In this document: piece after piece, positions 1-64,000 of the stretch
Layout: each line of letters opens with the position of its first letter
How positions within the stretch are numbered: the first letter of the stretch is position 1
Assembly (NCBI GenBank): GCA_016432545.1
Contig: CP066694.1
Location: forward strand, 1,307,206 to 1,371,205
Origin: an archaeon
GTDB taxonomy: Archaea; Thermoproteota; Nitrososphaeria; Nitrososphaerales; Gagatemarchaeaceae
Length of the DNA stretch: 64,000 nt
Direction of reading: 5' to 3'
Notes under the pieces: generated by a model
What the model was told of the DNA's origin: nothing
Databases searched by the model: none
What the model saw: only the letters and a program-made list of their open reading frames with translations
Program-made: the position numbers and the translations under genes

Positions 1-1076
1 ATCGTGAGGAACACCTTGCATATCGGGCAGTAGCAGGGAAGTAGATAGGTCGGTCTCATCTTTCGGTGAAGTTCTTCGAAAGTGTCATATGTCATATCCT
101 CCGTGTTGTAGTAGACCCCATTCTTGGGGGGCGCTTCTTCACTTCTGCGCCCGAAGAAGTAGGGGTCCGTAGAAATGGGGAGTGAGACAGCCGAAACCCC
201 ATAACACCATCCGATGTAACTTAGATGGTCCATGTTCATGATATGAATCGGATTCCTGGCGCCTGAAGACTTCATGGCCCTATACATCTCAGAGAAGAAG
301 TTGAAGACATTGTTGACCTGGCTTTCGTTAGAATCATCCATGTTTACAAGTCTGATACCTATTTGGTCAGGGGTCATCGAAACCGCCGTCGCGATTAGCT
401 TGTTGTAATCCTGAGGCTTGATGACAGATGCGCTAATCGTGAGGCAGTTCATTACGTCAATCTTGCCGTAAACGCCAGTGAACACGTTCCTGAGGATGGC
501 ATTAGAATCGCGAATTGCGTCACCGCACTTCTCTATCTGGTCCGCGAACTTGGTGGTCGAAGTTATTGGGACACCAGAGATTATCACAACCGAGGCATCC
601 TTGTCCAGTTGATACCTAATCATGTTCGCGTAGGTCTTGGAGTCGATGAGTGGGTATACGTCTCTCACGACCTTGCCCAATCGCTTGACAGGAGTATCCT
701 CAGTCTTTGCGACTTTCAGCGCTCTGATTATCTTCTCGTCCAGGATTCCAGTCTTGAAGTAGAGGTCCCTGTCCTTCTCGGCCCCTCGGAATGCGAAGTC
801 AAGCTCAGGGTGAACCAGAAATGCCTTGCTTAGAAGAGAGCGACCACTGAGACTTTCTTGCCGTAATTGCATTCCCTCTGTGACGTTCTCGTGGTCCTTT
901 GCGTAAATGAGGAACCCTTCAATCTGTTCCAGGCCCGTCTCACCTGGATGGGACGGAAATCTGTCGTTGACGGAACGCAGGATTCTACCGTCGGTCTTTG
1001 TTTCTGGCGTGAGGAATACGGCTGGCGCATGGAAAAGGCCCCTGCCCTTCTTCAGATGTATTGGTCTGAGATTCAA
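1..1076 (-). CDS. TGT-like (tRNA-guanine transglycosylase / DpdA-like) protein; C-terminus runs off the left window edge
   Basis: Uninterrupted minus-strand frame from TTG at 1076-1074 to position 1; absent from the ORF track because its stop lies outside the window. The manual translation alternates beta-strand-like segments (VVIISGVP, IDVMNCLTISASV, IGIRLVNMD, PIHIMNMD, GVSAVSLPIS). It ends in LLPCYCPICK, a CxCxxC motif at residue ~348, positioned like the TGT zinc site. The start lies 1 nt past the stop of the upstream gene. Confidence 0.45.
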   Translation of the reverse strand, partial: MNLRPIHLKKGRGLFHAPAVFLTPETKTDGRILRSVNDRFPSHPGETGLEQIEGFLIYAKDHENVTEGMQLRQESLSGRSLLSKAFLVHPELDFAFRGAEKDRDLYFKTGILDEKIIRALKVAKTEDTPVKRLGKVVRDVYPLIDSKTYANMIRYQLDKDASVVIISGVPITSTTKFADQIEKCGDAIRDSNAILRNVFTGVYGKIDVMNCLTISASVIKPQDYNKLIATAVSMTPDQIGIRLVNMDDSNESQVNNVFNFFSEMYRAMKSSGARNPIHIMNMDHLSYIGWCYGVSAVSLPISTDPYFFGRRSEEAPPKNGVYYNTEDMTYDTFEELHRKMRPTYLLPCYCPICKVFLT

Positions 1077-1077
1077 C

Positions 1078-1575
1078 TCATTTCCTCTTCAACATCTCAT
1101 TGAGGCAGTCTTTGAGGTATTCGACGAAGTCTGGGAACTTGTCCGCAGGAATCATGATGCCGGTGTCAACGTCCTCGGTGTATCCCTTTCTCTTCTTCCT
1201 TTGCACATACACGAAGTCGCCAAGCCTGTTCCTCAGCTGATAAGTCATGAACTCGGTGTCAGCGTCAATCTCCAATTTCCTCTCCAACACCGCATGCAAC
1301 GCCCTGGTGTTTGGGAAGTAGACGGTGGTTCTATCGTAGTTGAATGTGTAGATTTCGCCCGTCTTGACCATGATGCTGAGATGCTTGTCGAGGATACGCG
1401 GGTCAATCTCAAGCGCATTCTTGATTTGTTTGGTTGTGATTCCGTTTGGGTAGTTGGCTTCGACAGTTCGCTTGATGAGGTTCTTCAGGTAGTGCTCCTT
1501 CTCGTAATCTGGAAGCTTGACGTATTCCTCCTTACTCAGACGGTCTTCTGGAACTTGAATCCCAACTGCTGTCAA
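1078..1575 (-). CDS. hypothetical protein, possible winged-helix DNA-binding domain
   Basis: 165-aa ORF that abuts the downstream TGT-like gene. TATA-like TTAATATA lies at ~1603-1612 upstream. No recognisable catalytic motif. Confidence 0.55.
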   Translation of the reverse strand: MTAVGIQVPEDRLSKEEYVKLPDYEKEHYLKNLIKRTVEANYPNGITTKQIKNALEIDPRILDKHLSIMVKTGEIYTFNYDRTTVYFPNTRALHAVLERKLEIDADTEFMTYQLRNRLGDFVYVQRKKRKGYTEDVDTGIMIPADKFPDFVEYLKDCLNEMLKRK

Positions 1576-1625
1576 ATCTGACTCTTGCCTACGTGAAACG
1601 GTTAATATACCTTTGGACAGGAAGT

Positions 1626-1645
1626 ATGGACACGATGCTGTCCAT
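1626..1645. promoter_or_regulatory. perfect inverted repeat ATGGACA-cgatgc-TGTCCAT in the promoter region of the 1078..1575 gene
   Basis: Read directly. It is embedded in four direct GGACA(C/A/G) copies at ~1616, 1628, 1692 and 1731; GGACACGA is exact at 1628-1635 and 1692-1699. Confidence 0.35.
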
Positions 1646-1780
1646 GCGTGGGGCTAATAAAGCAATACTCAGCCACTCAGGCGAAATCTGTGGACACGAA
1701 CATTGCGGGGCCTCGCCCTATCTGAAGGTTGGACAACGACATGTTTGCCCTTTAACTGGAAGGAATCAAGATTGAGCGGG

Positions 1781-2242
1781 CTAAAGAACAACCGTTCGAG
1801 ACGAACCCTTTGAGACTTGCCTTTTGTACTCATCGAACTTTGGGTGCTCATTGGCCCATCGCCTTAAGAAGTCGCTACTGAGTGACGCGGTCAGGAAGAA
1901 CCCAGTAAGATAGTATCTAGGAACGGACTTCCTCTTTCTCCCAGTTCGTTTGGAGTAGAATTCCCAGGCCACATCCCTATACGTCTCCGACTGAACGCGG
2001 ATTTTCTCCCAGAGCTCCTCTTTGATTGTGAGGGCCACCTCTTGGTTGCTGGAGAGCCAGTCGAGAAATGACAGCGCTTCTTCCACTTCTGGCGTCGGAG
2101 TGAACGTTCCTTGGGGACTCGATGACAGGAATCCAATGGCCCTCTGGGTAGTGACGGGTATTGCCTGACTCTCGGCAAAGGCCCTTAGGACCTGAAGGTG
2201 ACCACCTCCAATCATCATACCAGCCGAGCCGACTTGGGGCAT
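1781..2242 (-). CDS. hypothetical protein
   Basis: 153-aa ORF, co-directional with its neighbours. Its start lies 3 nt after the stop of the 2246..2497 ORF. Confidence 0.5.
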   Translation of the reverse strand: MPQVGSAGMMIGGGHLQVLRAFAESQAIPVTTQRAIGFLSSSPQGTFTPTPEVEEALSFLDWLSSNQEVALTIKEELWEKIRVQSETYRDVAWEFYSKRTGRKRKSVPRYYLTGFFLTASLSSDFLRRWANEHPKFDEYKRQVSKGSSRTVVL

Positions 2243-2245
2243 TCC

Positions 2246-2497
2246 CTAGTTCGCCCCGATACCTATGTTCGTTGATGGAAGTGTCGGAGCCTTCGCTTTC
2301 CTCTCGACTCGACCAGAGGCAGCCAAGCTCCATGAGAATCGTCGCGCCCTTTCACGAATCTCCTGGAAAAGAGGATGAGTCCCAATGAGGACCCCCAGAA
2401 CCTGCATGTCATTCAACTCCAATTCGCCGTTCGCGCTCCTCACGAAGACCATCTCAAGAAACGCCCCCTCATATGTCACCTTGACTCGGGTTGCCAT
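2246..2497 (-). CDS. hypothetical small protein
   Basis: 83-aa ORF tightly packed with the downstream ORF. Confidence 0.45.
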   Translation of the reverse strand: MATRVKVTYEGAFLEMVFVRSANGELELNDMQVLGVLIGTHPLFQEIRERARRFSWSLAASGRVERKAKAPTLPSTNIGIGAN

Positions 2498-2506
2498 ACC
2501 CCCACC

Positions 2507-2521
2507 TACCCCATTGGGGTA
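2507..2521. promoter_or_regulatory. palindrome TACCCCA-t-TGGGGTA upstream of the 2246..2497 gene
   Basis: 7-1-7 inverted repeat read directly. Related copies: TACCCCCA at 2497-2504 and GTGGGGTATG at 2541-2550. Confidence 0.35.
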
Positions 2522-2564
2522 TTATATGGATTGCGGTATAGTGGGGTATGAGGGCGGTAGGCCC

Positions 2565-2903
2565 TTACTGGGTAACCAGGCTGGCTCGGCGATACAGCTT
2601 GGCACGACCAACTGGCCTGACGCTCACCATCCCCTGTTCGCGGAGCGTTTCCAAGTAAGCCGCCACAGTCTGCCTCCTTACTCCAGACAGTTTGCTCGCT
2701 TCTGCAATCGTAAGGCCCTCGGGATTGTCGCTTAGAACCGCAACCACCTTAGGCCATAGATTCTTGTCAGGGTAAGGCCTTCCCTTCGGCCTTGCTGGTG
2801 ATGGAATCTTCGGTTGCTGAAGTGGAATCTCTTGCCTAGGAAATTCGGGCCTAATCCGTCGCCCATACTTCGACTTCATCGCAGCCGACTCTTCCTTTTG
2901 CAT
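2565..2903 (-). CDS. winged-helix DNA-binding protein
   Basis: 112 aa. The C-terminal half (LTIAEASKLSGVRRQTVAAYLETLREQGMVSVRPVGRAKLY) has the HTH plus wing pattern of small archaeal MarR/ArsR-like regulators. Confidence 0.6.
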   Translation of the reverse strand: MQKEESAAMKSKYGRRIRPEFPRQEIPLQQPKIPSPARPKGRPYPDKNLWPKVVAVLSDNPEGLTIAEASKLSGVRRQTVAAYLETLREQGMVSVRPVGRAKLYRRASLVTQ

Positions 2904-2918
2904 CGTCTATACGACATA

Positions 2919-2935
2919 ATGATGGCGCACATCAT
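2919..2935. promoter_or_regulatory. inverted repeat ATGATG-gcgca-CATCAT between a TATA-like box and the start of the 2565..2903 gene
   Basis: Perfect 6-bp arms read directly. The AT-rich TATA-like stretch gtcttaaatagtattt lies just upstream on the minus strand. Confidence 0.3.
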
Positions 2936-2994
2936 CGTACGGTAAGTCTTAAATAGTATTTATCGAACATTGTGGTGCGGAAAATGGTCGACTT

Positions 2995-3135
2995 TCAGCC
3001 TGCGTCCTTCAGCCTCTGCAAAGCGAACTCTATGGCATGCGTCCTGTTACTGAACCTCTTGGTCTTGATTTGTGCGTCTATCCAGGCGAGCAAGTCCCTG
3101 TCCAATGAAACGCTTGTCTTGAGCTTCTTGGCCAC
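2995..3135 (-). CDS. ribbon-helix-helix (CopG/MetJ-like) protein, 46 aa, GTG start
   Basis: Not in the ORF track. Manual translation: (M)AKKLKTSVSLDRDLLAWIDAQIKTKRFSNRTHAIEFALQRLKDAG. This is the classic RHH beta-strand (VSLD) followed by two helices. Confidence 0.6.
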   Translation of the reverse strand: MAKKLKTSVSLDRDLLAWIDAQIKTKRFSNRTHAIEFALQRLKDAG

Positions 3136-3215
3136 GGCGGTCAGTCATACCCCATCGTACCGCAAAGTATTTAGGGGTTCATACCTTAGGGGGGTATATT
3201 GGGGTATTCGGAGAA

Positions 3216-3464
3216 GTGAGAGACCTGCGCGCAATCAAGGGGATGACGATGGCAAGTTGGCCTGGGACTGTGACGCCGACACAATCAGGGTCTTACGAGG
3301 TCCGTTCGGAGAATCATCGAGGACTCTACGTGGTGGCCCGCAATTCCGAGGAGGAGTGGGAATGCTCCTGCGAAGACTACCAATACAGGAGGATGCCCTG
3401 TAAGCATTGCTGGGCCGTAATCTACGCACTGAGGTTGGCCAGCGAAAACTTGGGGAATACCTGA
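3216..3464 (+). CDS. SWIM zinc-finger protein
   Basis: 82 aa containing WECSCEDYQYRRMPCKHCWAV (CxC-x(n)-CxH SWIM signature). Its stop TGA (3462-3464) overlaps the ATG at 3464 of the next gene. Confidence 0.65.
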   Translation: MRDLRAIKGMTMASWPGTVTPTQSGSYEVRSENHRGLYVVARNSEEEWECSCEDYQYRRMPCKHCWAVIYALRLASENLGNT

Positions 3465-4813
3465 TGAATGGAGGCCAAGTCGACTCCCGTAAGGCTAGCG
3501 ACAAGAGCGTAGTGGCACTGGAGGCAGCGGTAGCTCCAGATTCCGCGGCACCTGAGTTGCCCCTGCGGAGACGGTTGAAGGAAGATGTAATCTCGAAGGG
3601 ATGGAAAATTTTCCAAGCTGGGGGTATCAAAGGGAATCCAAATGGTAGCTTCGAGGTTCCTTCGCTTACCAGTCAGGGTCAGTCGTACAAGGTAATCTTG
3701 TTCCGAAACGAATGGAGATGTTCATGCCCCAGCTTTCAGAAGACGGAAGTCGTGATGTGCAAGCACTGCTACGCGGTCAGGTTCTGGTTGACAGTGAACT
3801 TCTATGAGTCAATGAGTACCAACAAGCCAAAGGTCCTTGGGGAAAATGTGAATTCATGTTACATCTGCGGTTCTGTTAACACAATCAGGTACGGCAAGCC
3901 GCGTGGGAAACAGTGGTACTATTGCAAGGACTGCAACCGCAAGTTCACAGAGTACTCTCTTCTCAAGAAAGCTAGGTACAAGACTGAAATCAAACTAACG
4001 ACCTTGGAGCTGTACTTCGACGGGCTCTCCCTCCGAAAGATTTCTGCCTTCTGGGGGCGCTACGACCTCTCTATTCCCTTTCAAACTATTGCGAAGTGGA
4101 TAAGGAAGGTAATCGATATACTGAACCAGTACACCTCTACTCTAGTTCCGCAACTTGGAAGAAGGTGGAACGAGGACGAGATGAAGGTCAAGAAGAAAGG
4201 AGGTGAGGTCGAGGAGGATGGGAGTCAATATGGCTGGCTGTGGAATGTGCTTGACAAGAGCACCCGATTCCTTCTCGCATGCGAGATGAGCATGACCAGG
4301 AATGAAGTGGACGCGATGAAGGCCTTCCTGAAGGCTAAGGCTACCGCTAAGGTGAACCCTTCCGAGATAGTCACAGACAAGCTGGCCTCCTTACCCCGTG
4401 GGATTGAGCGAGCCTTCATCAACGATGCAGTAATGCCCAAACACACCGTCATCAAGTCTGGAGCTGGGACCCCGAATGCCAACGAGTGGGCAGAGAGATT
4501 CAATAACACGGTTCGGGAACGCACCAAGACTCAACGCGGCTGGAAGTCAGACGACGCCCTTATCCGTCTAGGGATGCTCCTTTGGTTCAATTTCCTTCGC
4601 CCTAATCAAGGACTCAAAGGGCTGACTCCCGCCGAAATGGCAGGTCTCTACCAGGCTTCGGGACCCAATCGCATTGCTGAACTACTGAGGAATGCGACGG
4701 CTCAGGCCTTGGATGCAACGATTAGAGGGATTCATCAGGCAAGCCGAAGTCTACCCACCACGAGCATCTCAAATGCTATGTCGGAAGCCTTCTCAACGAG
4801 AGGAACCAAGTGA
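3464..4813 (+). CDS. DDE transposase (IS6-like) with N-terminal SWIM finger and zinc ribbon
   Basis: Second SWIM: WRCSCPSFQKTEVVMCKHCYAV. Zn ribbon: CYICGSVNTIRYGKPRGKQWYYCKDCNRKF. DDE-like blocks: WNEDEMKVKKKG, WLWNVLDKSTRFLL, IVTDKLASLPRGI, NANEWAERFNNTVRERTK. Start moved to the ATG at 3464, so the ORF-track start at 3407 overlaps the upstream gene. Confidence 0.75.
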   Translation: MNGGQVDSRKASDKSVVALEAAVAPDSAAPELPLRRRLKEDVISKGWKIFQAGGIKGNPNGSFEVPSLTSQGQSYKVILFRNEWRCSCPSFQKTEVVMCKHCYAVRFWLTVNFYESMSTNKPKVLGENVNSCYICGSVNTIRYGKPRGKQWYYCKDCNRKFTEYSLLKKARYKTEIKLTTLELYFDGLSLRKISAFWGRYDLSIPFQTIAKWIRKVIDILNQYTSTLVPQLGRRWNEDEMKVKKKGGEVEEDGSQYGWLWNVLDKSTRFLLACEMSMTRNEVDAMKAFLKAKATAKVNPSEIVTDKLASLPRGIERAFINDAVMPKHTVIKSGAGTPNANEWAERFNNTVRERTKTQRGWKSDDALIRLGMLLWFNFLRPNQGLKGLTPAEMAGLYQASGPNRIAELLRNATAQALDATIRGIHQASRSLPTTSISNAMSEAFSTRGTK

Positions 4814-5380
4814 GTCCGATAACCTCTCCCCTATACTCAATCTGTATTTCCTCCTCGATTTCATGATTGGGTCTACGAGATGTCGAACCTCTTTTGTGAC
4901 TTCACGCTCGACTCGGGCATCTCGGCCATGCGAGAGGGCTTCGATGCGTATCCTCTGCTTCATGAGGTTGTCCCATTCATGGTATTGGCTTCTTGAAAGA
5001 AACTCCTGAGGATAGTTGAGAATGTCCATGTGGACCATTGGGAACTGTTGCCTTAATGCCTTCATCCTTGCCATATTCTCGTTTGACACTTCGAGGTCGG
5101 GCGACAGCGTGCGGACGAAGGCTTGAGTAACATCGGTCGGAGTTCTGTTCGCCTTCCTGCGGTCCTGCCATCGGGAGAAACTTGCGATGGACGCCAAAGT
5201 CGTGAGGATAGAAGCGGCCAGGGAGATTGCCGAGAGCCAGTCGAGGGTGGGTATCAAGCCGAATCCCCCGAAGGGGACCGAGGTGACTACCGACCACAGG
5301 TACGACAGTAACGGGTCTATTATCCTCCAGAGTACGATGGTCGCGAGAAGTTCGACGAACCATTGGAGTTTCTTATCCAA
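4793..5380 (-). CDS. hypothetical membrane protein (hydrophobic N-terminal segments, charged soluble C-terminal domain)
   Basis: 195-aa ORF. The N-terminal ~70 aa are hydrophobic (WFVELLATIVLWRII, WLSAISLAASILTTLASIASF). The 3' end overlaps the transposase 3' end by 21 nt. Confidence 0.5.
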   Translation of the reverse strand: MDKKLQWFVELLATIVLWRIIDPLLSYLWSVVTSVPFGGFGLIPTLDWLSAISLAASILTTLASIASFSRWQDRRKANRTPTDVTQAFVRTLSPDLEVSNENMARMKALRQQFPMVHMDILNYPQEFLSRSQYHEWDNLMKQRIRIEALSHGRDARVEREVTKEVRHLVDPIMKSRRKYRLSIGERLSDSLGSSR

Positions 5381-5536
5381 TGCGTCTCATAGCCAGCGAA
5401 TAATCTGAATAAAGCTGTATCACGAAGAGAGTTATCAGAAACACCAACGAGTCCAGCTTAATATGACAGATTCTTCGTGGAACTGTTCAAGATAGCGGCT
5501 CACCGACTTCTCCGTCAAGCGTCGGCTCATGAGGGC

Positions 5537-5968
5537 TTAGGTGTCGAACTTCAGCCGTCTACCGCCTGACATTCGCGCTTCTTCATCCACCGAGAACTCG
5601 TTCTCCATTTCGCGGCGGTCAAAAGAGACGACCGAATTGCCGACGATGATGAGAGCACTCTGTTTGAAACTGAATCGTCTGATGGCGGCTTCAGGTTCTA
5701 CGACTGAAATCGACGACTCGCCCATAGCAACAAAGGCTCTGCCGTTCACCACATCCTTAAGCTCCAGTTCGCCCGAGGAAGTAATCTCATCCCAGCTTCC
5801 TTCAAGGCTGAGTTCTATGAACGAGAGGAATACGTCGTGTCCCACATCATAAGGGCCTCCTCTCGATTCTCTTAACTTGTCGGCAGACGCCAAAGGCGTT
5901 AGCCGTCGGCAGTTAGGGGTCGAAACTAAGGAAGATGTTCCAGAGTCTTTGCACTTGTTCCCGCACAC
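5537..5968 (-). CDS. hypothetical protein (maximal ORF; an alternative TTG start at 5893 would avoid overlap with the upstream gene)
   Basis: 143-aa ORF overlapping the upstream ORF by 56 nt. An in-frame TTG at 5893-5891 would give ~118 aa. Confidence 0.35.
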   Translation of the reverse strand: MCGNKCKDSGTSSLVSTPNCRRLTPLASADKLRESRGGPYDVGHDVFLSFIELSLEGSWDEITSSGELELKDVVNGRAFVAMGESSISVVEPEAAIRRFSFKQSALIIVGNSVVSFDRREMENEFSVDEEARMSGGRRLKFDT

Positions 5969-6476
5969 CTATTCTGGGGATGACCTCCGCGCCAAGGGAA
6001 GACATGAATCGACCGATTTCTTCAGAGCCTTTGGCCGACTCTGAAGGCAGATACGTGAGCTTGACGCTGACTCCCTCCCCTCGTAGTTTCTTAATCGGCT
6101 CAGTGATGCAGAGCTTGTTCAGTTCTCCCTTCCTGTTCCTCTGAATCCTGAAGGCCGTGATTAGCAATGAGCAACCCCCTTTCTCGGCGAACCTCATCTT
6201 TCTATCCATGCATCTGTTCACGGCCTCGAAGTCGCAGAACGGACAATCTCTTTGTTCTTGACAGGAACCGTGGAAGATACAAACTCCCTTCCCTTCGTGA
6301 GAGAATAGGTATCTGCCTGAAACAGGTCTCAGGCTCGCCTTCAGGCCGCTATGCGCATTCTTTCCGATAGTCGTTGATTTGCCCACCCTCGCAACCCCCG
6401 CGACAATCAGCACTTTCTTCGGACGTGGCATGAGTGAGTGATGGCGAGTCAAACGAGTTAAGGCTTCTTTCCTCAT
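5913..6476 (-). CDS. hypothetical Cys-rich protein with a Walker-A-like motif
   Basis: 187 aa. KKVLIVAGVARVGKSTT fits a beta-strand plus GxxxxGK[ST]. A Cys cluster (CIFHGSCQEQRDCPFCDFEAVNRC) follows. No clear Walker B was seen. Confidence 0.45.
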   Translation of the reverse strand: MRKEALTRLTRHHSLMPRPKKVLIVAGVARVGKSTTIGKNAHSGLKASLRPVSGRYLFSHEGKGVCIFHGSCQEQRDCPFCDFEAVNRCMDRKMRFAEKGGCSLLITAFRIQRNRKGELNKLCITEPIKKLRGEGVSVKLTYLPSESAKGSEEIGRFMSSLGAEVIPRIGVREQVQRLWNIFLSFDP

Positions 6477-6619
6477 CGTAATTTCTCTTTGTCTACCATC
6501 TCGTCAATCTTCACGGGCGGAGGCATCCACCCAGACCTCGCACAACTGATTTGGACGGTGTGCTCGCCGATGTCTTTGGCCTTGAAACCGGTAGAACCGC
6601 AATTGGGACATTCGTGCAA
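6473..6619 (-). CDS. small zinc-ribbon-like protein, 48 aa, TTG start
   Basis: Not in the ORF track. Manual translation: (M)HECPNCGSTGFKAKDIGEHTVQISCARSGWMPPPVKIDEMVDKEKLR. Its TGA stop overlaps the ATG of the 5913..6476 ORF (ATGA overlap). A TATA-like ATATAG lies ~30 nt upstream. Confidence 0.4.
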   Translation of the reverse strand: MHECPNCGSTGFKAKDIGEHTVQISCARSGWMPPPVKIDEMVDKEKLR

Positions 6620-6677
6620 ATTGTGACCGTGAGAGACGGCAAAAGTCTATATTGGTTTTCTGCCGACCCATGCCTCC

Positions 6678-9368
6678 GTGGCGTCTGCCCGACCCGTGGC
6701 CCAGAGCGGCGATACAAAACGCGTCGCGGAATGGTTCGGGATACCAGAATCTGATGCCCAAGACTGGCTGATTGGGAACAAGACGCTTGAGAATGTCCTC
6801 AATCTCTCCCCGTCCGAGGACGCCACGATAACGCACTTCATCGTCCCGTTCCTCCGCCGCGCCCTCGGGTATTCGGTCAAAGACATCGACATCAAACCAC
6901 ATCTCACGAGGAACGCTGGGAGGGCCGTCAAGCAGATGGGCGGCCAAAGCGACGTGGTGGTCAGGAAGCATGATGACCCTGTCTTTGTGATTGAGGCAAA
7001 GAGCTACGGCCACGCGCTGAAGTCAGCGACGGAAGATGCCGAAGGACAGGCTTACGATTACTCGCAGGCCAATGAACTCAAACCGAAGCCACGGTTCTAC
7101 CTCGATACAAATGTCGTCGAGACCCACATCTACGAGACCAATTCGAGGAAAGAACTTCCATTCTCTCCTGTCATGGAGAACGAGCTGGTCTCAAAGTTCG
7201 TGGAGATGCAGAAGTGGCTCTCAAAGAAGCGGATAGTTGCTCTCGGAAGGCGACTGAGCTACGCCCCTGTCGTTAGGGCGCCCGTGTCCGATGACAAAGA
7301 GTTCGGCCATCTGCTCCTCAACTGCCAGAACGAAATGCGGAATGCGAGCAAGTCCAAGACAGGGAAGGATGCCTTCACCGAAATGAACAAGCTCCTCTTC
7401 ATCAAACTTTACGAGGACAGAAGAGAAAGGGAGGGCAAGGAGAACCGTTTCACTCTTCAGAAGGTCGAAGCGGAAGGGGAGAACTACATAGGGGGCACGC
7501 TCTTCGAAGACCTCAAGACCCATTACCGCCTGAAGAATGTCCCGATATTCAGGAGTGAAGACAAGCTCGAACTCGACGACGTGATAGTTAACGGGATAGT
7601 AGAGACCCTTCAGAAGAAGTTCCTCGTCGACGAGGAGGGGAAGGTGTATCCCCCTGTCGCCCACGTTTACGAGAACTTCGTTAGCACCATATTCCGAGGG
7701 GAGAACGGTCAATACTTCACGCCGAGGAGAATCGTCGACTTCATGGTCGACATGGTGGGCCCGTCTTGGGGGTCAGAAGGTCTGCGTTGCGTCGACCCTG
7801 CCTGCGGAAGCGGCGGATTCCTTCTGTCCGTATTCACGATTCTTGACAACGAACTCAGACAGCGGTTCATGGAGAAGACCGCCGAAGGAAACTGGCTCCC
7901 CTTCAACGAGGCGAGTGGGGAGGAATACGATAGGGTCAAGAAAAGTCTCTGCGAGGAGATGCTCGTAGGGTTCGACAACGAAGATACAATAGCGAAGACT
8001 GCGGCCATGAACCTTAGCGTCCACGGTGACGGCTCGACTGGCATTCACTATGGAGATTCACTTAGGAGGATAGCATTTGAGAACGAGTTGAAGGAGGGTT
8101 CGTTCAAACTCGCGCTGACAAACCCTCCGTTCAGTTCCAACGCAGACCTCGGAACAGTGTATGACTTGGACGGGACGGACGCTCTTGGAGGTTTCGAACT
8201 CGCTTACATTCATCGATACGACGAAGAGAAGCACGATTTCGAATGGACGAAGAGTGAAGAGAACCTGAGAGGGAGGGACAAGAAGATTCTCTTCATCGAG
8301 CGTGGATACCAGCTCCTGGAGGAAGGTGGGACGCTCGGGATAATCGTAGATGATGGGGTCTTAGACAATCCCACCGAAGCATATGTCAGGGACTTCATCA
8401 AGAAGAAGTTCAACATCAAAGCAATCGTTTCGCTCCCGTGGGGGGCGTTCCACGAACAGGGTGCCGAGAACTTTACGAGCATACTCTTGCTCCAGAAGAA
8501 GGGGACAGGAATCACTCAGGGCCCAGAAGTCTTCATGGCAATGGCGGAGAACTTGGGCGAGAGCTACGGGAAGAGCACGAAACGGCTACCCAACGACCTT
8601 AAGGATATCCTCGACGATTACAGGAAGTTCAAGAGTGGTAGGTCGTGGCTCTCAAAGTTCTCGTTCATCTGCAAAGTTTCGGACCTTTTGAACTCATACG
8701 ACCCAGTCACCAAACAGGTCAACAATAGGCTCGACCCGAAGTTCTATTCTCCCAGACGCCTCGCAATCCTCAAAGCGATAGAGGAAACGGGGAGGGCAAG
8801 ACCAATCAGCGAAGTCGTCGACTTTGACCGTGAGGAGGTGACGGGGGATGCCAACGACTACGGGAGTAAGTTCATCGACCGTATTACCAAAGGAGGCGAG
8901 ATACAATACGAAGTTATCGGTGGAAGCTCAGACCCGAAGCTGAAGAAGACCCAGATTTTCCGCAAAGGAGATTTGGTTGTATCGAGAATCCAGCTCAAGA
9001 ACGCCATCGTCGGAGTCGTCCCTGACGACATTGACGAAATTCTTGCGACTGACGAGTATTACAAGCTCGTCCCCAAGAAAGAAGAAGGCGAGGATGTTGT
9101 TCTCAGGAAGTATCTCAGAATCGTCCTCACCTCTGAGCCGTTCAACTTCCTCGTCAACGCGACCTTCACTGGACAATACGGGAGAACGGCAGAGGAAGAG
9201 CTTGGACGGCTGAAGATTCCAGTCTACGACCTGCCCACCCAACGGGCGATAGTGGGGAAGTATGACGAGAGCATGGCGAGAGTTAAGTCGCTCGTCGAGG
9301 AGTCTGCCTCTACTGAGGACCAACTGATGACGGATATTTCGACCGATGTGTTCAAGAAGCCGCTTTAG
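6678..9368 (+). CDS. single-chain restriction-modification enzyme candidate (Type IIG-like): PD-(D/E)XK-like N-domain + gamma-class N6-adenine methyltransferase + HsdS-like target recognition domain
   Basis: N-terminus: SDVVVRKHDDPVFVIEAKSYG (D...EAK). Methyltransferase motif I: CVDPACGSGGFLL. Motif IV: LTNPPFSS. C-terminal TRD-like blocks: LDPKFYSPRR, GDLVVSRI, LKIPVYDLPTQRAIV. Confidence 0.75.
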   Translation: MASARPVAQSGDTKRVAEWFGIPESDAQDWLIGNKTLENVLNLSPSEDATITHFIVPFLRRALGYSVKDIDIKPHLTRNAGRAVKQMGGQSDVVVRKHDDPVFVIEAKSYGHALKSATEDAEGQAYDYSQANELKPKPRFYLDTNVVETHIYETNSRKELPFSPVMENELVSKFVEMQKWLSKKRIVALGRRLSYAPVVRAPVSDDKEFGHLLLNCQNEMRNASKSKTGKDAFTEMNKLLFIKLYEDRREREGKENRFTLQKVEAEGENYIGGTLFEDLKTHYRLKNVPIFRSEDKLELDDVIVNGIVETLQKKFLVDEEGKVYPPVAHVYENFVSTIFRGENGQYFTPRRIVDFMVDMVGPSWGSEGLRCVDPACGSGGFLLSVFTILDNELRQRFMEKTAEGNWLPFNEASGEEYDRVKKSLCEEMLVGFDNEDTIAKTAAMNLSVHGDGSTGIHYGDSLRRIAFENELKEGSFKLALTNPPFSSNADLGTVYDLDGTDALGGFELAYIHRYDEEKHDFEWTKSEENLRGRDKKILFIERGYQLLEEGGTLGIIVDDGVLDNPTEAYVRDFIKKKFNIKAIVSLPWGAFHEQGAENFTSILLLQKKGTGITQGPEVFMAMAENLGESYGKSTKRLPNDLKDILDDYRKFKSGRSWLSKFSFICKVSDLLNSYDPVTKQVNNRLDPKFYSPRRLAILKAIEETGRARPISEVVDFDREEVTGDANDYGSKFIDRITKGGEIQYEVIGGSSDPKLKKTQIFRKGDLVVSRIQLKNAIVGVVPDDIDEILATDEYYKLVPKKEEGEDVVLRKYLRIVLTSEPFNFLVNATFTGQYGRTAEEELGRLKIPVYDLPTQRAIVGKYDESMARVKSLVEESASTEDQLMTDISTDVFKKPL

Positions 9369-9467
9369 CCGCTTTTCCCGCCTTCATCTCAACTCTCTTC
9401 CCCTTCACGACGTTTACCCAAATTGATTAGGCTGAAACGTTCGCAGAAGTCGACTTATTCCTAGGCT

Positions 9468-9533
9468 GACACCGCCCCAAAGCGACACCCCAACACGACA
9501 CCCTCACAAGATGACAGTGTACAAAAATGTACA
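9468..9533. repeat. three direct GACACC repeats (9468, 9484, 9497) followed by TGTACA-aaaa-TGTACA (9518-9533)
   Basis: Read directly in the 206-nt spacer between convergent genes, where the base composition changes. Confidence 0.4.
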
Positions 9534-9574
9534 TCAGCTTCATGGGGCCGCGCTCGCGAAGACGGGGATGTCCT

Positions 9575-10108
9575 TCAGCCTACAGCCAGGTAGGCGAAGA
9601 AGTAGTACACGGCTATGCCTACGAAGACGTTCAGGACCCAGAGGCTCCACGTCGTGATCATGACCGGCCTGAAGTTCTGGACCGCGAGCCTCTGCGGGAA
9701 GCGGCTCCACCTCATCCTGAGGACCAGGTAGACCCCAAGGACGGAGGTGAGCACACCGAGGGTGACCATCACCGGGATCAAGTACCAGTGCTCGTTGTAG
9801 GCCCCGAACAACGTGAGGTAGCTCTGGTATCCCCCGGTCCCGTACTCGGGGAATGAAGTCCCGTAGTTCCAGCCCAGCAGGAAGTTGGGAATCATCCAGA
9901 AGAGCGCCCCGATTCCTGACACCACCACTGCCGAAGTCATCAGGTTCTTGTGGACCCACTCGTACCTCGACCCTTTCTTGGTCTCGTCATCGTTCCCGGA
10001 CGCGTATGCCCTGTGCGTCTTGATCGCGTACCTTACTCCCGCCAGTATGAGCGCGAAAGCGACCAGCTGCAGCCCCAGGTTCACCTGAGCGGCTATCGGC
10101 CCGTACAT
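9575..10108 (-). CDS. multi-pass membrane protein of unknown function
   Basis: Hydrophobic segments throughout. ATG at 10108 is preferred over the TTG at 10150. Confidence 0.6.
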   Translation of the reverse strand: MYGPIAAQVNLGLQLVAFALILAGVRYAIKTHRAYASGNDDETKKGSRYEWVHKNLMTSAVVVSGIGALFWMIPNFLLGWNYGTSFPEYGTGGYQSYLTLFGAYNEHWYLIPVMVTLGVLTSVLGVYLVLRMRWSRFPQRLAVQNFRPVMITTWSLWVLNVFVGIAVYYFFAYLAVG

Positions 10109-10195
10109 GCACCTACTCACCAGACTCCTTCGAATAAAAGCCTTGACCAAAACAGTGGGGTAGGCGAGGTGCTTCCTCGCCTAGTCTGTCTGTAT

Positions 10196-11212
10196 TCAAC
10201 TGCTGAATGGGTTGTTGTTGTTAACAGCGAACCAGAGGAACAGGTTCGTGTTAGTCGAAGAGCTGTCCGAGACCACGCTGACGCCCGGGATGGCGACCTG
10301 GGTAGGCACTCCTCCGAGAGTCGTGTAGATCGGGTTGCTCTGTGTTTGGTTGGCGTTCGCAGTGGCCGTAGTCTTCGTTGTCAGCGCCCTGGAGATGGCG
10401 TCGAACGAGGTCAGGCAGTTACCCGTGGCGCTCGAAAGATTCGAGCTTACCCACTGGTGGCACTGGCCCGTCTGACCATCAGGCATGACGTTGGGGTCGA
10501 AGACGAGGACTGTCACAACGTACCACGGAATGCTGGCGCCGCCGACGTAGTTGACCACGTGGCTGTGCGCTGGCACCGGCAGAACTCCCTCAGGGAGCTG
10601 TGCTGGAGTGTATCCGTTGTTGAGTCCCAGGTGCTTCTCCACCGCTGTGAAGTATGGCGAGTAGATCAGTGTCGGGTGGTCGGCGCACGCTGAGGTACTC
10701 CCTCCTGCCCCGCACTGGGTGAAGACGACGTTGTTGTTGTAGACCGGGTATCCCTGGCTTGTCGCTCCGAGAGCCGTGACTCCGAAGATCGACAGGCCGG
10801 CATAGGCCGGTACTAGGATGAAGACTGGGGCCGCGTTGTTCAGGGCGGTCTTGTCACCGCCTGCGACTTCACAGCTTGTCTTGGCTGCGGCCGCATTGGC
10901 CTCTGTCTGATTGGTAGCGTAGTTGGAGAGCGCAGGAAGGCACTGATACTGCTGGGAGTAGACGAAGCTGACTATGTCTCCCTTGTAGAAACCAGCGCTT
11001 GTCGTCCCGGTGAGTATCTCGTTGGTTGGGACTGAGGTGCCAGTCCTGAATGTTGTGGTGCTCGTTGTAGTGTTCGTTGTAGTGTTGTTTCCGCCTAGTT
11101 GGTAGCCGCTGTAGTAGATGTAGGCGCCGGCGCCGATGATCACTACGACCACGACGACGACTGCCCATACTGTCTTTGCAATTGCTTTTCTTCGTTGGGA
11201 AATATCTTCCAC
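10196..11212 (-). CDS. membrane-anchored extracellular protein with Thr/Asn-rich linker
   Basis: N-terminal anchor VWAVVVVVVVIIGAGAYIYY followed by NNTTTNTTTSTTT. No known domain recognised. Confidence 0.6.
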   Translation of the reverse strand: MEDISQRRKAIAKTVWAVVVVVVVIIGAGAYIYYSGYQLGGNNTTTNTTTSTTTFRTGTSVPTNEILTGTTSAGFYKGDIVSFVYSQQYQCLPALSNYATNQTEANAAAAKTSCEVAGGDKTALNNAAPVFILVPAYAGLSIFGVTALGATSQGYPVYNNNVVFTQCGAGGSTSACADHPTLIYSPYFTAVEKHLGLNNGYTPAQLPEGVLPVPAHSHVVNYVGGASIPWYVVTVLVFDPNVMPDGQTGQCHQWVSSNLSSATGNCLTSFDAISRALTTKTTATANANQTQSNPIYTTLGGVPTQVAIPGVSVVSDSSSTNTNLFLWFAVNNNNPFSS

Positions 11213-11359
11213 GAAAAAGGCGCATCTTGGACCGTATTTAAGGGCCGGCCGAGTTCAGGCCCAAATCTGCCCCAACTCACCGACCCTTGCACAAAGGCCC
11301 CGATTTGGGCCTGACTTGGAAAATCATTCATAAACGGACCGCGTGACCTCCTACCCTGT

Positions 11360-12493
11360 TTGCAGGCTAACCCCATCTGGCCGGTTACAAAGAGGCGGGC
11401 GGCACTAGAGAAGGACCTTCGCTGCGACGTGCTCGTGGTCGGAGGGGGGATGGCCGGGATCTCCTCCGCAAGGGCTCTGAAAAAGGAGGGGCGCGACGTG
11501 GCGCTCATCGAGAGGGATGAAGTGGGAGGGCCAGCTACCGGTGCCAGTTCTGGGGTGCTATACTACGGGAGCGGGACCAACTTCGTCCCGGGGGTCGAGG
11601 TCTTCGGCCAGGAGACCACAGAGAAGCTCTGGCTTGAAACCTCCAAAGTAATCTCAGAAATCAAGAGCCTGGCGCCGAAGGCCGACTGCGGGTTCCGGTC
11701 TTGCGGCGCGGTGATGATCGCCCAGAACGACGAAGATCTAGCGTCGGTGCAAGAGGAGCACGAGGCCCTCAGGACCCTGGGCCTTCCCACAACCCTCCTG
11801 AGTACAGACCAGCTGTCCGAGATCTACCCACTGGTCCTGTTCAAGGGCGGTATCTCATTCGACGCGGTCGGGCAGGTCCATCCCGCGAGGCTCGCCTCGG
11901 CCCTCGCAGAAATGGAAGGCCTGACCATCTTCGAAGGGACTCCCATGGTCTCATGGAATGAGGACGGCGACAAGGTGACCGTCAAGACAGACAGGGCCCA
12001 GATAGAGTGCTCGCAGCTCGTGCTCGCCACGAACTTAGAGCCAGTCCCCGGGATAGGCGATGGCGTCGAGACCGAGGGGTCAGTGATCATCGCGAGCACA
12101 CCGACGAACAGGGTCCCGGACGTCTTCCCGGAGGAGAAGATCTACTGGACGATGGAGGAGAAGTACGACCTCTTCTATCCGAGGGGCGACAGGCTCATCC
12201 TCGAGCTCTACCAGCTCGGGGAAGAGGAGGAGAAGATGAAACGTTACTTCCCCGGCGTCGAGTTCTCGACCGACCAGATCTGGGGCGAGAACTGGTCCAA
12301 GCCAAGGGACTGGAGGCCACTCCTCGGAATGCTTACCATGAGGACGGCTCTGGCCGCAGGAATGGGCGACCAGGGGATAATCATGAGCTGGCTGAGCGGC
12401 TCGAAGGTTCCGGGGCTTCTCAAAGGAGAGCAAGACTGGTTCACCGACCTGACTTCGCCTCGAAGGTTCTCCATCGGAGGCGCGCAGGCATGA
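11360..12493 (+). CDS. FAD-dependent oxidoreductase (DAO / glycine oxidase-like family)
   Basis: Dinucleotide-binding motif DVLVVGGGMAGISSARALKKEGRDVALIE. Confidence 0.8.
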   Translation: MQANPIWPVTKRRAALEKDLRCDVLVVGGGMAGISSARALKKEGRDVALIERDEVGGPATGASSGVLYYGSGTNFVPGVEVFGQETTEKLWLETSKVISEIKSLAPKADCGFRSCGAVMIAQNDEDLASVQEEHEALRTLGLPTTLLSTDQLSEIYPLVLFKGGISFDAVGQVHPARLASALAEMEGLTIFEGTPMVSWNEDGDKVTVKTDRAQIECSQLVLATNLEPVPGIGDGVETEGSVIIASTPTNRVPDVFPEEKIYWTMEEKYDLFYPRGDRLILELYQLGEEEEKMKRYFPGVEFSTDQIWGENWSKPRDWRPLLGMLTMRTALAAGMGDQGIIMSWLSGSKVPGLLKGEQDWFTDLTSPRRFSIGGAQA

Positions 12494-12804
12494 TGGAAGA
12501 TTTCGAGAAGGTCGCCGAGACCTCCGAGCTTCCTCCGGGAAAGGTCAAGATAGTGAAGTCGGGGAACGCGGAGGTCTGGGTCGCGAACATCGAGGGCTCG
12601 TACTTCGCTCACCCCAACAAGTGCACCCACGCAGGCGGGCCCGTCGGCAGGGGCAGGCTCAACGGGTACGTGGTCCAATGCCCGAATCACGGTTCGAGGT
12701 TCGACGTGAGAACAGGGGCCGTCGTAGGGGGCCCTGCTTCGGTGCCGCTTCCTTCGATAGAGGTCAAGGTCGAGGGCACCTCGGTCTGGGTCCGCAAGGC
12801 CTGA
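12490..12804 (+). CDS. Rieske [2Fe-2S] ferredoxin-like protein
   Basis: CTHAGGPV ... CPNHGSRF (CxH...CxxH). Its ATG overlaps the upstream stop (ATGA). Only the last 104 aa of the 265-aa track ORF are taken. Confidence 0.8.
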   Translation: MMEDFEKVAETSELPPGKVKIVKSGNAEVWVANIEGSYFAHPNKCTHAGGPVGRGRLNGYVVQCPNHGSRFDVRTGAVVGGPASVPLPSIEVKVEGTSVWVRKA

Positions 12805-12853
12805 GCAGGCACGGCTCAACCTTTACTACTCACAGCACCTCGGGGCCCGTCGA

Positions 12854-13234
12854 TTGCACGCGCTCGTGCGCTTTCGGCCCATGAGGGCGACGCCGCAGAT
12901 GGGGCCAGCCCAAGGAGGCGAACAGGGGGCCGCCCAGGTCGACCCGGCCTTCAAGCGGGTGATGACCTACATCTTCCTAGGGACCAGGGGCGGATACAAC
13001 AGGGTCCGGATAGTGGAGTTGATTAGAGAGGCGCCGCTCAACCCCAATCAGATCTCAGAGAAGCTCTCCCTGGATTACAAAACCGTCCAGCACCACATCA
13101 GACTGCTGGAGGAGAACGGGGTGATAGTGCCCAACGCGAAGGGGGCGTACGGGGCGATGTACTTCCTGACTCCCTATGCCGAGAAGCACTTCGATGCGAT
13201 TAGAGGGATGTGGGCGCGATTTGGGCAAAGTTAG
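12854..13234 (+). CDS. ArsR-family winged-helix transcriptional regulator (start uncertain)
   Basis: NRVRIVELIREAPLNPNQISEKLSLDYKTVQHHIRLLEENGVI. Confidence 0.7.
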   Translation: MHALVRFRPMRATPQMGPAQGGEQGAAQVDPAFKRVMTYIFLGTRGGYNRVRIVELIREAPLNPNQISEKLSLDYKTVQHHIRLLEENGVIVPNAKGAYGAMYFLTPYAEKHFDAIRGMWARFGQS

Positions 13235-13263
13235 AAATATGATTGACGGGTGCATGAACTAGG

Positions 13264-13575
13264 ATGGAGTTCGGGATATTCTGGATGAACGTGGCGGCCG
13301 TCTTCGCGCTGCTGAACGTGGCGTTCCTCTTAGTCCTGGGGGCGCTCTACTTCAAGAGCTGGCAGAGGCTGAAGTCGGGGGCGACGATGAGCCTCCTTGC
13401 AGTGGCACTCTTCTTCCTCCTGCAGAACCTGGTCATAGTGGTCTTCTGGTTCATACTCTACGGCCTCGTGCCTTCGGCCCAGGCCATAGTGGAAGCGGCG
13501 GCGCCTTACCTCGTCCTGATCAACCTCCTCGAGACGGCCGCGCTTGGAAACCTCGTACGTCTGACCTGGAAGTAG
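13264..13575 (+). CDS. small membrane protein, about 3 TM
   Basis: 103-aa hydrophobic ORF directly after the ArsR gene. Confidence 0.5.
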   Translation: MEFGIFWMNVAAVFALLNVAFLLVLGALYFKSWQRLKSGATMSLLAVALFFLLQNLVIVVFWFILYGLVPSAQAIVEAAAPYLVLINLLETAALGNLVRLTWK

Positions 13576-13592
13576 CCCGCTGACAGGCAGCC

Positions 13593-14405
13593 CTAGGCGC
13601 CACCCAAGGCCACGACGAGGTCAGTCAGAAACCCGGTGCAGAGACCGAAGAAAATGCCTCCCATCATCAGGTTGCTGCTGTACTGCCTCCTTCCCGTGTT
13701 GAACATCGTCATTGTCACGTAGACCAGCGCGCCTCCGGCGATCGAAAGAAAGAGGATGTAGGCCTCGGGGCTCGAGAACTGGCTCCCGATGATGGTGCCG
13801 AAGAAGGTTGGAGCCCCACCGATGAAGAGCACTTTGGCGAGGAAGGACTTCTTAGGCTTGGGGCTGATCCCGACCAGGGGCGCGGTGATCCCGAACCCCT
13901 CCGTGGAGTTGTGCACCCCGAACCCGACGATGAGGACAACGGCGAGACCCAGCTCGCTGGACGCGTAAGACTGTCCTATCGCCAGACCTTCGCTCAAATT
14001 GTGAGCTCCGATGCCCAGAGCTATCATCGTGGACAGCTTGTGGGCCATCGAGCCTTCGTTCCCGACCGCCATGTACCTCCTCTCGTAGAAGACGAGCCCC
14101 AGTAGCCCGAGCGCAAGGCCTCCAAACATGAGCCCGAGGTCGAGCAAGGCGGTCGAGGCCGGCAGGCCTCCATGCGAGGCGGAGAGCGCAGCGCCTGATG
14201 CCTGGTCCCACGCGTGGCTGAATACGTCAACGATGAGGAAGAGGAGGATCCCGATGGCGAAGGCGTTGAGGAACCCCCTGACCCTCTCGCTTATTCCCAC
14301 AAGCACCACGGGAAGGCCGAGGAAGATCGTGAAGCCAGCTATCGCGCCAAGGAGGATGAGCTGAGTGAAGTCGACCATTGTCGGACAGCAAAGTCGCCGC
14401 GTCAT
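13593..14405 (-). CDS. ZIP-family divalent metal transporter
   Basis: GAHNLSEGLAIG and GVHNSTEGFGI motifs in a multi-TM protein. Confidence 0.8.
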   Translation of the reverse strand: MTRRLCCPTMVDFTQLILLGAIAGFTIFLGLPVVLVGISERVRGFLNAFAIGILLFLIVDVFSHAWDQASGAALSASHGGLPASTALLDLGLMFGGLALGLLGLVFYERRYMAVGNEGSMAHKLSTMIALGIGAHNLSEGLAIGQSYASSELGLAVVLIVGFGVHNSTEGFGITAPLVGISPKPKKSFLAKVLFIGGAPTFFGTIIGSQFSSPEAYILFLSIAGGALVYVTMTMFNTGRRQYSSNLMMGGIFFGLCTGFLTDLVVALGGA

Positions 14406-14496
14406 AACATACGTAATATACGTTTGCTCTCATCAACCAGAATTCGGTCTGATGCCTCGCAAACCCTTAATGGCCTGAGGCCTCCGAAGTAATCGC

Positions 14497-16647
14497 ATGT
14501 CCGCCCGGGCCCCTCTGACTGTTCCGATGGGCAAGGAGGCCGAGCTCTTCCGCCCCCTCCCAAGCGGTAGGATTCAGTGCACCGCCTGCGCCCGCAACTG
14601 CCAGATTGGTGAGGGTCAGGTCGGGTTCTGTGGAGTAAGAGGAGTGGTCGGCGGCAGTCTCTACCTTCTGGTCTACGGGAAGGTCATGGCCGGGCACATC
14701 GACCCGATTGAGAAGAAGCCGGTGGTCCACTATCGGCCCGGGTCAAAGATCTTCTCGATCGCCACAAGCGGATGTTCATGGGCGTGCCATCCGGCTGGGT
14801 CTCAGGTCTTACTTTCGGACGGCACGACGAAGGCGGTTGAAAGCGTGCTTCCTGGCGACATGCTTTGGTCTTACGACATCAATGCGGGGATGCGCATCGA
14901 ACCCAACGTCGTTACCCATGCGCAGATGTTGACTGGAAGACTTTGGGAGGTGACATACGGCGATAACGACCAAAGACCAATCCTTCTGACAGAAGAGCAC
15001 CCCGTCCTCACCAAGGAGGGCTGGAAGGTGGTCAGCCAATTGGGTGCAGGAGACGAGATTCTTCGGGTTTGGCAGGCACAAACAGAGAGCTGGAACAAGA
15101 AACACGCTGCCCGCGGCAGAACAGGGTTTTTCACCTGCCACAAGTGCGGAGAGAAGCTCATAGGATATGACGACTGGAACCGCCACCGGGGGCGGTGTTA
15201 TACTCTGGGCATGAAGCACTCGGATGAATCGCTCCTCCGAAGCCGCGAGCGGATGAAGGCCAACAACCCGATGAAAGACCCTGATGTGGCCCGGCGTGCG
15301 CTCCAGTCCAGCAAGGAGCGTTTCCTCAGAGATGACACGCATGGATGGCACAGAAACGTCGAGCGACTGCGGACCTGGCTTCATCAGCATCCGTCGAAGT
15401 CTCAGCTCAAACTCTATCCATTGCTGGACTCCTTGGAAATGCCGTACGAGAAGGAGTACCGAGTCAAGTTAGAGAAGCGGCTCGAACACTCGAAGTCGTA
15501 CTACATTGCAGACGCAGCTTTCGTGGAAGAAAAGTTAGATGTCGAGGTCGACGGATGGTGGCACTATCACGACCCTGAAGTCCAAGCCAGTGATCGCATT
15601 AGGGACGAGACCCTCCGAGCAAACGGTTGGGACGTGCTCAGAATCTCTGGCTCCTATTTGTTCAACCACTCCGAAGAGTCGAAAGCACTCGTGGTAGCTC
15701 GTCTGTCGAAGCCCCAGATGGCAAACATGAGGCTCTGGGTTGATGTAAAGTCGTCCCGACCCACTGACAGACAAGAGGCAGTTTACAGTTTCGAAACTAT
15801 CACCGACCACAATTATGTTGCGGATGGGATTCTTGTCCATAATTGTTCATACTGTCAAAATAGCGACATCAGCCAGCTGCGCAAGATCGAAGGGGTCGAT
15901 GCGAGGCCCGATGAAATCGTCTCCAACGCGGTCTCCTACGGCTGCGAGGGGATCGCCTATACTTACAACCAGCCGACAATCTTCATGGAGTACGCCCGGG
16001 ACGTCGGTCGCCTGGCCCGCTCCAAGGGCCTCTTCAACATCTTCGTCTCCAACGGCTACGACACCCCTGAAGCCGTCTCGATGATGAACGAATTCCTAGA
16101 TTGCGTCACAGTAGACTTCAAGGGGAGCGGGGAGACCGGCTTCGTCCGAAAGTACATCTCGATCCCAAACGCCGACCCCATCTTCCAGAGCCTCCTCGAG
16201 GTCAAGGAGAAGACCAAGGTGCACGTCGAGATAACCGATCTCATCGTCCCCGAGGTCGGCGAGTCCCTCGAGGCCGCCGAGAAGCTCTGCCGCTGGGTCT
16301 ACGACAAAATGGGCCCGGAGACTCCGGTCCACTTCCTGCGCTTCCATCCCGACTACAAGATGATGGACCTTCCCCTTACCCCTGTCAAGACGCTTGAAAG
16401 GCACTACGACATCGCGAAGAAAGCCGGGCTCAACTACGTCTACATCGGGAACGTCCCTGGCCACCCCGCCGAGAGCACGTACTGCCCGGGCTGCGGGGGC
16501 GTCCTCATCAAGCGGAACGGGTACGAGATACTGGGCTACAACCTCGACTCGCAGAACCGGTGCACCACCTGCGGGACAAAGACGCCGATCGTCGGCCCGC
16601 TCAGCAAGTCTTACGCTGACGACCGCTTCCTGCCCGTGATTAACTGA
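14497..16647 (+). CDS. AmmeMemoRadiSam-type radical SAM enzyme interrupted by an intein
   Basis: N-extein: IQCTACARNCQIGEGQVGFCGVR...DPIEKKPVVHYRPGSKIFSIATSGCSWA. C-extein: CSYCQNSDISQ... Joining the exteins restores GCSWACSYCQN (CX3CX2C). The mature length would be 363 aa. Confidence 0.85.
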   Translation: MSARAPLTVPMGKEAELFRPLPSGRIQCTACARNCQIGEGQVGFCGVRGVVGGSLYLLVYGKVMAGHIDPIEKKPVVHYRPGSKIFSIATSGCSWACHPAGSQVLLSDGTTKAVESVLPGDMLWSYDINAGMRIEPNVVTHAQMLTGRLWEVTYGDNDQRPILLTEEHPVLTKEGWKVVSQLGAGDEILRVWQAQTESWNKKHAARGRTGFFTCHKCGEKLIGYDDWNRHRGRCYTLGMKHSDESLLRSRERMKANNPMKDPDVARRALQSSKERFLRDDTHGWHRNVERLRTWLHQHPSKSQLKLYPLLDSLEMPYEKEYRVKLEKRLEHSKSYYIADAAFVEEKLDVEVDGWWHYHDPEVQASDRIRDETLRANGWDVLRISGSYLFNHSEESKALVVARLSKPQMANMRLWVDVKSSRPTDRQEAVYSFETITDHNYVADGILVHNCSYCQNSDISQLRKIEGVDARPDEIVSNAVSYGCEGIAYTYNQPTIFMEYARDVGRLARSKGLFNIFVSNGYDTPEAVSMMNEFLDCVTVDFKGSGETGFVRKYISIPNADPIFQSLLEVKEKTKVHVEITDLIVPEVGESLEAAEKLCRWVYDKMGPETPVHFLRFHPDYKMMDLPLTPVKTLERHYDIAKKAGLNYVYIGNVPGHPAESTYCPGCGGVLIKRNGYEILGYNLDSQNRCTTCGTKTPIVGPLSKSYADDRFLPVIN
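14785..15843 (+). mobile_element. intein (353 aa) with C2HC finger, NUMOD3-like segment and Vsr/DUF559-like PD-(D/E)XK nuclease domain
   Basis: Starts with Cys (CHPAGSQVLLSDGTTKAVESVLPGD) and ends in ILVHN followed by the +1 Cys. The length is in frame (1059 nt). Internal segment: YYIADAAFVEEKLDVEVDGWWHYHDPEVQASDRIRDETLRANGWDVLRISGSYL. Confidence 0.85.
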
Positions 16648-17587
16648 CAGCTTTCACTTCGAGCTTCTGCTTCACGAACTTCTCGGCGTCCAACAGGGCC
16701 TTGCAACCGTCCGCGGCCGCGGTGACCGCCTGCCTGTACCGAAAGTCGTGCACGTCCCCGGCGACGAAGACCCCCGGGACGCTGCTCTCAGTGTGGTTCT
16801 TGACCGCCACGTAACCCTTCTCGTCCAGCTCGACCTGCCCCCTGAAGATCTCGGTGTTGGGGTCGTACCCGATTGCCACGAAGACCCCGTCGAGCTCCAG
16901 CGTGCTTTCGCCTCCGGTCTTGAGGTTCTTCGTCTTGATCCCGTGCACCTTTCCGTCCCCGAGCACCTCGGTCACGGCCGTGTCCCACAGGAAGCTGATC
17001 TTGGGGTTCTCTCGGGCCTCCTTCTGCAGGGCTGCGCTCGCCCTCAACTCGTCCCTCCTGTGGATGACCTGGACCGAAGACGCGAACTTTGTCAGGAAGG
17101 TCGCCTCCTCCATGGCGGTGTCTCCCCCTCCTACGACAGCGACCTTCTTCCCCCTGAAGAAGAAACCGTCGCAGACCGCGCAGTTCGATACGCCCCTGCC
17201 CATCAGCTTCATCTCCGACGAGAGGTTCAGGCGCCTCGGGTTGGCTCCTGTCGCTATGATCACGCTCAAAGTCCTGGTGACGCCCGACTCGGTGTAGACT
17301 TCGAACGGATGCCTCCGGAAGTCCACCTTGACCACGTCATCCTGGACAAGCCTGGCGCCCAGCCTCTCGGCCTGGGCTCTCATCTTCATAATCAGGTCGG
17401 GGCCGAGCACGGGGTCAGGGAAGCCCGGAAAGTTCTCCACGTCGCTGGTAAGCATTAGCTGCCCTCCGTACTTCGTTCCCATGTAGACCAGGGGGTTGAG
17501 GTCGGCCCTGCAGCCATAGATCGCGGCCGTCAGCCCGGCCGGACCAGAACCGATGATCACCAGCTTCTCTACCGAGTCGCTACTCAT
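16640..17587 (-). CDS. trxB: thioredoxin-disulfide reductase
   Basis: VIIGSGPAGLTAAIY, the redox-active CAVCDG site and a second GGGDTAMEEA nucleotide-binding motif. Confidence 0.9.
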   Translation of the reverse strand: MSSDSVEKLVIIGSGPAGLTAAIYGCRADLNPLVYMGTKYGGQLMLTSDVENFPGFPDPVLGPDLIMKMRAQAERLGARLVQDDVVKVDFRRHPFEVYTESGVTRTLSVIIATGANPRRLNLSSEMKLMGRGVSNCAVCDGFFFRGKKVAVVGGGDTAMEEATFLTKFASSVQVIHRRDELRASAALQKEARENPKISFLWDTAVTEVLGDGKVHGIKTKNLKTGGESTLELDGVFVAIGYDPNTEIFRGQVELDEKGYVAVKNHTESSVPGVFVAGDVHDFRYRQAVTAAADGCKALLDAEKFVKQKLEVKAVS

Positions 17588-17649
17588 CGAGAATGCGCGC
17601 CTTTGCCCGCCTCATAAATTTGCCCCTGGGGAGTAGAGGTGGAGCGGGC

Positions 17650-19308
17650 CTAGAGGAGCTTCGCTTCCTTCTGGACCACGTGGAGCTCATCCGAAAGCTG
17701 GTTGAGCGCCCGTTCGAGCCTCTTGGTGTACTGCGGGAGGAGCCTGTCGTAGACCTCCTTCCTCATCCTCCTCATGTAGTACTGTTCGTACAGGTTCAGC
17801 TTGTCCTTGGTCGCCCTGTCGACCTCCCTCTCTGTCGCGTGGATTTGGTTGAGCAGGTCGAAGAACTTCTGAGTCGTCGACTTCTGCTTGACCTCGTTGA
17901 GCCTCTGGAGGGCCCTGCTCCTGAACGCGTCGAGCCTCCCCCGAACTTCAGCGAAGTACTCCTTGTCGAATTCGTTGGGGTCCTGGCCCGAGATCTCGGC
18001 CCACATCCCGTTGATCAGGGTCGTCTTTTCGTCAAAGGCCTGCACCATGGCAGATGCGCGCTCGGTGGAAGACTCTTCCTCCGTCTCCTCCTCCTCGGTG
18101 ACGGTGCTCCTCGTGACAATCAGACCAACTAGGAGCAGGACGAACACCACTGACGCACCGGGAATCGCCGATTCGACGCCCCATCCGACCGTAGGCGCGT
18201 AGGCTACGCTCACACTTCCTTCCCGCCTAGGTGCGACGTTGGTGAAGGCTCCGGGCGGGGCAGTCACGACCCTGACCCCGTTGGGGACGGTCACGGCAAT
18301 CTTGTATCCGGATACGAACGCGTCGATGGGCGGGGTGTTGGGCAGGTTGAGGACGACCTGACCCCCGGAGGTGGTGTAGTATTTCGAATCCGGCGCGTAC
18401 CTGTAAGTCACAGTGTAGTTTGACCCGGGCGGAACCGGGCTCGCCACGACAGAGGCGGAGAGCGGGATTATGTAGTTGGTAAGGGCGAACCTGACCGGGC
18501 CGAGGAGGCGCGGCTCGATCGGGGGCAGCAGGGTCACCAGGACCCCGGAGGGCGCGAGAGGCTTTACGACCAGGATGTTCAGCTGGTTGGCCCCCAGGTT
18601 CTCAAATGAGATCGAGTCTGTGATTAAGGGAGTCCCGTCGGGGGCGGCTGAGACTGTCCTCGATGCTGAATAGACTGCCAATGGGTGGAGGTCCTCTGCC
18701 GTGGATGTTATGACGGCCCTGATCGAAGTGTTGGCGATTCCAGGGCTAAGGCTCGCGATCGTGTTCGAGTAAGTCACGTTGCTTCCAGCGGAAAGGTCCT
18801 TCAGGCCCTTCGGTCTGGAGGTCAGAACGGTCGAGGGCGGCATCTTGACCACTTCGACGATCTTGTCCACGGTGATGCTGATCGAGGGCCTAGCGAGGAG
18901 CTCGACTACAAGGCTACCGTTCGCCGCCTTCCAGACCATCCCGGTCATGAGCACGGTCAGCGTGAAGTTCTTGGACCCGGACGGAGCTATTGTGCCTCCC
19001 CCGATTACAGTGAACGGGCCGTTGGGCGACTGCGCCGCCAGGCTGAATCCATCACCGATTAGAGAGTAGTTCGCAACCTTGGACGACAGGTTCCCAAACC
19101 CGATCGTCACCGAGGGCACGTCGGCGCCCGTCGTCGAGTTGCTGGAGAAGATGAAGGTCTCGTTGACGTAGGCGTACCCGTATCTCTGGATCTGGTACAC
19201 GCTGCGCACGACCACGTGGGGGGAGCCCTGAGCCTGGGCCAGGGGAACCGACGAAGCGACAGAGACGGCAAGGAGGAGCAAGAAGAAACCTGATACAAAG
19301 CGCTTCAA
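17650..19308 (-). CDS. type I membrane glycoprotein-like protein (signal peptide, large ectodomain, one TM, coiled-coil tail)
   Basis: Signal peptide MKRFVSGFFLLLLAVSVASSVPLAQA, many N-x-S/T sequons, TM segment ASVVFVLLLVGLIV, then an acidic and coiled-coil tail. Confidence 0.6.
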   Translation of the reverse strand: MKRFVSGFFLLLLAVSVASSVPLAQAQGSPHVVVRSVYQIQRYGYAYVNETFIFSSNSTTGADVPSVTIGFGNLSSKVANYSLIGDGFSLAAQSPNGPFTVIGGGTIAPSGSKNFTLTVLMTGMVWKAANGSLVVELLARPSISITVDKIVEVVKMPPSTVLTSRPKGLKDLSAGSNVTYSNTIASLSPGIANTSIRAVITSTAEDLHPLAVYSASRTVSAAPDGTPLITDSISFENLGANQLNILVVKPLAPSGVLVTLLPPIEPRLLGPVRFALTNYIIPLSASVVASPVPPGSNYTVTYRYAPDSKYYTTSGGQVVLNLPNTPPIDAFVSGYKIAVTVPNGVRVVTAPPGAFTNVAPRREGSVSVAYAPTVGWGVESAIPGASVVFVLLLVGLIVTRSTVTEEEETEEESSTERASAMVQAFDEKTTLINGMWAEISGQDPNEFDKEYFAEVRGRLDAFRSRALQRLNEVKQKSTTQKFFDLLNQIHATEREVDRATKDKLNLYEQYYMRRMRKEVYDRLLPQYTKRLERALNQLSDELHVVQKEAKLL

Positions 19309-19364
19309 GGGAACGGGCCAACGCCGCTACGTTCTTATTTTAAGCGTTTTTCGAGCCAAAAAAG

Positions 19365-20744
19365 ATGGGACAACCTCAATCGCGCCATCCGCTCCTCCCC
19401 AATCTCGACGAGGCCCTCGTGGCCAAGATGCTGTCCAAGATCGGCGCAAAGTCCATCGACGAGCTCTTCTCCGACATACCCCCTGGCGTAAGGCTCGGGC
19501 GGGCGCTCAAAGTCCCTGAGGGCGGATCCGAGTACTCTGTAAGGCGGGACGTTCAGAACAGGCTCTCGGCCAACAAGACCCCCCCAGGGTCGCTCTGCTT
19601 CCTTGGTGGAGGCGTCTGGCCACACTACATCCCCGCGGTCGTCGAGTCGATCATGTCCAGGAACGAGTTCTACACTGCCTACACGCCATACCAGGCGGAA
19701 ATCAGCCAGGGCATACTCCAGGCCCTCTTCGAATACCAGAGCCTGATGTGCGACCTCCTCGGCATGGAGGCCTGCAACAGCTCGATGTACGACTGGGCCT
19801 CCGCCGCGGGCGAAGCGGTGAGGATGGCCGCCAGGGTGACCGGTAGGAAGAAGGTCCTGGTGGCGGAGAGCACAAGCCCCAGAAGGCTCGCGGTGATCCG
19901 CACCTACAGCGAGGCTATGGGCGTAGAGATCGTGCCGGTCTCCTTCGACCGGTCCACCGGGACACTCGACTCCTCAGACCTTGTCAAGAAGGCGCCCGAC
20001 TCGGCGTGCCTCTACATCGAGAACCCCAACTACTTCGGGGTCATCGAAGAGGAGTCAGAGCGGGTCGCCTCGCTGGTGAAGGCCTCGGGAGGGCTGACCA
20101 TCGTCGGGGTCGACCCGATATCACTGTCCTTAGTCCGCGAGCCAGGTTCCTACGGGGCAGACATCGTGGTCGGTGAGGGGCAGCCCCTCGGCATCCCGAT
20201 GAACTACGGCGGGCCTCACCTGGGGATCTTCGCCGTCAAGGACCTCAAGCTGGCCCGGAGCATGCCAGGCAGGCTGATTGGCCTCACCTCCTCGGTCGCA
20301 GACCCGGCCAGGAAGGCCTTCGCCATGGTCCTGCAGGCCAGGGAACAGCACATCCGCAGAGAGGGAGCGACCTCCAACGTCTGCACCAACCAGTCGCTGA
20401 TGGCGGTCGCGGCCGCATGCTACCTCTCCCTCCTGGGGAAGGAGGGCTTCCGCTCGCTCGGCGAGGCGGTAATCGCCAACTCTCACTACGCGTCCAGGAG
20501 GCTCTCGAAGGTCAAGGGGGTCTCTTCGCCCCACTTCTCCGGCTCGTTCTTCAAAGAGTTCGTCGTTTCATACGAAAAGGCCCGGGCACCCGCAGTCCAC
20601 GAGCGCCTCGCAAAGGCGAACGTCCTGGCTGGATACCCGCTCGAGCCGGCGACAGGCATCAACGGAGGCGTATACTGCGTCACTGAAGTACACACCCGGG
20701 AAGACATCGAACGTCTCTCGTCCGCGCTGGAGGGGGCCCTGTAG
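19365..20744 (+). CDS. gcvPA: glycine dehydrogenase (decarboxylating) subunit 1
   Basis: Full-length family-typical sequence, directly followed by subunit 2. Confidence 0.9.
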   Translation: MGQPQSRHPLLPNLDEALVAKMLSKIGAKSIDELFSDIPPGVRLGRALKVPEGGSEYSVRRDVQNRLSANKTPPGSLCFLGGGVWPHYIPAVVESIMSRNEFYTAYTPYQAEISQGILQALFEYQSLMCDLLGMEACNSSMYDWASAAGEAVRMAARVTGRKKVLVAESTSPRRLAVIRTYSEAMGVEIVPVSFDRSTGTLDSSDLVKKAPDSACLYIENPNYFGVIEEESERVASLVKASGGLTIVGVDPISLSLVREPGSYGADIVVGEGQPLGIPMNYGGPHLGIFAVKDLKLARSMPGRLIGLTSSVADPARKAFAMVLQAREQHIRREGATSNVCTNQSLMAVAAACYLSLLGKEGFRSLGEAVIANSHYASRRLSKVKGVSSPHFSGSFFKEFVVSYEKARAPAVHERLAKANVLAGYPLEPATGINGGVYCVTEVHTREDIERLSSALEGAL

Positions 20745-20745
20745 C

Positions 20746-22224
20746 ATGCCGGACAGGTTCAGGCAGGCCAGATGGGACGAGCCGCTCATCAAGGACCTGA
20801 GCCGGCCGGGGCGAGTGGGCATGCTCGCTCCGAGCGACCCCGACGTCATGGCCGAATTCGCCGACCCAATGGCCCTCGTCCCAGCGTCCATGAGGCGGGC
20901 CTCGGTCAGACTCCCCGAGCTCTCTGAGCTCCAGGTCCTGAGGCACTTCAACCGCCTGTCCCAGATGAACTTCTCCGTCGAGCTCGGCATGTACCCCCTG
21001 GGAAGCTGCACCATGAAGTACAACCCGAAGGTCTCCGAGATGATAGCGGGCTCTGACACCATGAAGAACGCTCATCCCCTCCAGCCGGCCGAAACAGTCC
21101 AGGGCATCCTTTCGATCTTCTACGAGCTGGAGCGCGCCCTCTCGGAGATCGCCGGGATGAGCAGGTTCTCCCTCTCGACCGCAGCCGGAGCCCAGGGCGA
21201 GCTCGCAGGGGTCCTGATCATGCGGAAGTTCCTCAGAGACCAGGGTCGCCCCGAGAAGGACGAGATCCTTGTCCCCGACTCCGCCCACGGTACGAACCCG
21301 GCCAGCGCAGCGATGGCGGGCTTCAAGGTGGTCAAGGTCCAGTCAGACGCCTCAGGCCTTGTCAGGGCCAGGGCCGTGTCAGAGCTTGCAGGCCCCAAGA
21401 CTGCGGGGATGATGTTCACCGTCCCCAACACCCTGGGCCTCTTCGAGAGCGAAGTCGTCGAGGTCTCCAAGGCGGTCCACGACGCAGGCGGCCTGATGTA
21501 CTACGACGGGGCGAACATGAACGCCCTCCTGGGGAGGGCACGCCCCGGCGACATGGGCTTTGACATCGTCCACCTCAACCTCCACAAGACCTTCGCTACC
21601 CCCCACGGCGGCGGCGGCCCTGGGGCTGGGCCAGTGGGCGTGAGCAAGGAACTCGCGGACTACCTTCCAGTCCCTGTCGTCTCAAGCGAGGGGGGCAAAT
21701 ACTCGCTTGACTACGGTCTCAAGAACACCATCGGGCCGCTCAAGGGATTCGTGGGTAACTCCGCCATCCTCCTGAGGGCGTACGTCTACATGAGACTCCT
21801 CGGCGCCTCGGGGCTCTCCAACGTCTCCTCGCTCGCGGTCTTGGCAGCCAACTACCTGTGGAAGAGCCTCGACCCCGCGGCCTTCCCCGCCTCCCATGCG
21901 CCCAACCTTAGGAGGAAGCACGAGGCGGTGGTCTCAGTGAAGAGCGACCTGCCGGGCGGCGCCATGACCGTGGCCAAGGCGATCCTCGACTACGGGATGC
22001 ACTCCCCCACGGTCTACTTCCCCCTTATCGTCAGCGAGGCCCTCATGATCGAGCCGACCGAGTCAGAACCGCTGGAGATGTTAGACGAGTACGCCTCCGC
22101 GCTCAACGAGATCTACGACTCGATGAAGGCCGGGACTCTCGGACCCGTCCCGAAGAACACGAGCATCGGGAAGATCGACGAAGTCAAGGCGTCGCATCCG
22201 ATGACGCTGAAGGTCCACTGGTGA
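20746..22224 (+). CDS. gcvPB: glycine dehydrogenase (decarboxylating) subunit 2
   Basis: PLP-lysine region HLNLHKTFATPHGGGGPGAGP. Confidence 0.9.
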   Translation: MPDRFRQARWDEPLIKDLSRPGRVGMLAPSDPDVMAEFADPMALVPASMRRASVRLPELSELQVLRHFNRLSQMNFSVELGMYPLGSCTMKYNPKVSEMIAGSDTMKNAHPLQPAETVQGILSIFYELERALSEIAGMSRFSLSTAAGAQGELAGVLIMRKFLRDQGRPEKDEILVPDSAHGTNPASAAMAGFKVVKVQSDASGLVRARAVSELAGPKTAGMMFTVPNTLGLFESEVVEVSKAVHDAGGLMYYDGANMNALLGRARPGDMGFDIVHLNLHKTFATPHGGGGPGAGPVGVSKELADYLPVPVVSSEGGKYSLDYGLKNTIGPLKGFVGNSAILLRAYVYMRLLGASGLSNVSSLAVLAANYLWKSLDPAAFPASHAPNLRRKHEAVVSVKSDLPGGAMTVAKAILDYGMHSPTVYFPLIVSEALMIEPTESEPLEMLDEYASALNEIYDSMKAGTLGPVPKNTSIGKIDEVKASHPMTLKVHW

Positions 22225-22323
22225 AGGGATTCTAGGCTCCTAGACGGCCGGGGGGCAAGCCCATCAAGCAAGTGCACGCCTCGCAAATTCCTAAGTATCG
22301 CCCTCTTACAATAGACATCTGGG

Positions 22324-22683
22324 ATGAAGGCCTTTGCAATTCTTGGGATAGTTCTCATGGGAATCGCCCTTGTCCTGGCTGCTTTCGGCACTCACTACGC
22401 GACCAGCTATGAGTTACGGCAAATGCTGCCCCCGCCCACGGTCTCCTGCCCACAACTCGACTCGTGTAATGGCTTAGTCTATTTCCTAACTGAGCCAATA
22501 ACCCACGCTGACTTCATCCTAAACTACGCAGGGATTTTCTTGTCCTTCCTAGGGGCCATATTATTCAGTGGGGTGTATGTACGTTCTCCTCGCGGTTTAC
22601 GTAAGCGGAACGCTGATCGTCAATCTCCCGAGATGAAGGGGAGCAATCGAAGCCAAAAGTCATATAGCATGAAGATGGCGTGA
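22324..22683 (+). CDS. hypothetical membrane protein
   Basis: 119-aa ORF with two or three hydrophobic segments. Its stop overlaps the next GTG start. Confidence 0.45.
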   Translation: MKAFAILGIVLMGIALVLAAFGTHYATSYELRQMLPPPTVSCPQLDSCNGLVYFLTEPITHADFILNYAGIFLSFLGAILFSGVYVRSPRGLRKRNADRQSPEMKGSNRSQKSYSMKMA

Positions 22684-23006
22684 AGTTCGAGATGGAGAGC
22701 GACCTCGTGGCACGGGTCACCGAACGTCTCAAGGACATCTTGGACGAAGAGACGAACAGGAAGCTCGGCGAACTGAACACCATCACCGACGTCTCCGAGC
22801 TCCAGCCCGGCACCATCAGGGTCAGGTTCCGCCCGCTTTCGGCCTACAGTCCACTGGCCGTGGACGTCGGCCGGAGCATCCGCGACGCCTGCACGTCAGT
22901 GGAGGGCGTGGCCGCAGTCAGGGTCGAGTGCGTGGGGCACATGATGGACGACCTCGTCAACCGCATCGTCAACAAGGACGAGATCAAGCCAAAGGCCGTC
23001 GGTTAG
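22680..23006 (+). CDS. DUF59/MIP18-like protein (lacks the usual Cys)
   Basis: Size and pattern fit (TIRVRFRPLSAYSPLAVDVG...VEGVAAVRVEC). AYSP replaces the usual CP. Confidence 0.45.
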   Translation: MKFEMESDLVARVTERLKDILDEETNRKLGELNTITDVSELQPGTIRVRFRPLSAYSPLAVDVGRSIRDACTSVEGVAAVRVECVGHMMDDLVNRIVNKDEIKPKAVG

Positions 23007-23115
23007 GAAAATCTCCGCCGAAAGTGCGCTGTCAACAATCTGTGTACACTTTGTCTAATGTTCTACTGGAGGGCATTGTAAATGCCCGGCGGCACATGGG
23101 GCACGCGCCCAACCA

Positions 23116-24141
23116 ATGTTATCTAAGAATCGCCCGGAAATCACTGCCATCGGCATCGGCAGCGCGGGTTGCAAACTTGTCTCGCTCCTGAGCAGAAGGT
23201 CTCTCCTCGTGGAGAGGTTCGTCTACGTCTCCTGCGACGAAGGGGACCTTACGTTCGCAGACCCTCAAGACTCGATCCTCCTAGAGTCGCCAGTCGACCA
23301 GAAGCTGAGCCCCTCGCTCGTCAGGGGCCTGGCAAACGCCTCCATCTCAAGGATCCGTGAAGCTCTCGCAGGCTCCAAAGTGGTCTTCGTGGTCGCTGGC
23401 CTCGGCGGGGCGACCGGCAGCGGCCTCTCACCCCTGGTGGCCTCCCTTGCGAGCGAGGGCGGGGCGATAACGGTCGGGGTCGCGATGATGCCTTTCGAGT
23501 TCGAGAAGAAGATGAAGTTCTACGCGGGGGTCTCGCTAAAGCACCTCAGAGCCGCCTCGAGGGGCGTGATAGTCGTCGACAACGACGTCCTGATGTCCTC
23601 CACGGGGGACTCGACCCTCACCGGGCTCTACGACTCGGCCAACAGGCAGGCTGTCAAGGCCCTTGGTTCGCTCCTCTCAAGGTCCTCTGGAACCTCCGTA
23701 GCGGTCGGCCTCAACAAGGTCCTCGCAACCGTGCTCCAAGAAGGCTACTCTCTCCTGGGGGTCTCCAACAGTGGTACCGTCGACAAGGCGGAGGACGCTC
23801 TGGCGGGCGCAGTCCTTTCAATCGGGAAGCTTGCAGAGGCGAAGGAGGCCAGCCATGCCGTCGTCATACTCAACGGCAACTCCTCCCTCTCCGGGAAGGA
23901 GGTGGGCCTGGTCGTCGGGCGCCTCGGCTCGATGATCAACAACCAGTCGGTGGACGTGGAGTACGGAGTCAAGTACTCCGGGTCTTCACAGCTCCAGGTT
24001 AGCCTCCTCGCGTCCGGCTTCACCTCGACAAAGTACGACGACTACGACCCCCTGAACAAGATCCTCGGCAAGAGGGTCATAGACGGGGAGATGGACTTCG
24101 CCCTCCCCGAAGGGTTGGAAGGACTACAGTCCTGCGAATAG
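23116..24141 (+). CDS. divergent FtsZ/tubulin-family protein
   Basis: ITAIGIGSAGCKLV (G-box 1), VVFVVAGLGGATGSGLSPLVA (tubulin signature-like), VGVAMMPFEFEKKMK, VIVVDNDVLM. Confidence 0.65.
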   Translation: MLSKNRPEITAIGIGSAGCKLVSLLSRRSLLVERFVYVSCDEGDLTFADPQDSILLESPVDQKLSPSLVRGLANASISRIREALAGSKVVFVVAGLGGATGSGLSPLVASLASEGGAITVGVAMMPFEFEKKMKFYAGVSLKHLRAASRGVIVVDNDVLMSSTGDSTLTGLYDSANRQAVKALGSLLSRSSGTSVAVGLNKVLATVLQEGYSLLGVSNSGTVDKAEDALAGAVLSIGKLAEAKEASHAVVILNGNSSLSGKEVGLVVGRLGSMINNQSVDVEYGVKYSGSSQLQVSLLASGFTSTKYDDYDPLNKILGKRVIDGEMDFALPEGLEGLQSCE

Positions 24142-24151
24142 CCCCGGCCCT

Positions 24152-25858
24152 TCAGCCTCCGAAGTATTCCTTCACAGAGCGGCTCCTTGTCGCCAGCTTC
24201 CTCGCCTTCTCCAGGTGTTCGTCCTCGAGCCGCTTGAAGGGTATCTCCGGCTTGGAAGCCACCTTGAACCCCCGCGGGATCTTCCGGATGTCCTCCCAGC
24301 CCGCTTCAGGCGTCCCTAGGGTTGCAAGTATCTTTCGAGAAGACCCGGGCAGGAATGGCTGGAGGAGAATCGCAAGCTTCCTGCTAACTTCGAGGCACGA
24401 ATAGATCACCTGCTCGCATGCCTCCTTGTCTTCCTTGATTAGCTTCCAGGGTTGACTCCGCTGAAAGAACCCGTTCCCCAGGTCTGCGATTGCGAGGATT
24501 TTCGACATCGCATCCCTGATGTCGACCTGGTCCATCAGCCGACCGACCTCGTCGCAATTCTCCAGCGCCCTATGCATGAAGTCTGCTCCGTCGGAGGGGT
24601 TCCCACCCTTGACCTCCCCCCCGAAGTAGTTCCATGCGAACGTCGTCGTCCTATGGACGAAGTTACCGATGTTAGCCACGAGTTCGTTGTTGACCTTGCT
24701 CTGGAATTCGTCCCACTTGAACTCCGTGTCCCTCGTTTCAGGGATCAGCTGGATGAGATAGTACCTCCATACGTCGGGGTCCAGCCCCACCTCAGGGACG
24801 CTTTCACAGAAGACTCCCCAACCCCTGCTCTTCGAGATCTTGTCCCCCTCGTAGTTACAGAACTGCATCCCCACTACATCGTAGGGAAGGTCGATACCTC
24901 CGTGGGCCATCAGCATCCCGGGCCAGAAGATGGTGTGGAATGGTATGTTGTCCTTGCCGAGGAAGTTGTAGATCTTCACGTCCCCTTCCAGCCAGAACTT
25001 CTTCCACTCGTTGGGCTTCCCCTTACCTTCGGCCCACTCCTTGGTCGAGGAGATGTACCCGATGGGCGCGTCGAACCACACGTAGAAGACCTTGTCCCTG
25101 TACCCTTCGATGGGGACCGGGACCCCCCATCTCAGGTCTCTAGTGATTGACCGCTTCTTGAGCCCCTCCTTGATCCAACCCAGGGCGAGGGACGTCACCT
25201 GGCTCTTCCACTCCTTCTTGGACCTGATCCAGCGCTGCAGCTCCCCCTGCACCTTCCCAAGCTCGAGAAACAGCTGCTTGCTGTCCTTGAAGACCGGAAC
25301 GCTGCCGTCAACCTTGCACTTGGGGTCGATCAGCTGGATTGGGTCGAGGAGTGTCGAGCAATTCTCGCACTGATCCCCTCTTGCGAACTTGTATCCACAA
25401 ACGGGGCAGGTCCCCTGTACGTACCTGTCGGGGAGGAATATCCTGTCCTTCTCGCAGTACGGCAGGCGGAGTACTCCCTCGCTTACGTAACCATTCTTGT
25501 GGATCTTGAGGAAGAACTCCTGGGTGGTCCTGTGGTGGATCTCCCTCGAAGTCCTGGAGAAGTTGTCGTAGGAAATCTCGAACCAAGAGTAGATTCCCTT
25601 CTGCACTTCGAAGAGGACGTCAGTCAGCTGCCTTGGTGTAATCCCTAGCTCAAGGGCGGCGACCTCGGTGGGGGTCCCGTTCTCGTCCGTCCCTCCTATG
25701 AACACAGTCTCGAGGCCCCTGAGCCTGCAGTACCTCGCGAAGATGTCGGCAGGCAGGTGGGAACCGACCAAGTTCCCCACGTGGGGGACGGCGTTCGTGT
25801 ATGGGAGGGCGCAGAGGACGAGCACCCGCCCGCTCTTGGGTCGCGATCGCGGAGCCAC
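24152..25858 (-). CDS. metG: methionine--tRNA ligase
   Basis: PYTNAVPHVGNLVG (HIGH-type), a CPVCG...CENC zinc knuckle, and KISKSRG (KMSKS). Confidence 0.92.
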   Translation of the reverse strand: MAPRSRPKSGRVLVLCALPYTNAVPHVGNLVGSHLPADIFARYCRLRGLETVFIGGTDENGTPTEVAALELGITPRQLTDVLFEVQKGIYSWFEISYDNFSRTSREIHHRTTQEFFLKIHKNGYVSEGVLRLPYCEKDRIFLPDRYVQGTCPVCGYKFARGDQCENCSTLLDPIQLIDPKCKVDGSVPVFKDSKQLFLELGKVQGELQRWIRSKKEWKSQVTSLALGWIKEGLKKRSITRDLRWGVPVPIEGYRDKVFYVWFDAPIGYISSTKEWAEGKGKPNEWKKFWLEGDVKIYNFLGKDNIPFHTIFWPGMLMAHGGIDLPYDVVGMQFCNYEGDKISKSRGWGVFCESVPEVGLDPDVWRYYLIQLIPETRDTEFKWDEFQSKVNNELVANIGNFVHRTTTFAWNYFGGEVKGGNPSDGADFMHRALENCDEVGRLMDQVDIRDAMSKILAIADLGNGFFQRSQPWKLIKEDKEACEQVIYSCLEVSRKLAILLQPFLPGSSRKILATLGTPEAGWEDIRKIPRGFKVASKPEIPFKRLEDEHLEKARKLATRSRSVKEYFGG

Positions 25859-25898
25859 TTCTGACTGCGAGCGTCAATCTTTCAGTATAAACCTTGAC

Positions 25899-27131
25899 TC
25901 AGGTTTCCCAGCTTTTGGCGTACATCCTCTGCGCCTCGGTCTGGGCCCCGATTCTGACCCCCATCGACTCGAGAGCTGCCCTGGCGACCTCGTCCTCCAC
26001 TTCGGCCGGGACCCCGTAGACCGTCTTCTCCATCTTTCCATGGTCCGTGCGGATCCGAAGGGCAGCCAGGAACTGGTTGGCGAACGACATCTGCATGACC
26101 TCCGGCGGGTGCCCCTCTGCAGCTACCAGGTTGGCAATCCTGCCTTTCCCCACGAGGTACACCTTCTTCCCACCCGGGAGCACCACCTCGTCCACGTGGG
26201 GGCGGACCTCTCTGACCGACTTTGCCTTCGAGAGGAGCGTCTTCACCTCGATCTCGACGTCAAAGTGCCCTGCGTTGGCCAGTATCGCTCCTTCCTTCAT
26301 CGCCAGGATCGCGCTGTAAGGAATCACGTTCTTCTGACCCGTCGCTGTCACGAAGAGCCTCCCTCGCCCCGCCGCTCCCAGCATGTCTGTCACCTCAAAC
26401 CCGTCCAGGTGAGCCTCGAGCGCCTTGACCGGGTCCACCTCCACGACCGTGACCCTCCCGCCCATCCCCCTGGCGCGCATCGCGACCCCCTTCCCGACCC
26501 ACCCGTATCCGACCACGACTACGCTCATCCCGGCCAGCAACAGTGCAGTGGCCCTCATGATCCCGTCCAGGGTGCTCTGGCCAGTCCCATACCTGTTGTC
26601 GAAGAGGAACTTGGTCTTCGCGTCGTTGACCGCAATGACAGGGTACTTCAGCCGCCCTTCAGCCTCGAGGGCCTTCAGCCTGACGACCCCGGTCGTCGTC
26701 TCCTCCGACCCCCCGACAATCCCCTTCGCACCACGCCCGTGGGCCGCCACGTGCAGGTCCGCCCCGTCGTCGACGAGCTGGGTCGGTCTAAAGGAGAGGA
26801 CCTTCCCCAGGCACCAGTCGTACTCCTTGGCAGTCTGCCCTCTCCATGCCCAGACCTCAGTCCTGGTCGCCAGGTAGGCCGCTATGTCGTCCTGCGTGGA
26901 AAGGGGGTTCGCGCCTGCAAGACTGACCTCGGCTCCGGCCGAGAGGAGTGTATCAACCAGGACAGAGGTCTCCTTGGTCACGTGCAGGCAGACGCCGAGC
27001 CTTACTCCGGCCAGGGGTTTCTTCTTCGAATGCCTCTCGGCCAGACCCGTAAGCGCTCCCATGTGGGCTTTCGCCCACTTGAAGTTCTTCTCGCCTTCGG
27101 CCGCGAGCTTTGGGTCTGCTATCTTCGTCAA
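25899..27131 (-). CDS. ahcY: adenosylhomocysteinase
   Basis: 410 aa, archaeal length. HVTKETSVL, an NAD-binding VVVVGYGWVGKG motif and GHFDVEI. Confidence 0.92.
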   Translation of the reverse strand: MTKIADPKLAAEGEKNFKWAKAHMGALTGLAERHSKKKPLAGVRLGVCLHVTKETSVLVDTLLSAGAEVSLAGANPLSTQDDIAAYLATRTEVWAWRGQTAKEYDWCLGKVLSFRPTQLVDDGADLHVAAHGRGAKGIVGGSEETTTGVVRLKALEAEGRLKYPVIAVNDAKTKFLFDNRYGTGQSTLDGIMRATALLLAGMSVVVVGYGWVGKGVAMRARGMGGRVTVVEVDPVKALEAHLDGFEVTDMLGAAGRGRLFVTATGQKNVIPYSAILAMKEGAILANAGHFDVEIEVKTLLSKAKSVREVRPHVDEVVLPGGKKVYLVGKGRIANLVAAEGHPPEVMQMSFANQFLAALRIRTDHGKMEKTVYGVPAEVEDEVARAALESMGVRIGAQTEAQRMYAKSWET

Positions 27132-27184
27132 CCTAACTACCCCGCAGACTCATCTGCTTTATCGTTGCTCCTTCAGGTCGCTCG

Positions 27185-27721
27185 CTACTCTTTGTCATAC
27201 TTCGCGAGCGAGTAGACCTCATACCCCTCGAGCTTCTCCCTCCCCTTCAGGTACGTAAGCTCGGTCACGAAGGCGAATCCCACGACCTTTCCGCCCATCC
27301 TCTCGACGAGCTTTGCTGCGGCCCGAGCGGTGCCTCCGGTCGCGAGCAGGTCGTCCACCACGAGCACCTTCTCTCCCTTCGATATGGCATCGGAGTGGAC
27401 TTCAAGCCCCTGTCGGCCGTACTCCAGCTCGTAGTTCATGCTGACCTTCTTCCCTGGTAGCTTGCCCACCTTCCTCGCGGGGACGAACCCTACCCCCATT
27501 CGGTCCGCAAGCGGAGCTCCGACGATGAACCCCCTCGCTTCTATCCCGACGACCTTATCGACTCTCTTCCCCTTCCACCGGTCCTCGAGGGCCTTCGTGA
27601 CCCTTCTCGAGAGCTTCGCGTCCTTCCAGAGCGTCGTCAGGTCCTTGAACGAGACGCCCTTCTTGGGATAGTCAGGGATGTTCCTCACTGCGGCCCTGAC
27701 CTCTCGGTCGAGGTCCGCCAA
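27185..27721 (-). CDS. apt: adenine phosphoribosyltransferase
   Basis: PRPP-binding motif VLVVDDLLATGGTA. Confidence 0.9.
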   Translation of the reverse strand: MADLDREVRAAVRNIPDYPKKGVSFKDLTTLWKDAKLSRRVTKALEDRWKGKRVDKVVGIEARGFIVGAPLADRMGVGFVPARKVGKLPGKKVSMNYELEYGRQGLEVHSDAISKGEKVLVVDDLLATGGTARAAAKLVERMGGKVVGFAFVTELTYLKGREKLEGYEVYSLAKYDKE

Positions 27722-28528
27722 TCAGGCGCTCAGCCTCGCGTGTTTCAGGGCGGCCTTGCAGTCGCACCCTCGCTCCTCCGGGAGTCCTTTCGCCACCTCG
27801 GATATCAGGCCCCTGAGCCTCTCAATGTTCTGATTGAAGACCCTGACGACTTCCTCGTGAGAAACGGGCGCCGCCTCCGGGTCTCCCTCCAGGCCTGCGT
27901 CGTAGTCCGTCGCAAGAGACACGTTGAGGTAGCAGAGCTCGAGCTCCCTGGCGAGCACGACCTCCGGGTACTGGGTCATGTTGACCACGTCCCAGCCCTG
28001 CTTCGAGAAGAACCTGCTCTCCGCCTTGGTCGAGAACCTCGGTCCTTCGATGACCACGACCGTCCCCTTCTCATGGAACTTCAGGCCCAATTTCTTTGCG
28101 GCCGCCACAGCCACACTCCTCATCTCTGGGCAGTAGGGCTCGGCCATCCCGACGTGGGTCGTCTCCGGCCCATCGTAGAAGGTCCCGACCCTGCCCGAGG
28201 TGAAGTTCACGAACTGGTCGCAGAAGACAAAGTCGCCCGGCTTGATCTCAGCTCTCAGGCTCCCCACTGCGGTCGGCGCGATTACCCTCTGAACCCCGAG
28301 CTGGCTGAACGCGCTGACATTGGCCAAGTAGGGGACCTTGTGCGGAGGGAACTCGTGCCTGACCCCGTGCCGAGGCAGGAAGGCGACCTCTCTCCCTCCC
28401 AAACTCGAGATAGCGACCTTCGCGCTTGGCGCCCCATACTTCGTCCTCACCGTTACCTGTTCCGAGTCTCCGAAGAGCCTGTAGAAGCCTGAACCGCCAA
28501 AGACGCCGACCTCCGCCCTCGGCTTCAC
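27722..28528 (-). CDS. mtnP: S-methyl-5'-thioadenosine phosphorylase
   Basis: VGVFGGSGFY ... FLPRHG ... family pattern. It directly abuts apt. Confidence 0.88.
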   Translation of the reverse strand: MKPRAEVGVFGGSGFYRLFGDSEQVTVRTKYGAPSAKVAISSLGGREVAFLPRHGVRHEFPPHKVPYLANVSAFSQLGVQRVIAPTAVGSLRAEIKPGDFVFCDQFVNFTSGRVGTFYDGPETTHVGMAEPYCPEMRSVAVAAAKKLGLKFHEKGTVVVIEGPRFSTKAESRFFSKQGWDVVNMTQYPEVVLARELELCYLNVSLATDYDAGLEGDPEAAPVSHEEVVRVFNQNIERLRGLISEVAKGLPEERGCDCKAALKHARLSA

Positions 28529-28614
28529 AGTCCGCCCTCGCCAGTTTCCGATTTAATCTTTGGGACCTCTGGGCCCCAATAGTTTGAAATACCCTATCGG
28601 TATTTTTTCTCTTC

Positions 28615-29031
28615 ATGGCGCGATCATACGAGGAACTCCTCACGAGGGCCAGGTCTGGAGTCGCAAAGGACACCAAGAAGTCCGGCGCCCTCCGCCTCGA
28701 GCTCCCAGAAGCCGACGTGATCTGGGTTGGCAACAAGACGATCTTCCGCAACTACGCTGAGTTCCCCAAGCTTCTTCGGAGGGAGTCGCCCCGCGTCCTG
28801 ATGTACCTCGCCAAGGAGCTCGCGACGGCCGCCTCGGTTGATGGAGACAGGGCCATCTTCATAGGGAGGAAGGACCGGGACTCGTTCTCGCAGCTCCTCC
28901 AGCGGTATCTCAAGGACGGGGTCATCTGCCCGGTTTGCGGGAGCCCCGACACGCACCTCGACAAGGAAAAGAGGATGTGGTTCATGGTCTGCGAGGCCTG
29001 CGGTGCCCGCTCCGTCGCCAAAGTGGCGTAG
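28615..29031 (+). CDS. translation initiation factor aIF2 subunit beta
   Basis: C-terminal zinc ribbon CPVCGSPDTHL...CEACGA and a family-typical N-terminus. Confidence 0.9.
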   Translation: MARSYEELLTRARSGVAKDTKKSGALRLELPEADVIWVGNKTIFRNYAEFPKLLRRESPRVLMYLAKELATAASVDGDRAIFIGRKDRDSFSQLLQRYLKDGVICPVCGSPDTHLDKEKRMWFMVCEACGARSVAKVA

Positions 29032-29032
29032 G

Positions 29033-29344
29033 ATGGACCACAAGGGCTTCTCGGTCAGGACGGCTGCCTTCCAGGGGAGGGTCCTGGTCAACATCTGCGA
29101 CGAGGAACTCGTAGGCAAGGTCGTCGAGGAGGGGAAGCTCAAGGTCCACCTGTCCAAGGAGTTCTATTCCGGCGAAGTCGTCGAGAAGGGCGAGGCTCTC
29201 AGGCTCATCCGCACTTGCTCCGTGGTGAACCTTGCAGGTGAGAGGTCGGTCTCGCTCGCAGTAGAGAACGAAATCGGGACCCCAGAGGCGATCCGTGAGA
29301 TCGAAGACGTGCCGTTCCTGATGATCTACAAGTTCTCCGGCTAG
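29033..29344 (+). CDS. conserved archaeal protein (DUF424-like), commonly next to aIF2-beta
   Basis: Start set at MDHKGFSVRT (ATG at 29033). Size and genomic context fit. Confidence 0.55.
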   Translation: MDHKGFSVRTAAFQGRVLVNICDEELVGKVVEEGKLKVHLSKEFYSGEVVEKGEALRLIRTCSVVNLAGERSVSLAVENEIGTPEAIREIEDVPFLMIYKFSG

Positions 29345-30411
29345 GCGTCCCTGAACTTCTTCAGCAGCTCCTTCTGTGCCGAGCTCAGGCTCTTGGGAAC
29401 CTCGACGTCCACCTTCACGTACTGGTCCCCTTTCCCCCACGACCCGTTCTTGGGGAGGCCCTTTCCCTTGACCTTGAACACGGTCCCCGGCTGCGTCCCA
29501 TGAGGGACCGTGAGCTTCAACGCACCATATAGCGTCGGCACTTCGAGCTCAGTCCCAGTCATCGCGTCCACGACCCCCACCTTAGTCTCAAGGTAGATGT
29601 CGCTCTCCCTCCGCCCGAAGACCTTGTGCGGCGCCACGTTGACGACCACGTACAGGTCTCCGGGAGGTTCCCCGTTCTCTCCTGCGTTGCCCTCGCCCCT
29701 CAGGCGGAGGGTCTGCCCATCCTCTACTCCCCCGGGGATCATCACCCTGATCTTCCTCTGCCTTTCGACCGTCCCCCTTCCCTGGCACGCGCCGCAGGGC
29801 GAGTCGATCACGTATCCCCTTCCTGCGCAGGTCCCGCACGCCGATATCCTCACCATCCTGGCGAACCCTGAGGACTGGACCCTCTGGACCTGACCCGTCC
29901 CGCCGCAAGTCTGACAAGCACTGGGGCTCGTCCCGGCCTTGGCCCCGCTGCCCTTGCAGGTCCCGCACACCTCCTCCCTTGGGACGTCTATCTCCTTCGC
30001 AAGGTCTCCGACGACGTCCTCCAACCCCACGTTGAGATGGTAGGTCAGGTCCTCCCCGCGGCTCGCCCTCCGGGGCCCTCCCCCGCCGAAGAACTGGGCG
30101 AAGAGGTCGTCAAAGCCCCCAAACCCCGACCCCCTGAAGAACTCCCCGAAGTCCGCCCCCCTGAAGATGTCCTCCTGCGAGTACCTCCTGTAGACTCCTT
30201 CCCGTCCATAGGCATCGTACTGCTTTCTCTTCTCATCGTCAGAGAGGACCGCGTACGCCTCTGAGACTTCCTTGAACCGGGCCTCCGCCTCGGGCGACTT
30301 GTTCCTGTCAGGGTGGAATTCGAGAGCCAGCTTCCTATAGGCGTCCTTGACCTGCTGCTTGGTCGCTCCCTTCTGGACCCCCAGAACCTTGTAGTAGTCC
30401 TTCTCCGCCAC
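29341..30411 (-). CDS. dnaJ: chaperone DnaJ
   Basis: J domain with HPD (EFHPDRN), a G/F region and four CxxCxGxG repeats. Confidence 0.92.
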   Translation of the reverse strand: MAEKDYYKVLGVQKGATKQQVKDAYRKLALEFHPDRNKSPEAEARFKEVSEAYAVLSDDEKRKQYDAYGREGVYRRYSQEDIFRGADFGEFFRGSGFGGFDDLFAQFFGGGGPRRASRGEDLTYHLNVGLEDVVGDLAKEIDVPREEVCGTCKGSGAKAGTSPSACQTCGGTGQVQRVQSSGFARMVRISACGTCAGRGYVIDSPCGACQGRGTVERQRKIRVMIPGGVEDGQTLRLRGEGNAGENGEPPGDLYVVVNVAPHKVFGRRESDIYLETKVGVVDAMTGTELEVPTLYGALKLTVPHGTQPGTVFKVKGKGLPKNGSWGKGDQYVKVDVEVPKSLSSAQKELLKKFRDA

Positions 30412-30423
30412 GACGTCCCTCTC

Positions 30424-32283
30424 CTACTTGCCTTCGTCGACTACCTTGTAGTCAGCGTCCTTCACCTCGGCCCCGTCGCCCGCCCCCGCCTGCGCTCCCG
30501 GAGCCTGACCCTGGGGCTGCTGCTGCGCCTGCTGGTACAACGAAGCGCCCACCTCCTGAAGGATTTTCTTGAGCGCCTCGTTCTTCTCCCTAAGGACGGC
30601 AGGGTCCTTCCCCTCCATGGCCTTCCTCAGCTCTGCTGCCGCGGCGTCGACCCTGTCCAGGCTTCCCTTATCCACCTTGCCCTCCAGGTCCCTCTTGGTC
30701 CTCTCCGTGGTGTAAAGTATCGAGTCCGCTTCGTTCCTCAGCTCCGCCTCCTCCTTCTTCTTCTTGTCCTGTTCTGCGAACGACTCGGCGTCCTTCACGA
30801 GTCTCTCTTTCTCCTCCTTCGACAGCTTGGTCGACGCCGTGATTGCGATCTTGTTCTCCTTCCCGGTCCCGGTGTCCTTCGCGGCCACCGTCAGGATCCC
30901 GTTGGCGTCTATGTCGAAGGTCACTTCGATCTGAGGCACTCCTCTCGGGGAGGGCGGAATCCCCGCGAGGTTGAACATCCCAAGGGAGACGTTGTCTGAC
31001 GCCATCGACCTCTCGCCCTGGACCACGTGAATCGTGACCGCAGTCTGGAAGTCGGCAGCTGTGGTGAAGACCTTGCTGCGCTTCGTCGGGATAGTCGCGT
31101 TCTTTTCGATCAGATGCTCAGTGATCCCTCCGAGCGTCTCGACCCCGAGCGAAAGGGGAGTCACGTCGAGGAGGAGGATGTCCTTGATCTCGCCTGCGAG
31201 CACGGCGCCCTGAATCGCCGCCCCGATCGCGACCGCCTCCATCGGGTCGACACCCCTCTCCGCCTGCTTGCCAGCCACGTCCTCCACGAACTTCCTTACG
31301 AGGGGCATCCTCGTCATGCCTCCGATCAGTATGACCTTGTCCACCTGCGACGGAGTCAGCTTCGAGTCTGACATCACCTTTCTTATCGTCTGCTCGGTCT
31401 TGGAGACTATGGGCCTGGCGACCTCCTCAAGCTTCGTCCTGGTGAGCGTGTAGTGCAGGTTCTTGGGGCCGGAGGCGTCGCTCGCGATGAACGGCAGGTC
31501 GACATCAGTAGAGGTGAGGTTCGAGAGCTCGATCTTTGCCCTCTCGGCGGCCTCCTTGAGCCTCGCCATCGCGGTCCTGTCGCCCGACAGGTCGATCCCT
31601 GTCCTCGAGCGGAACTCCTGAAGGAGCACGTTGATGACAGCGTTGTCGATGTCCGTCCCGCCGGTCTGCGTGTCCCCCGACGTCGCGAGGACCTGGAAGA
31701 CCCCCTGCCCGAACTCCATTATCGTGGCGTCGTGTGTCCCTCCCCCGAAGCTGAAGACCAGGATCTTCATCTCCTTGTCCGACTTGTCGAGCCCGTACGC
31801 AAGCGACGCCGCGGTCGGCTCGTTGATTATCCTTACCACTTCAAGGCCGGCGATCTCCCCGGCGTCCTTGGTTGATTGCCTCTGGTTGTCGTTGAAGTGC
31901 GCCGGCACGGTGATGACCGCCTTCTTGACCGGATACCCGAGGAAGACGTCGGCGTCGTGCTTGATCTTCTGAAGGATGAACGCGCTGACCTGCTCGGGCG
32001 AATACTGCTTGCCGTACGCGGTCACTTTGTAGTCTGTCCCCATCTTCCTCTTGATCTCGAAGATGGTCCCCTCCGGATTCGTCACTACCTGCCTCTTCGC
32101 GGGCTCCCCAACCAGCAGCTGCCCGTCCTGAGTGAAAGCCACCACCGACGGGAACATCTTCCCCGAGGGAGTCGCCCCCTCTGCGCTGGGTATCACCACG
32201 GGCCTTCCCGCCTCCACGACCGCAGCGGCGGAGTTGGTGGTCCCGAGGTCGATCCCTATGATCTTCTCTCTTGCGCTACTCAT
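30424..32283 (-). CDS. dnaK: chaperone DnaK (Hsp70)
   Basis: [10 protein letters not shown] and the full Hsp70 sequence. Start set at the second Met (32283). Confidence 0.95.
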
Positions 32284-32815
32284 CGCCCTTCGCCTCCTGC
32301 GCCGGCCTGATAGCCAATTCAACCTTTACCATGCTGGGTCTCATCAAGTGGCCTCTGAAGGTGTATCCGGGGCGCAGCTCTCCGACGACCGTGTCCTCTT
32401 CCCCCTCGCCCTGAACCTTTTCGACCGCTTCGTGAAGCTTCGGGTCGAACCGCCTCCCCACGCACTCTATCTTCTCCAGGCCCTCCGCCTCCAGCGCAGC
32501 GAAGAGGTTCCTCCTTACCATCATCAGCCCCTCGGCCAGCTCCGTCCCGGAGGACTCCCCGGCCCCGTGCTGCAGCGCCAGGTCAAGCTCGTCAGCGACG
32601 GGCAGAAGCCTGCTCACCAGGGCTCCGATCCTGCGCTCCGCGACCTCCTTCGCCTCCCTCTCAGACCTCTTCCTGAGGTTCTCGAGGTCTGCCTGGGCGT
32701 ACTTCAGCCTGCTGAGTATCTCTGAGTTCTTCGTCCTTTCTTGGGCGAGCTCGGCGCCGAGCTCCCGCTCAGCGTGAGGTCCCTCTGTGCTGGAATCGTC
32801 CTGTTCAGACAACAT
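32276..32815 (-). CDS. grpE: nucleotide exchange factor GrpE
   Basis: Coiled-coil followed by a GrpE C-terminal pattern, in grpE-dnaK-dnaJ order. Confidence 0.88.
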
Positions 32816-32892
32816 CTATCGTCTCCCGCCTAGGCGGGAATCGGGTTCGCCCTCACTCCAAGGTATAAATTTTCCAAGCTTGGCGCCTGCGG

Positions 32893-33666
32893 GTGGAGTC
32901 AGACGACGAGTCCCCCAAGATGCGCGAGAGGCTCCTCAAATCGGAGCGCGACAACCGCTACCTGCGCAAGGACTCCGACCAGAGGAAGGTCATGGAGGAG
33001 GTCTTTGACAGGTCGACTCTCCTTGCGGTCGAGGAGCTCTTCGCCAGGAAGGACCTCTCCGAGCTCCACGGAGTCGTCAAGGCCGGAAAGGAGGCTAGGG
33101 TCTACCGCGGCGAAGACCCCTCGGGACGTCCGGTAGCAGTCAAGATCTACCTCGTCTCATCATCGGGCTTTCGAAAGAGGATGGGATACATTGCAGGGGA
33201 TAGGCGCTTCGGCAAGCTCCCGTCCGGCTCCCGCGAGACGATATACCTGTGGACTCGCAAGGAGTTCAAGAACCTGCAACTCGCCGAGCACGCCGGGGTC
33301 AGGGTCCCGTCCCCGCTGACCTTCCACAAGAACATCCTCCTGATGGAGTACATCGGAGTCCCGCCTGAGCCTGCCCCCACCTTCGCCGAAGCTGAGGTGG
33401 ACGAAGGGGACTACCACTGGACCTTCGAGACAATCGGCCGCCTCAGGAACGAGGCGAAGCTGGTCCACGCCGACCTCTCAGAGTTCAACGTCTTCAAGCA
33501 GCCCGACGAGAGGGTCCTATTCGACATGGGCTCCGCGGTCCTCTCCTCCCACCCTCAAGCCGAAACCTTCCTCAGGCGGGACGTCTCCAACATGGTGAGG
33601 TTCTTTAGTAAGCGCGGTCTCAAGAGCAGGGACGCTGATTACTGGATGGCAAAGATCACAGGATGA
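32893..33666 (+). CDS. RIO-type serine/threonine protein kinase
   Basis: GKEARVYRG, VAVKIY and HADLSEFN motifs. Confidence 0.88.
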   Translation: MESDDESPKMRERLLKSERDNRYLRKDSDQRKVMEEVFDRSTLLAVEELFARKDLSELHGVVKAGKEARVYRGEDPSGRPVAVKIYLVSSSGFRKRMGYIAGDRRFGKLPSGSRETIYLWTRKEFKNLQLAEHAGVRVPSPLTFHKNILLMEYIGVPPEPAPTFAEAEVDEGDYHWTFETIGRLRNEAKLVHADLSEFNVFKQPDERVLFDMGSAVLSSHPQAETFLRRDVSNMVRFFSKRGLKSRDADYWMAKITG

Positions 33667-34259
33667 GCTTCGAACAGGTCGTAAGAATCCCCCTCGAGAG
33701 AGTGGGGGCGGTCATAGGACGGGAGGGGACAGGCAAGAAGTTCCTGGAGGGTGAGCTGGGAGTCACCCTCAAGGTCGACAGCAAGGAGGGCCTGGTCACC
33801 ATCCGCTCGGGGTCGGCCGACTCGGACCCCTTCGCCGCCACCAGGGTCATCGAGGCGATCGGCAGGGGCTTCTCGCCCCAGCACGCCCGGCGCCTCTTGG
33901 AGGAGGGCTCTGCCTTCGAGGTGATCGACTTGCGCGACTACGCCGGCAAGAGCGCGAACTCCCTCGAAAGGCTCAGGGGGAGGGTCATCGGGCTCAAGGG
34001 GAAGTCCAGGCGAGTGATCGAAGAGCTGACGGGATGCAACCTCTCAGTCTATGGCAGGACCGTGGCGATCGTGGGAGGAGCCAACGAGGTGCGCCTCGCT
34101 GCAGACGCGATCCGCTCCCTTGCTACAGGCAGCCAGCACAGGACAGTCTACAACACCCTCCAGAAGGCGAGGACCAAGCGCAAGATGGAGAGGATGTTCC
34201 TCTGGGAAGGTACCTCTCCCGAAACTATGGAAGAAAAACTGAGCCGGCTGGAGGGTTAG
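33663..34259 (+). CDS. KH-domain RNA-binding protein (Dim2/Pno1-like)
   Basis: Two KH GxxG motifs (IGREGTGKK, IGLKGKSRR). Conserved pairing with the RIO kinase gene. Confidence 0.8.
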   Translation: MSFEQVVRIPLERVGAVIGREGTGKKFLEGELGVTLKVDSKEGLVTIRSGSADSDPFAATRVIEAIGRGFSPQHARRLLEEGSAFEVIDLRDYAGKSANSLERLRGRVIGLKGKSRRVIEELTGCNLSVYGRTVAIVGGANEVRLAADAIRSLATGSQHRTVYNTLQKARTKRKMERMFLWEGTSPETMEEKLSRLEG

Positions 34260-34369
34260 ATTATATCCGCTTCATGCAGACGTGATGGCGTCGGAGGATC
34301 CTGTCGAGGTCAACGATTGCGCTCACGTACCATCATCGCAGCCGCACCCCGAATCGGAGGTGGTTCCAA

Positions 34370-35996
34370 CTGAGCAGCAAGACTTCGTTCGCGGAGATTT
34401 CGCCATCAGAGTTCTTTCTACCGTAACCGCGACCTGGCGGGCTTCACCAACCCCGCCCGAGCCCTCTACATGGCGGTCCGCGAGCTCGTGGAGAACTCCA
34501 TGGACGCCGCAGAGCTGGCTGGGACGCCTCCCGACGTCTACGTCAGGATCACCAGCGAGAACACGAACCCGGAGTTCCAGGACCCGAAGCCATACCGGCT
34601 GACGGTGATCGACAACGGCCCCGGGGTCGCCCCCCAGCACGTCCCCAGCGCCTTCGGGAAGGTCTTCTACGGCTCGAAGTACGTCCTCCGGCAGTCGCGC
34701 GGTATGTTCGGGCTCGGAGGCACGATGGCGATACTCTATGGGCAGATCACGACCAACAAGCCGGTCACGATCATGACCTCGCCCGACGGCAAGAAGAAGC
34801 ACACCTTCCAGATGATGATAGACATCGGAGAGAACAGGCCCGTGGTCCTCCGCCGCTCTTCCGCAGAGGCGAACGGCACGACTGGGACCAGGGTCGACTT
34901 GACCCTCGAGGGCGACTACCTCAGGGCCTCGCAGAAGATCGGCGATTACTTCAAACAGACTGCTCTGGTCGCGAGCTACGCGAACATCACCTTCGTCGAC
35001 CCGCTGGGCCAGCTCACATTCTACGAAAGGGTCACGACCTCGATGCCCCCTGCCCCGAAGGAGACCCTTCCCCATCCCTATGGGATCGATGTCGAGGCCT
35101 TCAAGCGGATCATCAAGCTCTCCGAGGAGCACAACATGCAGTCGTTCATGGTCGCGCACTTCCACAGGGTCGGGGAGAAGATCGCGACCAAGTTCCTAGA
35201 GTTTGCGGGAGTCAGCCCGAGGCTTCCCCCCAGGCGTCTCAACAACCTCCAGATCGTCTCGCTCGTGGACGCGCTCCAACGCTTCCCCGACTTCCTGGCT
35301 CCCGACGCTGCCTGCCTCTCGCCCGTAGGGGAGGAGATACTGCTCGCAGGGATCAACAAGGAGCTCCAGCCCGAGTTCTCCACAGTGATCACCCGCCCCC
35401 CTTCGTCATACTCTGGGTTCCCATTCCTGGTCGAAGTCGGGGTCGCCTACGGAGGGAAGGTCCTCCAGCCGGGGGTCAAGCTCTTCAGGTTCGCGAACCG
35501 CATACCACTGCTCTACGACGAAAGCTCTGACGTCAGCTTCAAGATCCTCAACGAGGACATCGACTGGAGGAGGTACCACATCCCTCCCGAGGCCCCTGTG
35601 GGAGTGATCACCCACATCTGTTCCACCAAGATCCCCTACAAGACCGTCGGCAAGGAGTACATCGCGGACAGGCCCGAGATCGAAAGGGACGTCAAGAACG
35701 CAGCGAGAGAGGCGCTACGGAGGCTGGGCCTCTTCATGTCGAAGAAGGGGAGCATGGAAGCGGTCCAGAGGAAGATGAACATCTACGGCAAGTACCTCCC
35801 CCTCATAGCGAAGTTCTCCGCCGAGCTCGCGGGCCAGAAGCGCATGCCAAAGTACAGGAACCTGATCGGGGATGGCCCTCAGGACCCCGACGGCGAGCCC
35901 GTCGAGGACGCAGGCGATGCCCAAGCCGCAGCCCTGAAGGAGATCGAGATTGAGCAAAAGAAAATCGACCAGTACGGCGGAGACAAGGAAGAGTAG
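34370..35996 (+). CDS. top6B: DNA topoisomerase VI subunit B; the 5' end needs a +1 frame correction near 34415-34418 and has no canonical start
   Basis: GHKL Bergerat motifs (VRELVENSMDA, IDNGPG) from 34470 onward. The conserved SKTSFAEISPSEFF is in another frame and YRNRDLAGFTNPARALY is in the main frame upstream of the first ATG. Confidence 0.85.
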
Positions 35997-37047
35997 CGCC
36001 CAGGCCCTCCTTAAGGACCTGGGGCAGAGCGTCTACTCAGACCTCGACGCAGGGAGGTTCCCGAGCCTCACCTTTGCGAGCAGGTCCGTCAGGAACATAG
36101 TCTACGACAAGAAGCTCCAGCAGTTCATCCTGGGCGCGGCCACCGTCAAGAGGTCTTCCGGGAACATCAAGCACATACGCCCTTTCACCCAACTCCTGTG
36201 GCTCGCATTCTTCGCGAAGAAGCTGGTGGACGAAAAGAAGACCTCGACCCTCCGAGACGTCTTCTACTCTGCGCAAGCCTTCGGCGTGGAGTTCGTGGAC
36301 CAGGCCGAGTCCGACGAGCTGATCACCGACCTGGAAGTCGTCATGCAGATGGCAAGGGAGGGGATGCACATCTTTCCGGAGGAGAGGAGCGCAATCTTCG
36401 GGGACCTCACCATCGAATACACGGTCCCCGGCTACGAGGGGAAGAGGGCAGACATGTCGGGTAACCCTGACGGCGTGATGATTGGGCCTGCCCTAACGAC
36501 CGCCGAATTCGTAGACACAGACGCGGAGATCGTGATCGCGATCGAGAAGGGCGGCCTCTTCACTAGGTTCGTGGAAGAGCAGGTGCACAAGAAGTACAAG
36601 GCAATTCTGATCAACACCGCGGGCCAGCCGCCTAGGTCGACGCGGTTCCTACTCAGACGTCTCAACCAGGAGCTGGGGCTTCCCGTGGGCATCCTCTGCG
36701 ACGCAGACCCTTGGGGTGCACACATAGCAATGGTTTGTAAGGGGGGCTCAGCCAATTCGGCTCACCTCCGGGAGCTCACCACCCCCGACGCCGTCTGGCT
36801 CGGGGTCTGGGCTTCGGACATCGTAAAGTACAAACTCCCTTCCGACAAGCTCACCGACGTCGACATCAAGCGCCTCTACGAGCTGAAGGCGGACCCACGT
36901 TATACGGACAAGATGTGGCACGACGAGCTGGACACTTTCCTCAGGATCAAGAAGAAGAGCGAGCAGGAGGCCTTCGCCAGATACGGGCTGAGCTACATCG
37001 TGGACAAGTACCTGCCCGAAAAGCTTCAGCTCATGAAGAGCTTCTAA
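35950..37047 (+). CDS. top6A: DNA topoisomerase VI subunit A (Spo11 family)
   Basis: Family-typical sequence including the Toprim region (IAIEKGG...DADPWG). Overlaps the 3' end of top6B. Confidence 0.9.
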   Translation: MSKRKSTSTAETRKSSAQALLKDLGQSVYSDLDAGRFPSLTFASRSVRNIVYDKKLQQFILGAATVKRSSGNIKHIRPFTQLLWLAFFAKKLVDEKKTSTLRDVFYSAQAFGVEFVDQAESDELITDLEVVMQMAREGMHIFPEERSAIFGDLTIEYTVPGYEGKRADMSGNPDGVMIGPALTTAEFVDTDAEIVIAIEKGGLFTRFVEEQVHKKYKAILINTAGQPPRSTRFLLRRLNQELGLPVGILCDADPWGAHIAMVCKGGSANSAHLRELTTPDAVWLGVWASDIVKYKLPSDKLTDVDIKRLYELKADPRYTDKMWHDELDTFLRIKKKSEQEAFARYGLSYIVDKYLPEKLQLMKSF

Positions 37048-37723
37048 GCCGCCTCTGCACGGCTGCACTCGAAAGTTCCCTCTTCGCATCCGCGGCCACC
37101 CACTTCGCGCTGGGCGCATCCATCTTCGAGATCCTCCCGGCAGCCCTCAGGGCGATCCCGTTGAGCCTCCTGTTCCTCTTGCCAATCTGCCTCAGCGCCC
37201 AGTTGACCGCCTTCTTGACAAAGTTCCGGGGGTCAGTGGAGCCGCGCTCGATGTGCGGAATGAACCCTTCGAAGGCGCTGTCCGGGGCCTTCTTGTCATG
37301 GACGGCCAGCTCGGCCATAAGCGCGTAGCCAGCCCTCTTCACGAACTCCTCCTCCCTCCAGCTCCACTCCACGGCTTTCCCGTATGCCAATGGGGTCTTG
37401 TCGAAGAGGGTCCCGCAGACACCGTCGCAGACGTCCCAGGAGTCGAATTCCGAGACCCAGGCTTCCATTTGCCTCTCAGTCACCTTCGACGGCTCGTCGA
37501 CCATAGCCGCAAGAATCCTTGCCTCGTGGATCTTTGTCTTCCACAGGGCAGCGGCCAGCGCATGGTCTCTCCCCAACTTCTTCGAGATGGCCCTGATCGT
37601 CGGCACGGAGAGGCCCAGCGCACTTCCGGTGGTGATCCCGAACCTTGTCATTCCTTTGACAACGGAGGGGTCCGCCTTCCGCCTCATCTCCTCAATCACA
37701 GCTTGCGCGTCCACGCCCTCCAT
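37031..37723 (-). CDS. DNA alkylation repair protein (AlkD-like HEAT-repeat family)
   Basis: 230 aa with the family-typical N-terminus (ADPSVVKGMTRFGI...VPTIRAISKKLG) and WVSEFDSWDVCD. Confidence 0.75.
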   Translation of the reverse strand: MEGVDAQAVIEEMRRKADPSVVKGMTRFGITTGSALGLSVPTIRAISKKLGRDHALAAALWKTKIHEARILAAMVDEPSKVTERQMEAWVSEFDSWDVCDGVCGTLFDKTPLAYGKAVEWSWREEEFVKRAGYALMAELAVHDKKAPDSAFEGFIPHIERGSTDPRNFVKKAVNWALRQIGKRNRRLNGIALRAAGRISKMDAPSAKWVAADAKRELSSAAVQRRLRSSS

Positions 37724-37774
37724 CGCATCGAAGAACTTCTAAATACCCACTGCCATCTGCCCGAACAGACCTGG

Positions 37775-37981
37775 ATGACCTTCACAGCGCAGCAGTCTAG
37801 GGTCGACGCACTCCTGCGCCTCATGGGCCTCATCGTCCTCGCGTTCGGTCTGGCCCTGATCTACCTGAGCTACACCAACTCCTCCTTTCCAATCGCTCCC
37901 GCAATCCTGACGATCAACTACTCCCTCGGAATCATGCTCACGATAGTGGGCCTGCTCGCCACATTTTCGAAGTTCAAGTGA
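37775..37981 (+). CDS. small 2-TM membrane protein
   Basis: Only the last 68 aa of a 242-aa track ORF look coding (LMGLIVLAFGLALIYL, LGIMLTIVGLLATF). Confidence 0.4.
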   Translation: MTFTAQQSRVDALLRLMGLIVLAFGLALIYLSYTNSSFPIAPAILTINYSLGIMLTIVGLLATFSKFK

Positions 37982-39024
37982 TCTGGATGCCCGTCAGGGT
38001 GGCTCTTGCGGGCGTCGGCAATTGCGCCTCGGTCTTCCTTCAGGGCCTGGAATTCTACTCGAAGGGTAAGTCAGCCGGGCTCTGGCACCCCAGCGTGGCC
38101 GGCCTGCGCCCCGGCGATGTCAAGGTGGTGGCTGCGTTCGACATCGACCAAAGAAAAGTAGGCCTCGACCTCTCCAAGGCCGCCTTTGCGACCCCCAACG
38201 TAGTCCGAAGATACGCCGACCTCCGGAGGTCAGGCGTCAAGGTCAAGGCGGGCGTTTCCTCCGGGGACATTCCGCCGCACCTGAAGGGGAGTAAGCTGAC
38301 GAAGTCTGGTACTGCCTCTGTGGCCGGAGAGCTAGAGTCGGCGGACGCGGACATCCTGGTCAACATGATCTCTTCGGGATCCGACGCATCGTCCGAGGCT
38401 TACGCCGCGGCGGCGCTCAAGGCCGGATGCGCCTTCGTGAACTGTACGCCTGCGCTCCTTCTCAAGAGGAACAAACTTGCGGCCGCCTACGCGAAGGCGA
38501 AGCTTCCCCTGGTCGGGGACGACCTCATGAGCCAGTTCGGGGGCACGGTCTTCCACAAAGGCCTCCTCGGGATGATGGTCAAGAGGGGCGTCAAGATCTC
38601 CAAGAGCTACCAGCTGGACGTTGGCGGAGGCTCTGAAACCCTCAACACGATTGACGAGTCGATCAAGATGGCCAAGAGAGAGGTGAAGACCACTTCCGTG
38701 GCTTCGGAGGTTCCTTACAAGTTCGAGACGATAGCGGGGACGACGGACTATGTCGACTACATGGGCAACGATAGGACGAGCTACTTCTGGTTCGAGGGGA
38801 GCGGTTTCATGAACTCCGGCATCTCCGTCGATGTCTACCTGAGGTCCTCAGACGGCGCCAACGCTGGGAACGTCCTCCTTGACGTGATCAGGGCCACCCA
38901 CCGGGCAAGGAAGACCGGCAAGACGGGGACGGTGGGGGAGATCTGCGCCTATGGGTTCAAGTCTCCGCCGAAGCCAACGGGCTTCGAGGAAGCCGCTAGG
39001 AAGTTCGCAGCCCTCTACCTGTGA
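37978..39024 (+). CDS. inositol-3-phosphate synthase (archaeal-type MIPS)
   Basis: VRVALAGVGNCASVFLQGLEFY N-terminus and matching length. Confidence 0.85.
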   Translation: MIWMPVRVALAGVGNCASVFLQGLEFYSKGKSAGLWHPSVAGLRPGDVKVVAAFDIDQRKVGLDLSKAAFATPNVVRRYADLRRSGVKVKAGVSSGDIPPHLKGSKLTKSGTASVAGELESADADILVNMISSGSDASSEAYAAAALKAGCAFVNCTPALLLKRNKLAAAYAKAKLPLVGDDLMSQFGGTVFHKGLLGMMVKRGVKISKSYQLDVGGGSETLNTIDESIKMAKREVKTTSVASEVPYKFETIAGTTDYVDYMGNDRTSYFWFEGSGFMNSGISVDVYLRSSDGANAGNVLLDVIRATHRARKTGKTGTVGEICAYGFKSPPKPTGFEEAARKFAALYL

Positions 39025-39056
39025 CTCTCCTCACGATTGCGAAGTCGCCTGGCCAG

Positions 39057-40064
39057 TCAGAAGAGGGCAGGAACGAAGCCTAGTATCCCGACCAAGAACT
39101 GCAAAGCCAAGGTCCGCTTTATCGGAGCGCCCGAGCGCCTGGCAATCTGGAGTGCTAGGATGTTTGCGAAGGAGCCTATGGGCCCAATGTTGCCCGCCAG
39201 ACCCGCCTCGACTGCTATCTTAGGAGCCATCCAGGGCTGCAGAGTCGATACCCCAAGGATGAGCTGCGTGGCTGGGACGTTGCCGATCAGATTGGAGACG
39301 AGTCCCATGAACAGACCCGAATAGGGCTGCACCCCCTCCGCTGCAGGCTGCGCGAGAGGACGCAGGCTCCCTGAAAGGAAGTATCCTGCAACAGTGGTCA
39401 GGCCCACGAAGGCCCACAGGGTGATGAGGCTCCGCAAGTCGAACTCGGCTGCCACTCCTCTCGCGGCATTCCGATTGAAGAGGAACCCCGACAAGAACGC
39501 CAGACCGAGAGCAACGGACGGGCCCAGCCCTAGCGAGTCCCCCGCCAACACCACGGCCGCGACCAGGACAAGATAGACCGCCGGGAGTGAGGAGCCGACG
39601 GCCGTCGGGAACTCCTTCCCAGTGCCGACTCTCTTCGCGAAGGGCAGGAGGACCACGCACGCGAGGCCGCCGGATGCCACCAGGGGCAACCAAGCCCCTT
39701 CAACAAATTGGGAGACGCTCAGTCCTGAGGCAGACCAGAGGAGGATGTTCTGAGGATTGCCGAAGGGCGAAACCGAGCTTGCGATGTTGGTGAAGGCTAT
39801 CTCGGCCACAAGGAGCGGCGCCACGTCGACCGCAAAGTGCTTGGCGAACTTCACGACCACCGGTGTGAGGATGACTATCACGACATCGTTGAGGATGAAA
39901 GGAGAGAACAGGGAGGAGACCGCGACGACGGCGAAGACGATGCCCACCCGGCCTTCGAAGGAGGCGACGAACCGCCGCAGAAATTCCTCCCCGCCCATGG
40001 CTTGGAACTGGGCGGCGACTCCAAACAGGGCCGCCAAAGAGGCGTAGATCGAGAAGTCAATCAA
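39057..40064 (-). CDS. anion permease (ArsB/NhaD / CitMHS-like superfamily)
   Basis: Multi-TM protein with FSPFILNDVVIVILTPV. It is shorter than typical family members. Confidence 0.6.
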   Translation of the reverse strand: MIDFSIYASLAALFGVAAQFQAMGGEEFLRRFVASFEGRVGIVFAVVAVSSLFSPFILNDVVIVILTPVVVKFAKHFAVDVAPLLVAEIAFTNIASSVSPFGNPQNILLWSASGLSVSQFVEGAWLPLVASGGLACVVLLPFAKRVGTGKEFPTAVGSSLPAVYLVLVAAVVLAGDSLGLGPSVALGLAFLSGFLFNRNAARGVAAEFDLRSLITLWAFVGLTTVAGYFLSGSLRPLAQPAAEGVQPYSGLFMGLVSNLIGNVPATQLILGVSTLQPWMAPKIAVEAGLAGNIGPIGSFANILALQIARRSGAPIKRTLALQFLVGILGFVPALF

Positions 40065-40177
40065 GGCCGGAGCAGAATCGGGCCTATCCTTGGGCTCTCA
40101 AACATTTCCATCGCGGGTCTCCGGGGAGCAATCGGCCAACCTAGTTCTTTTAACGGGTGGTTCGTGGGGGTAAATTC

Positions 40178-40414
40178 ATGGCTTCGATAAGGGTCAAGGA
40201 TGACGGCTCTGTACCGGCCGTTGAGAAGGGGCGGGAAGCGCCGTTCAAGCAAGGTGAGTTCTACGTCTTTGAAGTTCCCGACGACATTGCGAGGTATTGG
40301 AACAAGATGGACCCTGGCAGGAGAGCGGAGCTTTCAAAACAATCGAGAAAGGAAGGCAAGGACCTTCGATTGATTCTCGACGCATACGTCCACAAGCCCG
40401 CACGCATGAAGTGA
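40178..40414 (+). CDS. hypothetical small protein
   Basis: 78 aa counted from the ATG at 40178. Confidence 0.4.
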   Translation: MASIRVKDDGSVPAVEKGREAPFKQGEFYVFEVPDDIARYWNKMDPGRRAELSKQSRKEGKDLRLILDAYVHKPARMK

Positions 40415-40436
40415 CGCCCGAGTAGTCGAACTAGAG

Positions 40437-40544
40437 CGGCGCCGGTCGGACTCGAACCGACGACCAACAGGTGTCTGCACTCATGGCTAACAGCCTGCTG
40501 CTCTACCACGCTACCCGGCCAATTTGCCTCTGAGCTACGGCGCC
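40437..40544 (-). tRNA. tRNA-Asn(GUU) with two insertions: ~21 nt in the D-loop (40509-40529) and 15 nt at the canonical 37/38 position (40473-40487)
   Basis: Manual fold. Acceptor GGCGCCG/CGGCGCC; D-stem GCTC/GAGC; anticodon stem GCAGG/CCTGT with loop CUGUUA|A; T-arm GTCGG-TTCGAGT-CCGAC; discriminator G. Confidence 0.7.
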
Positions 40545-40620
40545 GCGGTTTGGAGGGCCCGGAGATGCGCTCAAAAACATTGGCTTCGCTTAAATCTCAA
40601 GCAACGCCGCAGCAACGCCA

Positions 40621-41097
40621 ATGGCCGCAGACTTCACGGGGTCCAAGAAAGAGGTAGCAGCCGTGATTCGCGCCTTCTTTGAGGCTGGCAAGAACAAGGA
40701 CATCCCATCTCTCCCCACCTTCCACTCGGACTTCGAGTCATTCACGAAGTTCGACGAGAACCCTCCATACACCCGGCAGAACTCGGAGGAGGCGTTCATG
40801 TATGAGCAGGCGGCCTTCGCGAACATCTCCGACTATGAGTATCAGATAGATGCCCTTAGGATCGACCTCTTCGGTGACACTTCAGTCGCCACTTTCTACC
40901 TGATGTACAAGGGCATGTTCGTCAACGACTACTCCTTCGAAGGCTCTCCGGTCAGCTCCAAGGCGAGGGTCACGATGGTCCTCAGGAGGGGGCCGCAGGG
41001 ATGGAGGATAGCTCACGAGCACTTCAGCAAGTTCCCGGAAAGGGTTGGAGGGGACCGCAAGTCGTCCGAGTCATCTCCTCCCAGGCCTGCCCCCTAG
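40621..41097 (+). CDS. SnoaL/NTF2-like (DUF4440-like) protein
   Basis: Size and pattern fit (AVIRAFFEAGKNKD ... WRIAHEHFS). Confidence 0.6.
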   Translation: MAADFTGSKKEVAAVIRAFFEAGKNKDIPSLPTFHSDFESFTKFDENPPYTRQNSEEAFMYEQAAFANISDYEYQIDALRIDLFGDTSVATFYLMYKGMFVNDYSFEGSPVSSKARVTMVLRRGPQGWRIAHEHFSKFPERVGGDRKSSESSPPRPAP

Positions 41098-42144
41098 TTT
41101 GCCGATTAGTCGAGCCCATCTGAACCCTGACGGATAGTGCCACCAGTGGTAGAGGATCGCGGCCACCACTGCGACCCTGGCGTAGATCGAAAAGCCCATC
41201 AGCGCCGAGGTCACAGGGATCTTGAAGAAGCCGCCCTGGAAGTCGAAAAGGAGCTTCCCGCCCAGGAATCCCAATTGCCCCTCTAGCCACGGGACCAAAT
41301 CCACGTGGAAGCCGAAGAGCAGGTCGCCCACGAAGAAGTATCCCACGTCGTTGGTCAGCGACACGAGGAGGCCTAGGCTCAAAGCGAGCTGCCAGTCTTT
41401 GGTGCCCTGGAAGACGATGAGGACTCCAAAGGGCGCCATGTACGTCAACACCAACCAGATGTGGTACGCTGGTGCCGCAGTCGCGTAGAGGTCTATCCAA
41501 TTAACAAGAATGAGTCCGTAGAAGAGCGAGAAGAGGACGAGTTTGAGGACCGTGAGCTGCCTCTTGTTCGAGGGTCCTAGGCCTGAAACTACGGTTTCCA
41601 CCCCGTTCACAAGGACCACCAAGGAGAGTAGGGCGACTAGCGTGAACTCGGCTATCCCAGGCACGAGGAGGGCAAGGCCTGCGAGGAACACCGTAACCAC
41701 TCCCGTCGCAGCCGCGGAGCCCCTTAGCCACCTCGGGCGGCCCGCCCCGACCGCGTGGACGATCCTGCCAAGCCCTTGGAGCGTGAGACCGACCGCTAGC
41801 ACGTAGGTTATGGTCCTTAGGCTCAGGTCGGGAAACAGAAAGGCGCCGAGGGCGAGACCTACTCCGAGGACCCCGCCTCCTGCGAGACCGAGAGCCTCGA
41901 TGCTGACCAGCCTCCTTCTGACTCCTCCGGTGAACGCCATCCTTACCGAGCCGAGGAATATCGCCAGCGCCAACAGGACGATCAGAGAAGCGACACCAAA
42001 GCTCGGATTCGCCAGGATGACGATCGAAATGCCAACTGACGTGAGCCCAACAAGGACCTCGAAAGTTCTGTACCAAGTCGGGACGCGAGTCTCAGCATCC
42101 ACGCCAGTTCCAGGGCCCATCTTCATCAATCCGAGTTTGACCAC
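41071..42144 (-). CDS. multi-pass membrane protein (HdeD/DUF308-like repeats)
   Basis: 357 aa, hydrophobic throughout. Confidence 0.6.
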   Translation of the reverse strand: MVKLGLMKMGPGTGVDAETRVPTWYRTFEVLVGLTSVGISIVILANPSFGVASLIVLLALAIFLGSVRMAFTGGVRRRLVSIEALGLAGGGVLGVGLALGAFLFPDLSLRTITYVLAVGLTLQGLGRIVHAVGAGRPRWLRGSAAATGVVTVFLAGLALLVPGIAEFTLVALLSLVVLVNGVETVVSGLGPSNKRQLTVLKLVLFSLFYGLILVNWIDLYATAAPAYHIWLVLTYMAPFGVLIVFQGTKDWQLALSLGLLVSLTNDVGYFFVGDLLFGFHVDLVPWLEGQLGFLGGKLLFDFQGGFFKIPVTSALMGFSIYARVAVVAAILYHWWHYPSGFRWARLIGKLGGRPGRR

Positions 42145-42227
42145 TAATTAACCGCCCTCCGAGAACTTCCGCTCGCAATTGCGGCCCCCCTCAACGGGCC
42201 ATTGTAGCCAGAGGGGAAGGCCTAACC

Positions 42228-42318
42228 TGGGCCTGGCCGGATTTGAACCGGCGACCGTTCGGTGTCTCGGGATTGCCCGTATGAGCCGAACGCTCTTACC
42301 GAACTGAGCTACAGGCCC
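42228..42318 (-). tRNA. tRNA with CAU anticodon (elongator Met or Ile2) with a 16-nt canonical intron (42264-42279)
   Basis: Manual fold. Acceptor GGGCCTG/CAGGCCC; D-arm GCTC-AGTTCGGTAA-GAGC; anticodon stem TTCGG/CCGAA; T-arm GCCGG-TTCAAAT-CCGGC; discriminator A. Confidence 0.8.
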
Positions 42319-42402
42319 CGATTCATCGGTTCCCATGCCTCGTTTTTAACCTCTGGCGACCAAAGGCTAATTAGTCCCCGAAACTCCCTTGAAGTCGTCA
42401 CA

Positions 42403-42699
42403 GTGAGCAAGGACCTAGACGAAGGATTCCAGGACATCCTAGCAGAACTAGATAGAGAAGAAGCCCGGGTCAAGATTCGTATGGAGATGCGCCGCTTCGG
42501 CAAGCCCACCACAGTCATCGAGGGGATCAAGATGAGCGAGAAGGACATGCACGAGCTGAGCTCCAAGATGAAGCGCGCCCTCGCCACGGGCGGGACTGTC
42601 AAGGACGGAATCATGATCCTCCAGGGGGACCATCGGGAGAGCGCAGCCAAGATGCTGATGCAGAACGGATTCTCCGAGGGCTCGATCGAAGTAATCTAG
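42403..42699 (+). CDS. translation initiation factor aSUI1 (eIF1 family)
   Basis: RMEMRRFGKPTTVIEGI ... LKRALATGGTVKDG ... ILQGDHRE. A GTG start at 42403 was chosen to clear the tRNA. Confidence 0.85.
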   Translation: MSKDLDEGFQDILAELDREEARVKIRMEMRRFGKPTTVIEGIKMSEKDMHELSSKMKRALATGGTVKDGIMILQGDHRESAAKMLMQNGFSEGSIEVI

Positions 42700-42787
42700 A
42701 CCTTTACTCCGAGGTCCCTCTCAACTTACTTTTGCGCTACTCATCTTTATAAAAGGTAAAACGAAGCGCCGTCTGGAAGGTCCGACC

Positions 42788-43978
42788 GTGTCGAAGCCTA
42801 TCACTACCTTCGAGGACTTCATCAAGAGGATTCTGAAGGTCGTCTTCTGGGTCGCGCTCTTCCTCCCGCTGATAGGCGTCCCGATCTATTACGCCCTCGA
42901 CGGAATCTTCCATTTCCCCATCGACTTCTTCGCGCTCGCGACCGTGAAGCCCCTGGACTTCCTGGCCTTCCAGCTTAACCTGATCAACACCGAGCCCTTC
43001 AGGACCCTCTTCGCGCTCACGGTCTTCCCTGGCTTCACCTTCGTCGCCGTCTATTCCACGATCTTCATGGGCTGGGTCGAGCGCAAGTTCACGGCAAAGA
43101 TCCAGCTGAGGACCGGACCGATGTACGCAGGAAAGTTCGAGGGCATCGCCCAGAACTTTGCAGACTTCTTCAAGCTCCTCTTCAAGGAGATAATCATCCC
43201 CAACGGGGTCGACACCGCGACCTTCGTCGCGATCCCCTTCGCATTGATGGCGGTCGCGGGAGCCCTCATCGCACTGGTGCCCCTGTCGCCCACCACCTAC
43301 ATCGCGAACCCTACAGTTGGCGCCATTCTCGTCTTCGCCATCCTTGGCTTCTCGCCGCTGATCGTGCTCCTCGCAGGATGGGCGAGCAACAGCAAGTATC
43401 CCTTCCTGGGCGGACTGAGGGCCCTCCACCAGCTCGTCGCCTACGAGATCCCTCTGATACTCTCGCTCCTCGGGGCTGTCATCCTTTCCGGCTCGCTCAA
43501 CCTCGCGCCACTCGTCCCCGGAGGCCCGAGCATAGTGACGGCCCAGGCGAGAATCCCCTACATCCTGCTCCAGCCGCTGGGCGCCGCCGTCTTCTTCGTG
43601 GGGGCGCTCGCGGAGCTCGAACGTATACCCTTCGACCTTCCCGAGGCCGACAGCGAGCTTGTTGCCGGGTGGCAGACCGAGTACACGAGCATGCTCTTCG
43701 GGACCTTCCAGCTTGCGAACTTCTCGAGGATGTACATCATGGCAGGGCTCTTCACCACCTTCTTCCTTGGAGGCTGGCTGGGGCCCGCGCCCGTCCCTCC
43801 CGAGGTCTGGTTCATCCTGAAGACGACCGCCGTCATGATTGCCATGATGCTCCCTCGAAGCGTGATGCCAAGGGTCAGGATCGACCAGCTCCTCCGCGCC
43901 GGCTGGGTCAAACTCCTCGCCGCCTCCTTCCTCAACCTCTTCCTTACAATGGTCATCGTCTCCCTGGGGATTGCATAG
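42788..43978 (+). CDS. nuoH: NADH-quinone oxidoreductase subunit H
   Basis: GWVERKFTAKIQLRTGP and ELERIPFDLPEADSELVAGWQTEY motifs. Confidence 0.92.
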   Translation: MSKPITTFEDFIKRILKVVFWVALFLPLIGVPIYYALDGIFHFPIDFFALATVKPLDFLAFQLNLINTEPFRTLFALTVFPGFTFVAVYSTIFMGWVERKFTAKIQLRTGPMYAGKFEGIAQNFADFFKLLFKEIIIPNGVDTATFVAIPFALMAVAGALIALVPLSPTTYIANPTVGAILVFAILGFSPLIVLLAGWASNSKYPFLGGLRALHQLVAYEIPLILSLLGAVILSGSLNLAPLVPGGPSIVTAQARIPYILLQPLGAAVFFVGALAELERIPFDLPEADSELVAGWQTEYTSMLFGTFQLANFSRMYIMAGLFTTFFLGGWLGPAPVPPEVWFILKTTAVMIAMMLPRSVMPRVRIDQLLRAGWVKLLAASFLNLFLTMVIVSLGIA

Positions 43979-45611
43979 CATGGGGACCCTGGCCTACCTC
44001 AAGGGAATCGCGGTCGCAACCTGGAGCGGCATCAGGCACCTCTTCCGCCCGAGGATGACCCTCCGCTACCCCGAGCAGAAGCTGGACCTCGAGGGGCCCG
44101 GATACCAGTACGACGCAAAGCAGGGCGTAGGCCTTCCCGGGTACAAGGGGCGCCACATCCTATTCCTCGACAAGTGCACGGGCTGCCAGCTCTGCGCGAT
44201 CGCCTGCGACGGGGTCGCAGTCGCCATCGACATGCAGAAAGTCCAGAAGGGCAAGCCACAGAACAAGAAGGAGATCTGGCCGGCCGTGGACTATGGCCGA
44301 TGCGTCTTTTGTGGACTTTGCGTTGATTTTAACACAGAAATTGTAACTAATCCGGGATTGAAGAAAATAAATACAATCCAAGTCGGAGACCTCGTCTTGA
44401 CTCACAGCGGCGACTACAAACCTGTTACCAAGGTCTGGGACATGCTCTTCACTGGGCCTTTGTACAAGATCTGGGTCTTCGGGAGGCCGGAACCTTTGAT
44501 TTGTACTGCAGATCACCCAATCATAGCTGTCTCCAGGGCCTACTCGAACCGAAAGGACAGAAGACTCCTAAGGACGACGGGGCCCTTGAAGTTCTACAAG
44601 CCCGGCGAACTGAAGGTCGGAGACTATCTTGTCAGTCCTATCATCCGGAAGGAGGTGCCCATAGAGAAGTTCGAAAAGGAAGTCCCCATGTACAGGGGAG
44701 GCACTCACAAGCAACATCTGAGCCTTCCCGCGACTCCCGAGCTGTTCAGACTGATTGGATACTATCTCGCCGAAGGCTCTTGCGATGGAGGGCGCAGAGT
44801 CAACTTCGACTTCAACAAGACCGAGCTTGAGACTCACGTGCGTGACTGCAACGAGCTCGTAGAGATGCTCTTCGCCAAGCCCGGGAAATTGAAGAAGAAT
44901 GGAACAAACGGGGTCCGCCTTGTCGTCGACTCTGCTGTCGCTGAAGACTTCTTCTCCCAGTTCGGAAAGGGGGCTCCGAACAAGAAGATAGCCGACTGGG
45001 CCTTCTTTGCGGAACTTCCCAAAGTAGTCGAGCTCCTCAAGGGCTATTGGCGCGGAGATGGAAGTCGGATCAGTCAGCCGAGACAGAAGTACTTCAACTT
45101 CACCACCACTTCCAAAGTCCTCGCGTTCCAAGTCCAGGAACTGCTTGCAAAGCTCGGGGTCATCGGCTTGATCGAGGGCCAGCACCAAAAGGATCGACTT
45201 CCCTCCTATCACGTCAATGTCTTTGGGAGGTGGGCGCAGAAGCTCGCAAACCTCTGGAATGTCGAGCTTGGATTCGACGCTACGAAACACGCTGATAAGT
45301 TCCATTTGGAGGGGAACTATGTCTTCCTCCCTATCCGGAAGATCGAAGTGGAGTCAGTGTCAAAGCACAGAGTCATGGACGTGACTGTTGAGGGGGACCA
45401 CACGTTCGCCCCAAACGGGCTTGCCACCTCGAACTGCGTAGATGCCTGCCCCTTCGACGCCCTCTACATGACCAACGAGTACGAGATGTCCGCCTACGAC
45501 AAGGATGCTCTCAAGTACACTCCTGACATGTTGGCGATTCCGCCCAAGGAGGAAGGCAAGAAGTACAAGGTCAAGCTGGACACAGAGAAGGGGGTCTCCA
45601 CCCACGGCTGA
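43971..45611 (+). CDS. nuoI: NADH-quinone oxidoreductase subunit I (2x[4Fe-4S]) interrupted by an intein
   Basis: First cluster motif: CTGCQLCAIAC. The second motif, CVFCGL|CVDACP, is restored when residues 117-488 are removed. The mature length would be 174 aa. Confidence 0.9.
   Translation: MHSMGTLAYLKGIAVATWSGIRHLFRPRMTLRYPEQKLDLEGPGYQYDAKQGVGLPGYKGRHILFLDKCTGCQLCAIACDGVAVAIDMQKVQKGKPQNKKEIWPAVDYGRCVFCGLCVDFNTEIVTNPGLKKINTIQVGDLVLTHSGDYKPVTKVWDMLFTGPLYKIWVFGRPEPLICTADHPIIAVSRAYSNRKDRRLLRTTGPLKFYKPGELKVGDYLVSPIIRKEVPIEKFEKEVPMYRGGTHKQHLSLPATPELFRLIGYYLAEGSCDGGRRVNFDFNKTELETHVRDCNELVEMLFAKPGKLKKNGTNGVRLVVDSAVAEDFFSQFGKGAPNKKIADWAFFAELPKVVELLKGYWRGDGSRISQPRQKYFNFTTTSKVLAFQVQELLAKLGVIGLIEGQHQKDRLPSYHVNVFGRWAQKLANLWNVELGFDATKHADKFHLEGNYVFLPIRKIEVESVSKHRVMDVTVEGDHTFAPNGLATSNCVDACPFDALYMTNEYEMSAYDKDALKYTPDMLAIPPKEEGKKYKVKLDTEKGVSTHG
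44319..45434 (+). mobile_element. intein (372 aa) with LAGLIDADG homing-endonuclease core
   Basis: Starts CVDFNTEIVTNPGLKKINTIQVGDLVLTH and ends GLATSN followed by the +1 Cys. LAGLIDADG-type blocks: LIGYYLAEGSCDGG and LLKGYWRGDGS. The length is in frame (1116 nt). Confidence 0.88.
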
Positions 45612-45627
45612 CGCGATCTTCCTTGGG

Positions 45628-46104
45628 ATGCTGGCCGTCACGGTCGGCGGGGCGATCATGGCCCTCGAGGCCAAAGAGATCGTCTACGGCGCGATAGGCC
45701 TCGCCGGTTCGCTCTTCGGCGTCGCGACCCTATTCTTCCTCCTCGACGCGCCCTACGTTGCGGTCTTCCAGATCGCCGTCTACATCGGTGCAGTCGCGGT
45801 CCTGATACTCTTCACGGTCATGCTCGTCCGGCAGGAGAAGTGGGCCAAGGAGCTCCCGACCGGCTCACTCGCAAGGGTCGCCGGGATAGCTACCGGACTC
45901 GCCATCGCGGTGGCCATCGCCCTCGCCGCAGCGGCGACCGGCCTGTTCAACTCCACAACGACCAACCCGGCCGACTTCGTCAGGATCGGGGAGCTGATCT
46001 CCACCTCCTACGCCCCGGTCCTCGAGGTGCTCGCCCTCGTGCTCGCAGCCTCCATAGTCGCGGCCCTCACACTCTCAAAAGTCGAACGGGAGGAGAATGC
46101 ATGA
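45628..46104 (+). CDS. nuoJ: NADH-quinone oxidoreductase subunit J
   Basis: FQIAVYIGAVAVLILFTVML family pattern. The first ATG in frame after the nuoI stop was used. Confidence 0.85.
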   Translation: MLAVTVGGAIMALEAKEIVYGAIGLAGSLFGVATLFFLLDAPYVAVFQIAVYIGAVAVLILFTVMLVRQEKWAKELPTGSLARVAGIATGLAIAVAIALAAAATGLFNSTTTNPADFVRIGELISTSYAPVLEVLALVLAASIVAALTLSKVEREENA

Positions 46105-46424
46105 ACTCCCTGGCCGACTTCGTCCTCGTCTCGGCCATCCTCTTCGGCATCGGAGTCTACGGCCTGGTCACGAAGCGCAACGCCCTGCGCCTTCTCTTCG
46201 CGGTCGAGCTCATGATCAACGCCGCCAACCTGAATTTCGTCGCCTTTGGCCAGTACCTCCCTCTCGCCCAGGCGGCAGGGCCCAGTGCAGTGGGCCAGAC
46301 CTTCGTCCTGTTCTCCATCGCGCTCGCAGCGGCCGAGGCGGCCGTGATCCTCGCAATAGTGGTCGTCGCTTACAGGCTGCACCAGGACGTCGACGTCAGC
46401 GAGCTGAATTCGATGAAGGGATGA
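46101..46424 (+). CDS. nuoK: NADH-quinone oxidoreductase subunit K
   Basis: LFAVELMINAANLNFVAF ... AAAEAAV. ATGA overlap with nuoJ. Confidence 0.88.
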   Translation: MNSLADFVLVSAILFGIGVYGLVTKRNALRLLFAVELMINAANLNFVAFGQYLPLAQAAGPSAVGQTFVLFSIALAAAEAAVILAIVVVAYRLHQDVDVSELNSMKG

Positions 46425-46477
46425 CAATGGGACTAGACCCAGCTTCGTCGCCTCACAAGAAACCAGTGTAAACCACA

Positions 46478-47980
46478 ATGCAACCATATCTCCTTCTCCA
46501 AGCTATAGTCGTCCCGCTAATCGGCGCCGCGGTCTGCTACCCGGCCGCACGCCGGCTCGGCAAGAACACGGGATGGCTCGCCTTCCTGTTCATCCTCGTC
46601 TCCACGCTCGTCCTCGCCGTCTGGGCGGCTCCGCAGATCTCCGGCGCCGCGGCCGTGACGGAGTCTTACCCATGGGCTCCTACTGCCGGCCTAGAGTTCA
46701 ACCTCAGCGCCGACGGCCTCAGCTTCCCCGTGTTGATGCTGGTCAACGTCGTCCTGGCCGCGACCGCCGTCTACTCAGTCCCGTACATGTCCGCCCGAGT
46801 GAAGTCCCTGAAGGGGGAGGACGACCTCGCAAAGCATGGTATGTACTACCTGAACTTCTTGCTCGTCTCCTCTGGCCTGGCTGGGATCGTGCTCTCCACG
46901 AACCTGATCGAGCTCTACCTCTTCCTCGAGATGGTCCTCATCCCCACCTTCGTAATCATCAGCCTCTACGGCTACGTCAACAAGGAGCGCGTGGCGACGA
47001 TATACATCATCTGGAACCAACTCGGCGCCTTCGTCTTCCTTGCGGGGATCGCCCTCGTGTACGTGGCTACCGGCTCCTTCTCCTACTCGGCGGTCACAGC
47101 CGCCCAGGCAAGCCCCTACGCCTTCTGGATCGCAGGCCTGATACTCCTCGGCTGGCTCGTGAAGATGGCGGTCTTCGGGGTCCACATGTGGCTCCCAATC
47201 ACCGAGGCCGAGCCTCCCACCTCCTTCGCCCCCACGATGGCGGTCGTCTCAGGGATCGGGACGTACGTGATCGTCCGCCTGCTCCTCCTCGGCATGCCCC
47301 TGACCTTCCACTCGTTCAGCCTCCCCCTGATGGCCTGGGCAGTAATCACGATGTTCTATGGCGGGGCCCTGACGCTGGCGCAGAACGACGCCAAGTATCT
47401 GTTCGCCTGGTCGACGATGAGCCAGAACGCCTACTCGGTCCTTGGGCTCGCGAGCCTCTCCGCCTTGGGGGCGGCTGGCAGCGTATTCTACTTCTCGAGC
47501 CACATCCTCGGCAAGTTCGTGATGTTCTCAGTCGCAGGAATCCTCCTGACCCAGACCGGGCTGCGCGACATCAGGAAGATGGGGGGCCTCGCTGCGAAGA
47601 TGCCTCTGACAGCGACCCTCTTCGTCTTGGGAGCCCTCATCCTCTCGGCCGTCCCTCCGACCAGCGGGTTCCAGGCAGAATGGATCATGTTCGCTGGCAT
47701 CTTCTCCCCCGCTGCCTCCGGCTCCTCCTCATACCTCCTCGTCGCCTTCCTGGGCCTTGCCGCTACTATGCTCACAGTCGCATACGCCTTCTGGCCCGTG
47801 AAGCGGATCTTCTTTGGAGAGCTCGCCCCCGACCTCGACAGCGTCAAGGACCCGCCTCTCACGATGACCCTCCCTCTCCTGGCCGTGGTCGCTGTGTCCA
47901 TCGCTGTGGGCATCTTCCCTGACCTCGTCTCAAAGTTCCTCTTCGGTCTAGGCGGGCTACTACCCGGAGGCGCGCCGTAG
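46478..47980 (+). CDS. additional NuoM-like (ND4/Mrp antiporter-like) subunit, divergent
   Basis: LSADGLSFPV and LYLFLEMVLIPTF (TM5 Glu). It has a divergent HMWLPITEAEPPTS where NuoM has HTWLPDAHVEAPSP. Confidence 0.8.
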   Translation: MQPYLLLQAIVVPLIGAAVCYPAARRLGKNTGWLAFLFILVSTLVLAVWAAPQISGAAAVTESYPWAPTAGLEFNLSADGLSFPVLMLVNVVLAATAVYSVPYMSARVKSLKGEDDLAKHGMYYLNFLLVSSGLAGIVLSTNLIELYLFLEMVLIPTFVIISLYGYVNKERVATIYIIWNQLGAFVFLAGIALVYVATGSFSYSAVTAAQASPYAFWIAGLILLGWLVKMAVFGVHMWLPITEAEPPTSFAPTMAVVSGIGTYVIVRLLLLGMPLTFHSFSLPLMAWAVITMFYGGALTLAQNDAKYLFAWSTMSQNAYSVLGLASLSALGAAGSVFYFSSHILGKFVMFSVAGILLTQTGLRDIRKMGGLAAKMPLTATLFVLGALILSAVPPTSGFQAEWIMFAGIFSPAASGSSSYLLVAFLGLAATMLTVAYAFWPVKRIFFGELAPDLDSVKDPPLTMTLPLLAVVAVSIAVGIFPDLVSKFLFGLGGLLPGGAP

Positions 47981-50136
47981 TGGAGCTGGTACTGATCCCA
48001 TACTACATGATGTGGCTCGTCTTTGGGCTCCCGCTGGTCGGTTCCCTGGCCACGGCGGCCCTCCGCAAAGCGGGGAGGGTCTCCAACTACGTGGCCGTCG
48101 CTTTCTCTCTCCTCTCTGCCCTTGCCGCTCTGACCATGATCCTTCCCATCCTCGAGGGGGTAAGCCTGGAGTCGGTCGACTACACCGTGCACTGGATCTC
48201 AGGCCTGAACCTCACATTCGGCGTGCTGTCGGACCCGTTCACCGCGATTCTAGCCAACGTTGTCGCGTGGGTCAGCTTCCTGATCATGGTGTACAGCCTC
48301 GAATACATGAAGGACGACCCGAGTTCCAACCGCTACTTCTTCTTCGTGAGCCTCTTCATCGGGAGCATGCAGCTCATCGTCCTCTCCGACAACCTCCTCT
48401 CTCTCTTCGTCGGATGGGAGATGGTCGGGCTCTGCAGCTACGCCCTGATTGGTCACTACTGGAAGGACGAGACCAAGAACTGGGTCGGGACTCCGGGCGA
48501 CAAGGCCCTCGGAGAGGAGCAGGCGTATTCGCCCTCCCATGCTGGGATGAAGGCCTTCGTCATGACAAGGGTAGGAGACGTCGCGATGCTGGCCGGGATC
48601 CTGATCCTCTTCTTTTACGCAGGGACGTTCAACTACAGAGAGCTTGCCGCGTCCTCTGGCGCCTGGCTCCCGGCCCTTGCGAATGCGGGCCTGCTCGTCC
48701 CGGTCGCCCTCCTGATCTTCGGCGGGGCTGTCGGCAAGTCGGCCCAGTTCCCTCTCCACGAGTGGCTCCCTGACGCAATGGCGGGCCCCGCGCCAGTCTC
48801 CGCCCTGATCCACGCCGCGACGATGGTCAAGGCGGGGGTCGTGCTCGTCGCCCGGATCGCTCCCCTGTTCTACTTCGCGGTCCTCGCCAACCCGTCGCTG
48901 GGCGTCTCATCGGTCCAGCCCTTCTTCCTCACAGTCGCTTGGATTGGGGCCTTCACCGCCTTCCTCGCCGCGACTCAGGCGCTCGTGGGCTTCGAGCTCA
49001 AGAAGATTCTGGCCTATTCGACCATCTCCCAGATCGGCTACATGATGATGGCGATCGGGGTCGCGGGCCTCTCCACCGACTTCGTCCAGGGGCTCTCCTC
49101 GGGGCTCTACCACCTGATGAGCCACGCGATCTTCAAGGCCTGCCTCTTCCTTGCGGCGGGCGCCCTGATCCACGCCGCGGATTCGAAGTACATCAGCGAT
49201 ATGGGCGCGATGCGGAACAAGATGAAGCTCACCTTCGCGGCCTTCCTGATCGCAGTCGCATCGCTCTCCGGACTCCCTCCTTTCAGCGGATTTTGGAGCA
49301 AGGACGCGGTCCTGGCGACAGCGTGGAGCGCCGGACAGTACGCCCTCTTCGCGGCCGGAGCCCTTACCGCGGGCCTGACGGCCTTCTACTCCTTCAGGAT
49401 GCTCGGCATGGTCTTCTTCGGCTCCAAGAGCAAGCGCCTCGAGGAGGTCGAGGCGCAGGGGCATCACCTCCATGAGCCGAGCGCGATAATGTGGGTCCCG
49501 TATGCGATACTCGCCGCTGCCACGGTCCTATTTGGGCTCGTCGCACTTGCCGGACAGGCGGTGCCTTCGCTGAACCTCGAGGCGACCTTCGACTCTGCGG
49601 CGACAGGGTACATCCAACTTCTCTACCCCCAGGCGCCTGTCGGCCAAGGAGCGGGCTTCGAGGCCGCCCCCTCCGGAATCGCGCTTCTCTTCGTTGCCAT
49701 CGGCTTCGGAGTGGCCTACCTCGGATACGTCGCGAGGCGCTGGGCTCCAGGATCGCTCTCGGCCGCGGGGTTCGGGCGCAGCCTTTACGTCTTCTTCGAG
49801 AAGCGCTGGTACATCAACGCGGTCTACTACAAGGTTTTCGTCAACGCGCCCTTGGGGGCCTCCAGATGGCTCAATGACACCTTCGACTTCAAGGGGCTCT
49901 TCAGGGTCAACGACGCCGGCTCCCTCCTAGGGAACAGGCTCTCCACCGCCGGGAACTGGCTCGACGTCAGGGTCGTCGACGGCACGGCCAACGGCATCTC
50001 CTCCTTCGGGCAGCGAATCTCGCGCGGCCTCAGGCGAATTCAGACGGGTATAGTGGAGCAGTACGTCCAGGTCTTCGCGGCGGGCGTGGTCCTCCTCTTC
50101 ATCTTCTTCCTACTGGCCTTCGGGGTGAAGCTCTGA
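47980..50136 (+). CDS. nuoL: NADH-quinone oxidoreductase subunit L (718 aa, long form)
   Basis: LHEWLPDAMAGPAPVSALIHAATMVKAGV, plus a C-terminal lateral-helix region and a final TM. Confidence 0.9.
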   Translation: MELVLIPYYMMWLVFGLPLVGSLATAALRKAGRVSNYVAVAFSLLSALAALTMILPILEGVSLESVDYTVHWISGLNLTFGVLSDPFTAILANVVAWVSFLIMVYSLEYMKDDPSSNRYFFFVSLFIGSMQLIVLSDNLLSLFVGWEMVGLCSYALIGHYWKDETKNWVGTPGDKALGEEQAYSPSHAGMKAFVMTRVGDVAMLAGILILFFYAGTFNYRELAASSGAWLPALANAGLLVPVALLIFGGAVGKSAQFPLHEWLPDAMAGPAPVSALIHAATMVKAGVVLVARIAPLFYFAVLANPSLGVSSVQPFFLTVAWIGAFTAFLAATQALVGFELKKILAYSTISQIGYMMMAIGVAGLSTDFVQGLSSGLYHLMSHAIFKACLFLAAGALIHAADSKYISDMGAMRNKMKLTFAAFLIAVASLSGLPPFSGFWSKDAVLATAWSAGQYALFAAGALTAGLTAFYSFRMLGMVFFGSKSKRLEEVEAQGHHLHEPSAIMWVPYAILAAATVLFGLVALAGQAVPSLNLEATFDSAATGYIQLLYPQAPVGQGAGFEAAPSGIALLFVAIGFGVAYLGYVARRWAPGSLSAAGFGRSLYVFFEKRWYINAVYYKVFVNAPLGASRWLNDTFDFKGLFRVNDAGSLLGNRLSTAGNWLDVRVVDGTANGISSFGQRISRGLRRIQTGIVEQYVQVFAAGVVLLFIFFLLAFGVKL

Positions 50137-51614
50137 TGAGCTTCGTCCTCTCCGTCCTGGTCTTCCTGCCTCTCCTAGCCGCCCCGTCAGTCTACCTGGC
50201 GACCCGCGCGAACAGGCGCGCCGGCCTCTACCTCTCGCTCGCTCTCGGAGCCGTGGTCCTCGCGATAGCTCTCTACACCTCCTGGGCGGTCTACTCGAGC
50301 CCTCCCGCGCCGGGGCAGTACCAGCTGTCCGAGCGCTACTCGTGGATCAACTTCAGGCCCGTGGGCCTCGACTTCCACCTGGGAGTGGACGGCCTCAGCT
50401 CGCCCCTCCTCCTAGTCTCAGCCCTCCTCACCGTGCTCGCGATCTTCGGGTCGCGGAAGCTGATCGACCACCACGAGCCTGAGTACTACTCGCTGATCTT
50501 CCTCTTCGAGGGCGCAATCATGGGCGTCTTCACCTCGCTCAACCTGATACTCTTCTACGTCTTCTGGGAGGTCGTCCTCATTCCGATGTTCTTCTTCATC
50601 GGAGTCTGGGGCGGCCCGAGGAGGAAGTACGCCGCTATGAAGTTCATCATTTTCACTTACGCCGGGAGCACGATAATGCTCCTCGGCTTCCTCTACGTCT
50701 ACCTTGGGATGGGCAGCTCCCCGTCCTTCGACATCCAGGACCTCTCCGGGCACATCCCGGTCGCTCTGCAGTACCTTCCTCTCCTAGCTTCGTTCATCGG
50801 CTTCGCCGTGAAGCTTCCCCTCGTCCCCTTCCACACGTGGCTCCCGGACGCCCACGTCGAGGCCCCCTCGCCGATCTCTGTCCTCCTGGCCGGGGTCCTC
50901 CTCAAGATGGGAGGGTACGGCTTCCTCAGGATCAGCATGGGTCTCTTCCCCCAGGCCTCGTACCAGTACGCCTGGGTCTTCCTAGTCCTTGGGCTCTTCT
51001 CGATGTTCTACGGCGCCGCAGCCGCGATCCTGCAGAAGGACCTCAAGAAGATGATAGCGTTCACGAGCATCAACCACATGGGCTTCGTCCTCTTCGGGGC
51101 CTACGCGACCCTCGCGTACGGGAACCTCCTCGGGGTCCAGGGGGCGATCTTCCAGATGTTCGCCCACGCCCTCGCCGTCGGTAGCCTCTTCATGCTCTCC
51201 GGTTACATCCAGCACCAGGCCGGGACCAGGGAGATTCCTTCACTGCACGGACTCGGAACTTCGATGCCCAGGACTGCCACGATACTCGTCCTCGCCTCGG
51301 CCGCGGCCATGGGGCTTCCCCCTTTCGCGAGCTTCCTCGCCGAGTTCCTGGTCATAGCCGCGGGCATCTCGGCCTTCAGCCTGACCGCGATTTCAATCCT
51401 GGTCCCAGTCATAACGGCGGGATACTTCCTCTGGATGATCCGGAGGGTCGTCCTCTCGGCCCCTGAGCCGGGCCACGAGGTCCACGACATGGGCTGGGCC
51501 GACGTCGCCTCCTTCGCCGCATACCTCGTCCCGCTGGTCGTCCTGATCGTCTTCTCCTATCTCATCCTCACGCCGGCGGCCCCGGTCGCGGCCTATCTGT
51601 GGGGGTTGGCCTGA
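50136..51614 (+). CDS. nuoM: NADH-quinone oxidoreductase subunit M
   Basis: LGVDGLSSPL, FWEVVLIPMFFFIGVWGG and HTWLPDAHVEAPSPISVLLAGVLLKMGGYG. Confidence 0.9.
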   Translation: MSFVLSVLVFLPLLAAPSVYLATRANRRAGLYLSLALGAVVLAIALYTSWAVYSSPPAPGQYQLSERYSWINFRPVGLDFHLGVDGLSSPLLLVSALLTVLAIFGSRKLIDHHEPEYYSLIFLFEGAIMGVFTSLNLILFYVFWEVVLIPMFFFIGVWGGPRRKYAAMKFIIFTYAGSTIMLLGFLYVYLGMGSSPSFDIQDLSGHIPVALQYLPLLASFIGFAVKLPLVPFHTWLPDAHVEAPSPISVLLAGVLLKMGGYGFLRISMGLFPQASYQYAWVFLVLGLFSMFYGAAAAILQKDLKKMIAFTSINHMGFVLFGAYATLAYGNLLGVQGAIFQMFAHALAVGSLFMLSGYIQHQAGTREIPSLHGLGTSMPRTATILVLASAAAMGLPPFASFLAEFLVIAAGISAFSLTAISILVPVITAGYFLWMIRRVVLSAPEPGHEVHDMGWADVASFAAYLVPLVVLIVFSYLILTPAAPVAAYLWGLA

Positions 51615-51615
51615 G

Positions 51616-53073
51616 CTGGTCGACTACCTTACGATCGCGCTCCTTCTCCTTGGGGCATCTTCGCTCCTCCTGCCGCTTCTCCAGCTCCTCAAGGGACGCT
51701 CCCCCATGCTCGCCGGGTACATACTGGCCGGGGTCCTCGCCGCCTCCATGCTCCTGATCGCACTCGCGACCCTCTATCCCTCCGGCTCCTCGCCCTTCGG
51801 CGACCTGATCTCCCCCGACCAGCTCGGAGGCGTCTTCGCGCTCGTCACAGTGGGAGTGACACTCGCGGTCACCGTCGCCTCCTTCGAGACGACCAAGGGC
51901 TCCTCGGCGCCGGTCTACTACAGCCTCCTCTCCTTCACCGCCCTGGGCATGGCGCTCCTGGCCTACTCCAGGGACCTGTTGATGCTCTTCGTTGCGTGGG
52001 AGCTGATGAGCCTCCCCACCTATGCCCTAGCCGGCTATGACAAGAAGCTGAGGTCCAACGAAGCCGCCGTCAAGTACGCCATTATCGGCGCCATGTCCTC
52101 CGCGATCATCCTGTACGCCATCAGCCTCGCCTACGGGCTCACTGGCAGCACCCAGATCTCCGCGGTCGTCGCCGGGTTCTACGCGCACCCCACGGCGCTG
52201 GCGGGCATCTCGACCCTCCTCTTCGTCGCGGGCTTCGGGTTCAAGATGTCCATCGTGCCCTTCCACATGTGGATACCAGACGCATACGAGGGAGCCCCGA
52301 CCACAGTCAGCACCCTGCTGGCCGCAGCGACCAAGAAGGCAGGCTTCGTCGCGGCGATCCGCGTCCTCCTTGGGATCACGACGCTCTACGCGGTGACCCA
52401 GAACCCCCTCTTTACCATGGCCAACGTCTTCGCCGTGCTTGCGCTTCTGACAATGACCGTCGGAAACGTCGCCGCGCTGACCCAGAAGAGCATGACGAGG
52501 CTCCTCGCATACTCAAGCATCGCCCAGGCCGGATACATACTGATAGGGTTCGTCGCCTTCTCCGCGGACCCCACATCTAACGCGGCGTCGATCGGCCTCA
52601 CCGGCTCTATCCTGCACGTGATCAACCACGCGACAATGAAGGGCGCGGCCTTCCTGGCGGCCGCCGCGGTGCTCTTGCAGCTCAAGCGTGCCGACCTCGG
52701 AGCCTACGACGGATTGGCCCGGAGGATGCCCATTACTGCTTTCACGATGACCATAGCCTTGCTCTCTCTGGCAGGCGTCCCGCCGTTGAGTGGATTCTGG
52801 AGCAAGCTCCTTCTCTTCCTCTCGGTGGCCAACGGGCCCTTCGCCTGGCTGGCCCTCGCTGCCATTCTCAACAGCGCCTTCAGCCTCGGGTACTATGCAT
52901 GGATAATCAAGCGGATGTTCGTTGACGAGCCTGAGAACCCGGAGAGGGTCAGGGAGCCGATTTGGTTCGTAGTCGTATTCGCGGTCCTCGTGGGCCTGAT
53001 AGTCGGAATCGGGCTCTTCCCGCAGCAGGCGATCAGCTTCGCTTCAGGCGCGGCCTCGAGCCTCTTCGGCTAG
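51616..53073 (+). CDS. nuoN: NADH-quinone oxidoreductase subunit N (start uncertain: first ATG at 51706, TM1-like sequence in frame from CTG at 51616)
   Basis: FHMWIPDAYEGAPTTVSTLLAAATKKAGF. The upstream in-frame LVDYLTIALLLLGASSLLLPLLQLLKGRSP resembles NuoN TM1. Confidence 0.85.
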   Translation: MVDYLTIALLLLGASSLLLPLLQLLKGRSPMLAGYILAGVLAASMLLIALATLYPSGSSPFGDLISPDQLGGVFALVTVGVTLAVTVASFETTKGSSAPVYYSLLSFTALGMALLAYSRDLLMLFVAWELMSLPTYALAGYDKKLRSNEAAVKYAIIGAMSSAIILYAISLAYGLTGSTQISAVVAGFYAHPTALAGISTLLFVAGFGFKMSIVPFHMWIPDAYEGAPTTVSTLLAAATKKAGFVAAIRVLLGITTLYAVTQNPLFTMANVFAVLALLTMTVGNVAALTQKSMTRLLAYSSIAQAGYILIGFVAFSADPTSNAASIGLTGSILHVINHATMKGAAFLAAAAVLLQLKRADLGAYDGLARRMPITAFTMTIALLSLAGVPPLSGFWSKLLLFLSVANGPFAWLALAAILNSAFSLGYYAWIIKRMFVDEPENPERVREPIWFVVVFAVLVGLIVGIGLFPQQAISFASGAASSLFG

Positions 53074-55118
53074 GTCCACTTTATCTTGATCCGGAGCTTG
53101 GTTGGGAGTATCTTCCTGAAGGGGACCCCTGTCCCTCCGTAGAACTTCGTGAAGAACTCATAGAGATGGAGCCTGAGGTCCTGGACGTACACTATGAACG
53201 CCTCGAAGGCTAGGATCAGCAGGTTGAGGATGACCCACGGAACTATGTACGCCGGGTTGTTCCAGGGCTGCATCAGGTTGATGATCAGCAGCAGAGCCGC
53301 ATGCACGAGGAGCATCACCGCCAGTCTCACGTAAGAAATCGTGTTGGACATGAACTGAGAAATCCTCTCGAAGACTTCCAGGCCGCCTTCTGAGAGCGCG
53401 CCTAGGACCGATCCCTTCAGCTTCCCCGTAGCCACCGCGACGCTCTTCCCCGCGAAGAGGACGAGCATGGACGGCAAAAGGATCGCCAGAGAGACGCCTC
53501 CAAGGACGTTGTTCGGGATCCCGAGAAGCTGGTTCGGAACCGTGCTCTTGAAGACGTCGAAGCTGAATCCCACCCCTATGAAGGCGAGGCCGTAGCCCAC
53601 CCCTGACAGATACATCGTGAGCACAGGGACCTTCTCAAGCAGCAGCTCCATCCTGTCTCCCTCCTTCAGCCCCTGATAGATGCTGAGCGACAGCGCCGTC
53701 GTCAGATGGACGATCCCAATCAGGAAGCTGGCCACCAGCACCAGGTTGACTCCGGCAAAGGGCGTTGGAAGGAAGTTGAACGTGTCGACCGCGCCGGCAG
53801 TCCTGCGGATTATCTCCACCGACGCCGGAATCGGGACGAAGTTGTACAGGGAGAATTCGAAGAACTCTCCGAAGACCACCCCGAAGACTGTCGCAGAAAT
53901 CCCGGAGACCAGGAAAATGTTCGCCCACTGCCTCATGTTGCCGTTGCTCCTCTGCCTGACGAAGAGCATGAAGATCGTGAGGAGCAGGCCGTGCCCGACG
54001 TCCCCGAACATCATCCCGAAGAAGATCGGGAAGACCAACGAGACTATCGGAGTCGGGTCTACCTCGACTCCTCCCGGAATCCCCTGCTCATTGGTTATGG
54101 GCTGGAAGAGGCTGAGGCCCGGCCTGTTAACGACCAGCGTGGGCACCTTCTCTCCCTCCTGATGCCCTTTCACCGGCTCGGAGTGGCAGATCCACCTGCC
54201 GAACGCCTCCCTGGCCGCCTCCTCCCTCCTGGCGGGTATGTACCCGGAGATCGTGGCGAGGCGCTTCATTCCTCCCGAGACCCTCGCCTCGTCGAGCATC
54301 TCCCTGGCCGCCTCCGACAGCTCGCGGACCGCAAGGAGTTCCGACCCGTCCTTCTTCCTGATCTCCGACATCCCCTCCTCCGCCTTGGACTTCTCGACCC
54401 TTGCGGTCTCGAGCCTCGCCGTGACCTCCTTGAAGGCCTCCGACGGGTTCTGGGAGAATTCTCCCGGGATCAGCAGCGGCTTCAACTCAAGGACCTTCAG
54501 GGTCTTGTCGAGCTTTCCCTCGTCCTCTTTCCGCACGGCCGCAAGGATCAGGACCGACTCCTTCGAAATCTGTTGCGTCCTCAAGATCGCCTCTGGCAGA
54601 GAGCTTCGGAGTTCCTCGAGCCTCGCAGCCTCCACGACCGTAAGGACCGCCTTGAGCCTGTGGAGCCCGCTCATCCCCCCGATGTTCGCTGAGAACTTCG
54701 ACAGTGCCTGGAGGGCGTCGATCAGGGTGTGGGCGTCTGCCTCATCCTTGACCGCCTTCTGAAGCTGGGTCTTTTGCCTCTTGACCTCCTCAAAGACCCC
54801 GTCCATAGACTGTTCTGCCGAGTCCATCAGCCCCCTCCATGTGGCTGCCTCTACCTCTTTCCTCTCGACCTTCTCCCCCCTGAAGACGATGTCGATCTGC
54901 CCGGGCATCAGCTTGAGGTCGAGGTCCTTCACGGCCTGGTCGGACTGCGCGAAGAGCCTCACAGCCTTGACAGTCAGTTCCTGAATCGCCGGGTCGAAGT
55001 TCGAGGCCGCCGCCTCGATGGGATGGAAGTCCTCGAACTTGGCCAGCGCCTTCACGACGTCGCTATATTCGCTCCTCGGGGAGATTATCGTGACCTTGGA
55101 AAGACGCGCGACTCCCAT
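53070..55118 (-). CDS. atpI: A/V-type ATP synthase subunit I (a-subunit)
   Basis: 682 aa. N-terminal soluble coiled-coil domain followed by a multi-TM C-terminal domain, typical of subunit I. Confidence 0.9.
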   Translation of the reverse strand: MGVARLSKVTIISPRSEYSDVVKALAKFEDFHPIEAAASNFDPAIQELTVKAVRLFAQSDQAVKDLDLKLMPGQIDIVFRGEKVERKEVEAATWRGLMDSAEQSMDGVFEEVKRQKTQLQKAVKDEADAHTLIDALQALSKFSANIGGMSGLHRLKAVLTVVEAARLEELRSSLPEAILRTQQISKESVLILAAVRKEDEGKLDKTLKVLELKPLLIPGEFSQNPSEAFKEVTARLETARVEKSKAEEGMSEIRKKDGSELLAVRELSEAAREMLDEARVSGGMKRLATISGYIPARREEAAREAFGRWICHSEPVKGHQEGEKVPTLVVNRPGLSLFQPITNEQGIPGGVEVDPTPIVSLVFPIFFGMMFGDVGHGLLLTIFMLFVRQRSNGNMRQWANIFLVSGISATVFGVVFGEFFEFSLYNFVPIPASVEIIRRTAGAVDTFNFLPTPFAGVNLVLVASFLIGIVHLTTALSLSIYQGLKEGDRMELLLEKVPVLTMYLSGVGYGLAFIGVGFSFDVFKSTVPNQLLGIPNNVLGGVSLAILLPSMLVLFAGKSVAVATGKLKGSVLGALSEGGLEVFERISQFMSNTISYVRLAVMLLVHAALLLIINLMQPWNNPAYIVPWVILNLLILAFEAFIVYVQDLRLHLYEFFTKFYGGTGVPFRKILPTKLRIKIKWT

Positions 55119-55248
55119 GGCCGTACTTTTTCAGGCGCGACCGCGTTCCGTTATTAAGCATGATGCGGGTCTTTGGAAACTCAAGAAGTCCGAATCCTGT
55201 AAAATCGTTATAAGAGGTCCGGCTCGGCTGGCCCAGAACAGTCCAGCC

Positions 55249-56301
55249 TTGTCGAGTAAGACCTACGTCGGAACCAAGGCCTTCGCGATCAGGGGAACTC
55301 TGTTAGACGCCGGGTCAGTCCAGAAGCTCAGCGAAACCACCTCCCTCGAGGAGCTGGTCAACCGCCTCAGGAGTACCCCGTATGCCGAGTCTCTTTCAAA
55401 CCTCGGGCAGCCATACTCTGCACGACGGATCGAGCTCGCGCTCAGGGAGCGGCTCGCAACTGTCCACCACTCCATCACTCTTGGAGCAGGGAGGTACCGT
55501 ATCCTGCAGCAATACTATCTCAAGAACATCGCCTGGGACCTCAAGCTCGCGCTGAAGTCGAGGGCTCTGGGAAAGTCCTACGACGAATCTGTCGAGTACC
55601 TGGACATGAAGGCCGAGGAGCTGGTGGGACGACGAGACCTGATGGCGAAAGTACTGGCGGCGAAGGACGTCAACGAGGCAGTCTCCATGCTCTCGGGCAC
55701 AGAGTTCGCCTCCGATGCCGAGAGAGCACTCTCGAGCTACTCATCGAAGGGGGAGATCAGGTTCTTTGACGTCTTCCTCGACCACGCCGTCCTCTCCGCC
55801 ATATCGAGGGAGTACTCCCTAAACCCAAGGCTCTACTCCGCCAAGGCTGCGGATGCGAAGGGAGTTGCCGACATCGTCTCAATCGACGTCGACGCCTACA
55901 ACGCAGTGGGCATCCTGCGCTCCAAGCTATGGGGCCTGAAGGACTCTGACATCCAGGAGCTCATAGTCAGTCCGACCGGGCGCATCTCGAGGGACACACT
56001 CTCTGCGATGATCGCGGCCGAGTCCCCTGCCGAGGCGGTCAAGCTGATCGAGTCCTCATACCGCTTCCAGCTCCAGGCAGCGAAGGGCGACGAGGAGCTC
56101 ATAGACATGGTGGAGGACTCCTTTGCCCGCGAACTCAAGACCACCGCCACCCTGGCCTTCGTCTGGCAGGGCCTCAGCCCCGGGACGATCCTGGCTCTGA
56201 TCAAGCTGTTGGAATTCGAGGTGAGCAACATCGCCGCCATCGCGATAGGAGTCGAAGCAGGAATCGACCCGAAGAAGATACTCTCGAAGTTGAGAAACTA
56301 G
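55249..56301 (+). CDS. atpC: A/V-type ATP synthase subunit C (eukaryotic d-like)
   Basis: Family-typical sequence from KTYVGTKAFAIRGTLL onward. An in-frame TTG at 55249 was chosen. A TATA-like GTTATAAG lies at ~55206-55213. The 5' part of the track ORF overlaps atpI. Confidence 0.8.
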   Translation: MSSKTYVGTKAFAIRGTLLDAGSVQKLSETTSLEELVNRLRSTPYAESLSNLGQPYSARRIELALRERLATVHHSITLGAGRYRILQQYYLKNIAWDLKLALKSRALGKSYDESVEYLDMKAEELVGRRDLMAKVLAAKDVNEAVSMLSGTEFASDAERALSSYSSKGEIRFFDVFLDHAVLSAISREYSLNPRLYSAKAADAKGVADIVSIDVDAYNAVGILRSKLWGLKDSDIQELIVSPTGRISRDTLSAMIAAESPAEAVKLIESSYRFQLQAAKGDEELIDMVEDSFARELKTTATLAFVWQGLSPGTILALIKLLEFEVSNIAAIAIGVEAGIDPKKILSKLRN

Positions 56302-56373
56302 AAAACTCGGCCTCCGACGATTTTTCTCGTCAATCTTTATAAGCGGTATTTCGGGGCATTTCTTCGTCGACAG

Positions 56374-56685
56374 ATGCGCCGCCTCTCCATGATTCTCCTC
56401 CTGGCAGCATTCGTCATGTTCCTTGCGGCAGCGCTACCGAACCCGGCGGCAGCACAGACCCCTGGCACGACTTCGAGCGGTGAGAAGTTCCTTGCAGCAG
56501 GGATCGCTTTCGGCCTGGCAGCCCTCGGCGCCGGCGTGGGAGTCGGTACCTCAGGCTCTGCGGCCATCGCCGCAGTCACTGAGAAGGCTGAGGTCAGGAC
56601 GACGGCCCTCATCTTCGTGGTGCTCGCCGAGGCGATTGCGATCTACGGATTCGCGATAGCTTTCATCATCCTAGGCCAGTCCTAG
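56374..56685 (+). CDS. atpK: A/V-type ATP synthase proteolipid subunit K (c) with an N-terminal hydrophobic extension
   Basis: GAGVGVGTSGSAAIAAV ... VLAEAIAIYGF, which contains the carboxylate Glu. Confidence 0.85.
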   Translation: MRRLSMILLLAAFVMFLAAALPNPAAAQTPGTTSSGEKFLAAGIAFGLAALGAGVGVGTSGSAAIAAVTEKAEVRTTALIFVVLAEAIAIYGFAIAFIILGQS

Positions 56686-56713
56686 AGTCTCCTCGCAGCG
56701 TATTGTTCAGAGG

Positions 56714-57634
56714 TCAGTATTTCCGCTGGACTGTAAACTCTGCCAGTTCCTCGAGGAAAAGGGTCGCTGGGCTCCTTCGGAGGACAAGCAGCTGCCGCTT
56801 CGCCTCCTCCGCGTACGTCTGCGCTAGGGCAGTCATCTTTCCTACGACTTCGCTTTCGCTGTGGGTCTTGAGCAAGCCCGCTGCGATCTTGTCCTTAGAC
56901 CTCCAATCCAGCAGGTCGTCTCTCAGCTGGTAAGCCCTGCCCACGCTCCTGCCGTAGTCGGCCAGGGCGCCCACTTCCTTCTCCGACCCACCCGCAATCA
57001 GGGCCCCGAGTTTGGTCGAGGTCTCGAAGAGCGCCGCGGTCTTGTCAGTGATTATCCTGAGGTACTCGTCCCACGTCAGCCTGTAGATTTCGGGGTCGAT
57101 CGTAAGCTCCGAGTACTCGCCCTCTGCCATGTGCAGGGCCGCGTTGCTCACCTCCTCCGCGATGCGCCTGTCGTCGTACCTCGCCGCAATCGCAAGTATC
57201 ATCGCGAATACGAAGTCCGCGCTCAAGAGAGAAGCGCTGTACCCGTACTTCACGTGGAACGGAATCTTGGACCTCCTCGCCACTTCCTCGTCGATGACGT
57301 CGTCATGGATGATGGACTCGGTGTGCAGGAGCTCGACCGCGACCGAAGCCCCGAGGACGCTATCGTCCTTGCGCCCGAGAGCCTCAGCCGAGAGCATCAG
57401 CATGACAGGCCGCACTCTCTTTCCTCCCTCGATCGCATACACGAGAGGGTCGTGGAACCTCGAGTTCGCATAGAGCTTGAGTTCCCTGGCGAGGGCGGCG
57501 TCGACCCTCTCCCCATAGGCCTTCATCCGGGCCTCAATCGACCCCAGGGACGTCGCCTCGTGAGAATCCAACGGTCCTCTGGAAAAATTGCCGCTGAATA
57601 TTCTATATAATGTTTCATCGTTTGAGGGGTCCAA
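56714..57634 (-). CDS. polyprenyl (geranylgeranyl) diphosphate synthase
   Basis: First Asp-rich motif IIHDDVIDEE and second Asp-rich motif YQLRDDLLD. Confidence 0.88.
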   Translation of the reverse strand: MDPSNDETLYRIFSGNFSRGPLDSHEATSLGSIEARMKAYGERVDAALARELKLYANSRFHDPLVYAIEGGKRVRPVMLMLSAEALGRKDDSVLGASVAVELLHTESIIHDDVIDEEVARRSKIPFHVKYGYSASLLSADFVFAMILAIAARYDDRRIAEEVSNAALHMAEGEYSELTIDPEIYRLTWDEYLRIITDKTAALFETSTKLGALIAGGSEKEVGALADYGRSVGRAYQLRDDLLDWRSKDKIAAGLLKTHSESEVVGKMTALAQTYAEEAKRQLLVLRRSPATLFLEELAEFTVQRKY

Positions 57635-57635
57635 C

Positions 57636-58340
57636 TTGCAAGCATTCCGACTACACCTGATTCGACTGAGAGAACGCCACTACATCCTCCTTCCAAAGCT
57701 CAACGCCGTCCAACGAACCCAGCTCGCAGAACACCTCCGCGATTCCGGCTTCCGCGTGACCGGAAGTGCGAGGCTCACAGCTTCGAACAGGGCCCAGACC
57801 ATCCACGTCGAGCCTGCCGGGTACTGTTGGTCCAGGGAGGACCCCTCCGACGCGGTCGCCCCGGCGATCCCGGGACTCCTCGGCTGCCCAAAGGAGAGGA
57901 TCAGCACGCAGGGCCTGAAGGACCTCTACCTGAGCTTCGGGATGGCAGAAGGCAGGAGGATCGCAAGAATCCGTACAAGGCTCGAGTGTTCCCCGACTTG
58001 GGGCGACCTTCGAAGAGCTGGGGAGTGCGCCCTCACACCCGACGAGCGCGCTCTCGCGCTGATGCTGAGGTCGTCGCCGCCGGGGACCTACTTGACTGAC
58101 TTCGCGGGCGAAACAGGCAGGCCCGTGAGTGTGGGAAGGAGGAGGTACTATGAAACGATGCTCAACGAACCAGAGCTTCGGTCGACCCTCCGCTCTGCGG
58201 GGGAACAGAAGCCACGCAATTCCTACCTACTTGAGCGGGGGGTCTTCGTTGGGATGTCTGACCGAACTAGCCTCGGCAACCGAGCAGAGGTCATGAGGAT
58301 GCTGGGCGATTGGTGCCCCTACGAGCTGGAGGGTTCCTGA
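57636..58340 (+). CDS. hypothetical protein
   Basis: An in-frame TTG at 57636 avoids overlap with the divergent gene. TATA-like TTCTATATAA lies at 57601-57610. Confidence 0.5.
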   Translation: MQAFRLHLIRLRERHYILLPKLNAVQRTQLAEHLRDSGFRVTGSARLTASNRAQTIHVEPAGYCWSREDPSDAVAPAIPGLLGCPKERISTQGLKDLYLSFGMAEGRRIARIRTRLECSPTWGDLRRAGECALTPDERALALMLRSSPPGTYLTDFAGETGRPVSVGRRRYYETMLNEPELRSTLRSAGEQKPRNSYLLERGVFVGMSDRTSLGNRAEVMRMLGDWCPYELEGS

Positions 58341-58391
58341 AAGGTGCCGTTGGAGAAAGGCATTAAGGCCCAGCGGGTGGAGGGCGCGACA

Positions 58392-58500
58392 GCCCCGGTA
58401 GTATAGAGCCAGAGTGTGTACAATCCGGTCAACTCTTACGAGGCCGAGAGTATGCTGGCCTTTCGAGTCGGCGACCCGGGTTCGAATCCCGGCCGGGGCA
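58392..58500 (+). tRNA. tRNA-Glu(UUC) with a ~34-nt insertion in the D-loop (within 58405-58449)
   Basis: Manual fold. Acceptor GCCCCGG/CCGGGGC; D-stem GTAT/GTAT with wobble pairs; anticodon stem CTGGC/GTCGG with loop CTTTCGA; T-arm CCGGG-TTCGAAT-CCCGG; discriminator A. Confidence 0.72.
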
Positions 58501-58676
58501 CACAACTACATGAGACAGACTCGAAACTGAAAGACTTGTAGGATTCGAACCTATAACAGGTCCAGAACCGGAGACCGTACGCTAACCTTTTCCGGAGCAT
58601 CGGAGTCAGAGAGGAAGAAGGCAATTTTTCCCAGATACTAACTTTTATAGACGTCTAACCTATTGGAAGGCTCAAC

Positions 58677-59108
58677 TTGCCGAGTAAGCCCATCGAAGAT
58701 ACGCTGAGTTTCAAATTTGTGAAATTGGTAAGGGCCCATAGGGATCGGATCGCAAGTTCGCTAAGAGATTTGCATCTCTATCCAGGTCAGGAGCTGATGC
58801 TTTCCCAGCTCTGGAAAAAAGAAGGCCTGAATCAGAGCGAACTTGCTGCGACGTGTGGACTAGAACCTCCGACAATCACAAAGGTGCTAGAACGAATGTC
58901 GGGCGCGGGTTTGGTTCAGGTGAAACCCGACCCTGATGACAAGAGGGTTCGCCGTGTCTACCTAACGGATAGGGGCCGTGCATTGAAGAACGAGGTAAGA
59001 GACCTCTGGTCCTCAGTCGAGGGTCAGCTCCTGAGAGGTTTCAACAAGAAGGAACGCGACGCGCTGCACGATTTCCTCAACAGGATGCGCGATAATATTG
59101 CACAGTGA
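58677..59108 (+). CDS. MarR-family transcriptional regulator
   Basis: LNQSELAATCGLEPPTITKVLERMSGAGLVQVKPDPDDKRVRRVYLTDRG. Confidence 0.85.
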   Translation: MPSKPIEDTLSFKFVKLVRAHRDRIASSLRDLHLYPGQELMLSQLWKKEGLNQSELAATCGLEPPTITKVLERMSGAGLVQVKPDPDDKRVRRVYLTDRGRALKNEVRDLWSSVEGQLLRGFNKKERDALHDFLNRMRDNIAQ

Positions 59109-59187
59109 CGCGTCTTTGACGCCACACAGTCTGCCACCAAGAGATGCTTAGCCGGCTAAACATTTAAGTAGTTAGCCGTCTAACCTT

Positions 59188-60702
59188 ATGTCAATGGAAA
59201 GCAACTCGCACGCACGCAGAATGGCATCTGTTTCAGTCGAGCAGGGCGCACCAGCCCAGACGAAACCTGCCTCATCACCACGGCTGTCCCTCATCCTCAC
59301 GCTGCTCGTCGTAGCGCAGTTCGTTGTCGTCCTCGATTTTTCGATAGTCCAGATAGCCCTGCAGACGATGCGCACCGAACTCGGGATATCCCTGGCCGAC
59401 ACCCAGTGGATAGTGAGCGCCTACGGCCTCACCTTCGCGGGCTTCCTTCTCCTCAGCGGTCGCGCCTCCGACCTCTACGGGCGCCGCAAGCTCTTCAGCA
59501 TCGGGTTGGTCGTCTTTGCGCTTTCATCACTGGTGGGGGGTCTGGCCCCCTCGGAAGCCGTCCTCATCGGCGCTAGGGCCGTCCAGGGGATAGGGGCCGC
59601 GATAGCTTCGGCGACGGGCCTATCCTTGCTCGTCGTCACCTTCCCAGAAGGGCGCGAAAGGAACCGCGCCCTCAGCATCTTCGCGGCCGTCTCCTCCGCT
59701 GCTTACGCCGCCGGTGTAATCCTGGGAGGCCTACTCACCGCGACCCTGGGCTGGAGATCCATCTTCTTCGTGAACGTCCCCATTGGAATTGTGACCGCCG
59801 TCATGGCTACCCGATTCCTCGTTGAGAGCCGAGGAGATCTCTCCCAAAGACGGCTCGACCTCCCCGGCGCGCTCTCTGTGACCGCGGGACTCTTGATACT
59901 CATCTACGCTCTTACCAATGCGGCGAACCAGGGCTTGTTTTCCCTGCTGGCACTCGCGCCTCTCGCCCTCTCCGCCGTCGTACTTGCAAGTTTCCTCGTA
60001 ATCGAGCACAAATCGAGCGCCCCGCTCATGCCACTGTCCTTCCTCCGGCGCGGGGCCATCTTCAGCGCGAACGCGCTCGCGATGCTTACCTTCGCAGCGA
60101 TGACTGCGATGCTCATCCTCCTGACAATCTACCTCCAACAGATTCAGGGATACTCTGCCCTCTCGGCCGGGCTCGCCTTCCTGCCTACCGCCCTGGTCTT
60201 CCTCTTCGTGGGAGGCTACCTCTCTGCGAAGCTCGTCAGCCGCTTCGGCGCAAAGCCCGTCCTTTTCGTCGGCATGACGATAATGGCGGCCGGCTTCCTC
60301 CTGCTCGACCAGCTCACGGTCGGGACCCCTTATCTCACCGGGCTGCTACCTGAGATGCTCGTCGTCTCACTGGGAGCCGCCCTGACCTACACGGCCTTCT
60401 ACATAGCGGGGCTGAGCGGCGCGAGGAAGGGCGAGGAAGGTCTCGCGTCAGGGCTCATCAACACCTCTATGCAGGTCGGAGGTCCCATCGGCCTTGCGAT
60501 AGCCGTGACCATAGTCGGCGTCGTGGTGGCCGGTCTGGGGGGGTCCGTGACACCCGGAGCCGCGACCGTCGAGGGCTTCCGGTATGCCTTCCTAGGGGGC
60601 GCGGTGCTCTCCGGCATGGGAATAATCTTCGCTTTGCTCATCAGGAGCCCGAAGACAGTCGTCGTGCCCAGGGAGCCGTCTTTGGAGACGCCCTCTCCGT
60701 AG
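59188..60702 (+). CDS. MFS transporter (DHA2/EmrB-like, ~14 TM)
   Basis: LDFSIVQIAL, GRASDLYGRRKLF and about 14 hydrophobic segments. Paired with the MarR gene. Confidence 0.88.
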   Translation: MSMESNSHARRMASVSVEQGAPAQTKPASSPRLSLILTLLVVAQFVVVLDFSIVQIALQTMRTELGISLADTQWIVSAYGLTFAGFLLLSGRASDLYGRRKLFSIGLVVFALSSLVGGLAPSEAVLIGARAVQGIGAAIASATGLSLLVVTFPEGRERNRALSIFAAVSSAAYAAGVILGGLLTATLGWRSIFFVNVPIGIVTAVMATRFLVESRGDLSQRRLDLPGALSVTAGLLILIYALTNAANQGLFSLLALAPLALSAVVLASFLVIEHKSSAPLMPLSFLRRGAIFSANALAMLTFAAMTAMLILLTIYLQQIQGYSALSAGLAFLPTALVFLFVGGYLSAKLVSRFGAKPVLFVGMTIMAAGFLLLDQLTVGTPYLTGLLPEMLVVSLGAALTYTAFYIAGLSGARKGEEGLASGLINTSMQVGGPIGLAIAVTIVGVVVAGLGGSVTPGAATVEGFRYAFLGGAVLSGMGIIFALLIRSPKTVVVPREPSLETPSP

Positions 60703-60726
60703 TCGCCCTCTGTCCCCGAACCGGAC

Positions 60727-61083
60727 ATGTCGGTCACGATGAGGAAGATACTGGTTCCTGTCGACGGCTCTGAGAACGGGGAACGGGCCGTAAGGACCGC
60801 AATCGGCTTCGCTAGGGACTACCACGCTGAGCTCGAGGTCCTGCGCGTGGTCCAATGTCCCTCCGGCGTGACCACCTCGAGCCCAAGGGACGGAGGGGCA
60901 GGGTCTGCGATTCTCAACGAACGTTACGATCACGCGGAGGTCTTTCTTGCGGCGAACGGGAAGACGCTAGACATCGAAGTCGAAGCTAGAGTCCTGACGG
61001 GCATCAGGGAAGGGTTTTATCAAACCCAAGAAGTCGTCGAGTGGTTGAGAGGTCATGGGATCAAACAATTCGTACGTCCCTGA
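60727..61083 (+). CDS. universal stress protein-like, probably truncated or degenerate
   Basis: The N-terminus KILVPVDGSENGERAVRTAIGFA is Usp-typical. The C-terminal ATP-binding G-x2-G-x9-G(S/T) region is not visible. Confidence 0.45.
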   Translation: MSVTMRKILVPVDGSENGERAVRTAIGFARDYHAELEVLRVVQCPSGVTTSSPRDGGAGSAILNERYDHAEVFLAANGKTLDIEVEARVLTGIREGFYQTQEVVEWLRGHGIKQFVRP

Positions 61084-61354
61084 AGACGAGTTCCGAAGGC
61101 TCCTTTCGGAGATCATCGAGAGAGATAGACGGGTCTTCGAAGCCATCGGCAAACTCTGAGGGACGCAAGTTCCCAGTCCTCATACTAGACGCAGTCCCAA
61201 ACGGCACCCAGATGGTTGCTCCGTTCCCGACCGGGGCAAGCTCTTTCTGATGTTTCGTAGTCAAGGATGCAGGAAGTTCAATTTCATCCTGCCATGACAC
61301 ACTGACCCCGTCATCTCTTAAGAGGGGCTCCTGAAAGCATGAATTATTAGCAGG

Positions 61355-61750
61355 TTGGCAAGACATCGAGTGAGCTCCCGCAGAGGTCAGTCGCGAAAGC
61401 CCGCCGAGGCGCTAGCCGGTGAAGAAGGTGAACTGAAGCCGGAAGAGATGCTGAGGCGCCTGAGAGGCCTCCTTCCATATCTCAACGACTGGGACGGGTG
61501 GCAGAGAGAAGTCAACCGGCTGGAACGGAACATCATCACACTTCGGGCACACGGCTCTGTCAAACTGGCGAAGACTCTTGAGAGTGGCCTGCCCGCTCTG
61601 AGATTGGCCCTCGAGGAGGAGAGAGTCAATCATCAGTTCACCGTGAACCAATTCATGGCGGAACTTGATGAGCTGGATCGGAAACACAAGGTCGGAGACA
61701 AGCGACAGTCAGAAGACGAGCAGGTCGAGCCGGGCCGCCTCTTGGACTAG
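61355..61750 (+). CDS. hypothetical coiled-coil protein
   Basis: 131-aa ORF rich in charged heptad-like sequence. No motif recognised. Confidence 0.3.
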   Translation: MARHRVSSRRGQSRKPAEALAGEEGELKPEEMLRRLRGLLPYLNDWDGWQREVNRLERNIITLRAHGSVKLAKTLESGLPALRLALEEERVNHQFTVNQFMAELDELDRKHKVGDKRQSEDEQVEPGRLLD

Positions 61751-61860
61751 GTTCCCATCGGGTACAGGCTGCGAGGCTTTTCTGTTGACTCGAGCCCCTA
61801 TGTCCATGCTCAAAGTCCGGGAGCACCGAGGGTCGAGGGGCACGCCTTTTCTCATCCTCC

Positions 61861-62331
61861 TTGGAGGGTCGCTCGTTGAGTGGATCCGTTCCAGAGGAAG
61901 ACAGGACTGTCGAGGACATGAAGGCAGCACTCAGTACTATTACAAAGATGAGGTCGGCCGGCGATCACGGAAGCGATCTCTTCTCGCTCTCGGTTTCGCT
62001 GTCGAGGATCGGCGCGGGGCTCGCGATGCACGCACTTGCGTATGTCGACTTCCATCGGATGGACGACGAACTTGGAGAAGGCAAGCTGGACCCGCGGCTC
62101 GTCCCAGTCGTGAAGATGTCTGTAGTCCTCGCTTCCCCCGAATTCTTCCCCGAGGCCGCTAAACATCTCGCTTCAGAACTCAAGAAACACCTGGCAAGTT
62201 TCGCGGAGGCCTTGGCTCGCGGCGACCTGGAGAAGTCCAAGTCGGAAAGCCATGCAGCGCACGAACTCTATCATGAGCTCCACACGAAGGTCGCCGATTG
62301 GCTAGAATTACAATCGTCGTCAGGATCGTAG
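61861..62331 (+). CDS. hypothetical helical protein
   Basis: 156-aa ORF. No motif recognised. Confidence 0.3.
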   Translation: MEGRSLSGSVPEEDRTVEDMKAALSTITKMRSAGDHGSDLFSLSVSLSRIGAGLAMHALAYVDFHRMDDELGEGKLDPRLVPVVKMSVVLASPEFFPEAAKHLASELKKHLASFAEALARGDLEKSKSESHAAHELYHELHTKVADWLELQSSSGS

Positions 62332-62415
62332 CGCGCTCTGGACACGGGGCGACTCTGAGGCTCTCCCCGGGGCACAAATTCCAAAGCCCGGACAGCGTTC
62401 AACGAGGCGTTGCAT

Positions 62416-64000
62416 TCATCGAGTGGATCTTCGGCCCCGCCCTCTCCTCTGGGGAGGCGAGGTCCCTCCGTGACCTGCTCGGAAACGCCGTCCCTGGGGG
62501 TAGACTTCCCTCCCGCCCCTCTGTTGGTGCCTCCTCTGCACGTTCGTCGAAACAATGTCAAAGAAGATCCGCCTCTGGTTTATGGTGAAGGTTCTTGCGA
62601 AGAAATCCGCGCCGACGACCATGTCGCCAAGGTCGCGCTCCCCCAGCTCCCGAGCATCGAACCTTTCGAATGAGAGGCTGTCCTCGAGATAGGGCCTGAG
62701 CCTCGAGAAGGGCGCGTCAACGACGACATCCCTAGGAACGGTTTCTTGTTTCGAAGACCGGAGGAGGTCGTTGAGCGCGTCCCTGGCGGCCTCGTAGTTC
62801 TTCCACGCCTCTTCTACGAACCCAGGGAATAGACCGTTCGCCGCCATCACCGTTGAGAGGGACTTGGTGTCTTCAGCGTAGGCCCTGAGGAGTCGGGCCT
62901 TGATGTTCAGCTCGCTCGTCCTGTCAAGGGAGTACAGGAATTGTCGCGCGACCGCTTCGGCGTCCGACTTGTAGGCGTGATTGAGAGAATCGCCGAAAGC
63001 CCCGCAGGCGAGGAAGAATCTCGCAACGTCGTGATCGTTCCTTATCAGAGCGCTCGATATCATGTGGGAAAGGTCCGGCTCGTAGGGAATCTCGCTCATC
63101 AAGAGCCCCTTCCAGGTAGCCTGATGACTGCGGCGGTCTATCGCTCCGATCCCGATCAACCAGTCCTCCGCGAAGGCGACCTCCCTGTGGTCCACCCTTG
63201 ACATGAAGTCAAGCTCCGAGAGCTTGAGGCCGTACTTCGACATCAGGAGCACCAAGTCAAACGGGGTCTCAGTCTCGAGCGACTTGCGCACAGGCTCCGG
63301 GTCGATCTTCGTTGGAATCTGCGCGTCGGTCAGGATGACAGCCCGGCCCGGCTTGAACCGGCCGATCCTCCCCATCATCTGCAGGAGTGAGTTGTTGTCT
63401 ATCTTCCTATAGCGGAGCGTCTTCCGGCCCAGTACATCCTTGCTGTCGATCACGTCGTTGAAGATCAGCACGTTGTCGACGTAGATGTTCACAGAAGAAG
63501 CGATCACATTCGTGGCGAAGATCCTAAGATTCTTGTCCGTCTCTGCCTGCCGCTGAATCTTGTTGATCTCCGACCCGTCGAGGCCCCCGTGGATGTAGAC
63601 TCCCCCGTAGCTGCCCGCGTACTTTTCCACCAGCCGCCTCGTCGGCAAGAAGACTAGCCACGACTCGTCTCGGGGCTGCGTGAAGAGATACTTGGACAGG
63701 GTCATGAACATCTCGTCGAGGCCTCCTGCCTGCTCGATTTCGAGCGAAACGGGGAACCTGCGCCCAGTCATTGTGTAAAGGTTGGAGATTCCCAGGAACG
63801 ACAGAAACTCCTTCGGGTCGATCGTGGCGCTCATGACCCGGAAGAGATTCCTGGACCCCGCCTGCTCCTTCCTCGCAAGAGAGAAGCACAACTCTAGTTG
63901 GGAAGACATCTGGTGGCTCTCGTCAAAGTAGATAGAAGTCTCGGAAACCGAGTTCTCGGCCAGCATCCTCAGCAGGACGCCATCGGTGGTAATTCTGATC
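62416..64000 (-). CDS. DEAH-box (HrpA/DHX-like) helicase; N-terminus runs off the right window edge
   Basis: The in-frame sequence continues past the track start as ITTDGVLLRML (motif Ib-like). It also has FDESHQ (motif II), MSAT (motif III) and LLQMMGRIGR (motif VI). Confidence 0.8.
   Translation of the reverse strand, partial: IRITTDGVLLRMLAENSVSETSIYFDESHQMSSQLELCFSLARKEQAGSRNLFRVMSATIDPKEFLSFLGISNLYTMTGRRFPVSLEIEQAGGLDEMFMTLSKYLFTQPRDESWLVFLPTRRLVEKYAGSYGGVYIHGGLDGSEINKIQRQAETDKNLRIFATNVIASSVNIYVDNVLIFNDVIDSKDVLGRKTLRYRKIDNNSLLQMMGRIGRFKPGRAVILTDAQIPTKIDPEPVRKSLETETPFDLVLLMSKYGLKLSELDFMSRVDHREVAFAEDWLIGIGAIDRRSHQATWKGLLMSEIPYEPDLSHMISSALIRNDHDVARFFLACGAFGDSLNHAYKSDAEAVARQFLYSLDRTSELNIKARLLRAYAEDTKSLSTVMAANGLFPGFVEEAWKNYEAARDALNDLLRSSKQETVPRDVVVDAPFSRLRPYLEDSLSFERFDARELGERDLGDMVVGADFFARTFTINQRRIFFDIVSTNVQRRHQQRGGREVYPQGRRFRAGHGGTSPPQRRGRGRRSTR

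Follow-up and report, generated by a model that had tools for sequence, protein, structure and literature searches.

A probable LAGLIDADG homing intein at a cluster-binding cysteine of the archaeal complex I subunit NuoI

The nuoI gene of a soil archaeon of the Nitrososphaerales (Thaumarchaeota), probably of Group I.1c, is interrupted at the third cysteine of its second CxxCxxCxxxCP motif, between CVFCGL and CVDACP, by an insert of 372 codons. It is very likely that this insert, hereafter the NuoI-b intein, is a genuine class-1 intein with an intact double-motif LAGLIDADG endonuclease, that is, a selfish mobile element that would form no part of mature NuoI, and the best reading is a putatively active selfish homing intein. 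The element is ordinary in kind, and what appears to be new is the host protein. Intein surveys stress hosts among the ATPases of replication, recombination and repair. NADH, ferredoxin and Fe-S are not mentioned in one large survey (PMC4760082), and literature searches, in which some candidates were judged by title and abstract, returned no paper describing a NuoI intein; searches for inteins in Nitrososphaerota returned none either.

The features of the locus are given below by their positions in the window, the whole stretch of 64,000 nucleotides that was analyzed. Counts of homologs refer to 120 homologous copies that are related by descent and therefore overstate the independence of the conservation.

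42788-43978, forward strand: nuoH, the upstream gene of the operon (396 aa); an open reading frame; in a Logan contig this gene matches Pfam NADHdh
43971-45611 (stop included), forward strand: open reading frame of the nuoI precursor, 546 aa from TTG 43971
43971-44318, forward strand: N-extein, precursor residues 1-116
44319-45434, forward strand: NuoI-b intein, 372 aa, precursor residues 117-488; predicted class 1 with nested endonuclease
44319-44390, forward strand: AT-rich intein start, first 72 nt, GC 0.35; encodes block A CVDFNTEIVTNPGLKKINTIQVGD
44505-44516, forward strand: block B, TADH (TxxH; intein T63 and H66); T and H in 120/120 homologs
44751-44780, forward strand: LAGLIDADG motif 1, LIGYYLAEGS (predicted catalytic E152); E in 118/120 homologs
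45033-45065, forward strand: LAGLIDADG motif 2, LLKGYWRGDGS (predicted catalytic D247); D in 117/120 homologs
45372-45407, forward strand: block F, VMDVTVEGDHTF (D354); D in 120/120 homologs
45420-45434, forward strand: block G, LATSN (terminal Asn372); N in 120/120 homologs
45435-45611, forward strand: C-extein, 58 aa followed by the stop
45628-46104, forward strand: nuoJ, the downstream gene (158 aa); called as a gene, with a match to Pfam Oxidored_q3, in identical Logan contigs

The gene lies between nuoH, the stop of which overlaps or abuts the nuoI start, and nuoJ, as befits NuoI; annotation pipelines place the nuoI start at ATG 43980, from which the precursor is 543 aa long and the mature protein 171 aa. 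The N-extein contains the first CxxCxxCxxxC motif (CTGCQLCAIAC) and the first two cysteines of the second (CVFCGL), with Cys114 at position -3 relative to the intein. The C-extein opens with the +1 residue, Cys489, which would be the third cysteine of the second motif after splicing, and continues with VDACP, so that the two junctions read ...RCVFCGL/CVDFNTE... and ...GLATSN/CVDACPF.... The initial annotation had placed a LAGLIDADG intein at 44319-45434 and had predicted that excision of residues 117-488 would convert the 546-aa product into a normal 174-aa subunit. A script for these residues reproduced the boundaries exactly to the base, and in-silico excision yielded a contiguous NuoI of 174 aa that carries both cluster motifs of NuoI/Nqo9/TYKY (CTGCQLCAIAC and CVFCGLCVDACP), with the predicted ligated junction peptide CVFCGLCVDACPFDALYMTNEYEMSAYDK. 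On this spliced product, Fer4 and Fer4_7 exceed their Pfam cut-offs, Fer4 covering residues 105-127 (model positions 2-24 of 24), and the match to the NuoI model TIGR01971 changes from two stretches with 86.6 bits in the precursor to one stretch with 102.9 bits (curated cut-off, 113.05). The flanks also join into an unbroken ferredoxin motif, as the initial annotation had required, and NuoI, NdhI and Nqo9 chains of the PDB match the spliced product at E 1e-15 to 1e-17.

Natural empty sites exist as well, as the proposed survey of relatives revealed: a 171-aa NuoI without the intein (...GRCVFCGLCVDACP...) is found in seven congeneric species and in each of the 16 further families sampled from the order. 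These alleles contradict the view that mature NuoI keeps the 372 residues as a domain specific to the lineage; orthologs without the insert are about 80-84% identical in the exteins. That view draws on the open reading frame and on nothing more; a retained domain would stand between the second and third cysteines of a single cluster motif, and the insert has the fold and the residues of an intein, which leaves the idea scarcely credible.

The residues in question are highly conserved. Cys117 of the precursor, the class-1 nucleophile (intein C1), is Cys in 120/120 homologs, the length is 372 aa in 103/120, and each C-junction listed among homologs has Cys at +1, in agreement with the original suggestion that the third cysteine of the motif serves as the +1 position. 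The penultimate residue is Ser371 and not the usual His, which helps Asn to cyclize, a difference that sets NuoI-b apart from the solved endonuclease-bearing inteins. Some working inteins also lack the penultimate His, and membership in class 1 is therefore still allowed; since Ser is present in 110/120 copies and His in 4/120, this Ser is taken as a trait of the family and not as decay.

The search with Hint and LAGLIDADG profiles, likewise suggested in the initial annotation, came out clearly for the endonuclease, with Pfam LAGLIDADG_3 (PF14528) matching precursor residues 353-420 at 46.4-48.2 bits against a cut-off of 22.5, and less so for the splicing domain, where Hint_2 (20.9 bits; curated cut-off, 28.4) and Intein_splicing (24.3 bits; curated cut-off, 35.8) gave real but sub-threshold matches. 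A sequence search of the PDB with the intein alone returned weak matches only (gp41-1 mini-intein, 2e-6; PI-PkoII, 5e-4), so that a fold search was needed. An AlphaFold2 model of the precursor gives a pLDDT of about 90 for the intein, and the best Foldseek matches of the modeled insert in the PDB are endonuclease-bearing inteins, namely TliVMA/PhoVMA (7QSU, 7QSS, 7QST; TliVMA 7QSU, E 3.7e-21), PI-PkoII (2CW7), PI-SceI (1VDE, 1LWS) and PI-PfuI (1DQ3), followed by the stand-alone LAGLIDADG enzyme I-DmoI (target-normalized TM-score, about 0.7). The solved inteins match at E 3.7e-21 to 3e-13, yet their sequence identity to NuoI-b is only 12-19%. They share with it a HINT domain that harbors the LAGLIDADG domain in the usual position, together with Cys1, TxxH, the terminal Asn and the +1 nucleophile, whereas they occur in V-ATPase, DNA polymerase and ribonucleotide reductase and NuoI-b in an Fe-S subunit.

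The penultimate Ser in place of His and the sub-threshold Hint scores might also be taken as marks of a decayed, non-splicing intein, with nuoI as a pseudogene and complex I either non-functional or equipped with another subunit. However, the frame is open, the nucleophiles and the residues of blocks B and F are present in 120/120 copies, dN/dS is about 0.05, the penultimate Ser is the family norm, the examined nuoH, nuoI and nuoJ genes are intact, and a search of the genome found a single nuoI match and no second copy. Decay is thus very improbable.

In the preferred reading, that of a splicing and homing intein, the 546-aa precursor would be translated from the nuoH-I-J-K operon, and the HINT domain would, according to established intein chemistry, carry out an N-S acyl shift at Leu116-Cys117. 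By the same chemistry, the N-extein would be transferred to Cys489, Asn488 would cyclize, and the exteins would be rejoined to give the 174-aa NuoI. Cys489 would then become the third cysteine of C111-x2-C114-x2-C-x3-CP, and correct binding of the two [4Fe-4S] clusters (N6a and N6b in Thermus numbering) would be possible only after splicing. Because the genome search found only one copy of nuoI, complex I would depend on this reaction. We infer that the released 42-kDa intein would cleave nuoI alleles that lack it where CVFCGL/CVDACP is encoded, and that recombinational repair would then copy the intein in along with a few tens of flanking bases, steps to which the comparison of related species lends support.

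In relatives, a second intein, "a," lies at the first cysteine of the same motif, six residues (18 bp) upstream of b. A GTDB scan of 71 species-level loci found neither intein in 24, b only in 21, a only in 17 and both in 9, and a single genus includes all four states. The distribution of b is patchy: its presence or absence changes at least 18 times on a NuoH+NuoJ tree of 66 loci (species), and it is no more clustered than shuffled labels. A recent transfer tract is seen in one pair of loci, L038 and L039, in which the inteins are 99.3% identical and the flanks about 90%, the near-identical tract ending at most 45 nt upstream and at most 14 nt downstream of the intein. Both contigs come from one peat study, so that assembly cross-talk is not fully excluded for this pair, although the tract ends sharply at the borders of the intein, which speaks against this. 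The intein is under purifying selection, with dN/dS values of 0.03-0.10 (about 0.05) in the splicing and endonuclease parts alike, figures that are rough because dS is near saturation. Between the host genome and its sister species L029, dS is 0.78 for NuoH, 0.95 for the exteins and 3.2 for the intein. Judging from these comparisons, the element is apparently still moving in related species. The family offers new predicted LAGLIDADG enzymes, the likely target sequence of which may be deduced from empty alleles.

The base composition of the insert bears on its origin. The initial annotation had quoted an AT-rich start, a string of 61 nt that was located at 44319-44379, and had read it as a sign of foreign origin. 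The AT-richness is real in this genome, GC being 0.35 in the first 72 nt, 0.54 in the rest of the intein and 0.64 in the N-extein; however, it is missing from several relatives (GC, 0.60-0.62 in L003 and L011), and relative to L029 this stretch has diverged by 0.67, compared with 0.66-0.68 for other parts of the intein. It is therefore weak evidence of foreign origin, and the idea that the 72 nt are a foreign recombination patch was rejected on the same two grounds, since low GC occurs in some relatives only and the stretch has diverged about as far as the remainder of the intein. Better evidence is the lower GC3 of the whole intein (0.68, against 0.85 in the exteins; intein GC3 is below extein GC3 in 10/11 b-bearing relatives compared), together with the patchy distribution. 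A further suggestion was that the first residues of the intein copy the start of the C-extein. Here both do open with CVD (tgcgttgat and tgcgtagat, 8/9 nt identical), but a literal duplication of the target is unsupported: relatives begin with CVD, CID, CVE, CLD, CIE and others, and the pattern of Cys, V/I/L and D/E holds in 113/120 copies while positions 4-9 vary freely, so that the acidic third residue alone is conserved.

Five of the seven inteins of the host genome are located at Fe-S ligand cysteines, in NuoI, NuoB, aconitase, the beta subunit of 2-oxoacid:ferredoxin oxidoreductase and a radical SAM enzyme, and the shared insertion logic that had been proposed from this window holds within the genome. 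Within a single cluster-binding motif, a core respiratory subunit can hold one intein or two, and a further intein lies in NuoB, also a part of complex I. Here nature offers a setting in which to ask whether splicing and the insertion of an Fe-S cluster are in competition for the same cysteines. Among the nearer relatives of NuoI-b are SufB inteins (e.g., that of Mycobacterium tuberculosis SufB), with about 30-35% identity, and the NCBIfam model of the archaeal Tes radical-SAM intein (NF045703) matches the NuoI precursor weakly. Like NuoI-b, these inteins reside in proteins of Fe-S assembly or in Fe-S enzymes, although the hosts and sites are others; they are already described in papers or curated models, whereas the searches returned no description of a NuoI intein. 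The notion of an intein clade specialized on Fe-S sites was weakened, because hosts are mixed among the 57 nearest single-intein representative proteins: ferredoxin-type proteins (6), SufB (4), thioredoxin-reductase-like proteins (3), glycosyltransferases (3), 2-oxoacid:ferredoxin oxidoreductase beta (2), Mu-type portal proteins (2), methylases and others. A Cys at position -3 is present in 11/53 of them.

The N-extein Cys at position -3 recurs in the host genome at the junctions of 2-oxoacid:ferredoxin oxidoreductase beta (CPG/C) and aconitase (CTT/C). An alternative reading makes the intein a recruited conditional switch, in which Cys114 and Cys1 constitute a CxxC, and a disulfide between them, or binding of a cluster or metal to the CxxCxxC of the precursor, would block the first splicing step under oxidizing conditions; mature NuoI would then be made only in a reduced cell able to load Fe-S clusters, and the same logic would apply to the other two junctions. 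A precedent is the "redox trap" of the Pyrococcus abyssi MoaA intein, in which, according to the account of Callahan et al. (2011) given in PMC10663303, an N-extein Cys that is disulfide-bonded to Cys1 blocks step 1 until the bond is reduced. As far as that account goes, MoaA is likewise an oxygen-sensitive Fe-S enzyme with an N-extein Cys near Cys1 (C-G-L-C1 in NuoI-b), whereas redox control has been demonstrated for MoaA and is conjectural for NuoI-b, and the host protein and intein lineage differ. The share of inteins at Fe-S ligands in the genome and the D/E at intein position 3, an echo of the native CVD after this Cys, also favor a switch. However, the intein is not fixed, related species without it being about as many as those with it, and it is often gained and lost; every copy retains a complete endonuclease under purifying selection, as a homing element would and a domesticated mini-intein would not, and the -3 Cys is given by the host motif, not brought by the intein. 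We therefore consider recruitment as a switch unlikely. A broader form of the idea would hold that inteins in this archaeal lineage preferentially occupy Fe-S-ligating cysteines (two sites in NuoI, and sites in NuoB, aconitase, 2-oxoacid:ferredoxin oxidoreductase beta and the radical SAM enzyme), and that C-x-x-C1 junctions tie maturation to a reduced, Fe-S-competent cytoplasm. If true, selfish elements would make up a post-translational redox checkpoint for the respiratory chain and central metabolism; this, too, is a doubtful proposition.

As a putative selfish homing element, NuoI-b invites comparison with the haloarchaeal inteins MCM-a and MCM-d, which are neighbors with natural empty, single and double alleles and a mutual effect on homing (Turgeman-Grott et al., 2023; PMC10643990). 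The NuoI family similarly has two nearby sites in one gene and four states in one genus. Unlike in MCM, the two sites are only six codons apart in a single cluster-binding motif, and the endonuclease of intein a has been lost in 7/9 double alleles and in 0/17 alleles that carry a alone. With all four of its allele states sampled in nature, nuoI would be a compact two-site system for the study of interference between neighboring inteins. Pipelines label such a gene either "hypothetical protein" or "LAGLIDADG family homing endonuclease," and complex I subunits can thereby escape notice when the metabolism of these uncultured soil archaea is reconstructed.

The nuoI reading frame of the window encodes a precursor of 546 aa, or of 543 aa from the ATG at 43980 that annotation pipelines use as the start. 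The insert was placed by script, and its position matched exactly that proposed in the initial annotation:

42788-43978, nuoH, upstream neighbour of nuoI
43971-45611, + strand, nuoI precursor ORF, 546 aa
44319-45434, NuoI-b intein, precursor residues 117-488, 372 aa
45628-46104, nuoJ, downstream neighbour of nuoI

The junctions (splice points marked by slashes) read RCVFCGL/CVDFNTE on the N side and GLATSN/CVDACPF on the C side, and the +1 residue supplies Cys3 of the second CxxCxxCxxxCP motif of NuoI. In 2x[4Fe-4S] ferredoxin folds, the first three cysteines of a motif bind one cluster and the fourth binds the other; both cluster sites are non-contiguous in the precursor. No second nuoI was found in the window's genome (one 1.50-Mb contig). 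It is very likely that NuoI-b is a splicing-competent, endonuclease-active and selfish homing intein, as predicted from the evidence below, and that complex I depends on its removal.

On the precursor, the Fer4 matches (Pfam) are truncated, ending at residue 119, and NuoI models (NCBIfam) align as two stretches. After excision in silico, the 174-aa product matches NuoI in one stretch and its second Fer4 motif is complete, so that the flanks join as a ferredoxin motif, as had been claimed. This product aligns with solved NuoI, NdhI and Nqo9 chains (E 1e-15 to 1e-17), and its TIGR01971 score is 102.9 bits, under the cut-off of 113. That the insert is instead a domain retained in mature NuoI is highly improbable. 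The expected intein profiles were borne out for the endonuclease, LAGLIDADG_3 matching the precursor at 4.7e-12 (46.4 bits against a Pfam cut-off of 22.5), whereas Hint_2 and Intein_splicing remained below threshold. The class-1 intein residue set is nevertheless present in the insert, together with both LAGLIDADG motifs:

Cys1, nucleophile
T63-x-x-H66, block B
E152, catalytic residue of LAGLIDADG motif 1
D247, catalytic residue of LAGLIDADG motif 2
D354, block F
Asn372, C-terminus, followed by Cys+1

Conservation of these residues is complete or almost complete in 120 homologous copies, which are sequences related by descent; 103 of the copies are 372 aa long, and the penultimate Ser is a family trait, because it is seen in 110 of them. 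A dead insert is correspondingly hard to credit. In an AlphaFold2 model of the precursor (alignment of 44 sequences), pLDDT is ~90 over the insert and <50 in the exteins. The top PDB matches of the modelled insert (Foldseek) are endonuclease-bearing inteins, led by TliVMA (E 3.7e-21) and followed by PhoVMA, PI-PkoII, PI-SceI and PI-PfuI, with I-DmoI after the inteins.

A search of 5.8 billion proteins yielded 428 relatives, the named ones being Thaumarchaeota, Nitrososphaerota or Nitrososphaerales MAGs; several carry the JGI name 'NADH:ubiquinone oxidoreductase subunit I/intein/homing endonuclease'. Scanning a single genome for each GTDB species gave 74 loci, in MAGs of soil, peat and groundwater, some with AcS or SubAcS names, which we take to denote MAGs of Gagatemarchaeaceae (Group I.1c). 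Longer relatives (700-916 aa) contain a second intein, a, six residues upstream of b, in the layout DYGR/C...VHN/CVFCGL/C...TSN/CVDACP; therefore, intein a uses the first Cys and b the third Cys of one motif. Intein a lies upstream of the b site in the relative proteins P0002, P0004, P0016 and P0049 and in the scanned loci L045, L047, L049, L050, L054, L064, L065 and L071. The two inteins share 34% identity (E 7e-62 to 8e-63).

States of the NuoI insertion sites in 25 genomes of the genus and at 71 species-level loci
No intein: 7 genomes; 24 loci
b only: 7 genomes; 21 loci
a only: 4 genomes; 17 loci (intein a full size, 366-369 aa, in 17 of 17)
Both a and b: 4 genomes; 9 loci (7 with a mini intein a of 172-181 aa, 2 with a full-size one)
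NuoI not found: 3 genomes

All four allele states thus occur inside one genus, and the NuoI site is empty in all 16 other sampled families of the order, so that the survey of presence and absence supports an insertion. The endonuclease is missing from intein a in seven of the nine double alleles, and intein b measures 368-372 aa at every species-level locus that has it. A parallel is provided by the haloarchaeal MCM-a/MCM-d pair, neighbouring inteins with published mutual interference (PMC10643990). It could also be supposed that NuoI-b is a conditional redox switch, since Cys114 at position -3 and Cys1 make up a CxxC, an arrangement comparable to that described for the MoaA intein of Pyrococcus abyssi (review PMC10663303); however, the intein is not fixed and its endonuclease is kept universally, which argues against domestication, and this reading is improbable.

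The distribution of the intein is patchy. On a tree of NuoH and NuoJ proteins from 66 loci, at least 18 state changes are required for b and at least 12 for a, and for the b-only label, 251 of 500 shuffles gave a value as low, so that it shows no clustering beyond chance. The dN/dS of b is 0.03-0.10, alike in the splicing and endonuclease parts, as under purifying selection; the values are rough because dS is near saturation. In two peat species (L038 1795-2969 compared with L039) with flanks ~90% identical over 4.6 kb, the inteins differ at 8 of 1116 positions (99.3% identical), and the near-identical tract starts at most 45 nt upstream and stops at most 14 nt downstream of the intein. Judged from sequence, this is the pattern expected of recent homing with short co-conversion and appears to be a clean natural case of recent intein transfer. 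Between the window's genome and its sister species (L029), dS is 0.78 for NuoH, 0.95 for the exteins and 3.2 for the intein (intein dN 0.26); orthology of the two inteins through recent vertical descent is improbable. In small samples, six of the seven empty alleles use CTC for the -1 Leu; the -1 codon is CTT, CTA or TTA in 6 of 7 b-only alleles, the seventh having the Phe codon TTC, and CTT or CTC in double alleles.

Pfam scans followed by reading of the frames identified seven inteins in the window's genome (contig G000:C1):

154320-158651, + strand, aconitase, GYGCTT/CIAQGT...VSVHN/CIGNSGP, 523-aa intein, Fe-S ligand Cys
728463-731690 and 731707-734940, + strand, gene pair: MCM, GDPG/C...SHN/TAKS, and adjoining Hel308/Ski2-like helicase, SSPTA/C...CGN/SGKT, both at the Walker A P-loop
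1025284-1027347 (L013 785-2848), - strand, 2-oxoacid:ferredoxin oxidoreductase beta, WCPG/CVTGD...ASGN/CGDFGIL, Fe-S ligand Cys
1392186-1394309 (L014 187-2310), + strand, NuoB, AMGA/CLRGD...LVHN/CAITGG, 406-aa intein, Fe-S ligand Cys
window 14785-15843, radical-SAM enzyme, GCSWA/C...HN/CSYCQN, Fe-S ligand Cys
NuoI, CVFCGL/C...SN/CVDACP, Fe-S ligand Cys

The insertion logic that the initial annotation saw in the window's two inteins extends across this genome: in five of the seven, the +1 Cys is taken to be an Fe-S ligand from the established assignments of the host families, and only the MCM and helicase inteins (2/7) lie elsewhere. Complex I holds two of the five, the NuoB +1 Cys presumably being the third of the cysteines that ligate cluster N2; because NuoB also bears an intein, two subunits of one complex I need splicing. 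In aconitase, the intein sits at Cys2 of the CxxC that binds the cluster, and its middle domain matches LAGLIDADG_3 weakly (21.5 bits). Among the paralogs in this genome, the oxidoreductase beta intein is nearest to NuoI-b (32% identity, E 1e-43); its N-junction contains a natural CPGC.

When the NuoI-b intein alone was searched against 1.84 billion representative proteins, 6339 relatives were found. Among the nearer ones are inteins of ABCE1/RLI, inserted at Cys3 of a ferredoxin motif, the position used in NuoI, in an unrelated host protein; in the homologs P0176 and P0185, the motif is CxxCxxCxxxCP in the N-terminal Fe-S domain. Others lie in other ferredoxins, at CPG/C of 2-oxoacid:ferredoxin oxidoreductase beta, at CAT/C of thioredoxin-reductase-like proteins, and in SufB and IscU. 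A dedicated Fe-S intein lineage was not borne out, as hosts are mixed among the 57 nearest single-intein proteins (Pfam), with glycosyltransferases, phage portals and methylases among them. Most simply, an intein that requires both a +1 Cys and a strongly conserved target would often land on metal-ligand cysteines.

Inteins of this kind are well known, and some NuoI copies are already labelled intein-containing in public annotation. A literature search found no description of an intein in NuoI at this site, and NADH, Fe-S and ferredoxin are absent from the text of an intein survey (PMC4760082). The pairing of a and b sites in tandem and the bias of this genome's inteins towards Fe-S cysteines merit further attention.

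Two claims on the start of the intein held in part. Its CVD does repeat the CVD of the C-extein in the window, but the exact copy is due to chance, homologs sharing only Cys, V/I/L, D/E (113 of 120 copies), with positions 4-9 varying freely. Conservation of an acidic residue at position 3 does hold; in the window (44319-44327) and homologs, this D/E echoes the native CVD after the splice-site Cys. The AT-rich start is likewise real here (GC 0.35 in the first 72 nt, against 0.54 in the remaining insert and 0.64 in the N-extein; GC3 is 0.68 in the insert and 0.85 in the exteins), but it is missing in two scanned loci, L003 and L011 (GC 0.60 and 0.62), and is no more divergent than the remaining intein. 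Outside inteins, free-standing LAGLIDADG_3 ORFs occur at G000:C1:506071-506964 (+), 658643-659563 (-) and 705941-707029 (-), which could be endonucleases, either stand-alone or derived from introns, or else regulators.

Follow-up and report, generated by a model that had tools for sequence, protein, structure and literature searches.

The locus described here raises the question of whether an operon with four antiporter-like genes encodes a complex I with four pumps, and if so, which of the four was added. It lies in a window of 64,000 nucleotides (the whole stretch analysed) from the complete genome (1.50 Mb, GC about 60%) of a Nitrososphaerales archaeon which lacks amoA, is related to the ammonia oxidisers and is described as soil-type. 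A sequence-only reading of the window had suggested a '2M' complex I with a lengthened NuoL, in which a divergent 500-aa NuoM-like protein was the extra subunit. As summarised in later papers (PMC9040806, PMC7300363, PMC9038741), 2M complex I (Chadwick, Hemp, Fischer and Orphan 2018, ISME J 12:2668) has two NuoM-clade genes per nuo cluster, and the 2M NuoL of Nitrospira carries a 26-aa insert in the lateral helix HL (PMC9040806). The 2M part of the suggestion stood: two NuoM-clade genes are present in one nuo cluster with four antiporter-like subunits, together with an HL insert of about 26 residues and the remaining core subunits. Judged from sequence comparison, and with a probability of roughly 0.8, the locus encodes a four-pump complex I of the 2M type in which a standard NuoM would be the added pump, the divergent NuoM (termed Mx) the native one, and HL is longer than in three-pump relatives.

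The operon (42788-53073, all genes on the + strand) has the order nuoH-I-J-K, Mx, nuoL, nuoM, nuoN, and the ORFs were found as first read. The product of nuoH (42788..43978, 396 aa) matches PF00146 (E 9e-92) and the NuoH NCBIfam model (293 bits). A LAGLIDADG intein (about 44319-45434) lies inside nuoI (43971..45611, 546 aa); NuoI and Fer4 matches cover residues 19-120 and recur close to the C-terminus, the stretch between them matches LAGLIDADG_3, Intein_splicing and Hint_2, and the extein junction joins CVFCGL to CVDACP. The start of nuoJ (45628..46104; PF00499, E 2e-26) is uncertain and was placed at the first in-frame ATG fitting the N-termini of relatives, and the ATG of nuoK at 46101 (46101..46424, 107 aa; PF00420, E 1.5e-27) agrees with the start in relatives. 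These are followed by Mx, a Thermoproteota-type NuoM (46478..47980, 500 aa; PF00361, E 2e-46), nuoL (47980..50136, 718 aa; NuoL NCBIfam, 527 bits), nuoM of the standard bacterial/euryarchaeal type (50136..51614, 492 aa; TIGR01972, NDH_I_M, 457 bits) and nuoN (51616..53073; NDH_I_N, 305 bits). The first ATG of nuoN, at 51706, gives 455 aa; the in-frame sequence upstream of it encodes TM1 and aligns with the N-terminus of the orthologue in G154, which has a TTG at the matching codon, and the start is probably CTG 51616, with a product of 485 aa. PF00361 matches of Mx, L, M and N have E-values from 1e-46 to 1e-66. The stop/start overlaps from which a single operon had been proposed are confirmed in the sequence as ccgTAGTGgag and ctcTGATGagc.

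No nuoA-D genes precede nuoH, as had been noted; an aSUI1-like ORF (named from the earlier label and a reading of its translation) and one tRNA lie upstream instead. A tRNA-SeC that ARAGORN also called upstream of nuoH was not accepted. A single nuoA-B-C-D set was located elsewhere in the host genome (G000:C1, about 1392211-1396009), roughly 31.9 kb downstream of nuoN; the core subunits A, B, C, D, H, I, J and K are all encoded, H-K in the window and A-D at this distance of 32 kb. A second complete nuo operon, which would have indicated simple paralogy, was sought in the genome and is not present; NuoH has one match, and there are four PF00361 genes in the whole genome, all inside the nuo operon. 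When E. coli NuoE/F/G and S. meliloti NuoE were searched against the complete genome with tblastn no match was obtained at E 1e-3, and the positive controls NuoCD, B, A and H all matched; in this search the NADH-oxidising N-module of the canonical 14-subunit NADH:quinone oxidoreductase was not found. Inteins are present in both nuoI and nuoB.

Phylogenetic analysis was performed on 91 antiporter-like proteins and, in a second tree, on 118 rows, of which 16 on a branch 3.7 long (mis-trimmed ORFs, high-GC loci) were left out of the reading. Mx and the standard M both fall inside the NuoM clade (SH-aLRT 99 in the 91-protein tree; confirmed with 118 rows), and MrpA/D, the 'green' MrpD-like subunits, HyfB/D/F and HycC all fall outside it in the 91-protein tree. 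It is highly improbable that Mx is part of some other antiporter or hydrogenase module, of the Mrp/Mbh type, that happens to lie beside the nuo genes: although its weaker NCBIfam matches include MrpA (182 bits) and HyfD (171 bits), it groups apart from the MrpA/MrpD and Hyf/Hyc subunits, no PF00361 gene exists in the genome beyond the four of the operon, the nuo locus consists of nuoH-N genes only with no Mrp-type small-subunit genes, and the sole M of the amoA-positive relatives is itself of the Mx type.

Within the NuoM clade, Mx is placed in an all-Thermoproteota subclade (support 100), and the standard M groups with bacterial and euryarchaeal NuoM (support 99-100). All Thermoproteota complex I clusters that were examined contain the Mx type, and it is the sole M in three amoA-positive genomes as well as in Bathyarchaeia- and Methanomethylicia-labelled genomes; among the relatives examined, the standard type occurs only in four-pump genomes, in Mx-L-M-N operons. 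Because the standard type is confined to four-pump operons, while the Mx type is the single M of the three-pump relatives in this order, the added fourth pump is, judged by phylogeny and distribution, the standard-type NuoM between nuoL and nuoN, and Mx is the native archaeal M of this lineage. This reverses the assignment first made, in which the divergent 500-aa protein would be a fourth pump grafted onto a canonical L-M-N arm. That Mx is unusual is not in doubt: its best NCBIfam family is NDH_I_M at 242 bits, under the cut-off of 263.8, the TM8 Lys is missing, and the reported HMWLPITEAEPP motif is indeed present, as is FLEMVLIP. The Mx of the host genus also looks laterally acquired, as it groups with the Bathyarchaeia/Methanomethylicia-type M at 100/100, and monophyly of the Mx of the order was rejected (AU, p 2e-57). 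However, it appears from these trees to be a Bathyarchaeia/Methanomethylicia-like copy that took the place of the Mx-type gene already there (K-Mx-L), none being added, and a xenology of this kind does not amount to an added pump. With this, and with the distribution of the two types described above, a grafted Mx is quite unlikely.

L, M and N retain the key Glu, Lys and His residues, and Mx retains most of them. NuoL keeps all of them (E147, D200, K253, H278, H378, H382, K386, K441 and D442), the standard NuoM keeps E145, K226, K257, H314, H344 and E403, and NuoN keeps E99, E119, K180, K210 and K367. In Mx, E151, K229, H342 and E401 are kept, Gly259 replaces the TM8 Lys and Gln316 replaces a His; Gly is found at the TM8 Lys position in 22/22 Mx-type M. 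With the central TM8 Lys and one His absent, the pumping competence of Mx-type subunits is not self-evident from their residues. In both M subunits the TM5 Glu, TM7 Lys and TM12 Glu are conserved between lineages that have diverged, which indicates purifying selection on both.

The extra NuoL sequence had been placed around DFKGLFRVNDAGSLLGNRLSTAGNWL, before VVDGTANG. This segment corresponds to an insert of 26 residues (49885..49971, + strand) which lies inside HL, between the RWYIN and VVDG/QTG motifs, and not in the N-terminus or loops; its borders (residues about 636/639-661/664) are ambiguous since it is a repeat. When this NuoL is compared with those of same-order three-pump relatives, the insert is the only large segment specific to it. 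The host has an RWY..QTG spacing of 79 residues, and the spacing is 79 (78-80) in 12/12 four-pump NuoL, counting two from Bathyarchaeota-labelled MAGs (L058 and L061) whose membership of the same order is assumed, as opposed to 53-54 in 11/11 three-pump relatives. In a phmmer alignment to the solved NdhF chain 6hum_F, 38 query residues lie opposite 11, giving 27 extra at that point. Self-similarity of the HL peaks at a period of 26, and the insert seems to have arisen long ago by tandem duplication of the adjacent HL segment of 26 residues. An AF2 model of NuoL (pLDDT 77) has a continuous 72-residue helix at 613-684 followed by TM16, so in the prediction the insert forms a helix that continues HL without a break, with low pLDDT (35-66) over HL itself. 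The amphipathic moment of the insert (muH 0.32) was equalled or exceeded in 496/5000 shuffles and is not significantly higher than expected from them. Total NuoL length, which had also been taken as a sign of the 2M type, did not hold up as a marker: NuoL of three-pump relatives reaches 669-704 aa (the 701-aa NuoL of G184 included) through loop insertions elsewhere, and the HL module makes up only 26 of the roughly 110 residues in excess of E. coli NuoL.

In a rival reading, only three pumps would assemble at a time, Mx and M being alternative isoforms or one of them a paralogue that stays outside the complex, and the length of HL would have nothing to do with pump number. The low AF2 confidence over HL is in keeping with this, as are two Bathyarchaeota-labelled genomes, G017 and G080: both have a 27-residue HL duplication and a single adjacent M, and neither cluster has a gene for a fourth pump next to it. 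In G017 Mx is followed by ATPase A/B/I, and two further PF00361 genes lie on another contig, and in G080 an RNase E/G-like gene lies between L and Mx. Because of these two genomes, a long HL does not specifically mark four pumps outside the order of the host. Inside that order, however, the HL module and the fourth gene are always present or absent together, the module being found in all 12 four-pump NuoL (L058 and L061 included) and in none of the six three-pump relatives, of the 11, that were counted as same-order. Furthermore, the two M genes are translationally coupled in one operon, and both keep the residues listed above. An enzyme with three pumps at a time is therefore unlikely, and the four-pump reading is preferred.

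The gain or loss of the fourth pump was tested on a tree of concatenated NuoL (HL removed) and NuoN, in which monophyly of the four-pump genomes was not rejected (p-AU 0.33) and the backbone was not resolved. A tentative scenario, to which we give somewhat less than even odds, is that in this order the fourth pump and the HL module always travel together, either by one gain in the heterotrophs or by joint loss on the stem of the ammonia-oxidising archaea (AOA), and that one genus swapped its native M in place for a Bathyarchaeia/Methanomethylicia-type copy. If so, complex I pump subunits would act as cassettes open to exchange, with a discrete HL repeat, duplicated or deleted, setting how many there are, and the order would offer a natural four-pump versus three-pump pair with the same L, N and Q-module.

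Under the four-pump reading, the operon would encode the membrane arm of a complex I-like quinone reductase of twelve subunits (NuoA, B, C, D, H, I, J, K, N, L and two M-type) with no NuoEFG module. Four antiporter-like subunits are predicted to lie in a row, clamped by the HL of NuoL, which is longer than in three-pump relatives by one 26-residue module, or about 39 A, roughly the width of one pump. A low-potential donor, for which ferredoxin is usually proposed, would reduce quinone at NuoB/D/H, and a wave through the membrane arm would drive five proton-translocating sites instead of four. We infer the incorporation of both M subunits into one arm, and likewise their order, the electron donor and the H+/e- ratio.

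Measured against 2M complex I as summarised in the papers above, the host likewise has two NuoM-clade genes in one cluster and four antiporter-like subunits; here the M pair represents two deep NuoM subclades and not recent duplicates, the order is K-Mx-L-M-N, and the cluster is split from nuoABCD. A 2M complex I in Thaumarchaeota that do not oxidise ammonia is already published, from heterotrophic marine members without NuoEFG (Aylward and Santoro 2020, PMC7300363), and this host is a further example that likewise has no ammonia oxidation, no NuoEFG and a second NuoM. A relative of roughly 1 Mb has the same Mx-L-M-N order and the HL insert, and its Mx cluster includes the Tara-sourced G175, the label of which suggests a marine origin. 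The host differs from the marine heterotrophs in its family, its high GC (about 60%) and 1.5 Mb genome, its xenologous Bathyarchaeia/Methanomethylicia-like Mx and its nuoI and nuoB inteins. Existing knowledge of complex I is left unchanged by this finding; it contributes a four-pump complex I in a complete genome from the heterotrophic relatives of AOA, corrects which M gene is the add-on, and through the same-order co-presence and co-absence of pump gene and HL module gives comparative support for HL length matching pump number.

The eleven-subunit complex I of AOA, in the same GTDB order, shares with the host the families A, B, C, D, H, I, J, K, Mx, L and N and the order K-Mx-L, and its NuoL is 44-47% identical. 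AOA are said to have a duplicated M (PMC9038741); none of the three amoA-positive genomes searched showed one, and they differ from the host in having no standard M, three PF00361 genes and an HL that is 25 residues shorter. The practical value of the host lies in this proximity of three-pump and four-pump enzymes, whose structures or stoichiometries could be compared.

More than three pump subunits are also described for the rhizobial 'green' complex I and for Complex_I_3 of Ca. Manganitrophaceae (PMC9040806), where added MrpD-like subunits, two in the 'green' type, substitute for NuoL or accompany it. The MrpD-like proteins of S. meliloti pSymA fall outside the NuoM and NuoL clades and group with no host subunit; the host instead has a bona fide NuoL with HL and TM16.

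A complex I membrane arm is encoded by eight consecutive genes on the + strand of the window (42788-53073). Both Pfam and NCBIfam models identified nuoH (42788-43978), the intein-interrupted nuoI (43971-45611), nuoJ (about 45628-46104), nuoK (46101-46424), nuoL (47980-50136; 718 aa) and nuoN (ending at 53073). The two remaining genes are a 500-aa PF00361 protein, here called Mx (46478-47980), and a second M-type gene of 492 aa, the standard M (50136-51614). The best model for Mx was NDH_I_M, on which it scored 242 bits against the NCBIfam cut-off of 263.8, compared with 457 bits for the 492-aa protein. The overlapping stops and starts pointed out in the sequence-only reading are both present, as TAGTG at the Mx/nuoL junction and TGATG at nuoL/standard M. 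The frame of nuoN is open 5' of its first ATG (51616-51705), and the peptide read from this stretch, LVDYLTIALLLLGASSLLLPLLQLLKGRSP, aligns with TM1 at the N-terminus of the orthologue in the relative G154. NuoN of G154 starts with TTG, and as the same codon in the host genome is CTG (51616), this is probably the start of nuoN, which would otherwise lack TM1. A 682-aa ORF on the - strand (53070-55118), labelled a putative ATPase subunit I from reading the sequence alone, converges on nuoN, and the two stops overlap by 4 nt.

The host genome is complete (a single contig of 1,504,337 bp), and its only PF00361 genes, which encode antiporter-like subunits (pumps), are the four of this operon. As the earlier reading had supposed, nuoABCD is detached; one nuoA-nuoB-nuoC-nuoD set, preceded by citrate synthase and a CBS-domain gene, is located 31.9 kb downstream of nuoN (contig positions about 1392211-1396009). 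There is no second nuo operon in the genome, which removes simple paralogy as an explanation for the additional pump. No match to NuoE, NuoF or NuoG was detected in the host genome by tblastn with the E. coli NuoE, NuoF and NuoG and S. meliloti NuoE sequences (E 1e-3), and the positive controls NuoCD, B, A and H gave one match each. The genome therefore encodes a single complex I of the 11-subunit type that lacks the NADH module, with one pump gene in addition. ABCD and H-N are likewise apart in all three other genomes examined from the genus, and in the order's other families A-B-C-D-H-I-J-K-Mx-L-M-N is contiguous or split otherwise. Genes are regrouped by module in two genomes from two other families, G175 (locus L045, 4257-16001) and G185 (L044, 5850-14893); both carry the membrane arm A-H-J-K-Mx-L-M-N on one strand, and in G175 the peripheral-arm genes B-I-D are divergent on the opposite strand. 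Several of the genus relatives G153, G158, G162, G164 and G172 have six to eight PF00361 matches, some of them additional L-like ORFs (718-755 aa) located on other contigs, and from their sequences would carry a second antiporter-type cluster which is absent from the host genome.

Phylogenetic analysis was performed on 91 antiporter-like proteins from the host genome, 20 Thermoproteota relatives and references (E. coli NuoL/M/N, HyfB/D/F and HycC, S. aureus MnhA2/D2, D. shibae MrpA/D and the S. meliloti pSymA 'green' complex I subunits). The host L groups with NuoL, with MrpA as outgroup, and the host N with NuoN. Mx and the 492-aa protein share one NuoM clade (SH-aLRT 99), and the Mrp, Hyf, Hyc and green MrpD-like subunits are placed outside it, so that Mx is very unlikely to be an Mrp- or Hyf-type subunit of a different complex. 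This clade holds two deep subclades: the Mx-type (support 100), which contains Thermoproteota sequences only, and the standard type (99-100), in which the 492-aa protein is found with E. coli and S. meliloti NuoM. The picture was kept when the tree was enlarged with about 75 named NuoM sequences from a contig scan. Together with its orthologues, the 492-aa protein makes up a clade (100) whose sister group (94) is bacterial and euryarchaeal NuoM combined, and this standard M is nested in none of the sampled bacterial groups.

Gene order indicates which M is the added one. The arrangement K-Mx-L-N is found in six three-pump genomes of the order, three of which are amoA-positive. Genomes with proteins labelled Bathyarchaeia or Methanomethylicia have K-N-L-Mx, and K-Mx-L-M-N occurs in the host genus, in another six families of the order and in two Bathyarchaeota-labelled soil MAGs. 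In each of the three amoA-positive genomes, which represent ammonia-oxidising archaea (AOA), a genome-wide PF00361 search found three pump genes. All of these archaea thus have an M of the Mx-type, and it is the standard M, rather than the divergent 500-aa protein originally proposed as the extra subunit, that makes four.

Channel residues are all kept in NuoL (E147, D200, K253, H278, H378, H382, K386, K441, D442), and those of NuoN (E99, E119, K180, K210, K367; numbered from the ATG at 51706), of the standard M (E145, K226, K257, H314, H344, E403) and E151, K229, H342 and E401 of Mx are likewise kept. Mx has Gly259 at the TM8 Lys position (K265 of E. coli NuoM) and Gln316 at that of H322. All 22 Mx-type proteins, among them the only M that AOA have, carry the Gly, and 21 of the 22 carry the Gln; these are traits of the archaeal family and not of the host gene. 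In the WLPxAHxEAP loop, the ITEAEPP variant occurs only in the host genome and its closest relative; Glu at the His position of this loop also occurs in one Bathyarchaeia sequence.

The fourth pump is accompanied by an insert in the lateral helix (HL) of NuoL. In a phmmer comparison with the solved cyanobacterial NdhF (6hum_F), query residues 8-623 and 661-710 align and are separated by 38 residues where 6hum_F has 11. MAFFT alignment of 24, later 30, sequences placed an extra block between the RWY(I/L/V)(N/D) and VVDG...QTG motifs in all four-pump NuoL; RWY-to-QTG spacing is 79 residues (78-80) in 12/12 of these, 53-54 in 11/11 three-pump relatives and 49 in E. coli. Compared with three-pump NuoL of the same order, the sole large own-specific segment is residues 639-664, inside HL as had been anticipated, and the peptide quoted in the sequence-only reading is this block itself. 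Overall length, which that reading had also taken as a marker, fails as one: the host NuoL exceeds that of E. coli by about 110 residues, spread over nine segments, and since NuoL of three-pump relatives already has 669-704 aa, the marker is the HL block.

Self-similarity within HL peaks at a period of 26 in 10/12 four-pump NuoL, and the summed score reaches +173 at this period and +22 at 27, being negative at all others from 18 to 35. Signals from single proteins are weak, being reached by 10 to 319 of 500 shuffles; taken collectively they indicate that the insert would have arisen long ago, when the 26-residue HL unit next to it was duplicated in tandem. In an AlphaFold2 model of NuoL (mean pLDDT 77.3, pTM 0.79) residues 613-684 form one unbroken helix followed by TM16, with a confidence of 35-66 there, which is loosely consistent with an insert continuous with the HL helix. 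The amphipathic moment of the insert could not be told apart from that of shuffles. At a helix rise of 1.5 A per residue, 26 residues span about 39 A, about one pump width.

Importantly, HL length by itself is no proof of a fourth pump. NuoL of two Bathyarchaeota-labelled genomes, G017 (L032, 4740-6830) and G080 (L033, 11566-13743), has a 27-residue tandem duplication in HL (for example EVGFFNGLQYGV...EVGFFNNLQYGV), with scores of 77 and 50 that were reached by 0 of 500 shuffles; judged on these repeats, it is clear and younger than the four-pump insert. No fourth pump gene adjoins the nuo cluster in G017 or G080; on a separate contig, G017 carries two additional PF00361 genes. The four-pump argument is made here because the fourth gene is present and HL and pump number co-vary strictly within one order.

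A second NuoM together with a 26-aa HL insert (2M complex I) is described from Nitrospira and others (Chadwick et al. 2018, as relayed in PMC9040806), and heterotrophic marine Thaumarchaeota are reported to have 2M complex I without NuoEFG (PMC7300363). The host locus is therefore a further case of an already described complex. According to PMC9038741 AOA too have a duplicated M, whereas none was found in the three amoA-positive genomes searched here. That the M pair stems from two subclades, that HL and pump number co-vary within the order and that Mx would have been replaced were not found stated in the literature consulted, in which Chadwick et al. 2018 was covered through citing papers.

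This replacement concerns the host genus, in which L, N and the standard M group with the order. Its Mx is joined by a long shared branch (100/100) to M subunits labelled Bathyarchaeia and Methanomethylicia, and has a one-residue TM8 deletion in common with them. Forcing the Mx of the order together costs 158.6 log-likelihood units (p-AU 2e-57), for a group that was chosen after the first tree. The native M would thus evidently have given way, at the same position, to an Mx-type copy of foreign origin. The backbone of the L+N tree is without resolution (p-AU 0.33), and the fourth pump may represent either a gain in heterotrophs or a loss in the AOA stem.

The nearest public proteins are labelled as Thaumarchaeota, Nitrososphaerota or Nitrososphaerales MAGs, and the GC content of about 60% is within the range published for Gagatemarchaeaceae (PMC10640624). 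Archaeal amoA was found in three genomes of another family of the same GTDB order and is absent from the host genome, making the host a non-ammonia-oxidising relative of AOA.

A tRNA-SeC(tca) called by ARAGORN upstream of the operon (42228-42318, - strand) was rejected, as the sequence fits the Rfam tRNA model (63 bits) as an ordinary tRNA in which an 18-nt insertion follows CUCAU of the anticodon loop. The gene thus encodes a tRNA with an intron and the anticodon CAU, for Met or Ile2. The LAGLIDADG intein of NuoI, of about 372 residues (44319-45434), interrupts the second 4Fe-4S motif (CVFCGL|CVDACP); among relatives in the genus, NuoI is longer still in G164 (818 aa; L057, 2941-5397) and is intein-free at 171 aa in G154 and G156. 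NuoB, outside the window, also has an intein of about 405 residues (Intein_splicing, E 4e-11; L008 about 4919-6133, contig positions about 1392918-1394132), which interrupts it at a site equivalent to residue 129 of E. coli NuoB, so that two Fe-S subunits of one enzyme are intein-interrupted.
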